DNA of 63,395 nt, the filler included, from an uncultured Myxococcia bacterium (GTDB lineage Bacteria > CAZTWC01): the NCBI GenBank assembly GCA_964617105.1. It is 15 parts of 15 records of this genome, joined end to end, with 100 filler letters (N's around TTAATTAATTAA, not from the genome) between each part and the next. Parts side by side here need not be neighbours in the genome. Positions count along the whole stretch, not along the records: positions 34,209 to 38,320 come from CAZTWC010000323.1; 14 more parts are not named here. One strand, written 5' to 3'. The notes below the pieces were generated by a model. It saw nothing but the letters and a program-made list of their open reading frames with translations, did no database searches and was not told where the DNA came from. Positions 1-63,395 of the stretch are shown piece after piece (the stretch's first letter is position 1; every line of letters begins with the position of its first letter). Position numbers and translations under genes: made by a program.

Positions 1-73
1 GGGACTTGACGATTATCTTCAATCCTCAATCGTAAAAAATGTGTAGAGAATAAGTGTATTTTAAGGATTTTTT

Positions 74-964
74 TCACTCTCCATTTTCTCCAATCCCATC
101 CCCAACAAACACCCTCAAACCGACCTCGGATGCCTGCTTGTATACCTGTTCCAACTTCTCGATAAACTTGTCCTTCCCCCTCCAAAATGGAAAATTTCCC
201 AGACGCTTCGGTATGGCTGCCGAGATGGGGGGAATATTCACATTACGAAACTGAATGGCAGCACTGTCACTATTGCTTCTCCAGAAATCTATCGGGTCCA
301 TTGCCAATGGTTCAGGTGGTAATTCCTCTTCAGCCTCTTCCAATACTGCAGTATCAACTATGTCGCCAAGGAGACCGAGAAATTCCTCCCTCTTAATGCC
401 CCGTAGTTTGAAAATCAAAAAAGGATCACGGTCAAACTCTTCTCCAAGAAGATAATAGGCTGCTGCAATGTGTTTGCAGGGATTGGACCAGTCGGGACAT
501 GAGCAATCTGTTTTAAGATCACGGAGCCTCGATGGAAACAGTGACAAACCTGCATCATTGAATGCTGTCTCGATGTCCTGGGGCATCTCGCCTGCCAGGA
601 GTTTAGCGGCAAAGGCTGCTTTTTTCGACAAAATATCAGCTAGTTTTTTGATCTCTTTCTTCGCCAATACCTTTATTCGGATTTCGACTTTGTACGGTCT
701 GGAACGCGAACCCTGTACTTTTGCCTGAACCTTCCCTGGCAGGATGTCGATAGAAACGACCTGTCCTTTTCTCGCATAGGTGCGGCCACGGGTAAATCGC
801 GCTCCGATATTGAAACTCTCTAGAACGCTTATCCATTGTTTTGCCCACCAATTTTTGCCAAATGCACCTCGTTTTGTATGGGCTTTTATACCACCCTTGA
901 CTTCTTTGGCCTTGGTCGGTTTATAATAATTAAAATCGTAATACCCTCTTCGCCTTTGGGCCAT
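74..964 (-). CDS. SWIM zinc-finger protein, partner of the SNF2 helicase
   Basis: CSCPDWSNPCKH SWIM motif; RGRTYARKGQV N-terminal motif; 3 bp downstream of the SNF2 gene. Confidence 0.92.
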   Translation of the reverse strand: MAQRRRGYYDFNYYKPTKAKEVKGGIKAHTKRGAFGKNWWAKQWISVLESFNIGARFTRGRTYARKGQVVSIDILPGKVQAKVQGSRSRPYKVEIRIKVLAKKEIKKLADILSKKAAFAAKLLAGEMPQDIETAFNDAGLSLFPSRLRDLKTDCSCPDWSNPCKHIAAAYYLLGEEFDRDPFLIFKLRGIKREEFLGLLGDIVDTAVLEEAEEELPPEPLAMDPIDFWRSNSDSAAIQFRNVNIPPISAAIPKRLGNFPFWRGKDKFIEKLEQVYKQASEVGLRVFVGDGIGENGE

Positions 965-967
965 TTT

Positions 968-3900
968 TCACTCTCCTATGGCATCTTTACGGAGTTTGAA
1001 TATGTTTTTCAATTCTTTATTGGATAATTCTGTTAGCCAGCCTTCTCCGGTTCCCACGACATTCTCTGCAATCGCTTTTTTCCGTTCGATCATCTCGTTG
1101 ATACTGTCTTCCATAGTCCCGGCACAGACAAACTTGTAAACGTGGACATCTTTTGCCTGACCAATACGGAACGCCCTGTCTGTTGCCTGGTTTTCGACAG
1201 CCGGGTTCCACCAGCGGTCAAAGTGGAATACATGGTTGGCGTTTGTGAGGTTCAGGCCAGTGCCGCCGGCTTTCAGGGACAATATAAAAAATGGCGTCAT
1301 ACTGTTTCCATTGCTCTGAAAACGCTCAATCATCAGGTCCCGCTTTTTCTTGGGAACACCGCCATGCAAAAACAGCACCTCCCTGCCAAACTTGTCCTGC
1401 AGGTGGCGTTTCAAAATATTACCCATTTCCGAGAACTGGCTGAAGATCAGTGCCCTTTCATTGGACTCCAGGATAACTTCCAGCATCTCTGTCAGCCGGT
1501 TCAACTTGCCTGACCTGTTATCGATGCGTGAATTATCGCCTAAAAACTGGGCCGGATGGTTGCATACCTGTTTCAGTTTCGACATGGTGGCAAGAATGAC
1601 ACCTTTTCGCTTAATACCCTCGCTGTCAGTCAAAGCGTCTTCTGTATCTTTCAACACCGCAGCATAGAGAGAAGCCTGTTCTTTAGTCAGGTTACAGTAG
1701 GTTATCATCTCCATTTTTTCAGGCAAATCAGAGATAATGCTTTTATCGGTCTTTAGCCGGCGCAAAATAAAAGGAGCGGTAATTTTTTTCAGTTTTTCAC
1801 TCGCATCCCTGTCCTGTCGCGTTTGGATGGGATAGAAAAAATCGCGTTTAAATGCTGCCTGGCTACCTAAAAAGGTGGGATTTAAAAATTCCATGATGGA
1901 CCACAAGTCACCCACATTGTTCTCTACCGGCGTTCCTGTCAGTGCAATTCGGTAATCGGCCTTTATACTCCTGGCGGATTTGGACTGTTTGGTCTCCGGA
2001 TTTTTAATATTTTGCGCCTCGTCAAGTATCACTCCTGCCCATGGAACATCTTTTAGAAAATTAAAATCCCGCTGTAAAAGGCCGTAACTGGAAATAACCA
2101 GGCTATGCTTTTGGGCCTCTTTGACAAATTTTTTATCCTTTTTCCGCTGTATACCGTGGTGAACCATTACCGGCAATTTGGGAGTGAACTTCTCTGACTC
2201 CTTTTTCCAGTTGCCTGTTACCGAAGTTGGACATATCAACAAGACAGGTTGCTTGTTGCCCTCGACCCGGTCCCGTTCAATCAAAGCCAGAGTTTGAACC
2301 GTTTTTCCCAGGCCCATGTCATCGGCAAGGCAGGCTCCCAGGCCATAATATCGCAAAAAAGAAAGCCATGAAAATCCCCGCAACTGATAAGGCCGCAAAG
2401 TGCCCAAGAGGCTCTGCGGCTGCGGCAGTTCCTCTAAATCTGTCCTACTGTTCAAATTTTCGAGGAGATCTGCTATCAATCCTTTTGCTTCAATGGTTTC
2501 AACATCAACTCCCCCGGTCGATTCACCCGCGCCGATGGACATTTTTACAATATCCATCAAACTTGTCTCTGAAGAACCTTTTTGTTTCCAGAAATCAATG
2601 GCGTTTTTTATCTCTTCTGCATTTAATTCCACCCACTGACCGCGGATCTGGACAAGAGGCGCCTTGAATTTTGCCAGGGATTGAAGTTCCCTGATACCCA
2701 GTTTCTGTCCCCCAAGGGCAAGTTCCCAATCAAATTGAACCAGGCTGCCCAGGGATAACCCGCTTTTGCCTATCATCTTTGGGCTTTTGACCTTGGCCTT
2801 TGCAGTGACTTTCGTTTTGGTGCCTTTCCTGCTCCACCAGGCAGGAAGGATCACGCAGAATCCCGAATCTTCCAGGGTCATGGCCTTTTGAGTTAGAAAT
2901 TCATAGGCTTCGCTTGTTTCCATACAATAACCGTCGGGCTCAGCCTGTTCCAGGCTCCCGGCAATCCCGGGACATATACCACATGCCTGTCCAAGAGAGG
3001 AAAGAAAAATCTCTTTGGCATTGGTCCCGTGCTTTTTTATCAACTCTACTCGTTTTCCTTTTACTTTGTAAATATCGTTCGCTTCGAAAAAGAGGCTTGG
3101 CTCATCGTATGGCTGCAATAGATAGCGGACAAACCAGTTTTCAGTGGCTATCTTGACATTTGCACCTGCTGTCTCCAGTTTTTGGGGCTCTTCGAGCCTG
3201 AAGCAAAGCCGGAATTTGGCGGTGGACATTACTCTTACTGGCCGTCTCCATTCAGCCAGTTTTGATCGCAATTCATAAATCTCGTTTTCATCTGCATCAA
3301 TTTGGGCATCTTCTGTTCGAAGGGCATTGAACCAGGCATCGTGCACACTGTCAAAGGATCGCCTTGGTTTATTCTTTTTTGGTTGTGATTCAATGTCTGC
3401 AACCGGGGTTCGCAACAGGAAATCGACAAAGTCACCGATACTATCTTTGATCATGGCGATGGGGGCAGTGTCAGGAGGAGAATCTTCGTTGCCAACGGAT
3501 ATCGCTCTGGCAACAGACGGCATGCTTTGGGATAGTTTGGTCAATATTTTCTGGTCTTCAGCGATATAAAGGGGCTCCCATCTTCCATAAGCATCATCTT
3601 TTTTAAGGATAATGCTTGGGAGGTATTTTTGCCTCGTCACCAATGAGGCTGAGAAATTTAATATGGAAGTCCACCAAAAAATATCCGGGCCAGGAATAAC
3701 ACCAGGGGCCAGTGTCTGTCTGCCCTTGCAGACACTCAACAGATCCATTGCCTGGTTGGTGTTCAAATGTAAAGCGGTTAACTTCCAGGCAGTTAGTTTC
3801 ACCTTTGCCCTTGATCCCGGTATTTCTGCAATGATGGGGCTGGAAGGGACAGGATATTTGCCTTTGGTGGGAAGCCAGGCCAAAACCTGTTCCTTTTTTT

Positions 3901-4102
3901 TCGCTTTGGGTTTTATCCCAATAGGAATTTGCTTTAATACCTGTTTAATACGTTTAAGATCTGCATTGAAGGGATAAGGTTGCGGCTGTGATTGTATTTT
4001 CTTTATTGTCAAATGGGAAGGAAAATCATCTATATCTGCAGAAACCTCGCCCCAGAGAAAAATCGCATTTTTTACTTTGCTCAAATGAAGTATTGTGGCC
4101 AT
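968..4102 (-). CDS. SNF2-family (SWI2/SNF2) helicase/ATPase
   Basis: LRPYQLRG, LADDMGLGKT, ILDEAQNIKN, ALTGTPVEN, SLKAGGTGLNL, WWNPAVENQATDRAFRIGQ; ATG at 4102 preferred over 4126. Confidence 0.95.
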   Translation of the reverse strand: MATILHLSKVKNAIFLWGEVSADIDDFPSHLTIKKIQSQPQPYPFNADLKRIKQVLKQIPIGIKPKAKKKEQVLAWLPTKGKYPVPSSPIIAEIPGSRAKVKLTAWKLTALHLNTNQAMDLLSVCKGRQTLAPGVIPGPDIFWWTSILNFSASLVTRQKYLPSIILKKDDAYGRWEPLYIAEDQKILTKLSQSMPSVARAISVGNEDSPPDTAPIAMIKDSIGDFVDFLLRTPVADIESQPKKNKPRRSFDSVHDAWFNALRTEDAQIDADENEIYELRSKLAEWRRPVRVMSTAKFRLCFRLEEPQKLETAGANVKIATENWFVRYLLQPYDEPSLFFEANDIYKVKGKRVELIKKHGTNAKEIFLSSLGQACGICPGIAGSLEQAEPDGYCMETSEAYEFLTQKAMTLEDSGFCVILPAWWSRKGTKTKVTAKAKVKSPKMIGKSGLSLGSLVQFDWELALGGQKLGIRELQSLAKFKAPLVQIRGQWVELNAEEIKNAIDFWKQKGSSETSLMDIVKMSIGAGESTGGVDVETIEAKGLIADLLENLNSRTDLEELPQPQSLLGTLRPYQLRGFSWLSFLRYYGLGACLADDMGLGKTVQTLALIERDRVEGNKQPVLLICPTSVTGNWKKESEKFTPKLPVMVHHGIQRKKDKKFVKEAQKHSLVISSYGLLQRDFNFLKDVPWAGVILDEAQNIKNPETKQSKSARSIKADYRIALTGTPVENNVGDLWSIMEFLNPTFLGSQAAFKRDFFYPIQTRQDRDASEKLKKITAPFILRRLKTDKSIISDLPEKMEMITYCNLTKEQASLYAAVLKDTEDALTDSEGIKRKGVILATMSKLKQVCNHPAQFLGDNSRIDNRSGKLNRLTEMLEVILESNERALIFSQFSEMGNILKRHLQDKFGREVLFLHGGVPKKKRDLMIERFQSNGNSMTPFFILSLKAGGTGLNLTNANHVFHFDRWWNPAVENQATDRAFRIGQAKDVHVYKFVCAGTMEDSINEMIERKKAIAENVVGTGEGWLTELSNKELKNIFKLRKDAIGE

Positions 4103-4331
4103 GGATATTAACTCTCTATTTTTCAATTAGTAGCAGATTATTATTATATACAGCCACCTTTCGGCCATCAGTGCTTTATCCGTTCTCTAAAATGTGTACA
4201 AATCTGTACACGGCTTAGTTCCTGCTTCATCNNNNNNNNNNNNNNNNNNNNNNNNNNNNNNNNNNNNNNNNNNNNTTAATTAATTAANNNNNNNNNNNNN
4301 NNNNNNNNNNNNNNNNNNNNNNNNNNNNNNN

Positions 4332-4465
4332 TAGCGGTAAAATGTACCCCGGGCCACTCCAGCCTCCTTGATAATCGCCTCGATAGAAGTGGCATGATAA
4401 CCATTTTGGGCAAAAACTCTCTCAGCCGCCTTAAACAATTCCTGCTTTCTCTCTTTGGGCTCCAT
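4332..4465 (-). CDS. TetR/AcrR-family regulator, N-terminal fragment cut by contig end
   Basis: AAERVFAQNGYHATSIEAIIKEAGVARGTFY TetR HTH. Confidence 0.9.
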
Positions 4466-4783
4466 TGCTGGTTTTATCCTCCTTGCCTGAGTTTCCAAGT
4501 AAATATGTTAACTTTATAATACTAAATCAGCCAAAATATACAATCAACAACTCTGAAATTCTGGCAAATAATTGATTTTTAACAGTACCCATTCAGGAAT
4601 CAACTTCCTCTTTTTTACCAACCCAAACATCTTCAACTAAAAAAACAAATTCTTGTCTATTGTTTTGATAAATGATATTATTTAAGTACAGATAATTGTA
4701 ATTTTGAAACCTCTTTGCCGGATTATACGCATCTCCGGGAGTTTAACAATCTCTGCTCTCGCCAAAACAGGAGTTAAAATAAA

Positions 4784-5119
4784 ATGCTGGATATCTTGCC
4801 TAAGCATGTTGATGATATTATTGTTTTAGAATTAAAGGGCGATTTCGATATGAGTGCTTGCCTTACTTTCAATGAAATTGCAAGTAATTTTTTAAAGGAC
4901 GATTTTAACAAATTTATCCTGGATTTTAAAAGTACTCCGGTGGTAACCTCTGTTGGCTTCAGAGAAATCATCGCTTTGTTTAAAAAATGTAAGGCCATGG
5001 CAGTGTGTAATATGCCGCCAAATGTGTTGGAGAGTTTCGGTTTTCTCGATTTTAAAACAATTTTCAACCACTATGACTCTCAACAAGAAGCCCTCGACAG
5101 TATATCAGGGCCCGCTTAA
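4784..5119 (+). CDS. STAS-domain anti-sigma factor antagonist
   Basis: 111 aa; LELKGDFD...FILDFKSTPVVTSVG STAS pattern with the phosphorylatable Ser. Confidence 0.8.
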   Translation: MLDILPKHVDDIIVLELKGDFDMSACLTFNEIASNFLKDDFNKFILDFKSTPVVTSVGFREIIALFKKCKAMAVCNMPPNVLESFGFLDFKTIFNHYDSQQEALDSISGPA

Positions 5120-5219
5120 AATAACTTCATACCCACTCTGGGCACTTCGCATTTTCGAGGCCAACGGTCATCCCTTTAGGGACTCCCATCTTCAAGCCAT
5201 CTTCAGCCGCAACTAACTG

Positions 5220-6008
5220 CTACTTGACATGACAATTGGACTGATTGTTGGGAGCAGTCACCACCAACCTGATCAACAGACAACATCCTCCATCTTCTGC
5301 TGACCTATGATTTCGAGTTTCAATCTCCATTTCTCCTTTATGGGCGTCAACAATCTCTTTCACTATTTGCAGTCCCAATCCCCGATTATTCTTGTCAATA
5401 TCGACCTTTACCTCTTTTGATAAAACCTTCTCTTTTATCCTGTCATCCATCCCCGGTCCCTGATCACTGACTTTAATAATCACCGACTCCCGGCCTATTT
5501 CTCTCTCTACCGCCAAACCCAAATCACTATTATAAGGGCTGTATCTTAGAGCATTATCGATAATATTTTCCAATGCCTGTAATAACTTTTCCCGATTTCC
5601 CCAGATAGTTTTTAATTGCTTATCATAGGTTATCTGGAGACCACACCTCTTGCCATGGCTCTGATTTAAGGCTCTAAAACTCTCCTCTATCTCTTTGATA
5701 AAAGAGGGCAGATCTATCTCTTCCATTGTCAGTTCTGTTATGCCCTCTGCCTGCCAATTATTGATAAACTCTTCAACCATCGCCCACATCCTCTTATGGC
5801 TACGTTCCAATCTATGGCAGATAGAGGTCAAATCATGCTTGATCCTTGGTAATCCTCCTTTTTCCTTCTCGCCTTTAATGGCACTATTATTCAAAATAAT
5901 TTTTTTCTCCAATTGCGAAAGACAACTGCGAAACATTTCTAATTGGTGGGTTTGTAAGGATAGGGGAGTTTTCAGTTTGTGAGCCATGCGGGCCAGTTGT
6001 TTGTTCAT
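5220..6008 (-). CDS. Sensor-less histidine kinase (HisKA-HATPase)
   Basis: AHKLKTPL H-box, ENIIDNALRY N-box, DQGPGM G1, GLGLQIVK G2. Confidence 0.85.
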   Translation of the reverse strand: MNKQLARMAHKLKTPLSLQTHQLEMFRSCLSQLEKKIILNNSAIKGEKEKGGLPRIKHDLTSICHRLERSHKRMWAMVEEFINNWQAEGITELTMEEIDLPSFIKEIEESFRALNQSHGKRCGLQITYDKQLKTIWGNREKLLQALENIIDNALRYSPYNSDLGLAVEREIGRESVIIKVSDQGPGMDDRIKEKVLSKEVKVDIDKNNRGLGLQIVKEIVDAHKGEMEIETRNHRSAEDGGCCLLIRLVVTAPNNQSNCHVK

Positions 6009-6031
6009 AATGGTTAACCAGATTTACGTTT

Positions 6032-8251
6032 TTAAACGATTTCCAACTTACTAATAATCTGAGCAACCTCTCGATAAGATTTATCGAGTTTCATCACCTT
6101 TTTATAATAATAAAGAGCCTCTGCGGTATCTCCCATATTTTCATAAGAGCGGCCCAGGTCGAAATAGAAACCAATGCACTGTTCATTACTTATATCGACC
6201 AAATTAAGCCCCCTTTTAAAACAACTTATGGCATCGGTAAACAACTCTTTTTCCAAAAAGCAGTTTCCCACCATCTGATAACTTTCACATTGATGAGATG
6301 AACTCTCCGCCGCCAGGGAAAACTCGTTGATAGCCTCATCCAAAAGCCCCATCTCTCTAAAAGCCAACCCCATGTCAAAATGGATATCTCCGTCAGACTT
6401 AATCAACTTTTCATCGCTTTTTCTGATAAACTCCTCAAATACATCGCCCACAGAAACACTTTCCTGCTCATCCTGTAGTTTCTCTGCCTCTGCCAATTGG
6501 TCGGCAATTTCATTCAAATCATCAAAAGATTGGGCTGTATCACTGGAGACACTATCGGAAACTTCCGGTGCGCCCCCTCCCATCTTGGCCTCAATCATGG
6601 CTAATTTTTTCCTGAATTTCGGATCTTCCCCAACTGCTTTCAAATGGGCCTCAACTATCTCTTTCGCCTCAGATAACAGCCCCTGTTCTATAAAAAAATC
6701 GATGTCTTCTAAATCATAGGCCAAATCTTCTCCCCCACTATCTCCCAAATCCTCCGCCATCTCAACCGGTGCGGTTTCATTACCCAATAAAATAGCCTGA
6801 TTTTGAAAATCGACTTCTTCCTCTTTTGGGTCTATCTCAATCTCTCCTGAAATCGCTAAATCCTTGACTTCCTGCAATCCGATTATTTCGGTGGATTCTT
6901 CCAGGGCAATGATATCTGTTGCCGTCTCCTGGCCAATCAACTGCTCTTCCTCGTTTTCCTCAACCGGAGTAAATTCATCTTCATCTATACTGGCCAATAA
7001 TTCTTTGGCTCGGCTATGGTTAGGGGCTATTTTTAACACCTGGGCGATAAATTCCCGGCTATCATCCTTCTTATCCTCGCTGATACAAATATCGGCCAAA
7101 GTCAGCAATTCTTCCTTAATTTTGCTTCGCTGGCCATCAACCTGGTATACTTGGAGCAACATCTCATGCACTTCCCTGGAATTGGGGGATATAGCCAGGG
7201 CATTTCTTAAGTGATCAATCGCCTTTTCAATAAGGCCATATTTTATATATACTTCTGACTCGTTAATTATCCTCTCGACCTCTCCATCTTCCTCCTCCAG
7301 GTCAATTTCCAAAATATCCTCGTCCAACTCCACTTCTTGATCATCTAAGACCAAAGAAGCCTCTTTTATAGCTGCGGAAGCCTCCACGTCATCGCCGGCA
7401 ATATCGATAATTTTCTGGTAATACTCCACTGACTTGGCAGTTTCACCCAATTCTTTATGCAGTCGGGCTAGCTCCCGATAGATGGACACCACTTTCTGAT
7501 ATTGTTCCAGTTCAACAAACACCTCGCCCAATAACTGCAAAGTAAAGACATCTTTGGGATTTTTTTGAAAACACTTTTGTAATTTTACTAAAGACTTCTT
7601 AGCCTCTCCCATCTGTAGATAAATATTGGCCAATTCCTGGGTCATTCGCAAATCATCAGGGATGTGGTATAGTACCCTTTCAATAACTTTTACATAATCG
7701 CCGGTCCGGTTCTCTTTCTTTAAATAATCGGCTGCCTCCATAAATTGGGCCACCGCTTTGTCCACCATCTTCTCCCGTGAGTATAGTTCAGCCAGTTTCA
7801 ACCTGCTGGGTATATTGGTACTGTCCAGGTCTATTATCTTTTTCAGAATATCAAAAGCGTCTTTAATACTTCCATCCTGCTCGTAGTCAAAGGCTGCCTG
7901 TTGGTAATACACCAACGCATCGCTAATGAGACCCATCTGCCGATATAAATCTCCTAATATCAAATTCAGTTCTATCATTTCAGGGGCAATAACCAATATC
8001 TGCTTATACACTGCAATAGATTTCAAGTAATAGCCTTGATCGAAATAAGTTTCTGCCGCCTCCTGGTAATTGGTTACCGCCTTCTCTTTATCACCATTTT
8101 TGGCATAGAGTTCGGCAATTTTTAAATAGATACGGGTGTCGGAAGAGTCAGCGTATAATATTTTCTCATATACTTTTATCGCTTTTTGCAATTGCCCCTT
8201 ATGGGCATATTTTTGAGCAGATGTTAAAAGTTTTGTGCGGTCAAATGCCAA
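6032..8251 (-). CDS. sgmX: Multi-TPR protein resembling myxobacterial SgmX (type IV pilus polarity factor)
   Basis: N-terminal TPR array (GYYLKSIAVYKQIL, SRLKLAELYSREKM, KLQKCF), acidic linker, C-terminal TPRs with HFDMGLAFREMGLLDEAINEF; resemblance recalled, not searched. Confidence 0.7.
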   Translation of the reverse strand: MAFDRTKLLTSAQKYAHKGQLQKAIKVYEKILYADSSDTRIYLKIAELYAKNGDKEKAVTNYQEAAETYFDQGYYLKSIAVYKQILVIAPEMIELNLILGDLYRQMGLISDALVYYQQAAFDYEQDGSIKDAFDILKKIIDLDSTNIPSRLKLAELYSREKMVDKAVAQFMEAADYLKKENRTGDYVKVIERVLYHIPDDLRMTQELANIYLQMGEAKKSLVKLQKCFQKNPKDVFTLQLLGEVFVELEQYQKVVSIYRELARLHKELGETAKSVEYYQKIIDIAGDDVEASAAIKEASLVLDDQEVELDEDILEIDLEEEDGEVERIINESEVYIKYGLIEKAIDHLRNALAISPNSREVHEMLLQVYQVDGQRSKIKEELLTLADICISEDKKDDSREFIAQVLKIAPNHSRAKELLASIDEDEFTPVEENEEEQLIGQETATDIIALEESTEIIGLQEVKDLAISGEIEIDPKEEEVDFQNQAILLGNETAPVEMAEDLGDSGGEDLAYDLEDIDFFIEQGLLSEAKEIVEAHLKAVGEDPKFRKKLAMIEAKMGGGAPEVSDSVSSDTAQSFDDLNEIADQLAEAEKLQDEQESVSVGDVFEEFIRKSDEKLIKSDGDIHFDMGLAFREMGLLDEAINEFSLAAESSSHQCESYQMVGNCFLEKELFTDAISCFKRGLNLVDISNEQCIGFYFDLGRSYENMGDTAEALYYYKKVMKLDKSYREVAQIISKLEIV

Positions 8252-8499
8252 TTTAAATCACCATGTATTTGGAGGCTCGCTTAATACCAGGCCAGATAGT
8301 AGAAAAATTGTTTTGCTTTTTTGTCTATTTTTTCTTATAATATATTAATGTAAAATGTTCAATAGCAACCACTTTTAAAGTAAAGAACCCGGAAGTTCTT
8401 TTTATTATTAAATAGTATTAAAAAACATCTATTAGTCAAGATAATTTATTAGGTTGCTGTCCGAGACATCACTTGGCAATTATTTACCGAGGAAAAAAG

Positions 8500-8560
8500 A
8501 TGGATTTAAGAAAAACTGCTTTTATATTACCCAATCTTTTTACCCTATCTGCTATGTTTT
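8500..8560 (+). CDS. pssA: CDP-diacylglycerol--serine O-phosphatidyltransferase, first 20 codons only
   Basis: MDLRKTAFILPNLFTLSAMF matches the LPNLFT N-terminal motif; GAGG RBS upstream; cut by contig end. Confidence 0.7.
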
Positions 8561-8660
8561 NNNNNNNNNNNNNNNNNNNNNNNNNNNNNNNNNNNNNNNN
8601 NNNNTTAATTAATTAANNNNNNNNNNNNNNNNNNNNNNNNNNNNNNNNNNNNNNNNNNNN

Positions 8661-9432
8661 GCTGCTGCCACCAGCGGATTTGACTAGACACGATGCCAAT
8701 AATTTTAGGATTTTGTCCGCCCTGATAAGTGAACTGGAGGTTGACGAGGACTTTCTTTTCCAGAGTTGGCGCTCATTAAGTGGTTTGCGGGGAGAGGAGT
8801 TGTCCTCTTTTATCGAGATAATACAGGCGGTCCGGGCCTTTGCCACCATGCGGGAGAGTACCTCAATGGCTTACCGGATAACCGACTCCATAATGAAACA
8901 TCTCCATACTTCTGACTATGATGAAAGCCCAATAGATTTGCCCGAAATGATTAGAACCGGGCTGAGCTTGATTTTTAATAAATTGAAGAAAAAAGGGGTC
9001 AGGGTTGATCTGGATTTACCGGCCGAAAATAAGATAAAAGCAGCCGGCAAAGGCTTATTCCAGATATATCTCGGCGTGCTTTTGGCCGCCACCCACCTTT
9101 TAGCAAAATCGAAATCTACTGTTGCCGCCTCTGGCAAAAGTTCAGAAGCCAAAAAGATAATTACTGTATCTCTGATACCCAATGGTGGTGATGATGCCGG
9201 TTTTTCTCTGGCCATAAATGCCAAAGGGATTGACGTAGAAGATAAACTTATCCAGGCAATTTGGTCAGAGGACTATCAGGCCCCACCAGATACGCCGGAC
9301 ACCAGGGTGGCGGATGAAAGTATCTTTAACCTGGCTTTTTGCCGCCAATTGGCCCAGAAGAGCGGCGGTTTGTTGGAGATGCAGCAAACCAAAAACAGTT
9401 TTGATTTTGTCCTTAACTGGTCAGGGATTTGA
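8661..9432 (+). CDS. 5'-partial protein ending in a degenerate HATPase-like domain
   Basis: PIDLPEMI...GVRVDLDLP...LFQIYLGVLLAA...LAFCRQLAQKSGGLLEM follows the kinase CA fold but lacks N-box Asn and DxGxG. Confidence 0.55.
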
Positions 9433-9445
9433 AAGGATTTTTCAG

Positions 9446-12400
9446 ATGTTTTATAATTTGACAAAAACCTTAATTATATTTTGGATTTTATTTTCCCTGC
9501 CCCTACAGGCCCAGGCCTTGGATGAGGTGCTGATAGATCAGAACTTCAGCCGGCAAAAACTGGGCCAATCTCTCTATTTTTTAGAGGATAAAGAGGGTGT
9601 ACTGACTATTCACGATGTCACCAATGTAGAGGTTGCTAAACAGTTTGTAAAAAGCGAGAGGGATACTCCCAATTTTGGTTTTACGGATTCGGTATATTGG
9701 TTTCGTTTTCAATTGAAAAACCATCTTAAAGAAACCAAAGAACTATTGCTGGAAATAGGCTATCCCGTGCTCGATGATATCGAACTGCACTTTCAGAATA
9801 AAAAAAATATCTGGATAAAAAAGAAAGCTGGCGATAAATACCCCTTTAGCCAAAGAGAGATAGCCCACCATTATTTTCTTTTTTCAATAAAATTAGCGCC
9901 ATCAGAATCGCGGCAAATCTATTTTCGGGTAAAAACCGAAAGTTCCATGCAGATTCCCCTCTATTTGCTCACCTATAAGGCTCAGCTGCACAAGGATAAG
10001 CAGGAGTTACCTTTTCTCTGGTCGGTTTTTGGCATTATGCTGGTGATGATTTTATTCAATCTTGCTATCTTTGCAATCCTTAAAGATATAAACTATCTCT
10101 ACTTTGTCCTCTATCTTTTTTGCTACTCTATATTTAATTTCTCCTTGAACGGTCTGGCTTTTCAATACGCCTGGCCTAATTGGCCCTGGTGGGCTAACAA
10201 CAATGTACCGTTTGCTGTTGCCTTTCTCAATTTTTTCACTTTGTTGTTTGCCATCTCTTTTTTGCAGGTAAAAAGTGAAAATAGGTTTTTATACAGGATA
10301 ATGTCAATTTTGGCAACTGTTATCGCGGTTATCGGATTCAGTTCATTTTTATTTCCCTATGCTATTGGTGTTAAATTAGTCGCCGGCATAAGCCCGCTTA
10401 CTAGTACCCTGGTTATTTTTGTGGGTATTTTATCCTGGCGGCGTGGTTATCAACCCGCCCGTTATTATCTCCTGGCCTGGTTGTTTTTTTTGCTGGGAGC
10501 GATTCTCTTGGTTTTTAACAAGTTTGGCATTGTCCCGCGCAATTTTATCACGGAAAACGGTATGAATTTGGGCGTTATTGTACAGGTTGTCCTAATATCC
10601 TTTGCTCTGGCCGACAGGATCAATCAAGTAAGAAAAGATAAATATCTGGCGCAGAAACAGGTTTTGCTACAACAGAAAGAGATAGAAAAAGCCCAGGCAG
10701 AAGCCTTGCGTATCCAAAAAGAGGCAGCGGAAAACTTGCAACTTCAGGTGGAAAAAAAGACCAAAGATCTGCAGTTAAAAACCAAGGAGGCTTTGACTGC
10801 CAGGGAGAAGGCGCAAAAAGCGGAAAAAGAGGCTCTCCAGTCAGGATTGGAGTCGGAAGTGGCCCGGAAAGTGGCCCTGGATGCCAAAAACGAGATGGAG
10901 GAAGCCTATGAAAAATTATCGGAAGCCAACCAAAAACTAAAAGAGCAGGATGATCTAAAAACCACTTTTTTTCAGAATATCACCCACGAGTTGCGTACCC
11001 CTCTGACCCTGGTGTTGGGGCCCATAGACGGATTACTCCGCGGTTCTCTTGGAGATCTTCACCCCCTGGTTAGAGAATCTTTATCGCTGATGCAGAGAAA
11101 TACCAGCCGGCTTTTACGCCTGGTCAATCAAATGCTGGATATCTCCAAGTTGGATGCCGGCAAGATGAAGTTACAGGCCAGGCCGGTGGATATTGTGGAG
11201 ATGCTGAAAGAATTGAAGGATTCCTTCGGCTCATTTGCTAAGCGGAAAAATATCCACTTTGATCTGATTTTACCTTGTACTACCCTGGGTGTTTACCTTG
11301 ATCCGGAAAAGATGGAAAAGATTTTGTTCAACCTGCTCTCCAATGCTTTTAAGTTCACCCCCGAGGCGGGCAAAGTTACATTCAGTCTGGACCTGGAAAA
11401 AAGTAATAACCAGACCGCCACTTTGCCGTTATACGATTTTGTCTTGGCAATAGAAGATTCTTTATTGCGGACAGCAATATACAGCAACCTGCTCAAAATA
11501 GGCAGTGTTCTGGAGGTAGGGGGTTTGAGCCAGATAAAAGAGGTGTTGACTCATAGTCGTTGCTATTGTCTGCTAATAGATTTTGACCCTCTTTCTGAAC
11601 CAGACTGCCTCGATTTTGTGAACAATTTGCCCCCTGGCACCAGGGTAGTGGCAATAGAGCCTACAATCCAACCAATTTTTGTCAATTCTCTACGGGATCA
11701 GGGTCAGGTGGATGGAGTGCTGCCCCGTATTTGGAATCAGGGGCAGGCTGAACTGCTTCTGTCTGGTATCCTGGCCCAGAAGAGAGAGGGTAATGATTCC
11801 GGTCACTTTATAATCCAGTTGTCAGACAGCGGTATCGGCATTCCTGCCAAAGATTTGCCCCATATTTTTGACCGTTTTCATCAGGTTGACGGTACCACCA
11901 CCCGGGAGTACGAAGGCACTGGCCTGGGGTTGTCAATGGTCAAGGAGTTTGTGGAGTTGCACTACGGCCGGGTGGAGGTGGAAAGTCAACCGGGTCAGGG
12001 CAGTGTATTTACTCTTACTATACCTTTGGGTAAGGAACACTTATCGTCTGATCAGGTGCTGGAGGTTCCTTTTGGCTCGGCGGATCCATATTCCAGCGGA
12101 CGACTGCCGGACAACCGTTTCCAAGAAGGGGAATGCAGTATTGCTGATGTGGAAAACATATCCGAACCCAATCAATGGAAGACACCCCGGCGGCTGTCCG
12201 ACCGGCGGTTGGTATATTCCAGCCAGATAGAGATAGATGCCATCTCAACCGACATTGATGGGCAAGATAGTAGTAGCAATGATCATGATGTTCAAACAGA
12301 ATTACAGTTGACAACCTCCCAGGGAGAATCCGCTTCAGGCACCAACGGAGATGACAGTAAAAAGGTACTGGTAGTGGAAGATAGTTATGATATGCGCAAG

Positions 12401-12854
12401 TTTATCTTTTCCATTCTGTCACCCCATTACCAGGTGCTGGAGGCGGTAAACGGTGAGCAGGGATTGGAGATGGCTCTGTCTAAAAAACCGGATATAATTT
12501 TGAGTGACGTAATGATGCCCAAAATGGACGGTAACCAAATGCTCAAAGCCATAAGAGCCAATAAGCAGACGGAACATATTCCCATGATCTTATTAACCGC
12601 CAAAGCATCGGAGGATTTGCGGCTGGAAGGATTGGAAGCCGGGGCTGATGATTATTTGTCCAAACCTTTTAATTCTAACGAACTATTATCCCGGGTTAAA
12701 AACCTGTTCCGTTTGAAATCCAAAGAAAAAGCGCTGGTGCAAAATGTGCTCAAGCGCTATCTGCCCCCGGATTTGGTGGACAAGATGATGGATAGCCATC
12801 ATGAGTTGGACGGCAAACCCAAAGCCGTGACCGCCACCATTTTGTTTAGCGATT
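9446..12854 (+). CDS. 7TM-DISM hybrid histidine kinase with receiver and start of class III nucleotide cyclase (3'-partial)
   Basis: Signal peptide; PNFGFTDSVYWFRF (7TMR-DISMED2-like); 7 hydrophobic helices; THELRTPL; NLLSNAFKF; DSGIGI; GTGLGL; REC ILSDVMMPKMDG; ends ATILFSD. Confidence 0.9.
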
Positions 12855-12954
12855 NNNNNNNNNNNNNNNNNNNNNNNNNNNNNNNNNNNNNNNNNNNNTT
12901 AATTAATTAANNNNNNNNNNNNNNNNNNNNNNNNNNNNNNNNNNNNNNNNNNNN

Positions 12955-13848
12955 GGTTTTGTAAACTATTTCTTGCTGTTACCCAAAATTGATGGTTGGA
13001 ACATCCGTTTTAACGGCGTGAAGGAGCATCTGGAGCACCACGGATTCGAGGTCTACGAAGTTGAAACCACTCCCTATGCTGATTTACAGACCCGGGCCAA
13101 TCAACTGGCTAAACAGGTGGATCAAATTTTGGAAAAAACCAACTGCAGGGATGGTAATCCGATAAAACTCAACCTGATAGCCCACTCCATGGGAGGACTG
13201 GACTGTCGACTGCTGATATCTAACAACACCACTGGCAAAACTACCAGCAACGATCCACGAGATTCTGTTCGGGGGCTGAATTATGCCGATAGAATTAATT
13301 CACTTACCTGCATCTCTACGCCAAACTGGGGCACTCGTGTGGCAGACCGCTTCCTGGAGGAGATACCCGGCCCAGCACAGGATGCATGGGCAGCACTTCT
13401 AAACCTGGCCGGCAGTATCTACAACAATGAAAGTCCAGGCAAAAATGACCTAAAGCGAGCCACCTACTACCTGACAGAAAAGTTCTGTTCACAGTTTAAT
13501 ATCGATCACCCGGAGCCGGAAGGGGTCTGTTGCAGGACCTACGCTGGAATAACCAGGGAGATATTGCCAAGAAAGCCTGACTCTGATGAAGTGGATATCC
13601 CGCTGTGGTTGACTTATAAGGTGCTTGCCACTGATCCCATTAGTGAAAACCACATTTCAGATGGTTTTATTCCGCTATTCTCAGCGGTGTGGAAAGCTGA
13701 TTACTATCAGGCCTATCAGGGCGATGCTCTGCCGGCTGATCACCTGAATCAGGTTGGCTACTTTTGCGGAATAGATGACCAAAAGTTCGATCATCTTGAA
13801 TTTTATCTTTACCTGGCCAATTTAGTCAGTTGTAAGAATAGGGGATAA
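12955..13848 (+). CDS. Alpha/beta-hydrolase, lipase/esterase (5' probably partial)
   Basis: AHSMGGLD nucleophile elbow, STPNWGT, SDGFIP (Asp), ADHLNQVG (His). Confidence 0.88.
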   Translation, partial: GFVNYFLLLPKIDGWNIRFNGVKEHLEHHGFEVYEVETTPYADLQTRANQLAKQVDQILEKTNCRDGNPIKLNLIAHSMGGLDCRLLISNNTTGKTTSNDPRDSVRGLNYADRINSLTCISTPNWGTRVADRFLEEIPGPAQDAWAALLNLAGSIYNNESPGKNDLKRATYYLTEKFCSQFNIDHPEPEGVCCRTYAGITREILPRKPDSDEVDIPLWLTYKVLATDPISENHISDGFIPLFSAVWKADYYQAYQGDALPADHLNQVGYFCGIDDQKFDHLEFYLYLANLVSCKNRG

Positions 13849-13852
13849 CTGA

Positions 13853-14242
13853 ATGATAAAATTGAATAAATTGATTTCAACCATGCTGTGTATCGTTATA
13901 TTTCACCTTCCAATAATTGCCTCTGGCGATGACTGCCCCAAGGCTACACCAATATTCCAAGATGAAATTGCCACCTGCGATGGCGTGATCCTGCAGGAGG
14001 CAAAGGTTAAAAAATACCTTAATTTGAATGCGGATACCAAAGCCCTGCAGGAAAAACTATCCCGGGAACAATCCATGCGAAAACGAAAAATGGAAGTATG
14101 CAGGGAAAAAATGGAAGCCGCTGACAGTCGAATCAGTGAACTTGAGAACCCACCCTGGTGGAAAACCGCCAAGTTCAACCGCTACCTCGGGTTTTTAGGT
14201 GGGGTGGTGGTGAGTGTGGCGGCGCTTTGGGCTTTTCAGTGA
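13853..14242 (+). CDS. Hypothetical exported coiled-coil protein with C-terminal membrane anchor
   Basis: N-terminal signal peptide, Cys pair, central coiled coil, WW-K then GFLGGVVVSVAALWAF helix. Confidence 0.7.
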   Translation: MIKLNKLISTMLCIVIFHLPIIASGDDCPKATPIFQDEIATCDGVILQEAKVKKYLNLNADTKALQEKLSREQSMRKRKMEVCREKMEAADSRISELENPPWWKTAKFNRYLGFLGGVVVSVAALWAFQ

Positions 14243-14274
14243 AGGGGGGATGGTGTGGAGAATTTGGCGCTAAA

Positions 14275-14709
14275 TTAAATCGGCTGTAGCCCAACAACTA
14301 ACCTTTTATTCAACGCTATCAATGCCGATTCAATGCGCGGTAGTCTTGATTGGTGATGAGGGTCTAGCAAGCGGCGCACCTCCTTCTCATCACAATTTAA
14401 CCGTCTGGAAAGTTCAACCTTGGATATGGCTACATCATTAAGCGCAATGTAAAGTGCGGCTTTAGCTGCCATTTGTGCCGGCAAGGGAACAGAGAATTCA
14501 TTTTTTCCCGGTCTGGAAGGTGTTGGGATAGATGACTTCATTACTATTCGGTTAGCCACCGCTTCTTCCAGGCAGTCAATGGCTTCCTTCAGCGCTTCCT
14601 TTTGAGTGTCACCCTGAGTAATGGCTTCGGGAAAATCAATAAATGTAACTACAAATCCGCCATCCTCTTTATCAGGTGTTAATTTAGCAGGATATACAAA
14701 ATTATACAT
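14275..14709 (-). CDS. hicB: HicB-family antitoxin
   Basis: YPAKLTPD..GGFVVTFIDFPEAITQGDT..EA..EAIDCL plus C-terminal HTH. Confidence 0.92.
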   Translation of the reverse strand: MYNFVYPAKLTPDKEDGGFVVTFIDFPEAITQGDTQKEALKEAIDCLEEAVANRIVMKSSIPTPSRPGKNEFSVPLPAQMAAKAALYIALNDVAISKVELSRRLNCDEKEVRRLLDPHHQSRLPRIESALIALNKRLVVGLQPI

Positions 14710-14742
14710 TGAACTCCCCCCTATGTGTTTGGTGCCTGATCC

Positions 14743-14964
14743 TCATCCATTGTTTATGTCATCCATTGTCAAATTGAGTTGGCCTAACATAGCCTGCAAT
14801 GTGCCGGTTTTTAACTCATCTTTTGGATTTCTGATAATAGTAAACTTATTGCCATATAACAGAGTTTGGTGACTTCCTTTTCCTCGACGTTTCTCAATTT
14901 GCACATTGATTTTATTTTTATGGCCTATTTTCTTTATTTTTCGGATAAATTCATTACCTTTCAT
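14743..14964 (-). CDS. hicA: HicA-family mRNA interferase toxin (73 aa)
   Basis: RGKGSH catalytic motif and ELKTGTLQAMLGQL; true start at 14964, the longer ORF call to 15264 is spurious. Confidence 0.9.
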   Translation of the reverse strand: MKGNEFIRKIKKIGHKNKINVQIEKRRGKGSHQTLLYGNKFTIIRNPKDELKTGTLQAMLGQLNLTMDDINNG

Positions 14965-14970
14965 ACTTAT

Positions 14971-14999
14971 ATTGTCGGACAACTTTGACCGGATGTCAA
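14971..14999 (-). promoter_or_regulatory. Sigma70 promoter of hicAB with overlapping near-palindrome
   Basis: TTGACA-17 bp-GACAAT, 6 nt before the ATG; TTGTCGGACAA near-palindrome covers the -10. Confidence 0.7.
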
Positions 15000-15051
15000 G
15001 TGGAATCAGGGTATAACTGAAAATCAATCTAAAACTACAGCGTAAAAAACC

Positions 15052-15219
15052 ATGCGGAAGAAAAACATGGAAGTATGCAGGGAAAAACTGAGAATCACTG
15101 AGAGCCATATCAGCGAATTGGAGGACCCACAATTTTGGCAAACTACCAAGTTCCACCGTTACCTCGGGTTTGCCGGTGGGGTATTGGTGAGTGCAGCAAC
15201 AGTCTGGACTTTTAGATAG
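15052..15219 (+). pseudogene. 5'-truncated paralog of the 13853-14242 gene
   Basis: MRKKNMEVCREKLRITESHISELEDPQFWQTTKFHRYLGFAGGVLVSAATVWTFR aligns without gaps to the C-terminal 55 aa of that gene. Confidence 0.85.
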
Positions 15220-15750
15220 TTGCGACAACACCTTAAAATCAGTTTTTCCCCATACTTCATTCAACGGGTATTTAGTTTTGAAAGAACTTTCATCGAAAAT
15301 GATGAATTAAGATTTACAATCCAAAAATAAAAATCAGAACAGTAAATAAAAGAGATGTCAAGTCCCATTAATAGAAAAATCAATAGGTTGAAATCACAAG
15401 CGAAACGAAACGTTTTTTAACGCTACAACCAACTATGCCTGTTCACCGAAAATTTATTTGAATTGCTGGCAAGTGAGATTGAGAGAATATTTCTGACAAA
15501 CCCAAAATTGCACCATAGCATCAAGGCCTGCCATAGCGGGGAGGGTGGCTCCTCTTTGTTTTATGGAAGGGGCAGTGATTATGTTTTGCTATGGTGCAGT
15601 AATCATGGGCCCCTTTTTTATGTTAGGACTTAAGAAAACAGACAAGCCCCTTCCTGCTTTGTTGGTTACCTTCCCATTTTCAAAGAGTCAAGGGTTGTTT
15701 TGGTAAAGTTTCTGGAATTTTCAGGCAGGGATGGGAATCAATGATATCTA

Positions 15751-16843
15751 TAGCAAAACTTAATCATTTTTAGCGATGGTTTCCCTTGTACTTTTTGGTG
15801 AGAAATGGTAAGTATAATTTATGCCTACCTTAAAAAAACCGACTACAAAATGGGGTGACCTGGCAACAGTAACCCGTTGGTATAAGAAAGAGCGTGATGC
15901 TCGGATGAGCCAACGGTTGAATGCCATCAGGTTACTAATGAAGGGAGAGACACAAACTAAGGTTGCTGAACTATTAGATGTTTCTGTTGCCACTATTCGT
16001 AACTGGCGTTCCCGGTGGGACAAGGCTGGAAAGGAGGGACTAATCCCAGAGCATATTGGCTCTAGATCCAAAGTCACCGGGGGTATTCGACTTGAAATTA
16101 AAGAGATCATTGAAATAAAGCAGGAAATAGATGGTCAAACAGTTACGGGTAAATTGATTCATGGCCATATAAAAAAAAATACCTGATAGAAATCAGTTAT
16201 CCTCAAGTTTGTTACATTCTGCGCAGAATGGGTTATAAACGTCTTCGTCCCCGCTCATGGCCTGAAAAACAAGATGAAGAAGTCCGTCAAGAATTTATGG
16301 CCAAATTAGATGCTCTTCGCAACCAACCTCGAATAGAAATTTGGTATCAGGATGAGTGCGGAATCCAGGGCGACAGTAAACCACGACAAATTTGGGCCAA
16401 AAAGGGTTCACGACCCAGACAACCCTATACAGGAGCTCATATTAGGGAAAATGACATTGGCGCAGTAAGTCCATCAGATGGGACCTTTTTCAGTTTGATA
16501 ATGCCTGTGGTGAATAAAGCGACTTTCCAAATTTATCTGGACCATTTGAATGACCACATCGGCAATAAGTGGATAGTGATGGTTATGGACAATGCCAGTT
16601 GGCACAAAGCCGCCGGGCTGAATTGGGGACATATTGTTCCTTTATATTTACCGGCATATTCACCTGACTTTAACCCAATTGAGCGTATATGGTTGAATCT
16701 GAAAGAGTCTTTTTTCTCAAGATTTGTGGCTAAAAACTATAATGAGTTAACAGAGAGATTGTCAGATGCTTTAAGATATTATCACTCTCACCCGGAGGTC
16801 TGTATGTCTATTTGCCATCGTTAAAAATTAGTAATAACTGCTA
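15751..16843 (+). mobile_element. IS630-family insertion sequence, about 1.09 kb
   Basis: Imperfect terminal inverted repeats TAGCAAAACTTAATCATTTTTAGCGATGG / CCATCGTTAAAAATTAGTAATAACTGCTA; TA duplicated at 15749-50 and 16844-45. Confidence 0.93.
15821..16824 (+). CDS. IS630 transposase in two frames (HTH 15821-16186; DDE to 16824)
   Basis: WYQDE, MDNASWH, LPAYSPDFNPIERIW; poly-A run starting at 16171 at the frame junction. Confidence 0.92.
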
Positions 16844-16992
16844 TATCTCCAAAAACCTTGCCACATTTGACCATAGATAGATTATCTCTACCCGAAAGTG
16901 GCGATCTATTCCAGTCTGAGCAATAGGTTAAAATTTCCCACTACTGTCCAGTAAACTTTTTGCAGCACCGGATATAACAACCATGGAAGTCT

Positions 16993-17092
16993 GCCCCGGA
17001 GCGAAACTTTATAGCGTAGCGGTATTTTGGCACGGGATGCCTGCGTTATTCACAAATATAATTGCCAAAATACTATAAAGTAAGCGAAGGGC
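16993..17092 (+). repeat. Structured intergenic palindromic (REP/MITE-like) element
   Basis: Nested arms GCCC/GGGC, CTTTATAG/CTATAAAG, GTATTTTGGCA/TGCCAAAATAC with unpaired GCGAA and GCGTAGC inserts. Confidence 0.55.
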
Positions 17093-17147
17093 TATAATGG
17101 ACCCCAAAAACTAGACAGGTATAAATGGCATGTTTTAATGGAAAAAT
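17093..17147 (+). mobile_element. Possible left end of an IS3-family element at contig edge
   Basis: TATAATGGACCCCAAAAACTAGACA resembles IS150-group left ends; contig breaks right after. Confidence 0.4.
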
Positions 17148-17247
17148 NNNNNNNNNNNNNNNNNNNNNNNNNNNNNNNNNNNNNNNNNNNNTTAATTAAT
17201 TAANNNNNNNNNNNNNNNNNNNNNNNNNNNNNNNNNNNNNNNNNNNN

Positions 17248-17315
17248 CCACAGTAGTTATAGATAATATCCCGAAGAAGTTTAAACTCGCTGTCGGTCAT
17301 CGATATATTTATCAT
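17248..17315 (-). CDS. cheR: CheR methyltransferase, N-terminal fragment
   Basis: MINISMTDSEFKLLRDIIYNYCG typical CheR N-terminus, downstream of cheW. Confidence 0.75.
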
Positions 17316-17419
17316 GGATAATTCCAGATGGTAAGGGTGGCGGTGACCTCTTTTTCAGCGATTCCTGTTAAGGGTGCATAAAAACTAACTTTACTTGCAG
17401 CCCTATTTTAAAGCGAGCC

Positions 17420-17905
17420 CTAAATCAGAAAATCCAACTGCTCTTGTTCTGAACTGGTCAATACTTTATTAATATTCAGAAGTAAAAGCAATCTATTTTC
17501 GTGGTTACATACCCCCACGAAATACTTGGAGGTGCTGTTTAAAACAATTTTAGGCGCAGGCTTGATGTTTTGGTGGGGAACAGTAACAACTTCAAGGACA
17601 GCATCTACTATTAGTCCCAAGACTCTTTTTTTAACCACAACGATAATATACTTAGTAAGTCTGGTGATGCCTTTGGGGTTCATCCCAAAGCGTTTGCGTA
17701 AGTCGATAATTGGGATGATATTTCCCCTCAGTTCTATTACCCCTTCAAAAAATGGAGGAGACTTGGGAACCGGGGTTATGGGTTGAGGTTCAATTATTTG
17801 TCTGATACGCATAATATCTATGACATACTCTTCATCTCCCACGCTGAAGGTGGCCAGTTGAACCAGATTATCATCAAAATCAACTTTTACTCCGGTAGTG
17901 GTCAT
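17420..17905 (-). CDS. cheW: CheW coupling protein
   Basis: TFSVGDEEYVIDI, ITPVPKSPPFFEGVIELRGNIIPIIDLRKRF, GLIVDAV. Confidence 0.93.
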   Translation of the reverse strand: MTTTGVKVDFDDNLVQLATFSVGDEEYVIDIMRIRQIIEPQPITPVPKSPPFFEGVIELRGNIIPIIDLRKRFGMNPKGITRLTKYIIVVVKKRVLGLIVDAVLEVVTVPHQNIKPAPKIVLNSTSKYFVGVCNHENRLLLLLNINKVLTSSEQEQLDFLI

Positions 17906-17928
17906 AAACTTGTCCCATTAGTATATAT

Positions 17929-18813
17929 TTAGTAAAGAGATATTTCCAAAACGCTCTCGAGATTGAGAATAATTAGCATATTATCCTTAAATTTCCCCAC
18001 TCCTTCAATAAAGTCGGCTTCCATGCTGCTAATTACCTGGGGAGGCGGCTCTATTTCATCTTCAGAGAATCTTACCACCTGGGAAACTCGGTCCACGATT
18101 AGACCATAGTCCTGATCTTCTCTCAACAGTACCAGTATCCTGGTATTGTGGTCAGGATCTTTTGCCTTAAGTTTCAAGCGTTTGCGCAGGTCGATAATAG
18201 GGATTATCTGGCCGCGTAATGATAATACTCCAGGGACATATTGCGGAGCACGGGGAACTTCGGTGATGGGTTGGTATTTAATAATTTCTTTAATATGCAT
18301 AATACTGATGGCATATTCTTCATTGTCCAGCATAAATCCCAGAAATTCCTGCAGACCTTCATCAAATACTTCCTGGTCTTTCCCCAGGTCGGAATATATT
18401 TCTTCAGCCAGGTGAATGAAATCAGCTCCTTCAGTGGTTTGTTCACGGATGAAAAATCCTTTTAAAGGATCATCTTCGTCAAAGTCATCGTCTTTGGGCT
18501 CTGTTCGTGGCTGACTTTGCTGAACGTAGACAACTGTAGGAGGATGAGGATATGGTTTTTCGGCAGGAGGACTGGGTTGATGAGAGGATGCATCATCGCT
18601 GGCTTCCTGCTCCGTTCCAATCTGGTTGCTTATCATCATCATTTTTTGTAGCATCTCTTCTGAGATGGGAGAAGATGAGAGATGATCTGAGCTAGTTCTG
18701 GATTGTTCAGCTTCCTTGTTTATGTTTTCCAGGGAATATTTCCCGCTTTTTCCATTGGCTGTAAGTTTCTTTTTATTCTTTGAACCACCGATTTTCCGCT
18801 TTTTTGTGGCCAT
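17929..18813 (-). CDS. cheW: CheW with long low-complexity N-terminal extension
   Basis: C-terminal ITEVPRAPQYVPGVLSLRGQIIPIIDLR; about 150 aa basic, S/P-rich, then acidic N-terminus. Confidence 0.9.
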   Translation of the reverse strand: MATKKRKIGGSKNKKKLTANGKSGKYSLENINKEAEQSRTSSDHLSSSPISEEMLQKMMMISNQIGTEQEASDDASSHQPSPPAEKPYPHPPTVVYVQQSQPRTEPKDDDFDEDDPLKGFFIREQTTEGADFIHLAEEIYSDLGKDQEVFDEGLQEFLGFMLDNEEYAISIMHIKEIIKYQPITEVPRAPQYVPGVLSLRGQIIPIIDLRKRLKLKAKDPDHNTRILVLLREDQDYGLIVDRVSQVVRFSEDEIEPPPQVISSMEADFIEGVGKFKDNMLIILNLESVLEISLY

Positions 18814-18842
18814 TTATTAATTCCCCTGATTTTAAATGATGT

Positions 18843-20969
18843 TTATTCTCTGGTAAGGGCTTCTTCGATGAGGGCTCCAATGTCGAGCACCAAGATGGTT
18901 TGGTGGTTGCCCAGATCGGTTGCCCCGGCGATTCCTTTAATAGTAGACAGAACCGGACCCAATGGTTTGATAACAATATCCTGTTGATCCAGCAGTTGAT
19001 CCACTATTATTCCCAGGCGGTTTTGGGCCAGACCCACTACAATAACAAAGAGTTTTTCATGGTATTCATTGGGAGAGTCTACATTAAACAGTTTTGATAA
19101 TCTCAAAAGTGGCAGAGTATCGCCTCTAAGTTGAATTACCTCTTTCTTTTCAATGGTTCTGATATCTTGGCTGTTGATAACAATAATTTCCAAAACCGAG
19201 TTCAATGATATGGCATATATATTGTGGCAGATTCTAATAATCAGTGCTTTTATTATAGCCAGGGTAATGGGTAGAGTCATGGTGATCTTGGTGCCTACCC
19301 CTTTATCAGACTGGATGTCGATAATACCGCTGAGATTGGAGATATTGGTTTTTACTACATCCATGCCCACCCCGCGGCCAGAAATTTCACTGATCTCTTG
19401 TTTGGTGGAAAACCCGGGCAGAAAGATGAAGTTGAATATTTCCCGTTTAGATAGTTCGGTTAATTTTTCCGGTTCGATAAGCCCTCGCTCAACTGCGATA
19501 TTACCAATTTTTTCATAATCCAGGCCGCTGCCGTCATCTTCAACTTCCATAATAACATGGTTACCTTTTTGATAGGCTCTGATCCAGACGTTGCCAGCTT
19601 CTTTTTTTTCATTTTCGACCCGTTTGGTAGGAATTTCAATACCGTGGTCAATACAATTGCGGATAATGTGCATCAAAGGATCGCTCAACTCCTCCACGAT
19701 TAATTTGTCTAGTTCAGTATCCGCACCAGTAATGTGGAAATTAATCTCTTTGCCCGCATCGCGGGATATTTTTCTGACCACCCGAGAGAGTTTATCGAAT
19801 ATTTGCCGCAACTGCACCATCCTGACTTCCATCACCCCATCCTGTAGTTCATCCAGTTTTCTGTCGAACTGCCGGCATTCTTTGTACAGATCAACTGCAA
19901 ATCCCTGGAAACCCTGTTCCATTTTCAGCAAATCGGAAATTCGTTACATATTGGTTTTAATCAGCACTAACTCCCCGACAATATTCATTAGATGGTCTAG
20001 TTTTTTTATGTCCACCCGCACGGTTTGGCTGACGCTTTTTAATGAACCATACCCCTCGGTCTTTTTGGCTCCAATGGGAGTAGAGGTTGGTTTGGGTATT
20101 GGTTCTGCCAAGGTGGCGGTTTTTTTCTCCACCGATATTTCGGCTACTGGAGGGCTGACCTCTTTAACTTCTTTAACTTCTTTTACTGGTTCTGGCTCCG
20201 CTTTGGGTTTGGCTTTCGTTTTTTGATTTATCTTGTTGAGCGAAATATGTTTATCGGTTATGGTTGATGAGATGGAGTCGAGTTCCTGTTCGCTTCCGAA
20301 AATGATATCGAATTCGATACCATTAACCTCTTCACTTTCTGAACTTGGTAAAGTGGTGATCACCTCGCCAAAGGGTTTTATTTTTGCGGTCAGATCAGCC
20401 AGGTCCTGGTCGAAACTCATAAGGTCGAAAAGAGTGTGCACCTTGTAGATATAGAGTCCCTGGTTGATATTTTCAATAAGCCGGTATTCTTCGTATTCGG
20501 TGAGAACATCTAAAATACCCTTGTCGATATCAATACTCTTGAGGGGATTATCGTCACTCTCTTGCTCTTTTTGGCTGCTGGCCTCTTCAATTTTAAATAG
20601 AATTTCCTCAATATTGATCCCTGGTCCATCCCCTCTTCTGGAGATATCCTCAATAATGGCGTTGAAGATTTCGATGCACTCAAACATGATATCTAGAATA
20701 TTTGCTTTTAATTTAACCTTGCCCAGCCTGAGGGCGTCCAGCAAATTTTCCATATTATGGCTCAGGGTACTCATCTTGGTGATGCCGAACATCCCTGATA
20801 GACCTTTTAAAGAGTGAGCACCTCGAAAAATATTGTTGAGGATTTCTGGATCAATTTTTCCCGAATTTATGCCGCTGTCCAATTCCAGCAGGTCGCTATT
20901 TAGCGAATCAATTATCTCTTGCGCCTCACCGAGAAATTCGTCTAAGGCTTTTTTCGACATATCGCTCAT
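18843..20969 (-). pseudogene. cheA: CheA kinase interrupted by one in-frame TAA at 19944-19946
   Basis: Hpt FRGAHSLKG; TVRVDIKKLDHLMNIVGELV; reads NM*RISDLLKME in one frame; HIIRNCIDHG, DDGSG, SGRGVGMDVV; C-terminal CheW domain. Confidence 0.88.
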
Positions 20970-21154
20970 ATATATTACCTGACCAAGATACTTGAAAAAG
21001 AAGTAAATAAAACAAAAATTTACCTTTAAAATAAATATTAATCAAGTTCTTTTTGTATGGTGATTACAATGTGGTGGCGCCACGGCATTTGCAATTCGGC
21101 GTAGTTCATCACCTGGCCCACCTGTAAAATCATGGAATAAATTCTAAAAAACAC

Positions 21155-21183
21155 TTGACATAATAGTTGGGATACCATATAAA
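21155..21183 (+). promoter_or_regulatory. Sigma70 promoter for tRNA-Ala
   Basis: TTGACA-17 bp-TATAAA, 14 nt before the tRNA. Confidence 0.7.
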
Positions 21184-21197
21184 TTATCTTCACTTAC

Positions 21198-21273
21198 GGG
21201 GCCGTAGCTCAGCTGGGAGAGCATATGACTGGCAGTCATAAGGTCAGGGGTTCGATCCCCCTCGGCTCCACCA
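21198..21273 (+). tRNA. tRNA-Ala (GGC)
   Basis: 76-nt cloverleaf, TATGA/TCATA anticodon stem with GGC, G3:U70 pair, GGTTCGATCC T-arm, encoded CCA. Confidence 0.98.
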
Positions 21274-21286
21274 GAAGGAAGTAGAG

Positions 21287-21323
21287 GGCTTAACATTTGT
21301 AAAAGTGTTAAGCCTTTTTTTTT
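21287..21323 (+). terminator. Intrinsic terminator after tRNA
   Basis: GGCTTAACATTT/AAGTGTTAAGCC stem followed by a T run. Confidence 0.8.
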
Positions 21324-21521
21324 AAGCGAGTTGTAATAGTGGCATCGAAATAATCTTAACATTAATGAGGTAATCCATGTCTTCGGAAAAGACAAGAATT
21401 GAAACCTTGCAGGAAATGAATNNNNNNNNNNNNNNNNNNNNNNNNNNNNNNNNNNNNNNNNNNNNTTAATTAATTAANNNNNNNNNNNNNNNNNNNNNNN
21501 NNNNNNNNNNNNNNNNNNNNN

Positions 21522-22396
21522 GTGAATTTCTTGCCAATCTTGGTGTCAACTATCTTGATATGTTCCAGCCAGATAAAGCACGGCAAATCTTAAGTAATTA
21601 TTTAAATAAAATAGAGCCCTTTATGGAGAGTGGCCTATTGGGTAGTAATATCACTATCAAAGTGAATGGCACAATAGGGCAAATAGAGATATATTTCGAC
21701 AATCCAGGCACAGGTATCGAAATCTTTAAACGCTCCCTGGGACAGGCATTACGAGATCCATCAAGCAGTGAAATTCCCCGCATTATGTGTTACCTGGGCG
21801 AAGGAGAGAGGAGAAATAGAGATTATCAGTCTGCTGAAAAAACTCTAAAAGCCGCCCTGGAGAAAAATCGGGAAAACATCCTCGGTAATTCCAAGCGTAT
21901 TATTGATGCTTCTTATATCCATTTAGCCCTGGCCAGAGTTTTTCTGGACATGAAAAAGCCATTAAACGCTCAAAAAGAGATAGAAAAAATAGGCAAACAG
22001 ATCATCGATAACCCAAACCCATATCCAGGCTGTCAGATAAAAATGGTTCTGCTCAGAGCGGCACTGGCTTTAACAAACCTTGAAGATGCCTGTAAAATAA
22101 GTGATGAATTACAACGAACAACAATAGAAAACCCAAAAACAGAGCCAATTATCAGGTTTTTAGCCAGCAGAAGCAACGTTGAAATATCTCTATATCATTT
22201 ACATAGAGATAAATCTAACCAAAAAATAAGAGAGAAATTAAATCAATCTATCCTTCAAATGTTCTCTCATCATATGCCAGCTCAAAAATATTACACCAAA
22301 GAACTAACAGAGATTTCAAATCTGATAAATACTGGGCAAGATATTGATGAAGTTATGAACAAGTTGCACCAACTGCTGGAGAGGATCCCTTATTGA
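21522..22396 (+). CDS. 5'-partial TPR-like helical protein
   Basis: Repeating LG.....G.Y..A helical pattern; open from contig edge. Confidence 0.55.
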
Positions 22397-23841
22397 GGTG
22401 AACTGTTTTCCATATCGATTATTTCATCCATGGTATTATAGTTTCCAAACAAATCTAGTTGGGGCTGAGGCGCCATATAAATATGGCTAGTATTTATTGA
22501 TGGGGGCGCAACTTGATAGTCACTGGTCAAAAGCCATTTTTTTATCTCTTTTTTGGTGGAACTCTTTACTTTTTGGTTGGATTTGCCACTAATTTCCTGG
22601 ATGACATATCTCTCTCCTCGAGGTGCTATTAAAAGAGTAGCCCGTTCAGGCGCTAAAATTCTATAAACATATCCAAACCCCCTGGCAATCATTGGAGCAT
22701 AAATGCCAACGCAATGATTTTGCTCGCACCCTTCATGGCCCAGTTCTTGTGGTGAGGTTATGGGAATAATATTTTGGTTACCCTGGATAGGAGGCGGCGG
22801 AAAAGTTAACTCTATAGATGTAGACTTTTTCATTACTTGCCGATTGGTTTCCCAAATTAGTTCCTGGTGGATAGAATTGAGGTGCTCTATGGAGCGATAA
22901 CAATATGTGTGTTTCTTTCCCAGACGCTCTAGCATAAACGCATTTTCAGCAATAAGCATCTGAGGATCGAGGTTATTTTTTTCCCATGTATCACTGCCGA
23001 TTTCTAGATAAAAAGAGTTTTTATGGAGTATGGGAGAGTTATTGGTGTCAAAGAAGCAGTTTATGTGGGGGGGAAAATGGTCGGTGCCGACCAAACAATT
23101 CAGCAAAGGGAGATTGATTGTTTGACAGTGCTGAAATAATTTAGTCATTCTATTGTTGCTAAAATTCTTTTGTTTTTGCAGCAGATTTCTAAGAGAGACT
23201 AGAATACTTGGCTTTAGAGCGCAAAAAGCGATTTTTTTAAAAATTTTGGTCCAAGTTTGTGTTTGGGGAAATCCCAAATAATGGAGAATTGCTTTTTGTT
23301 TTTTGCGGGCCCTGGACTCTATTGTGCGGTATGGATGAGTAGTCATCTGATTAAAAAACCGGAAATTAGCCAGACAAAATGCTAGGGCCGGGTTGGAAAT
23401 AAAAAGATCCCGGATAGACGGCGCTCTCAAATAAGCATTTAACAATTGCCAATGCATGTAGTTGTATCTTTTCACCAACTTTTTTGGTTTTGGCGGTATA
23501 GCAACAAAAAACTGGGAAATATCTTTGCGAAATTTCTTTCGGGTTTTGGTAAAGGTCTCATCTTCGACAATCCATAGAATGTCACATTTATTAAAAGGGT
23601 CATGCTTCCATGGTTCGACCTTCTTTTTGTTTATATTAATTATTGGGTGAAAACCATGCCAGGAGGAATGGCCTGCAAATCTTCGCCAAGCCTGTAGCCG
23701 CGGCCAGGAGGCAATTGATGCTATCCCATGATTTTTATTAAAAAACATTAATTTGTCATTCTTATAGACAATGTTGGTTTTATAGACAAGATCGGCCCAA
23801 TAACTATCTAGCATCTCTTTTTTTAACATTTCCCCCCTCAC
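22390..23841 (-). CDS. PcfJ-domain protein
   Basis: C-terminal PITSPQELGHEGCEQNHCVGIY...RATL...QEISGKSN motif. Confidence 0.75.
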   Translation of the reverse strand: MRGEMLKKEMLDSYWADLVYKTNIVYKNDKLMFFNKNHGIASIASWPRLQAWRRFAGHSSWHGFHPIININKKKVEPWKHDPFNKCDILWIVEDETFTKTRKKFRKDISQFFVAIPPKPKKLVKRYNYMHWQLLNAYLRAPSIRDLFISNPALAFCLANFRFFNQMTTHPYRTIESRARKKQKAILHYLGFPQTQTWTKIFKKIAFCALKPSILVSLRNLLQKQKNFSNNRMTKLFQHCQTINLPLLNCLVGTDHFPPHINCFFDTNNSPILHKNSFYLEIGSDTWEKNNLDPQMLIAENAFMLERLGKKHTYCYRSIEHLNSIHQELIWETNRQVMKKSTSIELTFPPPPIQGNQNIIPITSPQELGHEGCEQNHCVGIYAPMIARGFGYVYRILAPERATLLIAPRGERYVIQEISGKSNQKVKSSTKKEIKKWLLTSDYQVAPPSINTSHIYMAPQPQLDLFGNYNTMDEIIDMENSSPQ

Positions 23842-24509
23842 ATAGGAATATCATCTGGTCCGGGTTCATCTGAATCATCGGGGAAACAGTAGTCATAGTC
23901 ATCGGGCAATGACTCCAACTCTTTAGGGAATTGTGGCTCGTCAATTACTTTGAAAGCCATGGGTATTTCATTGAGTTTTATGAACATGATTAGTTCTTGA
24001 CCCTCAATCGGTCCTTGCAAAAAGATCACTTGATAATTTTTTATCACTTTTTTATTGGTCATACCTTCTCTGGATAACCAGTCCATCAACTCTATCATTG
24101 AACCATTGGCAAGACGAATCCTGGCAGCCATTTTAGTTATGTAAAAACCGTTTAGACGAGGAATTTTGGTTATTAAGGTAGATGTTTCAAGCCACTCAAT
24201 GATGTGCAGTTGATGGTTAATGTTGTTTGCCATTCTTTCCTCATCCTCTTTTTGGCTAGTTGTTTCAACTGGTCCCTCAGTGAAATAAAAGTTACCTTCC
24301 ATGAGGGCAGAGAATTCTTTAATTTGCCTGGGCAGATCTTCCAGGTCACAATCAAACTCTGCTATTTTTTCAACGGCATCACTTTCTTGACTTTCAAAGA
24401 AAGAATCTTCCGGACCTCCCAGGTAATTCTCCCAGTTGCCGGAATCCATATCATCAAAAGAGTTCCCCCAGTCTTCCTGATCAGAGCAGTATTTTTTTAT
24501 TGATCCCAT
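23838..24509 (-). CDS. Acidic hypothetical protein, translationally coupled to the PcfJ gene
   Basis: GGAGG RBS; ATGA overlap at 23838-23841. Confidence 0.7.
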   Translation of the reverse strand: MGSIKKYCSDQEDWGNSFDDMDSGNWENYLGGPEDSFFESQESDAVEKIAEFDCDLEDLPRQIKEFSALMEGNFYFTEGPVETTSQKEDEERMANNINHQLHIIEWLETSTLITKIPRLNGFYITKMAARIRLANGSMIELMDWLSREGMTNKKVIKNYQVIFLQGPIEGQELIMFIKLNEIPMAFKVIDEPQFPKELESLPDDYDYCFPDDSDEPGPDDIPM

Positions 24510-24627
24510 TGTCTTCCTCCCATTGAGCCTTGTCTTTAAAACAATCTTATGCTTATGTCTATTTAGATGGCATACAGGTAAAAGCGTTACAGATAATTGA
24601 AAAAAAAATTACTATAGTCAGAAAAAA

Positions 24628-25658
24628 CTATTCCCACTGAAACCACGATTTATTTTGCTGGTTTACTCGGTCAAAAAGGGCTAGAAGATTTTTATATGCT
24701 TTTTGCAAAACATAGGGATGCACCCTGGCGCGACGAGCCAGATCAACGGCCCTCAAAGCATAGTTAATTGGTTTGTCTACCGGCTCTCGAAGTATACTTT
24801 TTACTTCACTCAACCGCTCATTGAAAAATAGAATATCATCATAAAAGCGTTCCTGAATATATTGTTTCAAGTCTGGGTCACCTTCCACCAGTCTCATTTT
24901 CTCCTCTAATATACTAATTTTATCCTCCAGCCCCTGATGGACACAAAGTAGAAGTTGCCTGGAGGCTTCGATTAAAGATTCTTTCAACTTATCCGCTACC
25001 CGATATTCTTTAATAAAACTTATCAATCTTCCTGATTGAGATGCTGCAGCCACAGCGAGTACTCCGCCCATAACAACTCCTCCCGCCGCCCCAAACAACA
25101 ATATACCCAACCCTTCTCCTATCAATGCTCCTCCATAGCCCAGAGGCACCTTAAACAAAACATCGGAGCCCACATTGGCGAAAACATCACCCATTTTGAT
25201 TTCTTGATTCCACCAATCGCGACCATTCCTGGCTATACTGATGGCGGTAACGAAAAATGGTATCTCATAGTCAACAATCTCCTGACCAGCCTCCAGCGAT
25301 GTTTCAGTTATTTCCGATACAGTGTCTCTAGAGAATCCTTCCAGAAAAAAAACCTGATCTGCCCAATCGGCATTACTGTTAGTAACCTGCTCCACCAGTT
25401 CAGCATTGGTAATCACCGGAATATCCGGATATTTGCTGAAATGCTCACTTATTCCGGCCATGTCACCAAGACATTTGACCTGAAAAGGATAACCGTCAAC
25501 AATCAAATCAAATCCGGCTTGATTGGGATTGTCGGGAAAACTAACCTGGTATCCCTGTTCAACTAATTTTGCAGAGACATATTGCTCCGCTACATAACCC
25601 TGTAGATTTGCAAATGCACCAACTGCCGCCCCTTCACCCATATCGTCTAACTTTTGCG
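24628..25658 (-). CDS. 5'-partial protein with PD-(D/E)XK-like motif, glycine-rich membrane helices and coiled coil
   Basis: GYVAE...GFDLIVDG..FQVK; GYGGALIGEGLGILLFGAAGGVVMGG. Confidence 0.55.
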
Positions 25659-25758
25659 NNNNNNNNNNNNNNNNNNNNNNNNNNNNNNNNNNNNNNNNNN
25701 NNTTAATTAATTAANNNNNNNNNNNNNNNNNNNNNNNNNNNNNNNNNNNNNNNNNNNN

Positions 25759-28193
25759 AATTGCTTTTTCAAATCATGAGGATCGATGTAAATGGAATCT
25801 ACTACTGAATCAAGAGATTTTGGGATGCTGGATAACAATCTTGCTAAAGAACCGGGAGCACCAACATATGATTCCAAATTTCCTTCTGCATAGACTTCGC
25901 TTAAAAAGCGATGCAAAATATCGCCAGTAATTGGCTTTATTCCACCCCGATATTTTCCCAAAGTATCTTGCAGAGTAGACAATAAGCAGATAATGTTCCA
26001 GGTGCCTACTATTTCACTGTCGGAAAAATCAATATCGTAGTTAAATTTTGCGTCTCTATTGAATTCCACATAATCGGTAAGGAGTTGTTCCACATATTTT
26101 ATTTGGTCAACAGTGATTTCAACTGATTCAACGAATTGAGACATAATATCTTCATCGAAGACGATAACATCGAACTTATGGGCAAAATCCTTGACCTTGT
26201 GCAAATACATAGGCTGCTGGACGAAAAAATTACGGCGCTTGTCTTTAAATTGTTTCCAATATTCGCAGTCATCACGAAATTCACAGTGCATTTTGCAAAG
26301 ATGCTGATTTACATTCAGCCGATGACTACGCAACCTGCTGGCGACAGAAGAAAATTTACAATTAGCAGGAAGGACTGTTCCATCTTTTAATTTCACCTCC
26401 CCGTGCCGACCCTCGATTTTGCGCCAGATGAATTTTAGGTGATTGGGAATATTCTCATACATATCGTGCCGGGTAGCCACCCACAGGGTGCGCAGGTTCA
26501 TGTCAGCCAGGGTATTGAAAGTGGTTGTGGTCTTGCCGGAGCCGGCCGGGGCCTTGACTAAGAGGGGCGGTATGCGTTTTTCTTTGGTGTACTTGCCAGT
26601 CCGAACGTCAATTAGGTATCGGGTTATTTGGGCTGCTAAATCGCTTCGCAGGTCATCGACACTGTCAAATAAAGGGCCTTCGGCTGTAGGAGGGCTATGT
26701 AATTTAGTTTTTACTTTGTCAGGCTTTTCGCTTTGTATATTGCTTTGACTTTCGACTTTGTGCAACCTCCGCGAAGTCGCTGTTTCCCGGTATGATCTGA
26801 ATAATTCGCAGGTATCGTTGCAAACCAAGCCAAAATAACGGGAAATTCGACAATTAAAATGGTATTTTTCATGGCGAAAAACGGTTGTAACAGCCGTTTT
26901 TGTAGAGTTTTCAATATCAGATAAGGAAGAATGGGAAAACTGTACCAATTTTGTAAGAGCATGCCAGGTTAAAAATTGACAGGATTCATCCATATTTCTG
27001 CCAATCGCTTTCAGATAGGATGCCAGTAAAACAGTTACCTGGTTGCGGTTGGCTTTTTCAATATCCACTACTCCTATTTCCAGGGCCTGGGTGATGCAGG
27101 GAGGATGGTGCAATTTATCTATAGCCATAACCGGCTTAACAATAACCTTGCCGTTTTTGCCATTTTTTGTTTTACCCTTTGACTGCCTGGCAGCCTGCAG
27201 TTCACCGATATTTTTAGGCTTGACATTAAATTTAGGCCGGCTGCGAACATCCCTGGCTGCTAAAGCATATAGGCCAGATAAGTATTCACTATGCCCTGCG
27301 GGCATTTCAGGGAGAGAGCAGGGCGCCTGTGCTTTTGCGATGATATGCTTTTCGCCCTGGGCAAGATCATCCTCGGTTAAAATAACTTTGTAAAACCCGG
27401 TTTTCTGATGACGGGTATTGGGCAGCCGAAACTGCCGGCGGTTTGAGTAGATGGCCGGGTCGATAAATAATTGGCCGGTTTCCTCCTGGATCAACTCGGT
27501 GATCTTGCGGTTAATAAGGTGGTTGTCGTCCGATATGGTCTGGCTATAAACTGTATAAGGGATTACCAGGTGAAACCCCTTCGAACCGGAAAAGAAAACC
27601 TGGTGGGGGATATTATACTGCTTGCAAAAGTCTATCAGTTTGACCACATAGGGGATGGCACCGCTGATATTTTGTATCTCTTTGTCGTTGCCAACATCAA
27701 AATCAAAGGCTAAATCGACCCAGCAATTTTTGGGGATTTTTGCTTTTTCATCATCAATTAGAAGCGCTAATTCAGGAGCATATTGATGCAAACAGGAATT
27801 CGATTTTACTTGACGAAGTTTATGCTCCATCTCCATTACTTTGAGCCTTGAGGCAGCATAATTCAATGGATAGTGATTGAGCGTGGTGTAGATGTTGAAA
27901 GAAGAGAATATTTTAGCAAAAGATGCCAACACTTCAACGCTGTCTTCTATAACCAGCCATTTAACCCTATAGTCACTCTTGTAGTTTTTTTTAATATAGA
28001 TATCCGGTACAAAATATCCCATCGATAGTTTTGCTCTATGGCCAAATTCTCTGTCGCCAATAAATTTACCCAGATGCTTTTTAGCGTGGGTGTGCCACAC
28101 CTCCCGGATCATGGTATCAGGCGTCAATACTTTAAAATGGCTTAGCATCTCCTGAAAAATAGATGGCTTTTGTAAAAATTCTTCCAGATTCAT
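25759..28193 (-). CDS. AEP-type primase fused to Cys cluster and SF2-like helicase (3'-partial)
   Basis: FDFD, FSGSKGFH, FRLPNT; PPCI...RN; C-x8-C-x3-C; APAGSGKTT Walker A; VFDED Walker B. Confidence 0.82.
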
Positions 28194-28605
28194 AGTTTAT
28201 TTTTTGCCCCCTATTATAATTACCGGAGAGAGAAGATTGTTTCCTCAAATTCTGCCCATTTTTTTAGATGGTCATTAACAATCATTTTACGTTTACGTTG
28301 GCGACGTAATTTTTTTCTCCTCTGTATATATAAAGCAGGGGCAAAATCCAAAACCGGGACAACAATTTTTCAGAAAATTTCCAAATCGCATAAATAATTA
28401 GTTTTTTCACTGGGTTGCGTGTAAGTAAAAAATAGCGCCATCTCGTATATTACAACCACTTTTTTTCCAAACTCTATAAGTTGTTGATTTTTCATTGCTA
28501 TCAAATTTGTCAAAAAAGCACCCTTGACAACCACATATATGAGTGTTAATCTTCTATGCAACAGTTAACGAGTTTGCTTGGAACTCAACAACGAAAGGAG
28601 CCAAG

Positions 28606-28974
28606 ATGAGTAGTTTTGGGGATTACCTTCGGAAACGAAGGAAAGAGGAGGGATTCGGGCTCAGGGAACTGGCCAGAAAATGCGGTGTTTCGCCAGCCTA
28701 TCTTAGCAGGATGGAAAGTGGGGCGGAACCAAATCCACCCAGTGAAGCCTTGATTACCAAACTGGCTAACGTTCTTAGAGATGATTTCGATGTGATGATG
28801 AATGTAGCAGGCCGGGTGGCAGTAGATATCAGGGATTATATAACGGCTACACCAAATCTTGCAGACTTCCTGCGGCGGGCAAGAGACTCTGGTTTTCAGG
28901 AAAAAGATTTTGAATTTTTAAAAGGATTTATCAGATACACCAAGGATGAAAGTGACGATGCAGACAAAGATTGA
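28606..28974 (+). CDS. XRE-family HTH repressor
   Basis: FGDYLRKRR...LRELARKCGVSPAYLSRMESG; AAAGGAG RBS. Confidence 0.92.
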   Translation: MSSFGDYLRKRRKEEGFGLRELARKCGVSPAYLSRMESGAEPNPPSEALITKLANVLRDDFDVMMNVAGRVAVDIRDYITATPNLADFLRRARDSGFQEKDFEFLKGFIRYTKDESDDADKD

Positions 28975-29656
28975 AGTTCCATTTTTAAGTCCAAAAACCA
29001 TTAGTGTTGCAGTGACGAATTTTTTAAACGATTTTATCAGTTGGAATGGCAAACATATATTACCGCCAGTTCCGGTGGAAGATATACTGGAGAAATTTCT
29101 GGGTTTTACATTGGAAATACTTGATTTAAAAGAGTATACCGGCCAGGAAGATGTTTTAGGCGCTACCTGGGTGGATAGCCAGATAGTTCGGATAGAACAA
29201 GGACTTTTAGAAAAAGAAGGACGCTATGCATTTACTATCGCTCACGAGATTGGACACTGGGTGCTGCACAGGAAATATTTGCTGGCTGCCAGAGAGAAAG
29301 AGAATACCAAAACGCCACTTCATATCTCCCGAACAACGACAAAGAAGGAACCGATTGAGTGGCAGGCCGACAAATTCGCAGCCATGCTGCTAATGCCGGA
29401 AGACTTGATAAAACCAATCTTTTGTCGATTTCTGGAAGATAAAACCTCTAAACGAAAAGATTATGTGGAGGTTATCCAGGGCGAGGGCAATCTCGGCTCT
29501 TTGTTTTTACATGAATCAATTGCCAATGATTTAATAGGTGAACTAGGTTTTTCTAACTGTTCTTTCCAGGCAATGGAAATTAGGGTCAAAGAATTGAACC
29601 TGATACAATGCATAACCCTGGTTGATGATCAACTTAAACTTGATCTGGCTTTTTAA
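28958..29656 (+). CDS. ImmA/IrrE-family metallopeptidase
   Basis: RYAFTIAHEIGHWVLH and EWQADKFAAMLLMP; overlaps the XRE gene. Confidence 0.93.
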   Translation: MQTKIEVPFLSPKTISVAVTNFLNDFISWNGKHILPPVPVEDILEKFLGFTLEILDLKEYTGQEDVLGATWVDSQIVRIEQGLLEKEGRYAFTIAHEIGHWVLHRKYLLAAREKENTKTPLHISRTTTKKEPIEWQADKFAAMLLMPEDLIKPIFCRFLEDKTSKRKDYVEVIQGEGNLGSLFLHESIANDLIGELGFSNCSFQAMEIRVKELNLIQCITLVDDQLKLDLAF

Positions 29657-29755
29657 AAACGATTAAGATGATATTTTTTTATCTATAGTGTTTAGTGTTT
29701 TATTAACTGTTTGTTTTTACATAATTTTTACCACAGATAATTTGCAGGAGGTTTT

Positions 29756-29842
29756 ATGAGGCACAGACCGAACATTTTTTACTGCTCCGATTGTGGAGCA
29801 AAACTTGGCATCTACCATGATAATTGTATCAACATCCTATAG
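29756..29842 (+). CDS. 28-aa zinc-ribbon-like micro-ORF or truncated gene
   Basis: GGAGG RBS; MRHRPNIFYCSDCGAKLGIYHDNCINIL. Confidence 0.4.
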   Translation: MRHRPNIFYCSDCGAKLGIYHDNCINIL

Positions 29843-30074
29843 CGCTCACTTATTCTACCCAGGGTGTGCTCACTTAAATTCCCCATTTCATNNNNNNNNN
29901 NNNNNNNNNNNNNNNNNNNNNNNNNNNNNNNNNNNTTAATTAATTAANNNNNNNNNNNNNNNNNNNNNNNNNNNNNNNNNNNNNNNNNNNNCCGTAATCA
30001 CGCATAGTTACCTCCTGCCCTCCAACGACTTCTGCGACCTTTTTTTTCTATTCTTGTCAAATATCCTTCTCTTT

Positions 30075-30103
30075 TTGACAACAATTCTGCGTGGTGATAT
30101 ACT
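30075..30103 (+). promoter_or_regulatory. Sigma70 promoter of AbrB-doc module 1
   Basis: TTGACA-17 bp-TATACT; conserved in the paralog at 46862-46890. Confidence 0.78.
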
Positions 30104-30138
30104 GTAAGTACAATGAGGTAACCAAAAGGGGTGGTAAT

Positions 30139-30366
30139 ATGATTAAGCAACTTACAAAACATGGCAACAGTTATGCCCTGATTATTGAGCGTCCAATTAT
30201 GGAACTCCTTAAAATTGACCCCACCACACCACTGGAGATTTCCACCGACGGTGATTTGCTTATCCTCTCTCCGGTCCGTGATCAGGAACGCCAAGCATCT
30301 TTTAACTCGGCTCTTGAAAAAACAAACCGCCGCTATGGGAAAATGCTTAAACGACTTGCCAAATAG
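30139..30366 (+). CDS. AbrB/MazE-fold antitoxin of Doc
   Basis: MIKQLTKHGNSYALII...RYGKMLKRLAK; directly upstream of doc. Confidence 0.9.
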   Translation: MIKQLTKHGNSYALIIERPIMELLKIDPTTPLEISTDGDLLILSPVRDQERQASFNSALEKTNRRYGKMLKRLAK

Positions 30367-30375
30367 AAATTTATT

Positions 30376-30774
30376 ATGGACCCAATTTTTCTGAGCCTTA
30401 ACGAAATTATTGCCATCCACACCAATCAGTTGGAAAATTACGGCGGCACTGCTGGAATTCGAGATATGAACCTTTTGAACTCGGCTATCGCAATGCCTCT
30501 CTCTGGAATTGGAGTTACTTTTTTCCATAAAGACCTGTTTGAAATGGCGGCAGCCTATCTTTTTTATATTGTTAAAAATCATCCCTTTGTTGATGGCAAC
30601 AAAAGAGTTGGTGCTGTTGCCGCCATTATTTTTCTCGAGATGAACAATATCTCTATTGATGCTGAGGAAGATGAATTTTATCAACTGGTGGACAATCTGG
30701 CCGCAGGCAGTCAAGAAATTGATAAGCAAGTAATCGCTAGTTTTTTCCGCCACAATTCTGTTACCAGAGATTGA
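30376..30774 (+). CDS. doc: Doc (death-on-curing) Fic-family toxin
   Basis: YGG..GIRD..LL.SA and HPFVDGNKR motif. Confidence 0.95.
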   Translation: MDPIFLSLNEIIAIHTNQLENYGGTAGIRDMNLLNSAIAMPLSGIGVTFFHKDLFEMAAAYLFYIVKNHPFVDGNKRVGAVAAIIFLEMNNISIDAEEDEFYQLVDNLAAGSQEIDKQVIASFFRHNSVTRD

Positions 30775-30803
30775 ATGCGGCACCAGGTTTATCTTCTTCC
30801 TAA

Positions 30804-31313
30804 TCACTTGCTAGCCTCCGCTTTCACAGCCTTCTCCGCCTGCCTGCTATTGTATTCCTCAAGAAGATCGGTCGCCCACTCGGCTGGTGTGCTGACCTGT
30901 ATCTCCACTCCCTCCCTCACATCCCGGGTTGCCTTCAGGCACTTCAAATTCTTCTGCAGCAGATGATCATGAGCGGCGGCTAATTCCAAATTGTTATCCC
31001 GGCAGGCAGAAACCCACTTGGCAAAATAGACTGCCGACATCAATGCCTGCATCCTGTCGGTGGACTCGTTTAAATCGAAATCATCATCGATTGCCTCCAG
31101 GGCACTGATCATCAGCGCCTGTTCTTCATCGTTGGTTATATCCAGAGTATCAGGCAACTCCTGCCACCACTTAGGTTTGCCAATCAGTTCTGGATTTCGG
31201 ACCTTGCTATGTTGCCAGCACAGGTCGCTATCTTTCATTGCTGGATTTGGACAGGATTTACCTGAATAAGTCACCGCCGAACATCTTTTTGCTGTTTCAC
31301 TAAACTTGACCAT
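30804..31313 (-). CDS. Hypothetical protein with N-terminal CCCH zinc knuckle (possible small terminase-like)
   Basis: CSAVTYSGKSCPNPAMKDSDLCWQH; AGGAGG RBS; paralog at 47582-48094. Confidence 0.7.
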   Translation of the reverse strand: MVKFSETAKRCSAVTYSGKSCPNPAMKDSDLCWQHSKVRNPELIGKPKWWQELPDTLDITNDEEQALMISALEAIDDDFDLNESTDRMQALMSAVYFAKWVSACRDNNLELAAAHDHLLQKNLKCLKATRDVREGVEIQVSTPAEWATDLLEEYNSRQAEKAVKAEASK

Positions 31314-31383
31314 CTAGTGTTCCTCCTTGGTAAGAAAAGATTGAGCCTCCCGGGCAGGAGGGGCTCGCCACCATCACTTCGTC

Positions 31384-31633
31384 CTATTTTTCCTCTTTAG
31401 ACCGCTCTCTGAACTCTTTCACAATTGCTGCCACCCTCNNNNNNNNNNATTTGAGCCAGGCTGAGTCCCTGAGAGTCGTGTAAATGACCGATATCATTTA
31501 TTCGCTCCTCCCGTTTTTCAGAAACTCTGGTTGGGACATATATTTGCATCCCCTCCAAGCCCTGGTCCTGTAGTTCTTTAATCTGCTCCGAACTAAGATA
31601 CTTCGATGCCTTGGCAAAAGTAATCCTACTCAT
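31384..31633 (-). CDS. Small Mor/CD3324-like HTH regulator spanning a mis-sized 10-N gap
   Basis: KELQ...IYVP...GLSLAQ; after the gap RVAAIVKEFRER in another frame matches paralog RVAEVLRQYRER. Confidence 0.65.
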
Positions 31634-32088
31634 GATTTACCCCCCTGATTGACTTTGGTTTTATGGACGATGGCTTTATGGGTTATGACTTTATGGGTGA
31701 TGACTTTATGGATGACTTTATTCCTGGGCAATGTCTGGCGCAGGTCCTGGATGAATTTTTGTTCATCGTCCCGACTGTTACTATCAGATTCGTAGTGAGC
31801 GCACTTTTCCATCTGCCGGCTGAGCAAGGTGTGGAAGAAATAACTCCTTTGGCTGCCACCTGGGGTTTTCCACTGTCCCCCGGCGCAGCGAACTTTCCGG
31901 GTATAGGATTCCCCGGTGGTGTTATACTGGTTGAACACTTTGCAGTGCTGACAGGTGGCGCAGTAAATTTTATTTTTGCTATCGCTACCGCTTGTGCTCT
32001 TGCTATTGCTTTCACTATTGTTCTTGTTCTCTCTCTTATTCTTGCGCACACTCTTGCTCACACTCTTATTATTGCTCTTGGGTTCCAT
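31630..32088 (-). CDS. Cys/His-containing hypothetical protein with tandem-repeat tails
   Basis: CATCQHC...RC...C; HKVIT repeats; ATGA overlap with next gene. Confidence 0.65.
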   Translation of the reverse strand: MEPKSNNKSVSKSVRKNKRENKNNSESNSKSTSGSDSKNKIYCATCQHCKVFNQYNTTGESYTRKVRCAGGQWKTPGGSQRSYFFHTLLSRQMEKCAHYESDSNSRDDEQKFIQDLRQTLPRNKVIHKVITHKVITHKAIVHKTKVNQGGKS

Positions 32089-32112
32089 AATTTTTACCTC
32101 GTTTTTTCATTA

Positions 32113-32417
32113 GGGGCCAAGTTAGGGGCCAAGTACAGGATCTTCTATACTGAATCTATGTACTTTTTTTTTGACCTTAAAAAAAGTTTTTATGTCTATT
32201 TCAATTTTATATGTGTAACTTGGCCCCTATCTTATGTTTAACGACAAAATGCAATAAAAACTAATAGTTGCCAGGGGCCAAGTTAGGGGCCAAGTGGGGC
32301 CAAGCGGGGCCAAGTTAATTACACTTTTAACAATATCTCCAAACAAATTCACCCATGGAGCAAGGAAATCGGGGGCCAAGTTGTCAATTTTAAGGTCACT
32401 TGGCCCCTCTTGGCCCC
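32113..32417. repeat. Iteron-like cluster, probable replication origin
   Basis: 10 copies of GGGGCCAAG: forward at 32113, 32125, 32274, 32286, 32296, 32306, 32372; reverse at 32219, 32399, 32409; AT-rich spacers. Confidence 0.85.
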
Positions 32418-32481
32418 ATGTTTTCAACCATCTTAGCCCCTCTTTATTTTCTTCCCCCATTACTTCTATTACTTTCATTTA

Positions 32482-34108
32482 TTACTTTACCTTAGTAATT
32501 TCATTGTCTTTGTTAGCGAAATAGTTCCGGATCCAACGATTTCTATCCTCGTTTTCTTTGGGCAACCGGACGGGGGTTTTGACCCAAATCTTATGTTTTC
32601 TGTTGCCGATTTTTATCCTGCCGGCACCTCCAGTTAATAAGGTGTAGCCCATTAAACTCAAAATCTGGTTCACCTTACTGGTATGGATATTCATTTTGTA
32701 ATCACCAAAATCATCATTCAAAAGGTCTTGAAGCACTGTGGCCGATACAAGATAGCCATCAACGTATATTTGCTCCGGATCCCCGATTATGTCTTCAATG
32801 GCTTCTTGTTCGGGAGTTTTTGACATGGCAATTGCTTCCAGTTTTCCTGCTGTATCCTGTGGCAATTTATTAGGGTTAAAATCGTCACTAATTTGGTAAT
32901 CGAGAAAGAATTGCCTGATGGCAGCAGGACTCTCTTCAATGGCTTTATAGAAATTGTCGAAGTAGTCGGGATACTCGTTTTCAAAAAGTAAAATCTGGTC
33001 CCTGGTCAGCCACTTGGTTTTCAGAAAGCAATACCGCCGATCTCCTTCTGTTAAAGCCAGGGCCCCCATGTAGTTGGTGGTCATAATGTAGTTTGCCGTA
33101 TTAGGTACTACGTATGGATCAATGCCTTTGGGATGAATGGGTATTTTGTCATTGGTGATAAAAGGCTTAAGTTTATCCATAAGTTGGTGTCTATTCTGGC
33201 CGCTAAAATGGATCTCTTCGACAAATTTAACCAACCCGCCTTTTGCCCAGCCGGTGAAATTGCTCTCCAGAATATTGCCATCAATTATTTCAACATTCAT
33301 ATCACCAATGATCTTTTCTAAAAGCATTGCGATGGAGGTCTTGCCATCACCTTCCGCTCCCCGAATTACAGTTGACCATTTGATTTTTTTATCGGGGTGT
33401 TGAACAATCCAGGCAATGATATCTAAAAGAATTTTTTGGTCCTTTGGATTATCAAATAAGTGTTCAAAATGCCCGGTGATAATTCTGATATTTTTTTGGT
33501 CAGTTTCTGTCCAACGATTTTTTGGCTTTGCCTTTGGATGGCTATCTGGGCTGTAGGAGTTGATACAATCATATCCCATAAACTCCAAAAAAAGAGGTTT
33601 GCCGGGCATATAAAGGATGTTATCAAGCACTTTTAGTTTCAAATAGTCTAATACAAACCGTTCTGCCGTAAGACTTCGATTACTGTTGCCCTCAATATCA
33701 ATGTCTATATCAGTATCGACATCAGTGTCTGCGTTTATTATTTTCCGATTAAAGGCGGCATTAAAAGACTGACGGCTGTAAAACTTTTTGGTCTTGATAT
33801 TGAAAAACTTGTCGTAGTGGGCGATATAGACCCACTCCCAGGCCCAGGCGAATTTATGGGAGACCGCAGTCGCCGCTGTTGCTGCTGTTGCTGCCGCCAT
33901 TACTGCTTTTCCTTTTGGCCTCAACTGTTTTTTAAGATCTGGTAAGGATATTAGATGATCGGTGAGTTTCTTGAACCTCTGTTTGATCATTCCAGCAAGG
34001 TAATTCCGGTCTTCTTTTGCGAGAATATCGGTTGGGCATTTGGCGATTATCTTTGGGATTGATTTCCGTAATATGTGGGGGTCAGTGCACTCCTGGATTA
34101 ATCTCTCA
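32482..34108 (-). CDS. Phage/satellite primase-helicase, SF3 (DUF5906/D5-like), 5'-partial
   Basis: GAEGDGKTS Walker A, FVEEI Walker B, IMTTN motif C, GDRRY; frame is open up to the contig edge. Confidence 0.85.
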
Positions 34109-34293
34109 NNNNNNNNNNNNNNNNNNNNNNNNNNNNNNNNNNNNNNNNNNNNTTAATTAATTAANNNNNNNNNNNNNNNNNNNNNNNNNNNNNNNNNNNN
34201 NNNNNNNNTTGTCCTCAGTGCGAAAACACCACTTAATCTTTTCGCCAATCAGGTCTAAGCCTTGATCCTGATGGGTGACCGACCCCAGATTTT

Positions 34294-35037
34294 TCATTGA
34301 TCCTGGCCGTTATGTTCTAATTGCTGTACCCCCCACTTCTTCACAAACTTGTCGGAAGGGGTTATTGCGAGATGAATGTCCTGCGATACATCTTGCGGCA
34401 TGATGGAAATATGGGCTTCAAAATTCTTCGGAGAGGGGAAGTCGGAATATTGATCTTGGTTAACACCTAGAGCAAACTGATCTCCGTATTTCAATATCAA
34501 CCCTTTCAGTCTCGCCCGATTGCTGTGGAAAGCCCTGAAGTAGGTCCTTGAAACCGGATCGTAGTTAAAGACTACGAAATCAAATTCCACTCCGGTATTG
34601 GAAAGTTCCCTATGCAGAAGTAATACTAGAGCATCCTTGTTTACCATTGATACCCTGAACGAAATATTAATAGGCTCCGCGAAACCTCCGCCCCAGTAGA
34701 TATTAACTATGGGCCCTACTACAGTTCTCCTGTCCCCGTTCGGCGTTTCAGGGTTCTTCAGAGAGGTATCCGATCGTATGACATTGCCCCCGATATCAAG
34801 ATAATTTACATGGCCCACCGTCTCCTGTCCGCTTATCTGAAAATTAAATGCCTGGTCCACGCTACAAATATAACTCCCATCAGCGTTGGGCGGCGGGTCC
34901 AAAGAAAGTTCCTCATCCCCGGTTGTGTCGGGTGCCTCATGATAGTGTGTTTGGGTATCTGATCCGCATCCTGTGATGAGGCAAAAGAGAGACATAACAG
35001 AAACCATCCAGATTGCAATGAGAGTCCTGATCGTCAT
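34294..35037 (-). CDS. Lipoprotein with beta-rich domain of unknown function
   Basis: GGAAGGAG RBS; hydrophobic N-terminus ending ITGC lipobox. Confidence 0.75.
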   Translation of the reverse strand: MTIRTLIAIWMVSVMSLFCLITGCGSDTQTHYHEAPDTTGDEELSLDPPPNADGSYICSVDQAFNFQISGQETVGHVNYLDIGGNVIRSDTSLKNPETPNGDRRTVVGPIVNIYWGGGFAEPINISFRVSMVNKDALVLLLHRELSNTGVEFDFVVFNYDPVSRTYFRAFHSNRARLKGLILKYGDQFALGVNQDQYSDFPSPKNFEAHISIMPQDVSQDIHLAITPSDKFVKKWGVQQLEHNGQDQ

Positions 35038-35327
35038 ATTTGGGCTCCTTCCTGAGCTGAATTTATTCCCCTGGATTATTGTGAAAACCCTTAGGCTGGT
35101 CATATCTAGAGAATCGGCATGTTGAGGAATAGGAAATTCAAAGGCTATATTGAAAATATTTTGTCATTATAGCGGATTATTTTCAACCGGAAATTTACCG
35201 TTGTTAGAAGATGAATAACATATAATGGCAGTCTGAGGGAGATTGATAGAAAATATCCAGATTTTAGGCGCAGAATTACGGTCATCCCGTTTAACATGAA
35301 AATTTTTAATGGTGAAGTGACGGGGAG

Positions 35328-36330
35328 TTGATCCTGTTATCCAAAAGGATAAATTGGTGTTTTACCCGGGGCTTCAGTTCCAATTCTCCGGAGTTACTGC
35401 GTCTTTATCGTGAGAATATCGCCCTTAAGGCTCAGGTCCGTGCTCTTGGCCTAGAACTGCAGCCATTTATCGGTAAGAAAGGCAGACTTGCCTTAAAAAC
35501 TAGGGCGGCCCAGGTGTTTGCCTATCTTCTTAATCGAGGGTTCCATGACAGAATATTTGAGAAATATTACCAATCCGCCAGCCGGAAAACAATAAAGCGC
35601 TGGCTGTACCGATTGAAGAAAGGGCCCTGGTATAAGAAGGAGAAGCGGAGAAAAGGAAGGGGAGGACGAAATGCCACTCCCCAGGTGGTGGTGGATCTTG
35701 TAATCAGATTCAAAAAAGAGAATGGGATTTGGGGAGCACCCCGTATACAAGATGAATTGGCAAAGTTAGGTATCAAATTATGCCAGCCGACTATCCAAAA
35801 GATATTGAGAGAACATGGCCTGGACCATCGGCCCAAAAATAACGGTCCCTTTGATTTTGCTAGATATCGTTCGAAGGCCAAAAATATGATGTGGGCGCTG
35901 GACTTCTTTGTGGTGAAAACTTTAAAAGGAATTCAGTTAAATGTGCTTTTGCTGATCGATCTTTACACCAGGGAGTTAATAGGATTGAAGGCCGATGATG
36001 GTATGACAACGGATTCCGGCTGGACTATGAGTATAATGAATTCCTGCATATATAATCTGAAGAGGCAACCTAAAATTGTAATCCACGACTATGGAACTCA
36101 GTTTGAAGGCCAGTTCAAACGTCAGTTGAGAGTGCTTGGTATAGAAAGACGGCGAACGCCGCAGTTGGCTCCCCAAAGGATTTGATTATACATTTGGCCA
36201 GGACCAAAATCCAGTTAAAAGTTTTCCTCTATTTTTCTCTAACGATTATTCAGTTTGCAAAGAACGTTTGGCCGCAAAGACGGTCAGTTTTTCACACTTG
36301 GTGGTGTTTCATTTGCCCTTGGCAAGTACA
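35328..36330. mobile_element. Decayed integrase-core (IS3/IS481-related) element: truncated transposase 35328-36185 (+) and right end
   Basis: ENGIWGAPRIQDELAKLGI, WALDFF, IHDYGTQF; stops before the catalytic Glu; terminus CTTGGCAAGTACA at 36318-36330. Confidence 0.75.
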
Positions 36331-36796
36331 CATCGTTGTAGATACTCCCGGCCAAGTTGAGGAGGGTTGCCCAGGCTTCCTGGGCAGGGCCGGGGATATC
36401 ATTCAGGAAGCGGTCAGCAATCCGGCTACCACAATGCGGCGTTCCAACCGTGGTCAGTGAGTTGACCTTATCTGCGTAACCAAGACCCTTCACTGAGTCC
36501 CTGTCTCCGGTGGTGTTGTTCGATATCAGAAGCCGGCAGTCCAGTCCTCCCATGGAGTGGGCGATCAGGTTGAGTTTGACTGGGTGTCCATGGCTACCTC
36601 TGGTTTTTTTCCGGATAATGTCAACTTGCTTGGCCAACTGGTTTGCCCTGGTCTGCAGATCAGCGTAAGGGGTGGTCTCAACCTCGTAGACTTCGAATCC
36701 ATGATTTTCCAGATACTTTTTGACACCATTAAAATAAAAAGTAGAATAGGTATTAAACCTAAATCTGTTTGTTGGTGACCTCTTTTTTGCCATCAT
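36331..36796 (-). pseudogene. Lipase paralog fragment interrupted by the element end
   Basis: Near-identical to 12955-13848 protein (HGFEVYEVETTPYADLQTRANQLA, AHSMGGLDCRLLISNNTTG); homology ends at GSIYND; no catalytic Asp/His. Confidence 0.85.
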
Positions 36797-36832
36797 TTAC
36801 CTCTTTTCCTAAATAATCCAGCCCTTAGAACA

Positions 36833-36874
36833 AGAGGGTGGCATCGGTCAAATGACCGATTGCCATGAGCCTCT
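36833..36874. other. Intergenic hairpin between divergent genes
   Basis: ATCGGTCA-AA-TGACCGAT core extended by TGGC/GCCA and AGAGG/CCTCT. Confidence 0.5.
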
Positions 36875-36959
36875 ATTTTAGTATACAATTCATTTTAAAT
36901 ATAAACGAAATCAATTAAGGTTTACCTGGTCTATCACAACTACTATTGGAGGTTGATCA

Positions 36960-38174
36960 ATGAAAATTGCCAAAACACTATCTTTACCCATCTTACTCTC
37001 TTTAATCTTTTTTTCCTCAACTGCATTCGCCCTGGAAAGGGTAGAATTAGAAAAGGCTATTGCCCGTAATGCTCAAATAGAAACTATTGACGCCACTGCA
37101 GTTGTGGATGCGATGATCAAATTTACCCAAAAATCCCTGAAAAAGGGCGAACGGGTGCATTTCCCCGGATTTGGAACTTTTAAAGCGGCACAAAGTATTG
37201 AATTTCATCCGGGCAAAGAGTTAACCCAGATTCTTTTTCCAAGACATGCTTTAAATTTTTGGGCTAATGCTATCATTGATGGATGTATTTATGACGTCCC
37301 CGCCACTGGCACCCATGATTTTGCTACTTTAAAATTCTGGATGGGCGAACTGGACCGGATTATCGATCCTAAAGAACAAATGCTCCTTATCTCTGACTAC
37401 CCGAAAGAGCGCAAATCGATGCAGAATTATCTTAGTAAAAGGTTTGAAGAATCTTTTGTTTACCTGGAAAAAGTGGGCCTCGATAAAGAGCAACAAGCCT
37501 TCTGGCGCCCCTATATCAAGGCTTCCCTGGCGGCTGTGGAAATATTTGCCCAAGAACTCCACGGTGAAATTAACCCGGATGGAACTGAGAGGAAAGCACA
37601 ACTCATTGATTCTATTGCCAAAGACGCTAACCTGACCAAAGTTGAAATGAATAAAGCACAACTTATTGATGCCATTGCCAAAGACGCTGACCTGACCAAA
37701 GCACAGGCCAAAAAAGCACTTGATTCTTTCGTGAAAACCACCACTGGCTCCCTGAAAAAAGGCGATAGGGTGCAAATTCCTGGATTTGGAACTTTCTCAC
37801 CAGCCAAAAGAGCTGCGGAGAGAAAAAGGAATCCCCAGACTGGTGAACAGATCAAAATAAAGACCAAAAAAGTTGTTAGGTTTAAAGCAGGTTCCGAACT
37901 TGCTAGCACGATAAAAATGGCCACTGGTGAATTACTTGGTCATGAACTCACTCATGTCTGCCAACAGCGACTAGCAGTTTGCCTCGAACGGACCGGAGCA
38001 GAGGCTTACGCCAGCGGAAATGATGTCGCCTTCAAGAGTAATCCAGATTTGCACACAGTCGCTCATGAAGCTGCTCATGTAGTACAGCAGCGGTCGACCA
38101 CTACTACTGGCCGCAGTAAGGCTAAAAAATGGGGCCGCGGTATGTATAACAAAGCAAAGGGCTATGCAAGGTAG
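36960..38174 (+). CDS. Signal-peptide protein with two HU/IHF domains and DUF4157-like HExxH segments
   Basis: Sec signal ending [29 protein letters not shown]...PGFGTF...[11 protein letters not shown]...[20 protein letters not shown] and [11 protein letters not shown]. Confidence 0.85.
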
Positions 38175-38424
38175 TAGAAATGCTAAAATCGATTTTGATT
38201 TTCTCCTGTTCTCATTTAAAAATTCATTTGGTTATTTTTGATTTAATAGCTTCAAATGCCTTGACCTTTTCGAGTGGTGTCTCGGCTTTATTTAAAGCTG
38301 TGCGGGCATAACGTTCTGCCNNNNNNNNNNNNNNNNNNNNNNNNNNNNNNNNNNNNNNNNNNNNTTAATTAATTAANNNNNNNNNNNNNNNNNNNNNNNN
38401 NNNNNNNNNNNNNNNNNNNNTATG

Positions 38425-38611
38425 TTTTCAGGCCTGATAGACAACCCGGGTGCCCTGGGGCGGAGCGAAGCCTGCCAAATTTTTACGATATAATCTCTCG
38501 GAGCGCGATAGCGCTACGAGCTGACAATAGATCTTAAAAAATTTATTCAGCCTGCAGCGGAGAACCAGCGCACCCGGGTTGGCCTCGAGGTTGAAATTTG
38601 CCACATGTCGA
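38425..38611. repeat. Palindromic dispersed repeat, long allele
   Basis: CAACCCGGGTGC/GCACCCGGGTTG arms; matches reverse complement of 54991-55067 apart from an 80-bp indel. Confidence 0.85.
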
Positions 38612-38730
38612 AAGCCTCCTGTGTAAAAAATATTGACAGTCTATCCATAATTTGTTAAAAATTTAATGATTAAATAAAAATGATCCATTTCCAAATTTTT
38701 ATGGACCATAAATTTATAGGGGACAAAACT

Positions 38731-39870
38731 ATGACCAAGGGAAAGTTCTTTTTTTATCTATTCCTGCTAATGATCATCCTCCTTATAGCGATATCGGGTT
38801 GTAAAAAAGAACCCATCGAAAAAGTTTGGGAGTTCCGCACCCAGGCTGCAACTTACTCCACCCCTTTGGTCACAAAAGATTTCGTTATTTTTGGTAACGA
38901 AGCCGGATACTTATATGCCATTATGAAAAAAGATGGGAAATATCAGTGGCGCTTTTCAACTTACAAAGAGATTATTGCCGCCCCCAAGCTAGGTAGAGAC
39001 TTGATCCTCTTCGGCAGCACTAATTACCTCTTCTACGCTATTGACATGGCAGGAAGAGAAGTATGGAAATATACCACCAAGGCCAGAATTAAATCTGACC
39101 CTCTGGTGGTAAAAGACACGGTTATTTTTACCAGTTATGACGGACATGTGTATGCTGTAAAAATAAAAGATAAAGAACCGGTATGGATTTTCCCGCCTCT
39201 TAAGGGCTCTAAAGTAAAAGAAACCGAAAAAGGCAAAGGAGAAGTGGCGAAAAAACCGGCTATCATAAAAACCGGTGAATTCTCTTATTCAGCTCCCTGT
39301 GAAGGAGAAGGCACCATTTTTGTTGGCAACCTCGATAACCATCTATATGCTATCAACTTCAGCGATGGCACTCTAAAGTGGAAATTTGCCGCCAAAGATG
39401 GCATTACTTCCTCACCTCTCTATCACAAGGGAACGGTGTATGTTGGTGCTAATGACAAAAATATATACGCTATAAATGCCAAAGACGGTTCAATTAAATG
39501 GAAATTTGAGACAGGTAACTGGATCCACTCTTCTCCAAAAATATACAAGGACACTCTATATATTGGTGGATATGATCGCAATCTCTATGCTATCGACATC
39601 GCAACCGGCAAGGAGAAATGGAAGTTTCAAGCCCAGGGTCCAATTATATCTTATCCGGTTTTTTATAAAAACCTGGTCATTTTTAGCGGCGGTCAGAATG
39701 ACTACCATATATATGCGGTGGACATAGATACCCACAAAGTATTTTGGAAGTATAAAACCGAATACAAAATTGAATCTGACCCAACCTTAGACGGTGATAT
39801 GCTCTATATCACCTCTGGCGACCGGAAAATCTATGCTTTTAAGATTAAAAAGACCAAGGCTGACAAGTAA
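38731..39870 (+). CDS. PQQ-like beta-propeller (BamB-like) lipoprotein
   Basis: ISGC lipobox; repeated SSP...LYAI...G..KWKF blades. Confidence 0.9.
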   Translation: MTKGKFFFYLFLLMIILLIAISGCKKEPIEKVWEFRTQAATYSTPLVTKDFVIFGNEAGYLYAIMKKDGKYQWRFSTYKEIIAAPKLGRDLILFGSTNYLFYAIDMAGREVWKYTTKARIKSDPLVVKDTVIFTSYDGHVYAVKIKDKEPVWIFPPLKGSKVKETEKGKGEVAKKPAIIKTGEFSYSAPCEGEGTIFVGNLDNHLYAINFSDGTLKWKFAAKDGITSSPLYHKGTVYVGANDKNIYAINAKDGSIKWKFETGNWIHSSPKIYKDTLYIGGYDRNLYAIDIATGKEKWKFQAQGPIISYPVFYKNLVIFSGGQNDYHIYAVDIDTHKVFWKYKTEYKIESDPTLDGDMLYITSGDRKIYAFKIKKTKADK

Positions 39871-39894
39871 AGTTCAAATAAACCAAATTTATTC

Positions 39895-39931
39895 AAAAAG
39901 GGAGTGGATGAAACATCTGCTCCCTTTTTTT
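39895..39931. terminator. Bidirectional intrinsic terminator
   Basis: AAAAAGGGAGTGGATG-AAA-CATCTGCTCCCTTTTTTT between convergent genes. Confidence 0.85.
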
Positions 39932-39994
39932 ATCTAAAACAGGGTCTGGTTATATCTGCAACTTTTATATATTGGGTTGAAACTTAAGGGAGCT

Positions 39995-41878
39995 CTAAGA
40001 GCGCTGGCAAAAATCATAAATATCTTCTGCCAGGGAATCGCTATCAAGCCTATATATTTTTCTCAAAGTATTACTATCACCAGGCTCAACAAACTTATCC
40101 GGTATACCGATATTCATTATGGAATAATCTTTAATTCCCTTTTTGGTCAATTGTTCCAGGATACTGGACCCAAAGCCACCGGCTAAAACATTTTCCTCAA
40201 GGGTCACGATTTTATTACCAGAAAAATTATTCAGAACCGCATCTAAATCCAGGGGCTTTACGAAACGGGCATTTACCACTTGAGCCTTGATATTTTTTTT
40301 CATTAACAAATCCCCTGCCTTTATAGCAGGCACAACCATGTTGCCAATGGCCAATAAAAGAATTTCTGAATTATGGCCTTCTTTATCAATGTCGATTATT
40401 TGAGGTTTTCCAAAGGGGATCTCCTCAAACTGTGAGTCCAAAGATACCCCTGGTCCACTTCCCCGTGGAAACCTGATGGCAATAATCCTATTATAACGGG
40501 TGGCTGAATAGAGCATGTGCTGGAGTTCGTTTTCATCGGCTGGAGACATTAGACTTAGATTTGGACAATGACGAAGATAACTTAAATCAAATATCCCTTG
40601 ATGGGTGGGACCATCTTCTCCTACTATCCCTCCTCTGTCCAGGACAAAAATAAGGGGGAAATTCTGTAAACAGGCATCGTGCAGTATCTGATCATATCCT
40701 CTCTGCAAGAAAGTTGAATAGATGGCTATTACCGGGAGTATACCTTGTGATGCCAACCCGCTGGCAAAAGTAACCGCATGTCCCTCAGCAATGCCAACAT
40801 CGTAAAATCGATTGGGAAATTCCTTTCGAAAGGCTTCCAAACCAGTGCCGTCAGACATGGCGGCAGTTATGGCAACTATCCGTCTGTCAACCCTGGCCAA
40901 TTTTATCAGCGACTGGGAAAAAACTTCGGTGTATGAGGGCGGTTTCTTTTTCCCCTTATCCTTTCTAGTAGAAGTGGCGGCTACCCCATGATAGGCACTG
41001 GGGTTTTTTTCAGCCGGTAAAAATCCTTTACCTTTTTTGGTTCGCAGATGAATCAAAACCGGACTTTTATAACCCATGTTGGTTACATGGCTAAATACTT
41101 CCAATAACTCTTCGGTATTATGTCCATCCAATGGGCCAATATAATTGAAGCCCAACCCTTCAAATAAAATACCCGGCGTAAAGAGTACGATAGAGGTCTT
41201 CAACATCTTTTTTATTACTCGATCCAGAGAGGGACCATAATTGGGAAAAAACTTTAATATTTTTTTGACTTTTTTTCGTCCCCATCCATAGGCTCGGCCG
41301 GATAATTGCTGGCTGAACCAGGCGCTTAATCCACCCACACTGGGAGATATAGACATGGCATTATCGTTGAGTATCACTATTAGCCGGTTTTTCAACTGTC
41401 CAGTATGGTTTAACCCCTCAAATGCCAAGCCGCCGGTAAGACTGCCATCGCCGACTACCGCTATTACATGATTCTTCCTATTTTGCATCTCAAAGGCTTC
41501 TATAACCCCCAAGGCTGCAGATATGGCAGTTGATGCATGTCCTGCACTAAGAGTATCGTGATCGCTTTCCTGTCGAAAAGGGAAGCCATGAATCCCCTGG
41601 TATTTTCGTAACAAGTTAAACCTTTTCCGTCTGCCGGTTAATAACTTGTGGGCATAAGACTGGTGTCCCACGTCCCATATAACTACATCCTTGGGTGAGT
41701 TAAAATGATAGTGAAGGGCAATAGCCAATTCCACTGCCCCTAAAGATGATGCTAAGTGTCCTCCGTTAACCGAAACGGTTTTTATAATCTCTTCCCGGAT
41801 CTCCTCTGCTAATACGGGGAGATCTTCGATTCTCAACATTTTCAATTCTTTGGGACCATCAATTTTGTCCAACAGCAT
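39995..41878 (-). CDS. dxs: 1-deoxy-D-xylulose-5-phosphate synthase
   Basis: GGHLASSLG, WDVGHQ, GDGSLTGG..FEGLN, DVGIAEGHA, GEDGPTHQG. Confidence 0.98.
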   Translation of the reverse strand: MLLDKIDGPKELKMLRIEDLPVLAEEIREEIIKTVSVNGGHLASSLGAVELAIALHYHFNSPKDVVIWDVGHQSYAHKLLTGRRKRFNLLRKYQGIHGFPFRQESDHDTLSAGHASTAISAALGVIEAFEMQNRKNHVIAVVGDGSLTGGLAFEGLNHTGQLKNRLIVILNDNAMSISPSVGGLSAWFSQQLSGRAYGWGRKKVKKILKFFPNYGPSLDRVIKKMLKTSIVLFTPGILFEGLGFNYIGPLDGHNTEELLEVFSHVTNMGYKSPVLIHLRTKKGKGFLPAEKNPSAYHGVAATSTRKDKGKKKPPSYTEVFSQSLIKLARVDRRIVAITAAMSDGTGLEAFRKEFPNRFYDVGIAEGHAVTFASGLASQGILPVIAIYSTFLQRGYDQILHDACLQNFPLIFVLDRGGIVGEDGPTHQGIFDLSYLRHCPNLSLMSPADENELQHMLYSATRYNRIIAIRFPRGSGPGVSLDSQFEEIPFGKPQIIDIDKEGHNSEILLLAIGNMVVPAIKAGDLLMKKNIKAQVVNARFVKPLDLDAVLNNFSGNKIVTLEENVLAGGFGSSILEQLTKKGIKDYSIMNIGIPDKFVEPGDSNTLRKIYRLDSDSLAEDIYDFCQRS

Positions 41879-41898
41879 TATTATTATTACCTTTGTAA

Positions 41899-42531
41899 TT
41901 ATCCTTTTCTATGGCAGACAAAATTGAGCAGTTCTTCCAAATTTTCGGTATTTGCATCAATTTGTCTCAAACATTTCAAACTCTGTTCATACAACTCTTC
42001 AATTCTATCTTTGGTCTGGTTTAAACCAAAAGAAAGTGCGTAATTAAGAGAGTTGTTTTTTCGATTAGGAACCGTCATATCCAATAAGTCGTCAGTAATT
42101 TGGTAAATAAGGCCTAGTTTATCGCAAAATTGTGAAAGATGCACCTGATATTTTTCGTCAATCCCAGCGGCCAAAGCACCACACAGTGCAGAAGTTTTTA
42201 ACAACAAACCGGTTTTTAGATTATAGGTCAATTCAAACTCTTTGGTGGTAATTTCCAGTTGCTCATGAAAGATATCTCTCATTTGACCACAGATTGTTCC
42301 TGAAAAGCCGCAAGCCTCTGAAAATTGGGCCAGGATAGCAGGATTAGTGAGAGGACTATGAAATAAAATCCGGAAAGATTCGGCTAAAAATCCATCACCA
42401 GTCAGGATAGCCAAAGCCTCAGAGTATTTACGGTGCAAAGTTAATTTTCCCCGGCGATATAAATCATCGTCCATTGACGGCAAGTCATCATGAATTAGTG
42501 TATAGGTGTGGACCATCTCCATGGCAGCAGC
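41899..42531 (-). CDS. ispA: Farnesyl/geranyl diphosphate synthase, 5'-partial
   Basis: LIHDDLPSMDDD..RRG, LKTG, YQITDDLLD; upstream of dxs. Confidence 0.92.
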   Translation of the reverse strand, partial: AAAMEMVHTYTLIHDDLPSMDDDLYRRGKLTLHRKYSEALAILTGDGFLAESFRILFHSPLTNPAILAQFSEACGFSGTICGQMRDIFHEQLEITTKEFELTYNLKTGLLLKTSALCGALAAGIDEKYQVHLSQFCDKLGLIYQITDDLLDMTVPNRKNNSLNYALSFGLNQTKDRIEELYEQSLKCLRQIDANTENLEELLNFVCHRKG

Positions 42532-42631
42532 NNNNNNNNNNNNNNNNNNNNNNNNNNNNNNNNNNNNNNNNNNNNTTAATTAATTAANNNNNNNNNNNNN
42601 NNNNNNNNNNNNNNNNNNNNNNNNNNNNNNN

Positions 42632-42795
42632 CCGTTTAATTTTAGCGGCCCATCCTGGTCAAAATCCCAGTTAGACAGGTCTAAAATTCCATCTTTGGCA
42701 TTCGGCGGGATTTTGCCTGATAACTTTTGGCTGCAAGCGGTCAGGATGAAAGTCAGGAAAAGTAAGGAAATCAGGTGATATCTGGAAAATAACAT
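42632..42795 (-). CDS. N-terminus of a lipoprotein-signal sensor protein (7TM-DISM-type extracellular start), 3'-partial
   Basis: LTAC lipobox; AKDGILDLSNWDFDQDGPLKLNG. Confidence 0.6.
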
Positions 42796-42872
42796 TTAAG
42801 CCTCTGTTCCGTAAAATATTTTAAGTGGCAGCAATTTTAGTTCTTTTCCGGCAAAATATTGTCATTAAACAA

Positions 42873-45800
42873 CTAAAATCTTCCCAATTTGTACAAATTG
42901 GACTTACCTTGTACCCCTTTGAGAGTAAACTCGCCAGCCTCTTCGAACATCTCTTCCGGCAAATAATCGCTCACCTCGCCGGAGATGAATACCTCTCCCG
43001 GACTGCAGACACCCTCGATGCGGGAGGCCAGGTTTACCGCCGGGCCGATGGCGGTGTAATCGGTGCGCTGGCTGGAACCAAAATTTCCGGCCACCACCGG
43101 GCCGTGGTGGATGCCGATGCGCATCTTGATCTCAGATATTTTGTTCTCTTGCCATTTTTGGTTCAACTTTACCATGGCCTTCTGCATACTGTGGGCGCAA
43201 AGACAGGCTTTCTCTACCTGCTTTGCGGATTTCATCTCCAGGGGGGCGCCGAAAATAACCATTATGGCATCGCCGATAAACTTATCGATAGTGCCGCCGG
43301 CTTCAAAAATTACCCTGATCATCTCTGCCAGATAGTCGTTGAGAATGCCCGCCATCCGGGTGGCCCGCAACTTGGAGGTGGTACTGGTAAAATCAACCAG
43401 GTCGCTAAACAGAATGGTGGCGGTCAAGGCCTGGGGTTTACCATCCAGGTTCTTTTGGCTCTCGATCATCTGGTCAACCAAATCCGGAGGCATATAACGC
43501 TTGAGCACGTTCTCGATTAAACTCTTTTCCCTGGATTTCAGTTGGAGCATATTTTTAATTCGGGCAAAAAGTTCGTTGGAGTTAAACGGCTTGGATAAGT
43601 AGTCATCGGCCCCGGCTTCCAGCCCTTCCAGCCGCAAATCCTCCGATGCTTTGGCAGTCAAGAGGATCATGGGTATATGCCGGGTCTGCTCATTAGCCTT
43701 TAGGGCCTTGAGCAACTGGTTGCCATCCATTTTGGGCATCATTACATCAGAAAGAATAATGTCTGGTTTAATCTCCAGTGCTTTTTTTAAACCCTCTTCC
43801 CCATTTACCGCCTCCTGCACAAGGTAATGTCCGCCTAAAATCCCCCGAATATACTGGCGCATATCATAGTTGTCCTCCACTACCAGCACCCGGGCTGCGT
43901 CTGCTGGCAGTTGGGCGGAAGAAACCTCTGTTTCCAGGGGGGGCAGATTGGTCTCCAGCCCCATTTTTTCCAAATGGCTGCTATAGAAACTTCGCCGGTC
44001 CTCAAGCCGCCGGGGAGTTCCCCACTTGTCCTCCTGGAGGCGTTCTTCAACTGCCGCCAGGCTCGGGTCATCATTTAGGCGCCGGTCAGGCAACTCTCCG
44101 GTAAAATAGGGATCTTTTGAGCCCATAGCAACTTCTGTTATCTCATCGGGATTAAAGTGATCTTTGCCCATAGCAAGGGATATTACAAAACTGGTCCCTT
44201 TTCCCGGTTCACTTTCCACCCGAACTTTACCGCTATGCATCTCAACATACTCTTTTACCAGCGAGAGGCCGATGCCGGTTCCCTCGAATTCCCGGGTGGA
44301 TGAGCCGTCCACCTGGCGGAAACGGTCAAAAATATAGGGCAGGTCTTTAGATGGTATCCCCTGGCCAGTATCTTTTACCACGATTTGAATATCCCGTTTA
44401 ATTTTTGTATTTAGCCGGTGTTGGGAAAGAGCCTCTTTTATCAGAGGCAGGTGGTTGTCACTATTCCACTGGCGGGGTAAGATCTGTATATTATTTTCAG
44501 TTTCAGTAAAAGGCTCTAACAGACGGAGCATCTCCTCGCTTTTCTCGGCTAAAGTGAATAATAAGCAATAGGATTGAGAAAGCCTTTTCTCAAATAATGT
44601 CTCAATTTCACTGCTTGGCTGTATAGTCTCAGTGTCGATGAGCACCACTTTATAAGAGTTGCTTGACCAGGTATCTTCCAACTCATTTTGATTCTCAACT
44701 TCGGCTACATTTCCCAGCAAGATTATATCATTAGTTATTATCTCCCTGAAAGAGGGATCATTCGAGATCAAAAGTATATCATTCTGAAGGCTTTCTTCAG
44801 GTTTGTGACCATCCAATATGGACAACTGCAGGCTGATTTTGCCCCCCTGGGGGGTGAACTTGAAAGCATTGGACAAAAGATTGTAAATCACCTTTTCCAT
44901 CTTCTCAGGGTCCAGAAAAGCATTTATTTTTTTTGGGTCATTTAAAAAATCGAACTGGATTTGCGTTTGCCCGGCCAAGGAAAGGAAAGAATCGAAAATA
45001 TACTGCAGCATCTCCACTAAATCCACCGGTCGAACCGAGAGCCCCATTTTTCCTTCTGAAAGTTTGGCCAAATCCAGAAGTTGATTAACCAGCCGCAGAA
45101 GGCGGCGGGCATTTCTAAGGGCTAATTTACCCTGCCCGGATAAATGGTTGAGGTTATCCTCTGGTTTTGGGTTGGAAATTGTTTCCAACGGCCCTAAAAT
45201 CAGGGTCAGAGGAGTACGCAATTCATGGGTAATGTTCTGGAAAAAGTCTGATTTTACTTTATCCATCTCCTGCAGTTTCAAATGGGCCTCTTCAACTTCC
45301 TGCTTGGCCATCCGGGTAATATTCTCGGCAATTTCCGCCTCTTTTTTGGCCTGAATAGCCTGCTCCGTGATCATGGCCTTGCGGGTCAAATGCAACCTGG
45401 TCAGGATGCTGTTTACCCTGAGCAGCAGATCATCTGGGATAATCGGTTTGGCAATATAATCATCGGCTCCCATTTTCAGCCCTAATATCCGGTCTTCCTG
45501 GGAGGCCCGGGCAGTGATAATGATAATGGGCAGATCCTGTAACTTCTCATCTGACCTCACCTGTTTGAGAACATCTTCCCCGGATATATCCGGCATCATC
45601 AAATCCAGCAGCACCAGATCCGGCCGATTATCCCAGATTTTTTCCAAAGCATCGCGGCCGCCATAGGACTCTTCCACCTGAAATTCCTGGGAACGCAAAA
45701 GTCCGGCCAATACCTCAACATTGACCTGATTGTCATCCACCACCAGAATCTTAAATTGGCTGGGATTAAGTTTCAAACCCACCTCGGATAGAATATCACT

Positions 45801-46710
45801 GGGCAACGATTTTTTTATTCTCTCATCTTCTGCGGGGGGGCCGGTCTCATCGTTGGCAGCAGCAGCCACTTGGGATAAAACCAGCCTCTCCTCCTGGTCT
45901 TCCAGGGTTTGATCAGATTGGGCACAGGCCATATCTTCCGGTTGGCTGGGGATAGATATTTTAAAAGTAGTACCCTGGTTTTTTTTTGATTCTACTTCAA
46001 TTTTGCCTTGCATCAGGGTAACCAGTTTCTTCACCAGCGACAGCCCCAGCCCGGTACCTTCGTAGGCCCGGTTGGCATCACTTTCAACCTGTTTGAACTC
46101 TTCGAATATATGGTTTATCTGTTGCCTGGGGATACCAATGCCTGTGTCGGAAACTACTATTTGCAGTAAATTACCGGCTTGCTCATTATTAACACTATCC
46201 TTTGGAGATCGGTCTGGAATCAATTCTATTATCAGTTTTATCTGGTTTTTTTGTCCGATCCGGCTGAATTTAAAGGCATTGCCTAACAGGTTGCGCAAAA
46301 CAGTGATGATTTTTTCCGGGTCGCCAAAAAATGGAAACTTATCACTGTCAGGCTTTTTAATCTCCACCGTAAAACCAGAACCCGGAAATTTCATTTTTAA
46401 CCCTTCGCTCAATAATTGGCACTGGTTTTTAATCTCTTCCAGGTTTAGCCGGTTGACAATAAGTTTCAACTGCCCTTTGCGCGATTTGGCTAAATCTAAG
46501 ATGGTGTTTACCTGCATCTTCAAGGAGTCAGCCAGCCGGTGGATTTTACCAACCTGCTCTTTGATTTTATTCGGTGCCTGGCCGAAGGCCCCCCGAAAGA
46601 TCAAATCGGCAAAACCCAATATCCCGTTAAGCGGTGTGCGCAACTCGTGGGAAGTGTTGTGAAAAAACAGGGTGCGGGCGCGCTCTTTTTCCACTATTTC
46701 GTTGTACGCT
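42873..46710 (-). CDS. Multi-domain HK-REC-HK-REC-adenylate cyclase, 5'-partial
   Basis: SHELRTPL and THELRTPL kinases; LLDLMMP and LSDVMMP receivers; cyclase FSDLVDFT, DKFIGDA, DYTAIGPAVNLASRIE (Lys/Asp = ATP-specific). Confidence 0.93.
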
Positions 46711-46861
46711 NNNNNNNNNNNNNNNNNNNNNNNNNNNNNNNNNNNNNNNNNNNNTTAATTAATTAANNNNNNNNNNNNNNNNNNNNNNNNNNNNNNNNNN
46801 NNNNNNNNNNAACGACATCTGCGACCTTTTTTTTGCGTTTTGGCAGAAAATTTCACTTCCT

Positions 46862-46890
46862 TTGACAATAACCCAGCCCGGTGATACAAT
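46862..46890 (+). promoter_or_regulatory. Sigma70 promoter of AbrB-doc module 2
   Basis: TTGACA-17 bp-TACAAT. Confidence 0.78.
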
Positions 46891-46925
46891 GTTAATATAA
46901 TGGATATACGCAAAGAGGAGGCAAG

Positions 46926-47153
46926 ATGATTAAGCAACTCACCAAACACGGCAACAGTTATGCCCTGATAATTGAAAGGCCGATAATGGATCTTCTCAAA
47001 ATCGGCCCGGGTACCCCAATTGAAATTTCCACTGATGGTGAATTGTTGATTCTTGCTCCTGTTCGTGATCAGGAACACAAGGCATCTTTTAATCTGGCTC
47101 TTGATAAAACAAACCGTCGTTATGGAAAAATGCTCAAACGACTCGCCAAGTAG
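46926..47153 (+). CDS. AbrB/MazE-fold antitoxin of Doc, paralog 2
   Basis: Near-identical to 30139-30366. Confidence 0.9.
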   Translation: MIKQLTKHGNSYALIIERPIMDLLKIGPGTPIEISTDGELLILAPVRDQEHKASFNLALDKTNRRYGKMLKRLAK

Positions 47154-47159
47154 AAATTT

Positions 47160-47561
47160 ATGATGGACCCAATTTTTCTGAGCCTTAATGAAATTATCGT
47201 CATCCACACTAACCAACTGGAAAATTACGGCGGCACCGCTGGAATTAGAGATATGGGGCTTTTGAACTCTGCTATCGCAATGCCTCTCTCTGGAATAGGA
47301 GATACATTTTTCCACAAAGACTTGTTTGAGATGGCGGCTGCCTATCTTTTTTATATCGTTAAAAATCATCCCTTTGTTGATGGTAATAAAAGGGTTGGTG
47401 CTGTTGCTGCCATTGTTTTTCTCGAGATGAACAATGTCTCTATTGATGCTGACGAAGATGAGTTTTATCATCTGGTGAATAATCTGGCCGCAGGTAGCCA
47501 AAAAATGGATAAGCAAGTAATCGCTGAATTTTTCCGCCACAATTCTCTTATCAGAGATTGA
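47160..47561 (+). CDS. doc: Doc toxin, paralog 2
   Basis: HPFVDGNKR; near-identical to 30376-30774. Confidence 0.95.
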   Translation: MMDPIFLSLNEIIVIHTNQLENYGGTAGIRDMGLLNSAIAMPLSGIGDTFFHKDLFEMAAAYLFYIVKNHPFVDGNKRVGAVAAIVFLEMNNVSIDADEDEFYHLVNNLAAGSQKMDKQVIAEFFRHNSLIRD

Positions 47562-47581
47562 GTGTGGCATCAGTTTTTTAT

Positions 47582-48094
47582 TCATCCTATACACTTGTCA
47601 TCCCCCGCCTTCTCCAATTGCCTGCTATAATATTCCTCCAACAGATCCGCTGCCCACTCGGCCGGAGTGCTCACCTTAATCTCAACTCCATCTCGGATGT
47701 CCCGGGTGGCTTTCAGGCTCTTTAGATTCTTTTGCAGCAGATTATCGTGAGCCGCTGCCAACTCCAGGTTCCTCCTTTTGGTTGCCATCACCCATTGGGT
47801 AAAATAGTAGGCAGCCATCTGGGCCTGCATCCGATCGGTGGATTCGTTCAGATCAAAATCCTCATCAATTGCCTCCATGGTCATCTTCATAAGTTCCTTT
47901 TCTTCATCACTCGGCAAATCCATCATGGGTGACAACTTCTCCCACCAGCGGATTTTTCCATATTTTTCAGGTTCCCTACTTCTATTGTGCTGCCAGCAAA
48001 AATTAGTTCCGCCGGTGGCTGGATTGGGACAGGGGTTTCCATCAAATGTGGTTGCCTCACATATTTTAGCGAATTTGTTAAACTGTTTTGTCAT
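47582..48094 (-). CDS. CCCH zinc-knuckle hypothetical protein, paralog of 30804-31313
   Basis: CEATTFDGNPCPNPA..TNFCWQH; shared DFDLNESTDRMQA, NLELAAAHD, VSTPAEWA. Confidence 0.75.
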   Translation of the reverse strand: MTKQFNKFAKICEATTFDGNPCPNPATGGTNFCWQHNRSREPEKYGKIRWWEKLSPMMDLPSDEEKELMKMTMEAIDEDFDLNESTDRMQAQMAAYYFTQWVMATKRRNLELAAAHDNLLQKNLKSLKATRDIRDGVEIKVSTPAEWAADLLEEYYSRQLEKAGDDKCIG

Positions 48095-48158
48095 TGTGTT
48101 TTCCTCTGCATGTTAAGATTGATCTCCCGGGGCGGGAGAGGCTCGCCATCACAGATAA

Positions 48159-48188
48159 CTTGATATTTATCAAGCAGCCGGTTATAAT
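48159..48188 (+). promoter_or_regulatory. Promoter and palindromic operator of the RelBE-like module
   Basis: TTGATA-17 bp-TATAAT; CTTGATA-TT-TATCAAG palindrome over the -35. Confidence 0.72.
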
Positions 48189-48225
48189 TAAGACAATAGA
48201 GACAGCGATATTTTTGGGGGATAAG

Positions 48226-48462
48226 ATGCAAAATATACAATCTGCAACAGTTGAACAAAAAACTCCCAAGCGGGTGTCCAGTGTCATGGATATTGTATTG
48301 ATGCTCAATGATGATGAGTTGTGGGAATTTGTTTGCCAAATGCTGCCCGATGGAACTGATATCGAAATGCTGGAAGATGTATATGATGTTCTTCTTTGTA
48401 AAAAACGTGAAAATGAAGAGGCGGTTCCACTCAAACAAGTAGTAGTTAGAATGCCGAAATAA
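48226..48462 (+). CDS. Putative antitoxin of RelE (78 aa, acidic)
   Basis: EMLEDVYD...EEAVPLKQV tail; TAATG coupling to relE. Confidence 0.72.
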   Translation: MQNIQSATVEQKTPKRVSSVMDIVLMLNDDELWEFVCQMLPDGTDIEMLEDVYDVLLCKKRENEEAVPLKQVVVRMPK

Positions 48463-48725
48463 TGGATTACACTGTTCTGATAAGAAAATCGGCCCAAAAA
48501 GACATTGCCCTCCTGCTCAAAAATATTCAACACAGAGTTGTTGACAAAATTTCCAGTCTTGCCAGCGATCCCAGGCCATCTGGCTGCAAAAAACTCAAAG
48601 CTTTTAGCAAAGAATGCTGGCGCATTCGGGTAGGAGATTGGCGCATTCTTTATACAATTGACGATAATGGCAAGATTGTAATTGTCGCTGCCGTTAAATC
48701 CCGCCAGAGTGCTTATCGCAAATAA
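48462..48725 (+). CDS. relE: RelE/ParE-family toxin
   Basis: YTVLIRKSAQKDI, LASDPRPSGCKKL, WRIRVGDWRILYTID, RQSAYR. Confidence 0.92.
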   Translation: MDYTVLIRKSAQKDIALLLKNIQHRVVDKISSLASDPRPSGCKKLKAFSKECWRIRVGDWRILYTIDDNGKIVIVAAVKSRQSAYRK

Positions 48726-48769
48726 GAAATACAGTAAACGGTAGATCATTTTATTGTTCTCACTCACCA

Positions 48770-48982
48770 TTATTTTCCTGTTCCAGGCTCCTTCCCAGAC
48801 TCCCCGCCAAACCGCTCCCGGTATTGCCGTAAAACCTCTGCCACTCTCCTGGAAGAAAGGTGTTCACGATCCGCTATCTTAGCGATGCTCAAACCCCGGT
48901 TGTAATGCAGATCACCAAGAGATTTGATATTCTTTTCCCGTTTTTCTGCAGCCTTGGCATAGTTATTTCGGCTTGTGCCCAT
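48770..48982 (-). CDS. Small HTH protein, shortened paralog of 31384-31633
   Basis: GGAGG RBS; EKREKNI..LGDLH..RGLSIAKIA....SSRRVAEVL. Confidence 0.7.
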   Translation of the reverse strand: MGTSRNNYAKAAEKREKNIKSLGDLHYNRGLSIAKIADREHLSSRRVAEVLRQYRERFGGESGKEPGTGK

Positions 48983-49164
48983 GGTTTACCTCCCATTGGT
49001 AGTGAAAATGTACTTTTATCAACACAATTATACAAAAGAGAGTTGTTAATCTCATTATCAAATCAAATCTTCAAAAATCAAACAAACATTGTGAAGCATT
49101 TTCTTTTAATGATGACAACAAGTTAAAAGCCAAAAGTACTTTTGAGGAAAATAATTATTTCACT

Positions 49165-49395
49165 TTGACCAGTCACGTCACCTGTTCCAAAAAGGAATCG
49201 ATGACATTTGCCATTGATTATGAGCGGGCAATTGATTCTCTTCCTGTTAAATTTCAAGAGATTTTAGCGGAAATGATAAACGGAAAAAAAGTAAATGAAA
49301 TAACCCAGAAATTCAAAATGTCTCGAAGTACTGTTAACCGATGTATCAAGAAAATACGTATGACGTTAAAAAAGCGTGATATTTTCAAGAGTTGA
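49165..49395 (+). CDS. Sigma70 region-4-like HTH protein or remnant
   Basis: AIDSLP....IL.....GK...EI.....MSRSTVNRCIKKIR. Confidence 0.6.
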   Translation: MTSHVTCSKKESMTFAIDYERAIDSLPVKFQEILAEMINGKKVNEITQKFKMSRSTVNRCIKKIRMTLKKRDIFKS

Positions 49396-49601
49396 AAAAT
49401 ATTTGAGCCTTTCCATTGATTGACCGTGTAACAATTTCATCAGTAACAGCAACAGGGAGAACTTAATATGGATACAAAGATGGAAGGGAATTATTCTCAG
49501 GTGCTGGTTGAAATTGCTCAAATTCTAGCCATTGGCTACATCCGTCTCAAACATCGTTGTTTGTCAAACAAAAATTCTCTTTCTCTAAAAAAATCTCTTG
49601 A

Positions 49602-49847
49602 AACGGAACATCAACAAACAAGAAAAAAGAGAGAAGAATTGAAAAACTGGTTGCCGGCACCAGGTTAATTCGAGAGTGGAAAGGTCAGGGACATGAGGTG
49701 ATGGTGTCAGAGAGTGGCTTTGAATACCAGGGCAATCCATATCGTTCGCTCTCGGCCATTGCCAGAGAAATAACCGGAACAAATTGGAACGGGCCGGCCT
49801 TTTTTGGACTGCGTAGTAAAAAACAAAAAATGCTCAAAGGGAATTAA
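49602..49847 (+). pseudogene. DUF2924-family gene remnant lacking its 5' end
   Basis: Frame without start reads GTRLIREWKG..HEVMV...GFEYQGNPYRSLSAIAREITGTNWNGPAFFGLR; usual position upstream of a serine recombinase. Confidence 0.8.
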
Positions 49848-49856
49848 CGAAAACTC

Positions 49857-50255
49857 ATGGCAAATAAAAAATACTCAAATAGTAAGGGCTCTCAGAAGAC
49901 TAAACAGCCAATTTTGTGTGCTATCTATACCCGGAAAAGTACTGATGACAATCTGGACAGTGATTTTAATACGCTGGATGCCCAGCGTGAAGCGGCGGAA
50001 CTGTATATAAAGAGCCAGAAATTTGAAGGCTATGAAGTTCTGCCAAAGCATTACGATGATGGCGGTTTCAGTGGTGCTAACATGGAAAGACCAGCTTTAA
50101 AGCAACTCTGGGCAGATATCGAGACGGGTAAAATTGGTGCTGTAGTAGTGTATAAAATAGACCGAATATCCAGGTCTTTGTTGGATTTTACCAAATTGAT
50201 CGAGTGTTTTGAATCCCACGGGGTAGCCGAAAGTGTCATGGAGTATGTCGGTTAG
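49857..50255 (+). pseudogene. Large serine recombinase truncated after the catalytic domain
   Basis: [33 protein letters not shown]; ends at 132 aa. Confidence 0.85.
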
Positions 50256-50266
50256 GTCTGCTTTGG

Positions 50267-50818
50267 TCACGGGTTCTCCTTTTTTCTGAAACCTTTAATT
50301 TCCTTTGTTTCGGCAAACTCAACCGGCATTAATCTATTGACTTCCTGGATCAATGTATTGAGTTGAAATCCCTGGAAATCGACTTTATTCTCCAGTTCCT
50401 CGAATTTTTGTCTTAGTTCGTTGAAGGACAAAAACATCCTTCTGATTTTTACAAATGCCCGCATGATTGCTATATTGGCTTGAATAGCACGATCACTATG
50501 TAAGATTCCTGATAACATGGCTATGCCTTGTTCAGTAAAAGCAAATGGCATTTTTCTAATACCGCCCCATCTTGATGTCACAAATTGTGATTTCAAAATA
50601 TCAAACTCTTCTCGAGTAAGTTGGAACATAAAGTCAGAGGGAAAACGCTTGAGGTTCCGTTTGACAGCCTGGTTCAATGCTCGTGTTTCTACTCCATATA
50701 ATGCTGCTAAATCCCTATCCAGCATCACTTTCTGAACCCGTATCTGGTAAATCTTGTGCTCTATTTTCTCCTGGGGAATGATAGCAATTGATTTATCTTT
50801 ATTTGTTTTTTCTGACAT
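50267..50818 (-). CDS. ORF6N-domain DNA-binding protein
   Basis: KVMLDRDLAALYGVETRALNQAVKRN..RFP.DFMFQL, PFAFTEQGIAMLS. Confidence 0.92.
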   Translation of the reverse strand: MSEKTNKDKSIAIIPQEKIEHKIYQIRVQKVMLDRDLAALYGVETRALNQAVKRNLKRFPSDFMFQLTREEFDILKSQFVTSRWGGIRKMPFAFTEQGIAMLSGILHSDRAIQANIAIMRAFVKIRRMFLSFNELRQKFEELENKVDFQGFQLNTLIQEVNRLMPVEFAETKEIKGFRKKENP

Positions 50819-51292
50819 GATAGATAACCCCTAAGTTTTTTTCTACTTATACCACACCCCCGCCGAAACCGGCAAACACTATCTCGAAANNNNNNNNNNN
50901 NNNNNNNNNNNNNNNNNNNNNNNNNNNNNNNNNTTAATTAATTAANNNNNNNNNNNNNNNNNNNNNNNNNNNNNNNNNNNNNNNNNNNNGGGGTGAAGCA
51001 ACTATTGATTACTCTTGGGATCCTGGACATGTCGATTGGCTCATCACATTATGGTCATGTTTTTTTTCTTTTTTTACAACCCCCCCTGAACGGTTACGAA
51101 ATTTTTAACTGGATTTTGGCTTTGACCAAACGTATAATCAAATCCATAGGTAAACCTGCCAAAAAGGTAGCGAACTCAGCCTGGAGGATCGCATGCGAAA
51201 CATGGATGAGAAAATTTGGCCACATCAAAGTCTGCATCGGAGGGAAAGTGTTACCCTATTTTAACGAAAAAATTTCTCATAATTAACTTGGT

Positions 51293-51446
51293 AGTACAGG
51301 CTAAACAATCCCGGGTCAAGGGTAACCGGGTGACCAATTATCCAGGTATTATCAGTAGTTTTCGCTGTTAATAAGCAAAGAATGGAAACCGCCATTGAGA
51401 CGGAACTCATATGTCATGAAGCAACCGCGCCTGTACTCTACTCTAC
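51293..51446 (+). other. Possible group II intron domain VI remnant
   Basis: AGTACAGG pairs with CCTGTACT; ends ACCGCGCC..CTACTCTAC; no recognisable domain V. Confidence 0.35.
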
Positions 51447-51644
51447 CCAGTTCAGGGTATGGCCAGATGCCGTGCGTCCACAGATTCACAGCCCGTGCAT
51501 AACCATGACCATCTGCCCCGGACCTGCTCCTGCTGGCCGTTTTCTGGTCAAGTAGGACAAATAAATACGCCCCGACAGCGGCTGGTAAGCAATTTTTAGT
51601 TGCCGAAGGTGGCAGCCGGGGCATTTTTAAGCAACAAAATTAAA

Positions 51645-52001
51645 ATGGCCAAAAAGAAAAAGAAACCAAATCAGAAACTGCAAGCATGGATAGATGCCCG
51701 AAAGCGTCACAAACTGTCTCATGCCCAAGTCCAGATGGCCCGTGAACTGGGAATGAACCCGAAAAAACTCGGCAAGATTGACAACCATGATCAGGAGCCG
51801 TGGAAAATGCCAATGAGGCAGTATATCGAACATCTTTACTACAAACGCTTTGGCAAGGAGCGGCCGGATACTGTAATGTCTATAGAGGAAAAAATACGGC
51901 GTGACCAACAGAAAAAAGCCAAACGCCGGGAAGCCAGGCAAAAAGTGAGTCAGTTGGATGTTGAGGGAACTGTGGTGAGTGAGCGCTTGAATTTTGGTTG
52001 A
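51645..52001 (+). CDS. Basic conserved hypothetical protein
   Basis: AQVQMARELGMNPKKLGKIDNH.QEPWK.P...YIEHLY.KRF. Confidence 0.75.
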   Translation: MAKKKKKPNQKLQAWIDARKRHKLSHAQVQMARELGMNPKKLGKIDNHDQEPWKMPMRQYIEHLYYKRFGKERPDTVMSIEEKIRRDQQKKAKRREARQKVSQLDVEGTVVSERLNFG

Positions 52002-52180
52002 GAGTGGTGCATCACTGAACAACTTGCTGATTTACCAGGGATTTGTTAGTATATAGGCAGTAGAAAACAATTGCAGAAATAGCACTAAACAATTAGCAAT
52101 GATAAATGCTTCGGCCTTAACCCCGGGAAATCAGACTTTCAGCCGGAGTTAAATTTATTTCACCAGGTAAACTATTTGAC

Positions 52181-53872
52181 ATGAGTAAAAATACCATGAA
52201 ACAACTCCCCATTGGCAAATCTGATTTTAAAAAAGTGATTGATGGCAATTATTATTACATTGATAAATCGTTGTTTATCAAAGAGGTAATTGATGCCGAT
52301 GCAGAAATTCTCCTTTTTCCCCGACCACGGCGGTTCGGCAAGACGCTGAATTTGTCGATGCTGCGCTATTTTTTCGATTGCAATGAGAAAGACGGCCATA
52401 AATTCTTTGAAAATCTGGCCATCTGGCAGGTTGGCGAGAAATATAGAGAATGGCAGGGGAAATATCCGGTGGTTTTTTTGACTTTTAAGGATGTAAAAAA
52501 AGGGGATTGGACCCAATGTTATAACAAAATTGTCAATATTATTATTAATGAAATTGAGCACCATAAATATTTACTGAATAGTGACAAGTTATCAGATGTC
52601 GAAAAATCATTTTTAAAGCGCTTATTACATAAAGAAGGGTCATCGGATGATTATGAATTTTCACTATTAAATTTAACCCATTATTTATTCAAGCACTTCA
52701 ATACCAGACCTTTTTTACTGATAGATGAATATGACACCCCAATTCACACCGGTTATTTGGAAGGTCACTACAAAGAGACGATTGGATTTATTGGCAATTT
52801 GCTTTCAGGAGGTTTAAAAGATAATAGTTCCCTGGAAAAAGGGATAGTCACTGGTGCCCTACGGATATCCAAAGAGTCCATTTTTACAGACTTGAATAAT
52901 TTAGATACTCATTCAGTTTTGTCAAATTACTATTCAAACTGGTTTGGTCTGACTGAAGATGAGGTAAATAAAATTCTTGTCGATTTCAACCTGAAAGACC
53001 ATAAGGAAAAAGTCAGCCATTGGTATAACGGCTATCGTTTTGGCCGTGAGGTTATTTATAACCCCTGGTCAATAATCAATTATATCAATAAGCCGGAAAA
53101 TGGTTTTCAAACCTATTGGATCAACACCAGTTCCAATGAACTTGTCAGAGATTTGATTATTGATGGAGGTGCTTATTTGAAAGCAGATATTGGCACCTTG
53201 ATCAACAATGGTACATTGGAAAAATCTATTCGGGAAAATATAGTCTTTGGCACTCTGAGACTTAGCGAAGATATAGTCTGGAGTCTATTGCTTTTTTCTG
53301 GTTATCTCAAAAAGATAGAGACAATTGTCAAAGGACGAACCCGGTTGGTAAAATTAGAGATTCCCAATGAAGAGGTGAGAATTTATTATGAAACAGTAAT
53401 CAGAGACTGGATGACCATGGCGGTTGGCGGTGAAAAGCATCGTGAGTTACTCAACTCCCTGGTCAACGGAAATATCGAAAGATTCGAGGATTTGCTGGAA
53501 GAATTTTTTGCCAGCATACTTTCTTTTCATGATCCAGGCAAAGATGAACCGGAAAGAGTTTATCAGGCTTTTATTCTGGGTATGCTGGTTGGTTTGCAGG
53601 ATGAATATGAGATCAAGTCAAACCGGGAGAGTGGGTATGGCCGTTATGACGTTCTGGTAATCCCGAAAGATACTACCAGACGAGGTATCGTAATTGAACT
53701 GAAAAAACTGAACAAGAGGAGAAATGAAAAGGTTGAGGATGCTCTTGAAAGTGCTCTTAAACAGATAGAGGAAAAAAAGTATTCCCAGGCGTTATTGGAC
53801 CGGGGGATTAAAAATATTTTGAAATTGGGTATAGTTGCCGACGGCAAGAAGGTCTGGGTTAAGGAGGGGTGA
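52181..53872 (+). CDS. AAA-ATPase-like protein with C-terminal PD-(D/E)XK nuclease
   Basis: LPIGKSDF, RPRRFGKTLNLSML, LIDEYD, YNPWS, SNRESGYGRYD, IELK. Confidence 0.93.
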   Translation: MSKNTMKQLPIGKSDFKKVIDGNYYYIDKSLFIKEVIDADAEILLFPRPRRFGKTLNLSMLRYFFDCNEKDGHKFFENLAIWQVGEKYREWQGKYPVVFLTFKDVKKGDWTQCYNKIVNIIINEIEHHKYLLNSDKLSDVEKSFLKRLLHKEGSSDDYEFSLLNLTHYLFKHFNTRPFLLIDEYDTPIHTGYLEGHYKETIGFIGNLLSGGLKDNSSLEKGIVTGALRISKESIFTDLNNLDTHSVLSNYYSNWFGLTEDEVNKILVDFNLKDHKEKVSHWYNGYRFGREVIYNPWSIINYINKPENGFQTYWINTSSNELVRDLIIDGGAYLKADIGTLINNGTLEKSIRENIVFGTLRLSEDIVWSLLLFSGYLKKIETIVKGRTRLVKLEIPNEEVRIYYETVIRDWMTMAVGGEKHRELLNSLVNGNIERFEDLLEEFFASILSFHDPGKDEPERVYQAFILGMLVGLQDEYEIKSNRESGYGRYDVLVIPKDTTRRGIVIELKKLNKRRNEKVEDALESALKQIEEKKYSQALLDRGIKNILKLGIVADGKKVWVKEG

Positions 53873-54055
53873 AATAATTATGAATGTTGAATGGTGCTTA
53901 ACCTTAATCGCCGCAACGGTTTCCTCAATATTCGGCATATAAAAACAGGAGTAAACGCCACATCCAACCCCCGGTTGGTCACCCGTTGGTCAGTCGAAAA
54001 CTAAGTGCGTGTAATCACTAAACAAAAACCATAAGGCAGCGGGTTCGACTCCCGC

Positions 54056-54865
54056 TGTACTTGCCAAGCGCCAACGAGACACCACAAAACATGAATAATC
54101 TGTCGTTGTTACGGTCAAAAGTTCTTTGAGAATTTAATAGCGGTGCTTAATACCCCATTGGTCAATGATTACCAAAAGATAAGTCGGCCACAAGCCCCAG
54201 GACAAAACCGTGGTGCAATCCAGGGACCAAATATGGTTAGGATACCAGGCTGGTATGGAACGAGGTTCTTTTTTCTCATTTTTCAGTCCTGATGTTTCTT
54301 TTTTTCGTTTATTGGGTTTTGGTTCAGGACGATTGAGAATATTGTGAACAGTGGAAGAAGCCAGAAAGACATTGAGTAAAGCCAGTTGATTGGCAATTCT
54401 CACCCTGCCCCAATTAACGTTTTTCCTGGCGATTTCGAAAACTACCATAGCGATTTCAACGGGAGTTTTGTTCACTGGTTCCCTGTATTTAATTCTGTCG
54501 TCTATTTTCTTTAACCACCGGTAAAATGTAGACCTGGCAATACCAAAGTAATTGGTCACTTTACTTTGTGGGATTTTGAAATACTCCATATGCCAGATGA
54601 CATGGAGGCGTTCCTGAAGAGAATATCTTGGATAGGCCGTATCTTTTTTTAGTTGCTTTTTGAGGATTGATACCTGTGCTTCCAACTCGCTGACTTTTTC
54701 CTGGAGAAATATGATCTCCTTGTCTTTTTCGTCAATAGGCATTGCCGCAATCTTCTTCATTGCCTTCCTTCTTGCCGTGTCAGCCCATGTGGCGGCCAAC
54801 ACGACAGTTTTAACGAGGAAGGATAGGCACAGGTAGACTGAATCAAGGTTTTGAGGCATTTTCAA
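54056..54865 (-). mobile_element. Decayed integrase-core element: internally deleted transposase 54134-54865 and right end
   Basis: FGIARSTFYRW HTH, NVNWGRVRIANQL, PNHIWSLD then GIKHRY stop; terminus TGTACTTGCCAAG. Confidence 0.75.
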
Positions 54866-54978
54866 TTCTCGATTTCAAGATAATTGATTGATAAACCAAT
54901 ATGTAACTGTTATATTCACTCAAACAAAATGGATAAGAACATTATCACGACAATGTCAATTTGGCTATGAATTGTAGG

Positions 54979-55067
54979 GGCCTGAAATTGTCGACATGTG
55001 GCAAATTTCAACCTCGAGGCCAACCCGGGTGCGCTGGTTCTCCGCTGCAGGCTTCGCTCCGCCCCAG
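54979..55067. repeat. Palindromic dispersed repeat, short allele at contig end
   Basis: 54991-55067 is the reverse complement of 38455-38611 minus 80 bp. Confidence 0.85.
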
Positions 55068-55167
55068 NNNNNNNNNNNNNNNNNNNNNNNNNNNNNNNNN
55101 NNNNNNNNNNNTTAATTAATTAANNNNNNNNNNNNNNNNNNNNNNNNNNNNNNNNNNNNNNNNNNNN

Positions 55168-55828
55168 AAATGGAACTTGTCTTCAAGACCAAATGCTAAA
55201 TAAATATTCACTCCTTCTAAAAGAGGTCCTGCAATCTTCCCAGGTGTCTGTCGGCCTGGGAGATGTAAAAGATAAAAGCCCCTCCACTACCCATATCAGC
55301 ATAATTGATCAAACTGGCAATGCGGTTTCCATCACCACTTCTAATGGAGAAGGTAACGGATATGTCCTGCCTGATCGAGGAATTGTTCTTAACAATTTTC
55401 TGGGCGAAGAGGATATCAACCCCGATGGTTTCCACTGTTTACTCCCGGGAGAACACCTCAACTCCATGATGACACCAACTGTGGAAGTGAGGGATAAAAA
55501 AGCCAATCTCTCTTTAGGCAGTGGGGGGAGCAACCGAATCAGAACCGCTATTTTACAAACCATTTTAAATGTAAGATGTCTTGGCTACGACATAAATAAT
55601 GCAGTAAACAGTTCCAGAATTCATTGGGAAAGGGGAAAACTCTACCAGGAAACATATAATATGTTGCCTGAAATTCACCAATCCCTGCTCTCTTTTTGTC
55701 CCGATAGTATTGCTTTTGACCATCCCAACATGTATTTCGGCGGTGTAAACGCGGCCATGTTTGAGGACAATAAACTTTTTGGCGCCGGAGATAAAAGGCG
55801 GGGCGGCAGTGTGGTGATTGTCGACTGA
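55168..55828 (+). CDS. ggt: Gamma-glutamyltransferase, 5'-partial
   Basis: TTHISIID nucleophile Thr, LNNFLGE, SMMTPT, GSGGSNRI, GAGDKRRGG. Confidence 0.9.
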
Positions 55829-55840
55829 AGGGAGGATATC

Positions 55841-57028
55841 ATGCCCTATGATTTTAATGGTTCTTCTGGTCTGGAGGTATCTATTGGCCTGGAACTTCAA
55901 CTACTGGATAGTGAAACCCTGGAGCCTTCTCACCTGGGAAAAGACTTAATCGCTTCCGTCCGAGACAATAAGCATATCAAGAATGACCTGTTCGGTTCGG
56001 TTATAGTTATCACTTTTGATAATTACCAATCTCTGGAACAGTTGAGTGATGAATTAGCCCAACTACTGGAGATGCTGCAAGTCAAAGCCAAGCAATATGA
56101 CATCTTACTCTTGGCCAGCGGTACTCACCCTACATTTCCCTATATGGCCCGTAGGTTGACCCAGGAGGAAAAATTTATTGAAGCCATAAATAGATTGCAG
56201 TGGGTAGGCAAAAGGATTGCTACTTTTGGTCAACGCATACAAGTTGCTGTTCCCGATGGCGAAAAAGCGGTGGCAGTGATGAACTCCCTGGTAACCTTTT
56301 TGCCCTTGTTATTGGGTTTGTCCGCATCAAGTCCATACTGGCAGGATTTTGATACTGGCCTGGCTTCAGCCCGGGTCAGGGTGGTTGAAACGGTTCCCAA
56401 TGCCGGAATACCGCCTAATATAGTCAATTGGAGTGAATTTTTACGTTTTGTAAAAACCCTGCGTACTACCGAATCTATTCGTAAATTATCTGATCTTTGG
56501 TGGGATATCAGGCCCAACTCTAAAAAAGGGGCCTTGCAGATCCAAATTTGCGATATGCCTCACACTTTACAAGAGATAATTTCCCTTACTGCTCTGACAA
56601 AAACCCTGGTGGCCAATTTCCTCGATGATTATGTAAACGGGCGGCCCTTACCTATGCTGGACAGTTGGATTAACCGGGAAAACAAATGGCGGGCGGCCCG
56701 CTTCGGCCTGGATGCCCAACTGATTCACACCAGGGATGGAGACACGATTCCATTTTACGAGTTTTTTGAACGGATGGTCGTCCGCATAGAAGGGACAGCC
56801 AAAAGATTAAACACCATTGGACTATTGGATAATACCTTTAAAACCTTTGAACGGGGAGCCCCTTACCAACGTCAGCGTTTGTTAAAAACGCGTTTCGGTT
56901 TTCAACATATGATTGAAACCATTAGTAACGAATTGAAGGAAAATAAAGTCACTGAACTTGGACAATTTGGCTCTGACAACCAAATCGATCCCAACCAGGA
57001 CAGTTTTTCTCCATATCAAAATATATAA
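55841..57028 (+). CDS. YbdK/GCS2-family homolog with substituted catalytic residues
   Basis: SGTHP, SASSPYW, DTGLASAR, WWDIRP, ENKWRAARFG retained; metal and substrate ligands changed. Confidence 0.85.
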   Translation: MPYDFNGSSGLEVSIGLELQLLDSETLEPSHLGKDLIASVRDNKHIKNDLFGSVIVITFDNYQSLEQLSDELAQLLEMLQVKAKQYDILLLASGTHPTFPYMARRLTQEEKFIEAINRLQWVGKRIATFGQRIQVAVPDGEKAVAVMNSLVTFLPLLLGLSASSPYWQDFDTGLASARVRVVETVPNAGIPPNIVNWSEFLRFVKTLRTTESIRKLSDLWWDIRPNSKKGALQIQICDMPHTLQEIISLTALTKTLVANFLDDYVNGRPLPMLDSWINRENKWRAARFGLDAQLIHTRDGDTIPFYEFFERMVVRIEGTAKRLNTIGLLDNTFKTFERGAPYQRQRLLKTRFGFQHMIETISNELKENKVTELGQFGSDNQIDPNQDSFSPYQNI

Positions 57029-57086
57029 CCACTAAAACCTCGGACTAGTTCAGGAGGTTATAGGCAAAAAGGCTTATGGAAATATA

Positions 57087-58241
57087 ATGTCAACTATACA
57101 ATTTAATGGTTCCGATTACTATACCATAGGGATTGAGATTGAGTTGCAAACTGTTGATCCGCTGTCAAAAAAACTTATTTCAGGTGCACCGGCGGTTCTG
57201 GACTATTTTCACGATGATCCCCATGTAAAACAGGAACTCTTACAGTCTGTCATCGAAATTGATACTGGTATTTGCGAAACTGTTCGAGATGCCGAGCGAG
57301 ACTTGGTTCACCAACTGGCAAAACTGATTCAGTTTGGAGATGAAAACGATATCTCTTATATTTCTGCAGGCACCCATCCATTTGCCCTTTGGCGAGAACA
57401 AAAACTAACAGATAATGAGCGTTATTATAGGCAGGTAGAGCGCCTTCGTTGGAACGCTATGCGACTTCTTACCTTTGGTTTGCACATCCATATCGGCGTA
57501 CCTTCTGGAGAAAAGGCGATCGCCTTTTTAAACGCCAGTTCTATGTACCTGCCCTTTTTCCTGGCTCTTTCTGCTTCATCACCTTTTTGGGTAGGCATAG
57601 AAACCGGGCTCTCTTCTGCCCGTTCCAAAATTTTTGAAAGCCTGCCCGGCGGCGGTCTTCCCTATCGACTGAAAAACTGGTCTGAATTCCAAAGGATGAT
57701 CAGGGTGTTGCAAAAGTCGCAAACCATCGAATCGATCAAAGAGGTCTGGTGGGATTTGAGACCTCATACCACTTATGGCACCATTGAATTACGCGTTTGT
57801 GACGCCATGCCCAATTTGTGGGAAACTCTAAGTCTGGCCGCTTTCTTTCAATGCCTGATTGCCTGGTTTGATGAGCGCTATGAACGGGGCTTAACCCTGG
57901 ATTATCCCCGTTACTGGATCATGGAAGAAAACAAATGGCGAGCAGCCAGGTACGGTACCCGTTCGCGCCTGATAGTAAACAATGATGGACATCAGCAGAG
58001 CCTGCGGGTTTACCTGGAAGATCTGATCCAAATGTTGGAACCCATTGCCGAACGGCTGCACTGCGCTGAATACTTGAAACGAATCGAATCCATGATGAAT
58101 TACGGTGTTAGCGCCGACCGCCAAAAAAGAGTTTATAAATACACCAATTCCTTGAAAAAAGTGGTCAGCCTGATGGAAAAAGAATTGCGGGACAGCTGCC
58201 CTGAACCCAAACACCCCTTTTTGTGGGATATCTCACATTAA
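57087..58241 (+). CDS. ybdK: YbdK/GCS2-family carboxylate-amine (glutamate--cysteine) ligase
   Basis: TIGIEIELQ, FGLHIHIG, WWDLRP..YGTIELRVCD, ENKWRAARYG. Confidence 0.92.
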   Translation: MSTIQFNGSDYYTIGIEIELQTVDPLSKKLISGAPAVLDYFHDDPHVKQELLQSVIEIDTGICETVRDAERDLVHQLAKLIQFGDENDISYISAGTHPFALWREQKLTDNERYYRQVERLRWNAMRLLTFGLHIHIGVPSGEKAIAFLNASSMYLPFFLALSASSPFWVGIETGLSSARSKIFESLPGGGLPYRLKNWSEFQRMIRVLQKSQTIESIKEVWWDLRPHTTYGTIELRVCDAMPNLWETLSLAAFFQCLIAWFDERYERGLTLDYPRYWIMEENKWRAARYGTRSRLIVNNDGHQQSLRVYLEDLIQMLEPIAERLHCAEYLKRIESMMNYGVSADRQKRVYKYTNSLKKVVSLMEKELRDSCPEPKHPFLWDISH

Positions 58242-58247
58242 TCTATT

Positions 58248-58964
58248 ATGATTTCTGACCACATTAAAATAATGGTGATATCCTCCTGTTCCGGCACCAA
58301 GGCTTATTCGCCCAGCCATCAGTTGAACCTGACCGATTTTGCTAACCGCTTTGACTCTTTAGAGCAATTTAATTGCCGGCAAAAAGAGTTATATGATTAT
58401 CGCCTGCCAGCAGCAGAGATGTATCAGGGACTGCATCACCAAAATGTGCTGGAAGGATTTAAACGATTGTCGCGAATATTGGGACCGGACAAAGTCTCTT
58501 TTTATATCATCTCCGCTGGCTATGGACTAATAAATGCCTCCGAGCAGATTGTACCCTATAACTGTTCTTTTAGTGATATGAAAGCCAAAGAACTGGATTG
58601 GTGGGCTTCCAGGCTGGATATAAGTGATAAAATCTCCCAAATGCAAACCTCCTATACCCTGAGTTTTGTGCTCCTGGGAGAAAATTATCTCAGGGCGGCC
58701 AGACCCGATAAATGGGAAGGAGATAACCCGGTAATTTTCTTTTGCAGCCGGGGTAAAAGTTTACGGTTTCTAAAAAGGCGGAGCAACTATTATACTTTTA
58801 TGGCCGGTAACCATGAGGCTAAAAAATATCAATACGGCACCATGTCTCTTAAAGGATACCTTTTTAATCGACTTGCCAAAGAGTTGGAAAAATTACCTCA
58901 GGAGTTGGAAAATTTGGTTAAAAACCCTTCCCTCACCGTAGAAAAACTGCTTTCAAATGGATAA
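58248..58964 (+). CDS. YaaA/DUF6884-like protein
   Basis: ISSCSGTK, PAAEMYQG, IISAGYGLI...IVPYN, LLGENY. Confidence 0.7.
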   Translation: MISDHIKIMVISSCSGTKAYSPSHQLNLTDFANRFDSLEQFNCRQKELYDYRLPAAEMYQGLHHQNVLEGFKRLSRILGPDKVSFYIISAGYGLINASEQIVPYNCSFSDMKAKELDWWASRLDISDKISQMQTSYTLSFVLLGENYLRAARPDKWEGDNPVIFFCSRGKSLRFLKRRSNYYTFMAGNHEAKKYQYGTMSLKGYLFNRLAKELEKLPQELENLVKNPSLTVEKLLSNG

Positions 58965-59232
58965 GCCATTACAAAATTCTCCCCTGGCTGAACGGATGCG
59001 TCCCCTGGCTCTGGATCAGTTTGTGGGGCAAGAAAAAATATTGCTTCGGGCCGGGCTGAAAAAAAGTATTCTGGAAGACAAAATCGGTTCCATGATCCTT
59101 TGGGGGCCGCCGGGAGTGGGGAAAACTACTCTGGCTAATATTGTGGCCCGGGAAACCAAAAGAGATTTTTTACAGTACAGTGCAGTTACTTCTGGAATCA
59201 AGCAGGTTAGAGAGGTGATGCAACAGGCGGAA
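58957..59232 (+). CDS. rarA: Replication-associated recombination protein A, 3'-partial
   Basis: PLAERMRP..LDQFVGQ, SMILWGPPGVGKTTLA, SAVTSG. Confidence 0.92.
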
Positions 59233-59332
59233 NNNNNNNNNNNNNNNNNNNNNNNNNNNNNNNNNNNNNNNNNNNNTTAATTAATTAANNNNNNNNNNNN
59301 NNNNNNNNNNNNNNNNNNNNNNNNNNNNNNNN

Positions 59333-60986
59333 TGGAGGTTATGATGCTGTTTATGAATTTTCCAATAGTTTTTCCGGCCGCTTTATGTTGAGCCTGCCAA
59401 ATGATATTTTTTCCTTTACTCGCTCTATCAAGGAAAGATTATTGCTCAAGGTAGGGAAAAAACTCCCCCTCCAGTTTAATCAAGATTTGATGGAAGAATT
59501 GATAAATAACATTGGTGGTTATATTCAGAACAACATGGTGTTGTCCACCAGAAGGACTCCCACAAAAGAAGAGTACAAATATTTTCCTGATGGAGATATT
59601 ACTTTTCCGATCCCTCCTGATATGAAGAGTATTGCTTTTAACCTGGACAGTCCCGAGGGGCAGGTTAAGGTACTGCTTCTTTTCGAGGAGGTGCAAAAAA
59701 TATTAGTTATAGATGATAACCATTTAATCCGGGAAACCTATAGCCATATTCTATCCCTTCAGAATTATAATGTTTTTACAGCAGAAAACGGTCAGGAGGG
59801 GTTGGAAATTTTTGAAGCCCAAAAACCTAATATCGTAATTCTTGATATTATGATGCCAAAGATGAACGGCATAGAAGTGCTGGAGAAATTAAAGGAGATG
59901 ACCTATGAAACTGAGGTGATTATCATTACTGGTCATGCTGGTCTTGATTCCGCCATTAAGGCGGTCAAATTGGGGGCTTTTGATTACCTGCAAAAACCGG
60001 TTGAGGGCCAATTCTTCCTGAACACCATTAGAAAAGCCCTGGAAAAGCGGGATCTATTCAGCAAATTAAAACAATATGTCCTTAACTTGGAGAATTCTAT
60101 TCGGCAGAAGGAACGCCAACTGCTGGAAAGCAAGCGGGCCGAAGAGAGAGAAAAAAAGTTGGCAGTGGCCGTAGCCTTGGCCAAGGCTGAAGAGAAACGA
60201 GCCGAGGATATAAAAGTTGCCTACCAGGAATTGGAAGTCACTTACAAAGAGTTGAGCGACACCCAGGCCAAATTGGTACAGGCCGGTAAAATGGCTGCCC
60301 TGGGTGAGTTAGGCACCGGCATTGCCCACGAGCTGAATCAACCGTTAACTGGTATTTTGCAATTTTGCTCCTACCATTTAAAATCGCTGGACCAGGAATC
60401 GGAATTGGCCAAGTCCTTTAAAATAATCAGGGAGCAGGGATGGCGGATGGCCGATATCATCAAGAAGATCTATACTTTTGCCCGGCCCCGTGTCAATGCC
60501 ATGTCCCTGGTAAATATAATAGCAGTGCTGAACGATTGCCTGGATCTGATGAATACCCAGTTGAAAAATCACAATATTGAAATCCAGGTCGATTTTCCCT
60601 CCGATTTTCCAATTATTTCCAGCAATCATAATTCGTTGCAACAGATTTTTATCAACTTGCTGGCCAATGCCCGGGATGCCATCGATAGCCTGCCGGAAAA
60701 GCCTGGTGGAAAGATTTTGATAACCGGAACTATAGAGGAGATTAAACCGGGCGAAAAAGTAACCCAGATAGTGTTTAGAGACACTGGGATTGATGTAGAT
60801 GAGCAAGAGGAAGATAGAATTTTTGACCCGTTTTTCAGCACCAAAGACGTTGGCAAGGGTACAGGCCTGGGTCTGTCAATCTCTTATGGAATCGCTCAAG
60901 AACTGCTCGGTTCTATTTTCTTTCGGCGGGGTCCAAATAGGGAAAAGGAATTTGTCCTGCAAATACCATTGGTAGAAGAACTATAA
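59333..60986 (+). CDS. Hybrid CheX-like/REC/histidine kinase, 5'-partial
   Basis: EELINNIGG; ILDIMMPKMNG; KMAALGELGTGIAHELNQPL; NLLANARDA; PFFSTK..GKGTGLGL. Confidence 0.88.
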
Positions 60987-61026
60987 GATTAAGAACGAAA
61001 AGAGTGCCAAGCCAGGTTAGGGGTTA

Positions 61027-61063
61027 GAGCCCTTTCCAGCAACATCATTGCCGGGAAGGGCTC
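61027..61063. terminator. Hairpin between convergent genes
   Basis: AGAGCCCTT/AAGGGCTCT stem with inner pairing. Confidence 0.6.
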
Positions 61064-61070
61064 TTGTTTG

Positions 61071-63395
61071 TTAGCGGTTGGTCAATTTCTGGAGACAATT
61101 TTTGTAGGTCTCGGTATCTTGCCAACTGCAACTTCCATTGGTTTCTTTGCATTCCCGGTATTGGTAGCAGTAGTATTCCTTTTTATACATACAAGTGGAC
61201 ATCATCGGTTTATCAGCGCAAAGTTCCTTGGAGCAACCGGTGCGCATACACTTGGGGGGCGCCAGTACACAGACACCTGCTTCGCCCTGGCACTTAGTGC
61301 TGTCACTGCATTTGGGTAATTCGCAGATATAGCCCTGTTTACACTCACTGTCGCTTTTGCAGCCACTATAGTTTTTGCAGGTGCCATAATAGTCTAACTC
61401 AATGCCGGCGTACTTTAGAGAGCAGGGGTTGGGATAGGTTTTACCATCTTTTCCACATACCGGCCTATACTCCCGGGTGCAGTAGCGCACCTGTTTTTCG
61501 CAATTGCCGTTTCGGCAGATATATCCGGTCTGACAATCCTGGTTGGTGTTGCATTTATTCAGATCTGCCCGGCATTTTTTGTAATCCTCGGTATAATCCC
61601 AGGCGCAATAACCCTGTTGGTTGCGCATACAATTGGCCTTGGCATAGCAAGCATATTCTGGCAGGGGTTGGCAGGTTAACTTGATCTCCCGGTCGGAGCA
61701 GATATTGCCGCAGCCGGTAGGTTTACACTCTGGTTTTTGCTTCAGGTCATCCAGGCATTTTTTAAAATCGGGAGTCACGCTCCAACCACACTTACCATCG
61801 GTTTTAACCTGGCATTTACTAAGCCGCAAGCACTTATACTCCGGTAGATACTGGCAGGTAGTCATAATCTTTTTCTCTGAGCAGATTTCGGAGTTACAGC
61901 CACTGACCAGGCATTGGCGCACACATCTACCCGGCACTCCCACGCAGCGGGTATCGGTGCTGGTATTGCTATTATCCGAGTCTGTAGTTGATGAACTTGC
62001 CGAACCACAGCGGGGCATCTCACACCTGAATCCAGTGGGGCAGGGATTATTTTCATGACATATTTGGCCTCCTGCCTCGGAAAAGCACTGATCTTTATAG
62101 CAGGCAAATCCCTTGGGACAGTCTACATTTTGGTAAGTGTCGCACTTGATCTCCTTAGGAAGCAGGCATTTGCCAGCAGTGATACCTGTATTAGTCGGCA
62201 GATTGATGCAGAAGTAGCCGGGCTGGCATTCACTGTTTTGACTACAGCCGGTCTGGTTTGGCCGCTCTACGCACTTACTGTAGCCGGCCGCATCACGGAG
62301 GCAATAGTGGGTAGAGGGGCAGGGTTTATTTTGGTCGCATTCCAGCACTGGTTTTTTAATGCATTTACCAAAACAGTCGCTGCAATTGGCATCGTCATAT
62401 TTACAGGTGTAACCTTCAGGGCATCTTTTGCCAGTTAATCCACCGCACTTGATCTCTTCTGGTTCGCGGCACTTGCAAACGGGGCAATTATTGCTGTCCG
62501 TAACATAGCCATAGCGGCAGTATAGGGTGCAGGCAATCTCCGGGCATTTAGGCTTGGGGTTACACTCACAGATTTCGCATCCGCGGGCATCCTTTTTAAA
62601 ACCGTACTGGCAGTACATCTTACAGGTAATCTCCGGACAATTAGAAGGAGGCTCATTGCACTTGCAGGTTGAACAACCGTCTGCATCCTTAACATATCCG
62701 TGAGGACAGTAGAGATCGCATTGAGGCGGACAGGGTTTTTTGGGGTAGCAAACCCCATCGGGGTCTGGGTAAGAGAAGGGAGAAATACACTCAAAACCCT
62801 CAGGGCATTTTATTTGATTAGCCCCGCCACATTTAATCTCTTTGGCGCATTTGCCTGGGCAGCCAGGGCAGTTGAATGGAGTATGACAAACATAACCTGA
62901 AGCACATTTCTGCCCGGTATTGCCTCCACATTCATCACTTCCTTTGGGTACACAACGACCGCCGGCGTCAGGATGGTTATTGTCCAGCACACACTCCATG
63001 CCGGTAGGACACTGGATGCCGGCAATACCGCCGCAAAAAGCGCCGCCATTGGGGTCTGGGATACATACACCACAGCATTTATCGGGTGGCACCTGGTAAA
63101 GATACCCGGAAGCACATTTTCTCTCCTGGCAATCAACCAAACCACAGTCCATCCGGCAGAGTCCCCAGCCGTTTAGCATGTTAGTTATCTTTTTACAGGT
63201 CATTCCCTTTTCGCATTCTTTGTTGTCAGGCCCGCCGCAGAGTTTTTCTTTGTCCGGTTCGCAGATTGGACAACATTTACCCTGGGGAATTTTCGGAGTA
63301 AATCCTGGTGCACAGGCAACTGATTTACAACGCACTAATTTGCAATCCAAGGGACAGGGACCAGGTTTGAAAATAACTTTGGCACATTTGGCTTC
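61071..63395 (-). CDS. Large cysteine-rich modular protein (VWC-like, antistasin-like, Kazal, Cys-cluster repeats), 5'-partial
   Basis: CPEITCKMYCQYGFKKDARGCEICEC-type x3; CTREYRPVCGKDGKTYPNPC; GCxxxIC..TC...EY.C...C..G.C.W x3; CGG....CP.G..C repeats. Confidence 0.85.
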   Translation of the reverse strand, partial: EAKCAKVIFKPGPCPLDCKLVRCKSVACAPGFTPKIPQGKCCPICEPDKEKLCGGPDNKECEKGMTCKKITNMLNGWGLCRMDCGLVDCQERKCASGYLYQVPPDKCCGVCIPDPNGGAFCGGIAGIQCPTGMECVLDNNHPDAGGRCVPKGSDECGGNTGQKCASGYVCHTPFNCPGCPGKCAKEIKCGGANQIKCPEGFECISPFSYPDPDGVCYPKKPCPPQCDLYCPHGYVKDADGCSTCKCNEPPSNCPEITCKMYCQYGFKKDARGCEICECNPKPKCPEIACTLYCRYGYVTDSNNCPVCKCREPEEIKCGGLTGKRCPEGYTCKYDDANCSDCFGKCIKKPVLECDQNKPCPSTHYCLRDAAGYSKCVERPNQTGCSQNSECQPGYFCINLPTNTGITAGKCLLPKEIKCDTYQNVDCPKGFACYKDQCFSEAGGQICHENNPCPTGFRCEMPRCGSASSSTTDSDNSNTSTDTRCVGVPGRCVRQCLVSGCNSEICSEKKIMTTCQYLPEYKCLRLSKCQVKTDGKCGWSVTPDFKKCLDDLKQKPECKPTGCGNICSDREIKLTCQPLPEYACYAKANCMRNQQGYCAWDYTEDYKKCRADLNKCNTNQDCQTGYICRNGNCEKQVRYCTREYRPVCGKDGKTYPNPCSLKYAGIELDYYGTCKNYSGCKSDSECKQGYICELPKCSDSTKCQGEAGVCVLAPPKCMRTGCSKELCADKPMMSTCMYKKEYYCYQYRECKETNGSCSWQDTETYKNCLQKLTNR

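Follow-up and report, generated by a model that had tools for sequence, protein, structure and literature searches.

HU proteins are ordinarily cytoplasmic, stand-alone polypeptides of about 90 residues that lack a leader. HU and IHF also occur outside cells, in biofilm DNA, without carrying an export signal, and the route by which they leave the cell is a long-standing question. In the window considered here, which is the whole analysed stretch of 63,395 nucleotides from a marine bacterium, the open reading frame P0001 joins a leader to two HU domains, a spacer and a tail containing fragments of the DUF4157 domain, a combination that the original prediction read either as an exported single-chain HU pseudo-dimer acting on extracellular DNA or as a patchwork decoy. 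This raises the question of what kind of protein the locus encodes and where it may act. The answer proposed in this article, held tentatively and with somewhat less than even confidence, is that P0001 would be a Sec-exported, single-chain, two-domain HU-fold protein that binds nucleic acid outside the cytoplasm and carries its tail as an accessory.

Gene Structure and Predicted Export Signal

The open reading frame is real and has the anatomy originally described, with the frame open across all of its parts (Table 1). An internal start at Met230 (MNKAQ), which would yield an ordinary HU, is disfavoured, because the GGAGG precedes Met1 and no comparable ribosome-binding site precedes Met230, where the sequence reads AAAGTTGAA. 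Further upstream, a promoter-like site fits the consensus at 10 of 12 positions, three such sites having been found against 2.7 expected in shuffles.

The leader consists of MKIAK, a hydrophobic core whose Kyte-Doolittle mean over 11 residues reaches 2.5, and SSTAFA followed by LE, with cleavage predicted between AFA and LE and with alanine at both −3 and −1. According to hydropathy, it is the sole hydrophobic segment of P0001. The expected Sec signal peptide is borne out by this rule-based call, which combines charge, hydropathy and the −3/−1 alanines, and we infer that P0001 is exported.

Table 1. Positions of the features of P0001 and its flanks, counted along the window
Feature	Residues	Position	Strand	Basis or remark
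Promoter-like TTGCCA-18-TACAAT		36860..36889	+	70 nt upstream of start; consensus match only
Shine-Dalgarno GGAGG		36948..36952	+	7 nt 5' of ATG
ORF P0001	404 aa	36960..38174	+	ATG start; stop TAG at 38172-38174
Sec-type signal peptide (predicted)	1-24	36960..37031	+	Charge, hydropathy, -3/-1 rule
HU1, HU core without beta-arm	25-92	37032..37235	+	PF18175, second PF00216 stretch, alignment
Helical spacer (predicted)	93-210	37236..37589	+	Homologous to spacer of two-HU family
60-nt tandem duplication of HU2 start		37593..37719	+	2.1 copies, 82% matches
HU2, complete HU with arm and RNPQTG proline	230-320	37647..37919	+	PF00216, fold matches
Direct repeat, left copy, 8 nt AAAAATGG		37913..37920	+	
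212-nt presence/absence segment encoding DUF4157 pieces		37921..38132	+	8-nt direct repeat at bounds
DUF4157 piece 1	325-337	37932..37970	+	Last helix only; second PF13699 stretch
DUF4157 piece 2	343-380	37986..38099	+	C-terminal half of domain, profile 34-78 of 79
Basic end, net +8	382-404	38103..38171	+	8 K/R, no D/E
Direct repeat, right copy, 8 nt AAAAATGG		38125..38132	+	
TAA stop of short 325-aa allele		38147..38149	+	Other frame; KMGPRYV-stop read at 38126-38149

The Two HU Domains and Their Spacer

The HU family profile PF00216 (cut-off 22.4 bits) matches P0001 with 135.7 bits in two stretches, the better of which aligns residues 230-318 with profile positions 1-89 of 90, so that HU2 is the complete HU domain that had been anticipated. 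It matches the E. coli HU-beta chain (E 5.7e-21) and, in fold, solved HU chains (TMt 0.8-0.9, Z about 10), and it is 57-59% identical to ordinary HUs, its 50-residue body averaging 63% identity to 41 of them. Within the arm, R290, N291, P292 and G295 are invariant in all 22 sequences of alignment A3. The NCBIfam equivalog models for HU score below their cut-offs (HU-beta, 109.7 against 157 bits), and the only HU-type match in PADLOC is IHF-VHL_X, at 29.5 bits.

HU1 is recognized by PF18175 over residues 30-86 with 42.1 bits, above the cut-off of 35. In an alignment with HU2 and three ordinary HUs, it contains a single gap of 21 residues exactly over the arm (S..RAARTGRNPQTG..I.I), in agreement with the predicted loss of the DNA-binding arm. 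Its AlphaFold2 model comprises two helices and three strands, with block mean pLDDT of 50-80.

Helices are predicted by AlphaFold2 in the spacer at residues 86-111, 120-134, 137-144, 148-171 and 176-200, which supports the helical spacer of about 120 residues in the original prediction, although at moderate confidence only, given 10-residue block mean pLDDT values of 41-83. The spacer matches no Pfam family, and a protein atlas search with it gave no usable match. In a word-index search with residues 80-228, one of 72 candidates was confirmed, this being the query itself, and a fold search returned only helical membrane proteins at Z about 6, below the level that is meaningful for helical bundles.

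Whether the two domains pair with each other was addressed by complex prediction. HU1 and HU2 scored an ipSAE of 0.48 against 0.01 for the best control. Of 80 solved complexes, 58 pass the mark, as do 2 of 110 mismatched pairs; a score of 0.60 or less, the range in which 0.48 falls, was obtained by only seven of these 80 and by both mismatched pairs that passed. The runs agreed in at least 93% of contacts, with a partner pLDDT of 73 or more. Structures of this textbook pair, the HU dimer, have been solved, and the pass may therefore reflect likeness to these known structures. The AlphaFold2 model of the whole protein is poor (mean pLDDT 59.5, pTM 0.38) and does not fix how HU1 and HU2 are placed relative to each other. 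The prediction faintly suggests that HU1 and HU2 might pair inside one chain, and the pseudo-dimer originally envisaged stands only to that extent.

A Two-HU Family with Predicted Export

By sequence comparison, P0001 is not a lone chimera and belongs to a metagenomic family with the layout signal peptide, HU1, spacer and HU2, found in marine and other metagenomes. When the alignment of the P0001 cluster (A2) is compared with that of ten relatives (A5), a single collinear hit joins residues 13-319 to 11-351 (hhalign 99.9%, E 1e-33). The succession of leader, HU1, spacer and HU2 is present in P0004, P0011, P0068, P0075, P0274, P0275, P0276, P0067 and P0310, and the leaders of the relatives, whether of signal, lipobox or twin-arginine type, directly precede the HU start. 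Among 37 hits with their two HU cores spaced by 170 residues or more, a crude rule finds a signal-like N-terminus in 24, several of the remaining 13 having cut-off or twin-arginine leaders. The homologues with signal and HU that had been sought are thus at hand, and the exported single-chain HU draws support from the signal peptide, the ribosome-binding site and these relatives of the same layout.

The spacer is also shared. A spacer-only HMM built from six of the nine relatives, with the query left out, scores the P0001 spacer at 12.8 bits against 9.8 for the best shuffle, none of 2,000 shuffles (1,812 of which were scored) reaching the query's value, in support of homology to the family spacer (F.P...L..Y..F..NFW, LL.S, Y.NYL.K). 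In many members the spacer contains a helix reading HE(A/L)AHVVQQ, which PF13699 (cut-off 22 bits) scores at 24.8 bits in P0310, 24.1 bits in P0115 and 13-19 bits in others. At the aligned position P0001 reads LDKEQQ, a decayed form. The motif is missing from P0068, P0037, P0020 and P0280, so it is not essential to the family and does not define the whole of it.

The best 80 matches of a profile search of genome contigs with A1 were all ordinary HU genes of about 90 residues, mostly from Bacteroidota (591 of 599 stretches were relatives), and a contig search with P0068 gave ordinary HUs and adjacent HU gene pairs (L081-L083 checked, 3 of 80 loci). None of 126 pattern matches to P0001 in metagenome contigs was confirmed. 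Among 401 genomes of the phylum of locus L071, no match was obtained with A1 (E 1e-35) or P0274 (E 1e-18), in a search run with no positive control and hence of no weight as to absence. No description of leader-bearing tandem HU proteins was found in the literature searched, the architecture supplement of PMC5499826 lying outside it.

Insertions among the relatives invite a different account of the family, which is judged unlikely, namely that the HU fold is an exported scaffold and not a DNA binder, its short, highly conserved patches from ubiquitous proteins serving as decoy, mimic or binder of another polyanion or protein in conflict between bacteria or between predator and prey. The patches concerned would be the HU arm, an EF-Tu-D2-like barrel, the HExxH helix and a tail-tube-like motif, with the 212-nt tail of P0001 as a further shuffled patch. 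Barrels resembling EF-Tu domain 2 are indeed inserted in seven relatives (P0080, P0092, P0094, P0098, P0106, P0109 and P0316; PF03144 up to 33.6 bits, and residues 184-218 of P0094 match the EF-Tu equivalog model at 27.9 bits), and these relatives place a 12-residue motif directly before TGRNPQTG. P0017 and P0034 carry KRPGRVKYSN.TLKRG, a weak match to T4 gp19 (E 0.026). The motif HExxH[VIA].QQ appears at varying positions in 23 of 179 HU-bearing hits, four of these 23 being P0001's own cluster. One member, P0274 (MBH46933.1), is from a metagenome-assembled genome of Halobacteriovorax sp., a predatory genus, which hints at a role in predation. Weighed against the scaffold account, the barrel fold of EF-Tu domain 2 is widespread, and the census is biased, the word-index search giving preference to proteins with words identical to those of the queries. 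Moreover, the proline and arm arginines of HU2 are strictly kept, for which nucleic-acid binding is the simplest explanation. The patchwork that the original prediction offered as its second option is not shown for P0001, although relatives do have EF-Tu-D2-like, HExxHVVQQ and tail-tube-like motifs between their HU halves.

A broader version of this account appears improbable. It would regard the two-HU family as exported HU scaffolds that swap short cassettes from ubiquitous or conflict-system proteins and act as decoys, mimics or DNA-anchored presenters, the 212-nt segment representing a live cassette polymorphism. Its cassettes would be the DUF4157 HExxH helix, the EF-Tu-domain-2-like barrel and the tail-tube-like motif, and its makers would be marine and predatory bacteria using Sec, Tat or lipoprotein export in interbacterial conflict.

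The DUF4157 Tail and the 212-nt Indel

The C-terminal tail lies outside the two-HU family profile (hhalign), has a G+C content of 0.52 against 0.40-0.44, and is modelled at pLDDT 29-45. PF13699 (DUF4157/eCIS_core) matches P0001 with 46.5 bits in two stretches, piece 2 being the better, and the tail taken alone with 48.9 bits. Piece 1 covers about profile positions 64-78 of 79, and neither piece includes the N-terminal portion of the domain. With HELTH at residues 328-332 and HEAAH at 369-373, the two partial DUF4157 segments bearing HExxH are confirmed, as is the basic end. An ordinary DUF4157 protein shares 78% identity with the tail over 41 residues, and the best matches to the tail are giant proteins that carry multiple DUF4157 domains and end in toxin-type domains such as AHH nuclease, zeta toxin and lipase; in none of the 150 best matches do two HExxH motifs lie 60 residues or less apart. 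PF13699 has no match in the genome of L071 or in 14 control genomes.

The pieces span at most the last 45 of the 79 profile positions, and a small His-rich metal-binding or helical appendage is therefore more likely than a working peptidase. Small credence is given to a catalytic HExxH, that is, a small DUF4157-type zinc metallopeptidase tethered by HU to DNA or the envelope, which would be a rather doubtful reading even though two HExxH motifs are present, PF13699 is above its cut-off, the HExxHVVQQ helix recurs in the family spacer and DUF4157 is described in PMC8213781 with a metalloprotease HExxH motif. Besides its truncation and low pLDDT, the segment is missing from the natural allele P0121 and from several family members. 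The toxicity of the eCIS cargo Cgo1 is given in PMC8894135 as independent of the DUF4157 metalloprotease motif, and PMC11297309 and bioRxiv 10.64898/2026.05.27.728243 still describe DUF4157 as a domain of unknown function.

The tail varies between strains, a fact that the original prediction missed. One of the three other proteins in P0001's 90%-identity cluster, the 325-residue P0121, is without precisely the 212-nt segment, and deleting this segment from the P0001 gene reproduces P0121 exactly, save for H67Q. The segment has nine equivalent placements, from 37913-38124 to 37921-38132. The short form ends five residues past HU2, in keeping with the end within a few residues of HU2 that marks the two-HU family and from which the 404-residue allele departs, and the last 14 residues of the long form lie past the indel, in a frame that is not translated in the short allele. 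An inversion or shufflon was considered and rejected, the end of the short allele not being found on the reverse strand, and the inverted repeats close to the HU2/tail junction measure only 11-30 nt (70-92% complementary). The idea of a repeat or mobile element was likewise dropped, no second copy of the segment being found in the window (blastn, tblastn), and no terminal inverted repeats of the segment were seen by eye.

It is very unlikely that the 404-residue reading is an artefact, whether an assembly chimera at HU2/tail, a gene in decay or an ordinary HU with its start at MNKAQ. Suspicion of this kind is fed by the source contig, which is 4.1 kb long at about 3-5x depth, by the G+C of the tail, by an IS-type transposase and a truncated lipase gene just upstream, and by many loose ends in the reads. 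Contigs from public runs, all of those found being DNA assemblies, bridge the signal/HU1, HU1/spacer and spacer/HU2 junctions, but the HU2/tail junction is bridged by none of the contigs listed, so the continuity that the original prediction wished to see across the junctions was obtained at three of them. This junction is one edge of the natural 212-nt indel; contigs of three runs start or stop at 37927, and one contig begins at 38125. Depth over 37935-38072 is 4.3 in X1 and 0 in X2-X4, a zero being uninformative at 2-5x, and at the same depth the short-allele joint was found in none of runs X1-X4. Against an artefact, the long form occurs in three assemblies, which may share samples, with two distinct substitutions (H67Q and I216L); P0122 and P0123, from two of these assemblies, are 404 residues long with one or two substitutions, and the same variants appear in the public runs. 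A 212-nt deletion between 8-nt repeats explains the short form base for base, and no k-mer assembler creates such an event. The open frame, the collinearity of the family from signal peptide to HU2 and the position of the GGAGG also speak for an intact gene.

That P0001 is an eCIS or T6SS cargo or effector marked by DUF4157 is hardly credible, for although DUF4157 marks eCIS-associated toxins (PMC8213781, PMC11297309) and the best tail matches are the giant proteins mentioned above, the DUF4157 of P0001 is partial and sits at the C-terminus, following a Sec signal and the two HU copies, a classical Sec signal had no weight in the eCIS classifier as presented in PMC11297309, the HU arm motif is in none of the 150 best tail matches, and none of the 52 window ORFs scanned matches eCIS families, tube, sheath and baseplate included, the P0001 contig being 4.1 kb long and the window's other stretches unlinked to it.

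Proposed Function and Significance

On the preferred reading of an exported nucleic-acid-binding protein, cleavage of the signal peptide would leave a mature chain of HU1, the helical spacer of about 120 residues and HU2. HU1 retains the helical dimerisation body and beta-sheet without a DNA arm, and HU2 has an intact arm and the intercalating proline. Pairing of the two within one chain would give an asymmetric, one-armed body resembling HU, which could bind and bend nucleic acid outside the cytoplasm, in the periplasm, in a matrix, or on prey or incoming DNA. The DUF4157 pieces would be an accessory that is carried or missing in natural alleles.

If this holds, the leader-bearing family, with its Sec, Tat and lipoprotein routes, would mean that some bacteria possess dedicated extracytoplasmic HU-fold proteins. 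The one-armed single-chain layout would be a natural counterpart of engineered single-chain IHF and could reveal the effect of a single arm on DNA. The tail gives a detailed picture of a domain fragment being gained and lost within a natural population, and it warns against inferring function from a chimeric C-terminus.

Comparison with Known Systems

Compared with the HU/IHF family (PF00216), P0001 has a complete HU2 with arm and intercalating proline and an HU1 that keeps the dimerisation body. It departs from that family in its 404 residues, its two HU copies, one of them armless, and its signal peptide, spacer and tail.

The bacterial HU-CCDC81 proteins, as described in PMC5499826, resemble P0001 in their tandem HU domains within one polypeptide, their proposed intramolecular dimer and their cut arm tip, and PF18175, which recognizes HU1 above its cut-off, is the model of their clade. 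Burroughs et al. (2017, PMC5499826) argue that cut-armed two-HU proteins of bacteria possibly do not bind DNA. In that description, the HU domains are cytoplasmic and precede a disordered segment, after which come a TM helix and SPOR or LysM domains. P0001 has instead an N-terminal Sec signal and one fully intact arm, and neither SPOR or LysM (Pfam) nor a TM helix besides the leader was found in it.

The engineered scIHF2 (PDB 2IIE/2IIF) likewise combines two HU-fold halves in one chain, of ~200 residues, as a DNA-binding pseudo-dimer; it differs in being man-made, in having two arms and in lacking a spacer, and scIHF aligned to HU2 of the P0001 model only (98 residues, Z 6.3). With the DUF4157 of the eCIS cargo Cgo1/Cgo2, P0001 shares the HExxHVVQQ helix together with the strand region before it. 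As presented in bioRxiv 10.64898/2026.05.27.728243 and PMC8213781, eCIS cargo has a complete DUF4157 close to the N-terminus, between a disordered loading sequence and the toxin, whereas that of P0001 is partial, duplicated as fragments, C-terminal and strain-variable.

Finally, the DNABII proteins of biofilm eDNA offer a parallel for HU-type action on DNA outside the cytoplasm, which P0001 would share. These are ordinary leaderless HU/IHF proteins that leave the cell by other routes, whereas the export of P0001 is predicted to be encoded in the gene itself.

Architecture of the predicted protein

The query protein, P0001, is encoded by an open frame of 404 codons with GGAGG placed 7 nt upstream of its ATG; nothing comparable precedes the internal Met230, which speaks against translation of an ordinary HU from the internal MNKAQ. 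At its N-terminus, a pair of lysines precedes a hydrophobic stretch that ends in AFA↓LE, which by rule is the classical pattern for signal peptidase I and marks a putative Sec signal peptide. Pfam detected HU twice, the stronger match being a complete domain, HU2 (residues 230-318 against profile positions 1-89 of 90, 135.7 bits), which retains a 13-residue arm stretch and whose fold matches solved HU chains with Z of about 10. The first domain, HU1 (30-86), also exceeds the cut-off of HU-CCDC81_bac_2, a model of cut-arm HU, and alignment with HU2 and three ordinary HUs revealed that it lacks exactly the 21 residues of the DNA arm, with the helices and flanking strands kept. The C-terminal tail matches eCIS_core/DUF4157 (46.5 bits) in two pieces, one comprising only the last helix (13 residues) and the other profile positions 34-78 of 79.

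An AlphaFold2 model computed from a 22-row alignment was poor overall (mean pLDDT 59.5, pTM 0.38), with both HU cores predicted (block mean pLDDT about 50-82), five helices in the spacer (pLDDT 41-83), and a helical but unreliable tail (pLDDT 29-45). Through Pfam, the alignment, the N-terminal pattern, and this model, all elements listed in the original prediction, namely the signal peptide, the armless HU domain, the helical spacer, the complete HU domain, the two partial DUF4157 pieces, and the basic tail, were thus found to be present.

A family of putatively exported two-HU proteins

The feature is real and belongs to the HU superfamily, with two domains in one protein and predicted export. 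Homologs with signal and HU, a search for which had been proposed originally, were recovered: proteins covering 70-79% of the query, in which leader and HU1 are followed by a spacer of some 150-250 aa and then by HU2, were found in a first search, in which no other protein among the best 120 of 264 matches (E <=0.001) combined HU with PF13699. Further relatives came from a profile search, among them P0274 (Halobacteriovorax sp. MAG, MBH46933.1), P0275, P0276, P0067, and P0310. The leader of these relatives ends directly at the HU start every time (…A↓MNKAE) and is of the Sec, lipobox (P0011), or twin-arginine (P0002, P0003) type, with no leader in P0017 and P0034. Comparison of the query's cluster with ten relatives by hhalign gave a single collinear alignment over residues 13-319 (99.9%, E 1e-33), stopping at the start of the tail. 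Additionally, the query spacer scored 12.8 bits with a model built from six relatives, compared with at most 9.8 among 2000 shuffles; three of the nine listed members contributed nothing to this model, since the search pattern missed their second HU core. In the literature consulted, no description of leader-bearing tandem HU proteins was found.

The spacer of many relatives contains HE(A/L)AHVVQQ, which corresponds to the C-terminal 15-22 profile positions of PF13699 at sub-threshold to just passing scores (P0310, 24.8 bits; P0115, 24.1; P0067, 19.3; P0004, 16.2), a position that has decayed to LDKEQQ in the query. The form HExxH[VIA].QQ occurs in 23 of 179 matches, a census biased by the word-index search. 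In seven putatively exported HU proteins (P0080, P0092, P0094, P0098, P0106, P0109, and P0316), an EF-Tu-domain-2-like barrel (GLLLRGIEKSDIRRGMVIAKPG) lies between the HU halves, a helix stretch of 10-12 residues is fused directly before TGRNPQTG, and the arm motif is duplicated. GHVTVLK repeats are found in other relatives, as are MopE-like Cys motifs and the tail-tube-like KRPGR…TLKRG. The 'patchwork' proposed originally gains some colour from such inserts, but at the level of the family.

The query departs from the family norm in that its HU2 body is ordinary, with average identity of 63% to 41 ordinary HUs versus 32% to the HU2 bodies of the family, and in that the internal Met-Asn-Lys is kept. 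Together with an in-frame tandem duplication preceding HU2, these characteristics suggest that a whole hup-type module may have been recombined into the gene.

The tail as a strain-variable segment

The conspicuous chimeric tail corresponds to a 212-nt segment that varies between strains. The query shares a 90%-identity cluster with three other proteins, two of 404 aa (H67Q in both, I216L additionally in one) and one short allele of 325 aa, P0121, which diverges after residue 320 into GPRYV. The sequence KMGPRYV-stop is encoded in another frame of the window at 38126-38149, and a script trying all deletion ends found that removal of 212 nt yields P0121 exactly, H67Q aside; the DUF4157 pieces therefore lie on a presence/absence segment. 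This segment is bounded by 8-nt direct repeats and has nine equivalent placements because AAAAATGG occurs at both 37913-37920 and 38125-38132. Slippage deletion between these microhomologies would be the simplest mechanism; neither a second copy in the window nor terminal inverted repeats of the segment were found. In the opposite direction, the usual end of family members right after HU2 and the tail's higher G+C (0.52 versus 0.40-0.44) point to a possible acquisition at some stage. As the last 14 residues of the long form use a reading frame unused by the short form, the 'basic tail' may be partly a by-product.

Public contigs from four metagenome runs holding the stretch (X1-X4) are consistent with a branch at the tail start: X2 and X3 have contigs ending at 37927, one X1 contig starts there and extends beyond the contig end, and one X4 contig starts exactly at 38125. 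The other junctions are bridged by contigs covering 36599-37116, 36869-37285, 37128-37619, 37434-37769, and 37686-37873. None of the contigs listed bridges 37920/37921; the long junction rests on assemblies. Two SNPs observed in these runs correspond to variants of the cluster.

When the 83-aa tail was searched exhaustively, 3343 proteins at E <=0.001 were retrieved, the top matches being giant proteins in which DUF4157 is present three to five times and the ends are of toxin type. A single-domain DUF4157 protein reached 78% identity over 41 aa, closer than the spacer motif of the relative P0004 (69% over 32 aa), and among the best 150 of the 3343 matches, none contained the HU arm motif or two HExxH motifs <=60 residues apart, so the arrangement was not seen elsewhere in that set. 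These comparisons mark the tail as a piece of an ordinary DUF4157 domain. A peptidase role, which its HExxH motifs might evoke, is unlikely, because the tail is partial and dispensable in nature and because, according to four sources (PMC8213781, PMC11297309, PMC8894135, bioRxiv 10.64898/2026.05.27.728243), the function of DUF4157 is called unknown, cargo loading does not need it, and Cgo1 toxicity is independent of its HExxH. On these grounds, the tail is more likely a passenger, or else a small appendage rich in His.

Proposed function

The dimer body, the arm, and the intercalating proline are established features of HU, and while anatomy, family, and indel are matters of observation, the function proposed here is drawn from these features. 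Because R290, N291, P292, and G295 of HU2 are strictly conserved across 22 family sequences, the HU2 arm would still grip nucleic acid, and the leaders suggest that this would occur outside the cytoplasm. The single chain holds two HU bodies, which could pair intramolecularly as a pseudo-dimer with one arm, as the original prediction held in part; when HU1 and HU2 were submitted to complex prediction, the score was 0.48 versus 0.01 for the best control, rated by the tool as weak support and perhaps owed to resemblance to solved HU dimers.

Genomic context

The window contains 14 N-TTAATTAATTAA-N linkers, versus 0.03 expected by chance, and one gap of 10 N, dividing it into 16 unlinked pieces of ~4.1-4.3 kb, ordered from longest to shortest. 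Genes are neighbours only within a piece, and the real neighbourhood of the query is confined to its 4.1-kb piece. There, the transposase ORF adjoins the truncated lipase-like ORF. Loose contig ends at 36241 in 4 of 4 runs, and at 36282, 36331/2, 36401, and 36510 in subsets, indicate that the upstream flank varies between strains. The runs, drawn from two studies, are metagenomes of marine or seawater origin. On other pieces, one ORF of an apparently split CheA holds Hpt and the start of the dimerisation domain and the other HATPase and CheW, followed by two CheW-domain ORFs. Antistasin-type repeats, also present, are unusual in bacteria.

Coordinates of features in the window
Feature	Position	Strand	Length
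Query ORF (P0001)	36960-38174	+	404 aa
Piece carrying the query	34209-38320		4.1 kb
Lipoprotein-like ORF	on 34209-38320	-	269 aa
IS481/IS3-type transposase ORF	35328-36185		285 aa
Alpha/beta-hydrolase (lipase-like), N-terminal fragment	36284-36796	-	170 aa
In-frame tandem duplication, diverged copy of HU2 first helix, about 80% alike	37593-37719		60 nt
N gap	31439-31448		10 nt
CheA, two adjacent ORFs	18846-20969	-	
Open-ended ORF, antistasin-type cysteine-rich repeats (PF02822, 79 bits)	61074-63395	-	774 aa
Mobile/defence-type genes spread across other pieces (HicA-like domain; HTH and DDE_3 transposase pair; resolvase; AAA-ATPase with PD-(D/E)XK nuclease domain)	14746-16821, 49857-50252, 52181-53869		

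Comparison with known HU proteins

In Halobacteriovorax-type members (P0274, P0275, P0276, P0067, P0075), HU2 is preceded by four to six GHVTVLK repeats; no Pfam family was found for this repeat, and the motif is not known to belong to a family. Haloarchaeal members of the HU family, about 240 aa long (P0036, P0038, P0041, and others), bear twin-arginine-like leaders (SRRTVLRRG…), and halobacterial HUs are described by Burroughs et al. (2017, PMC5499826) as having N-terminal TM helices.
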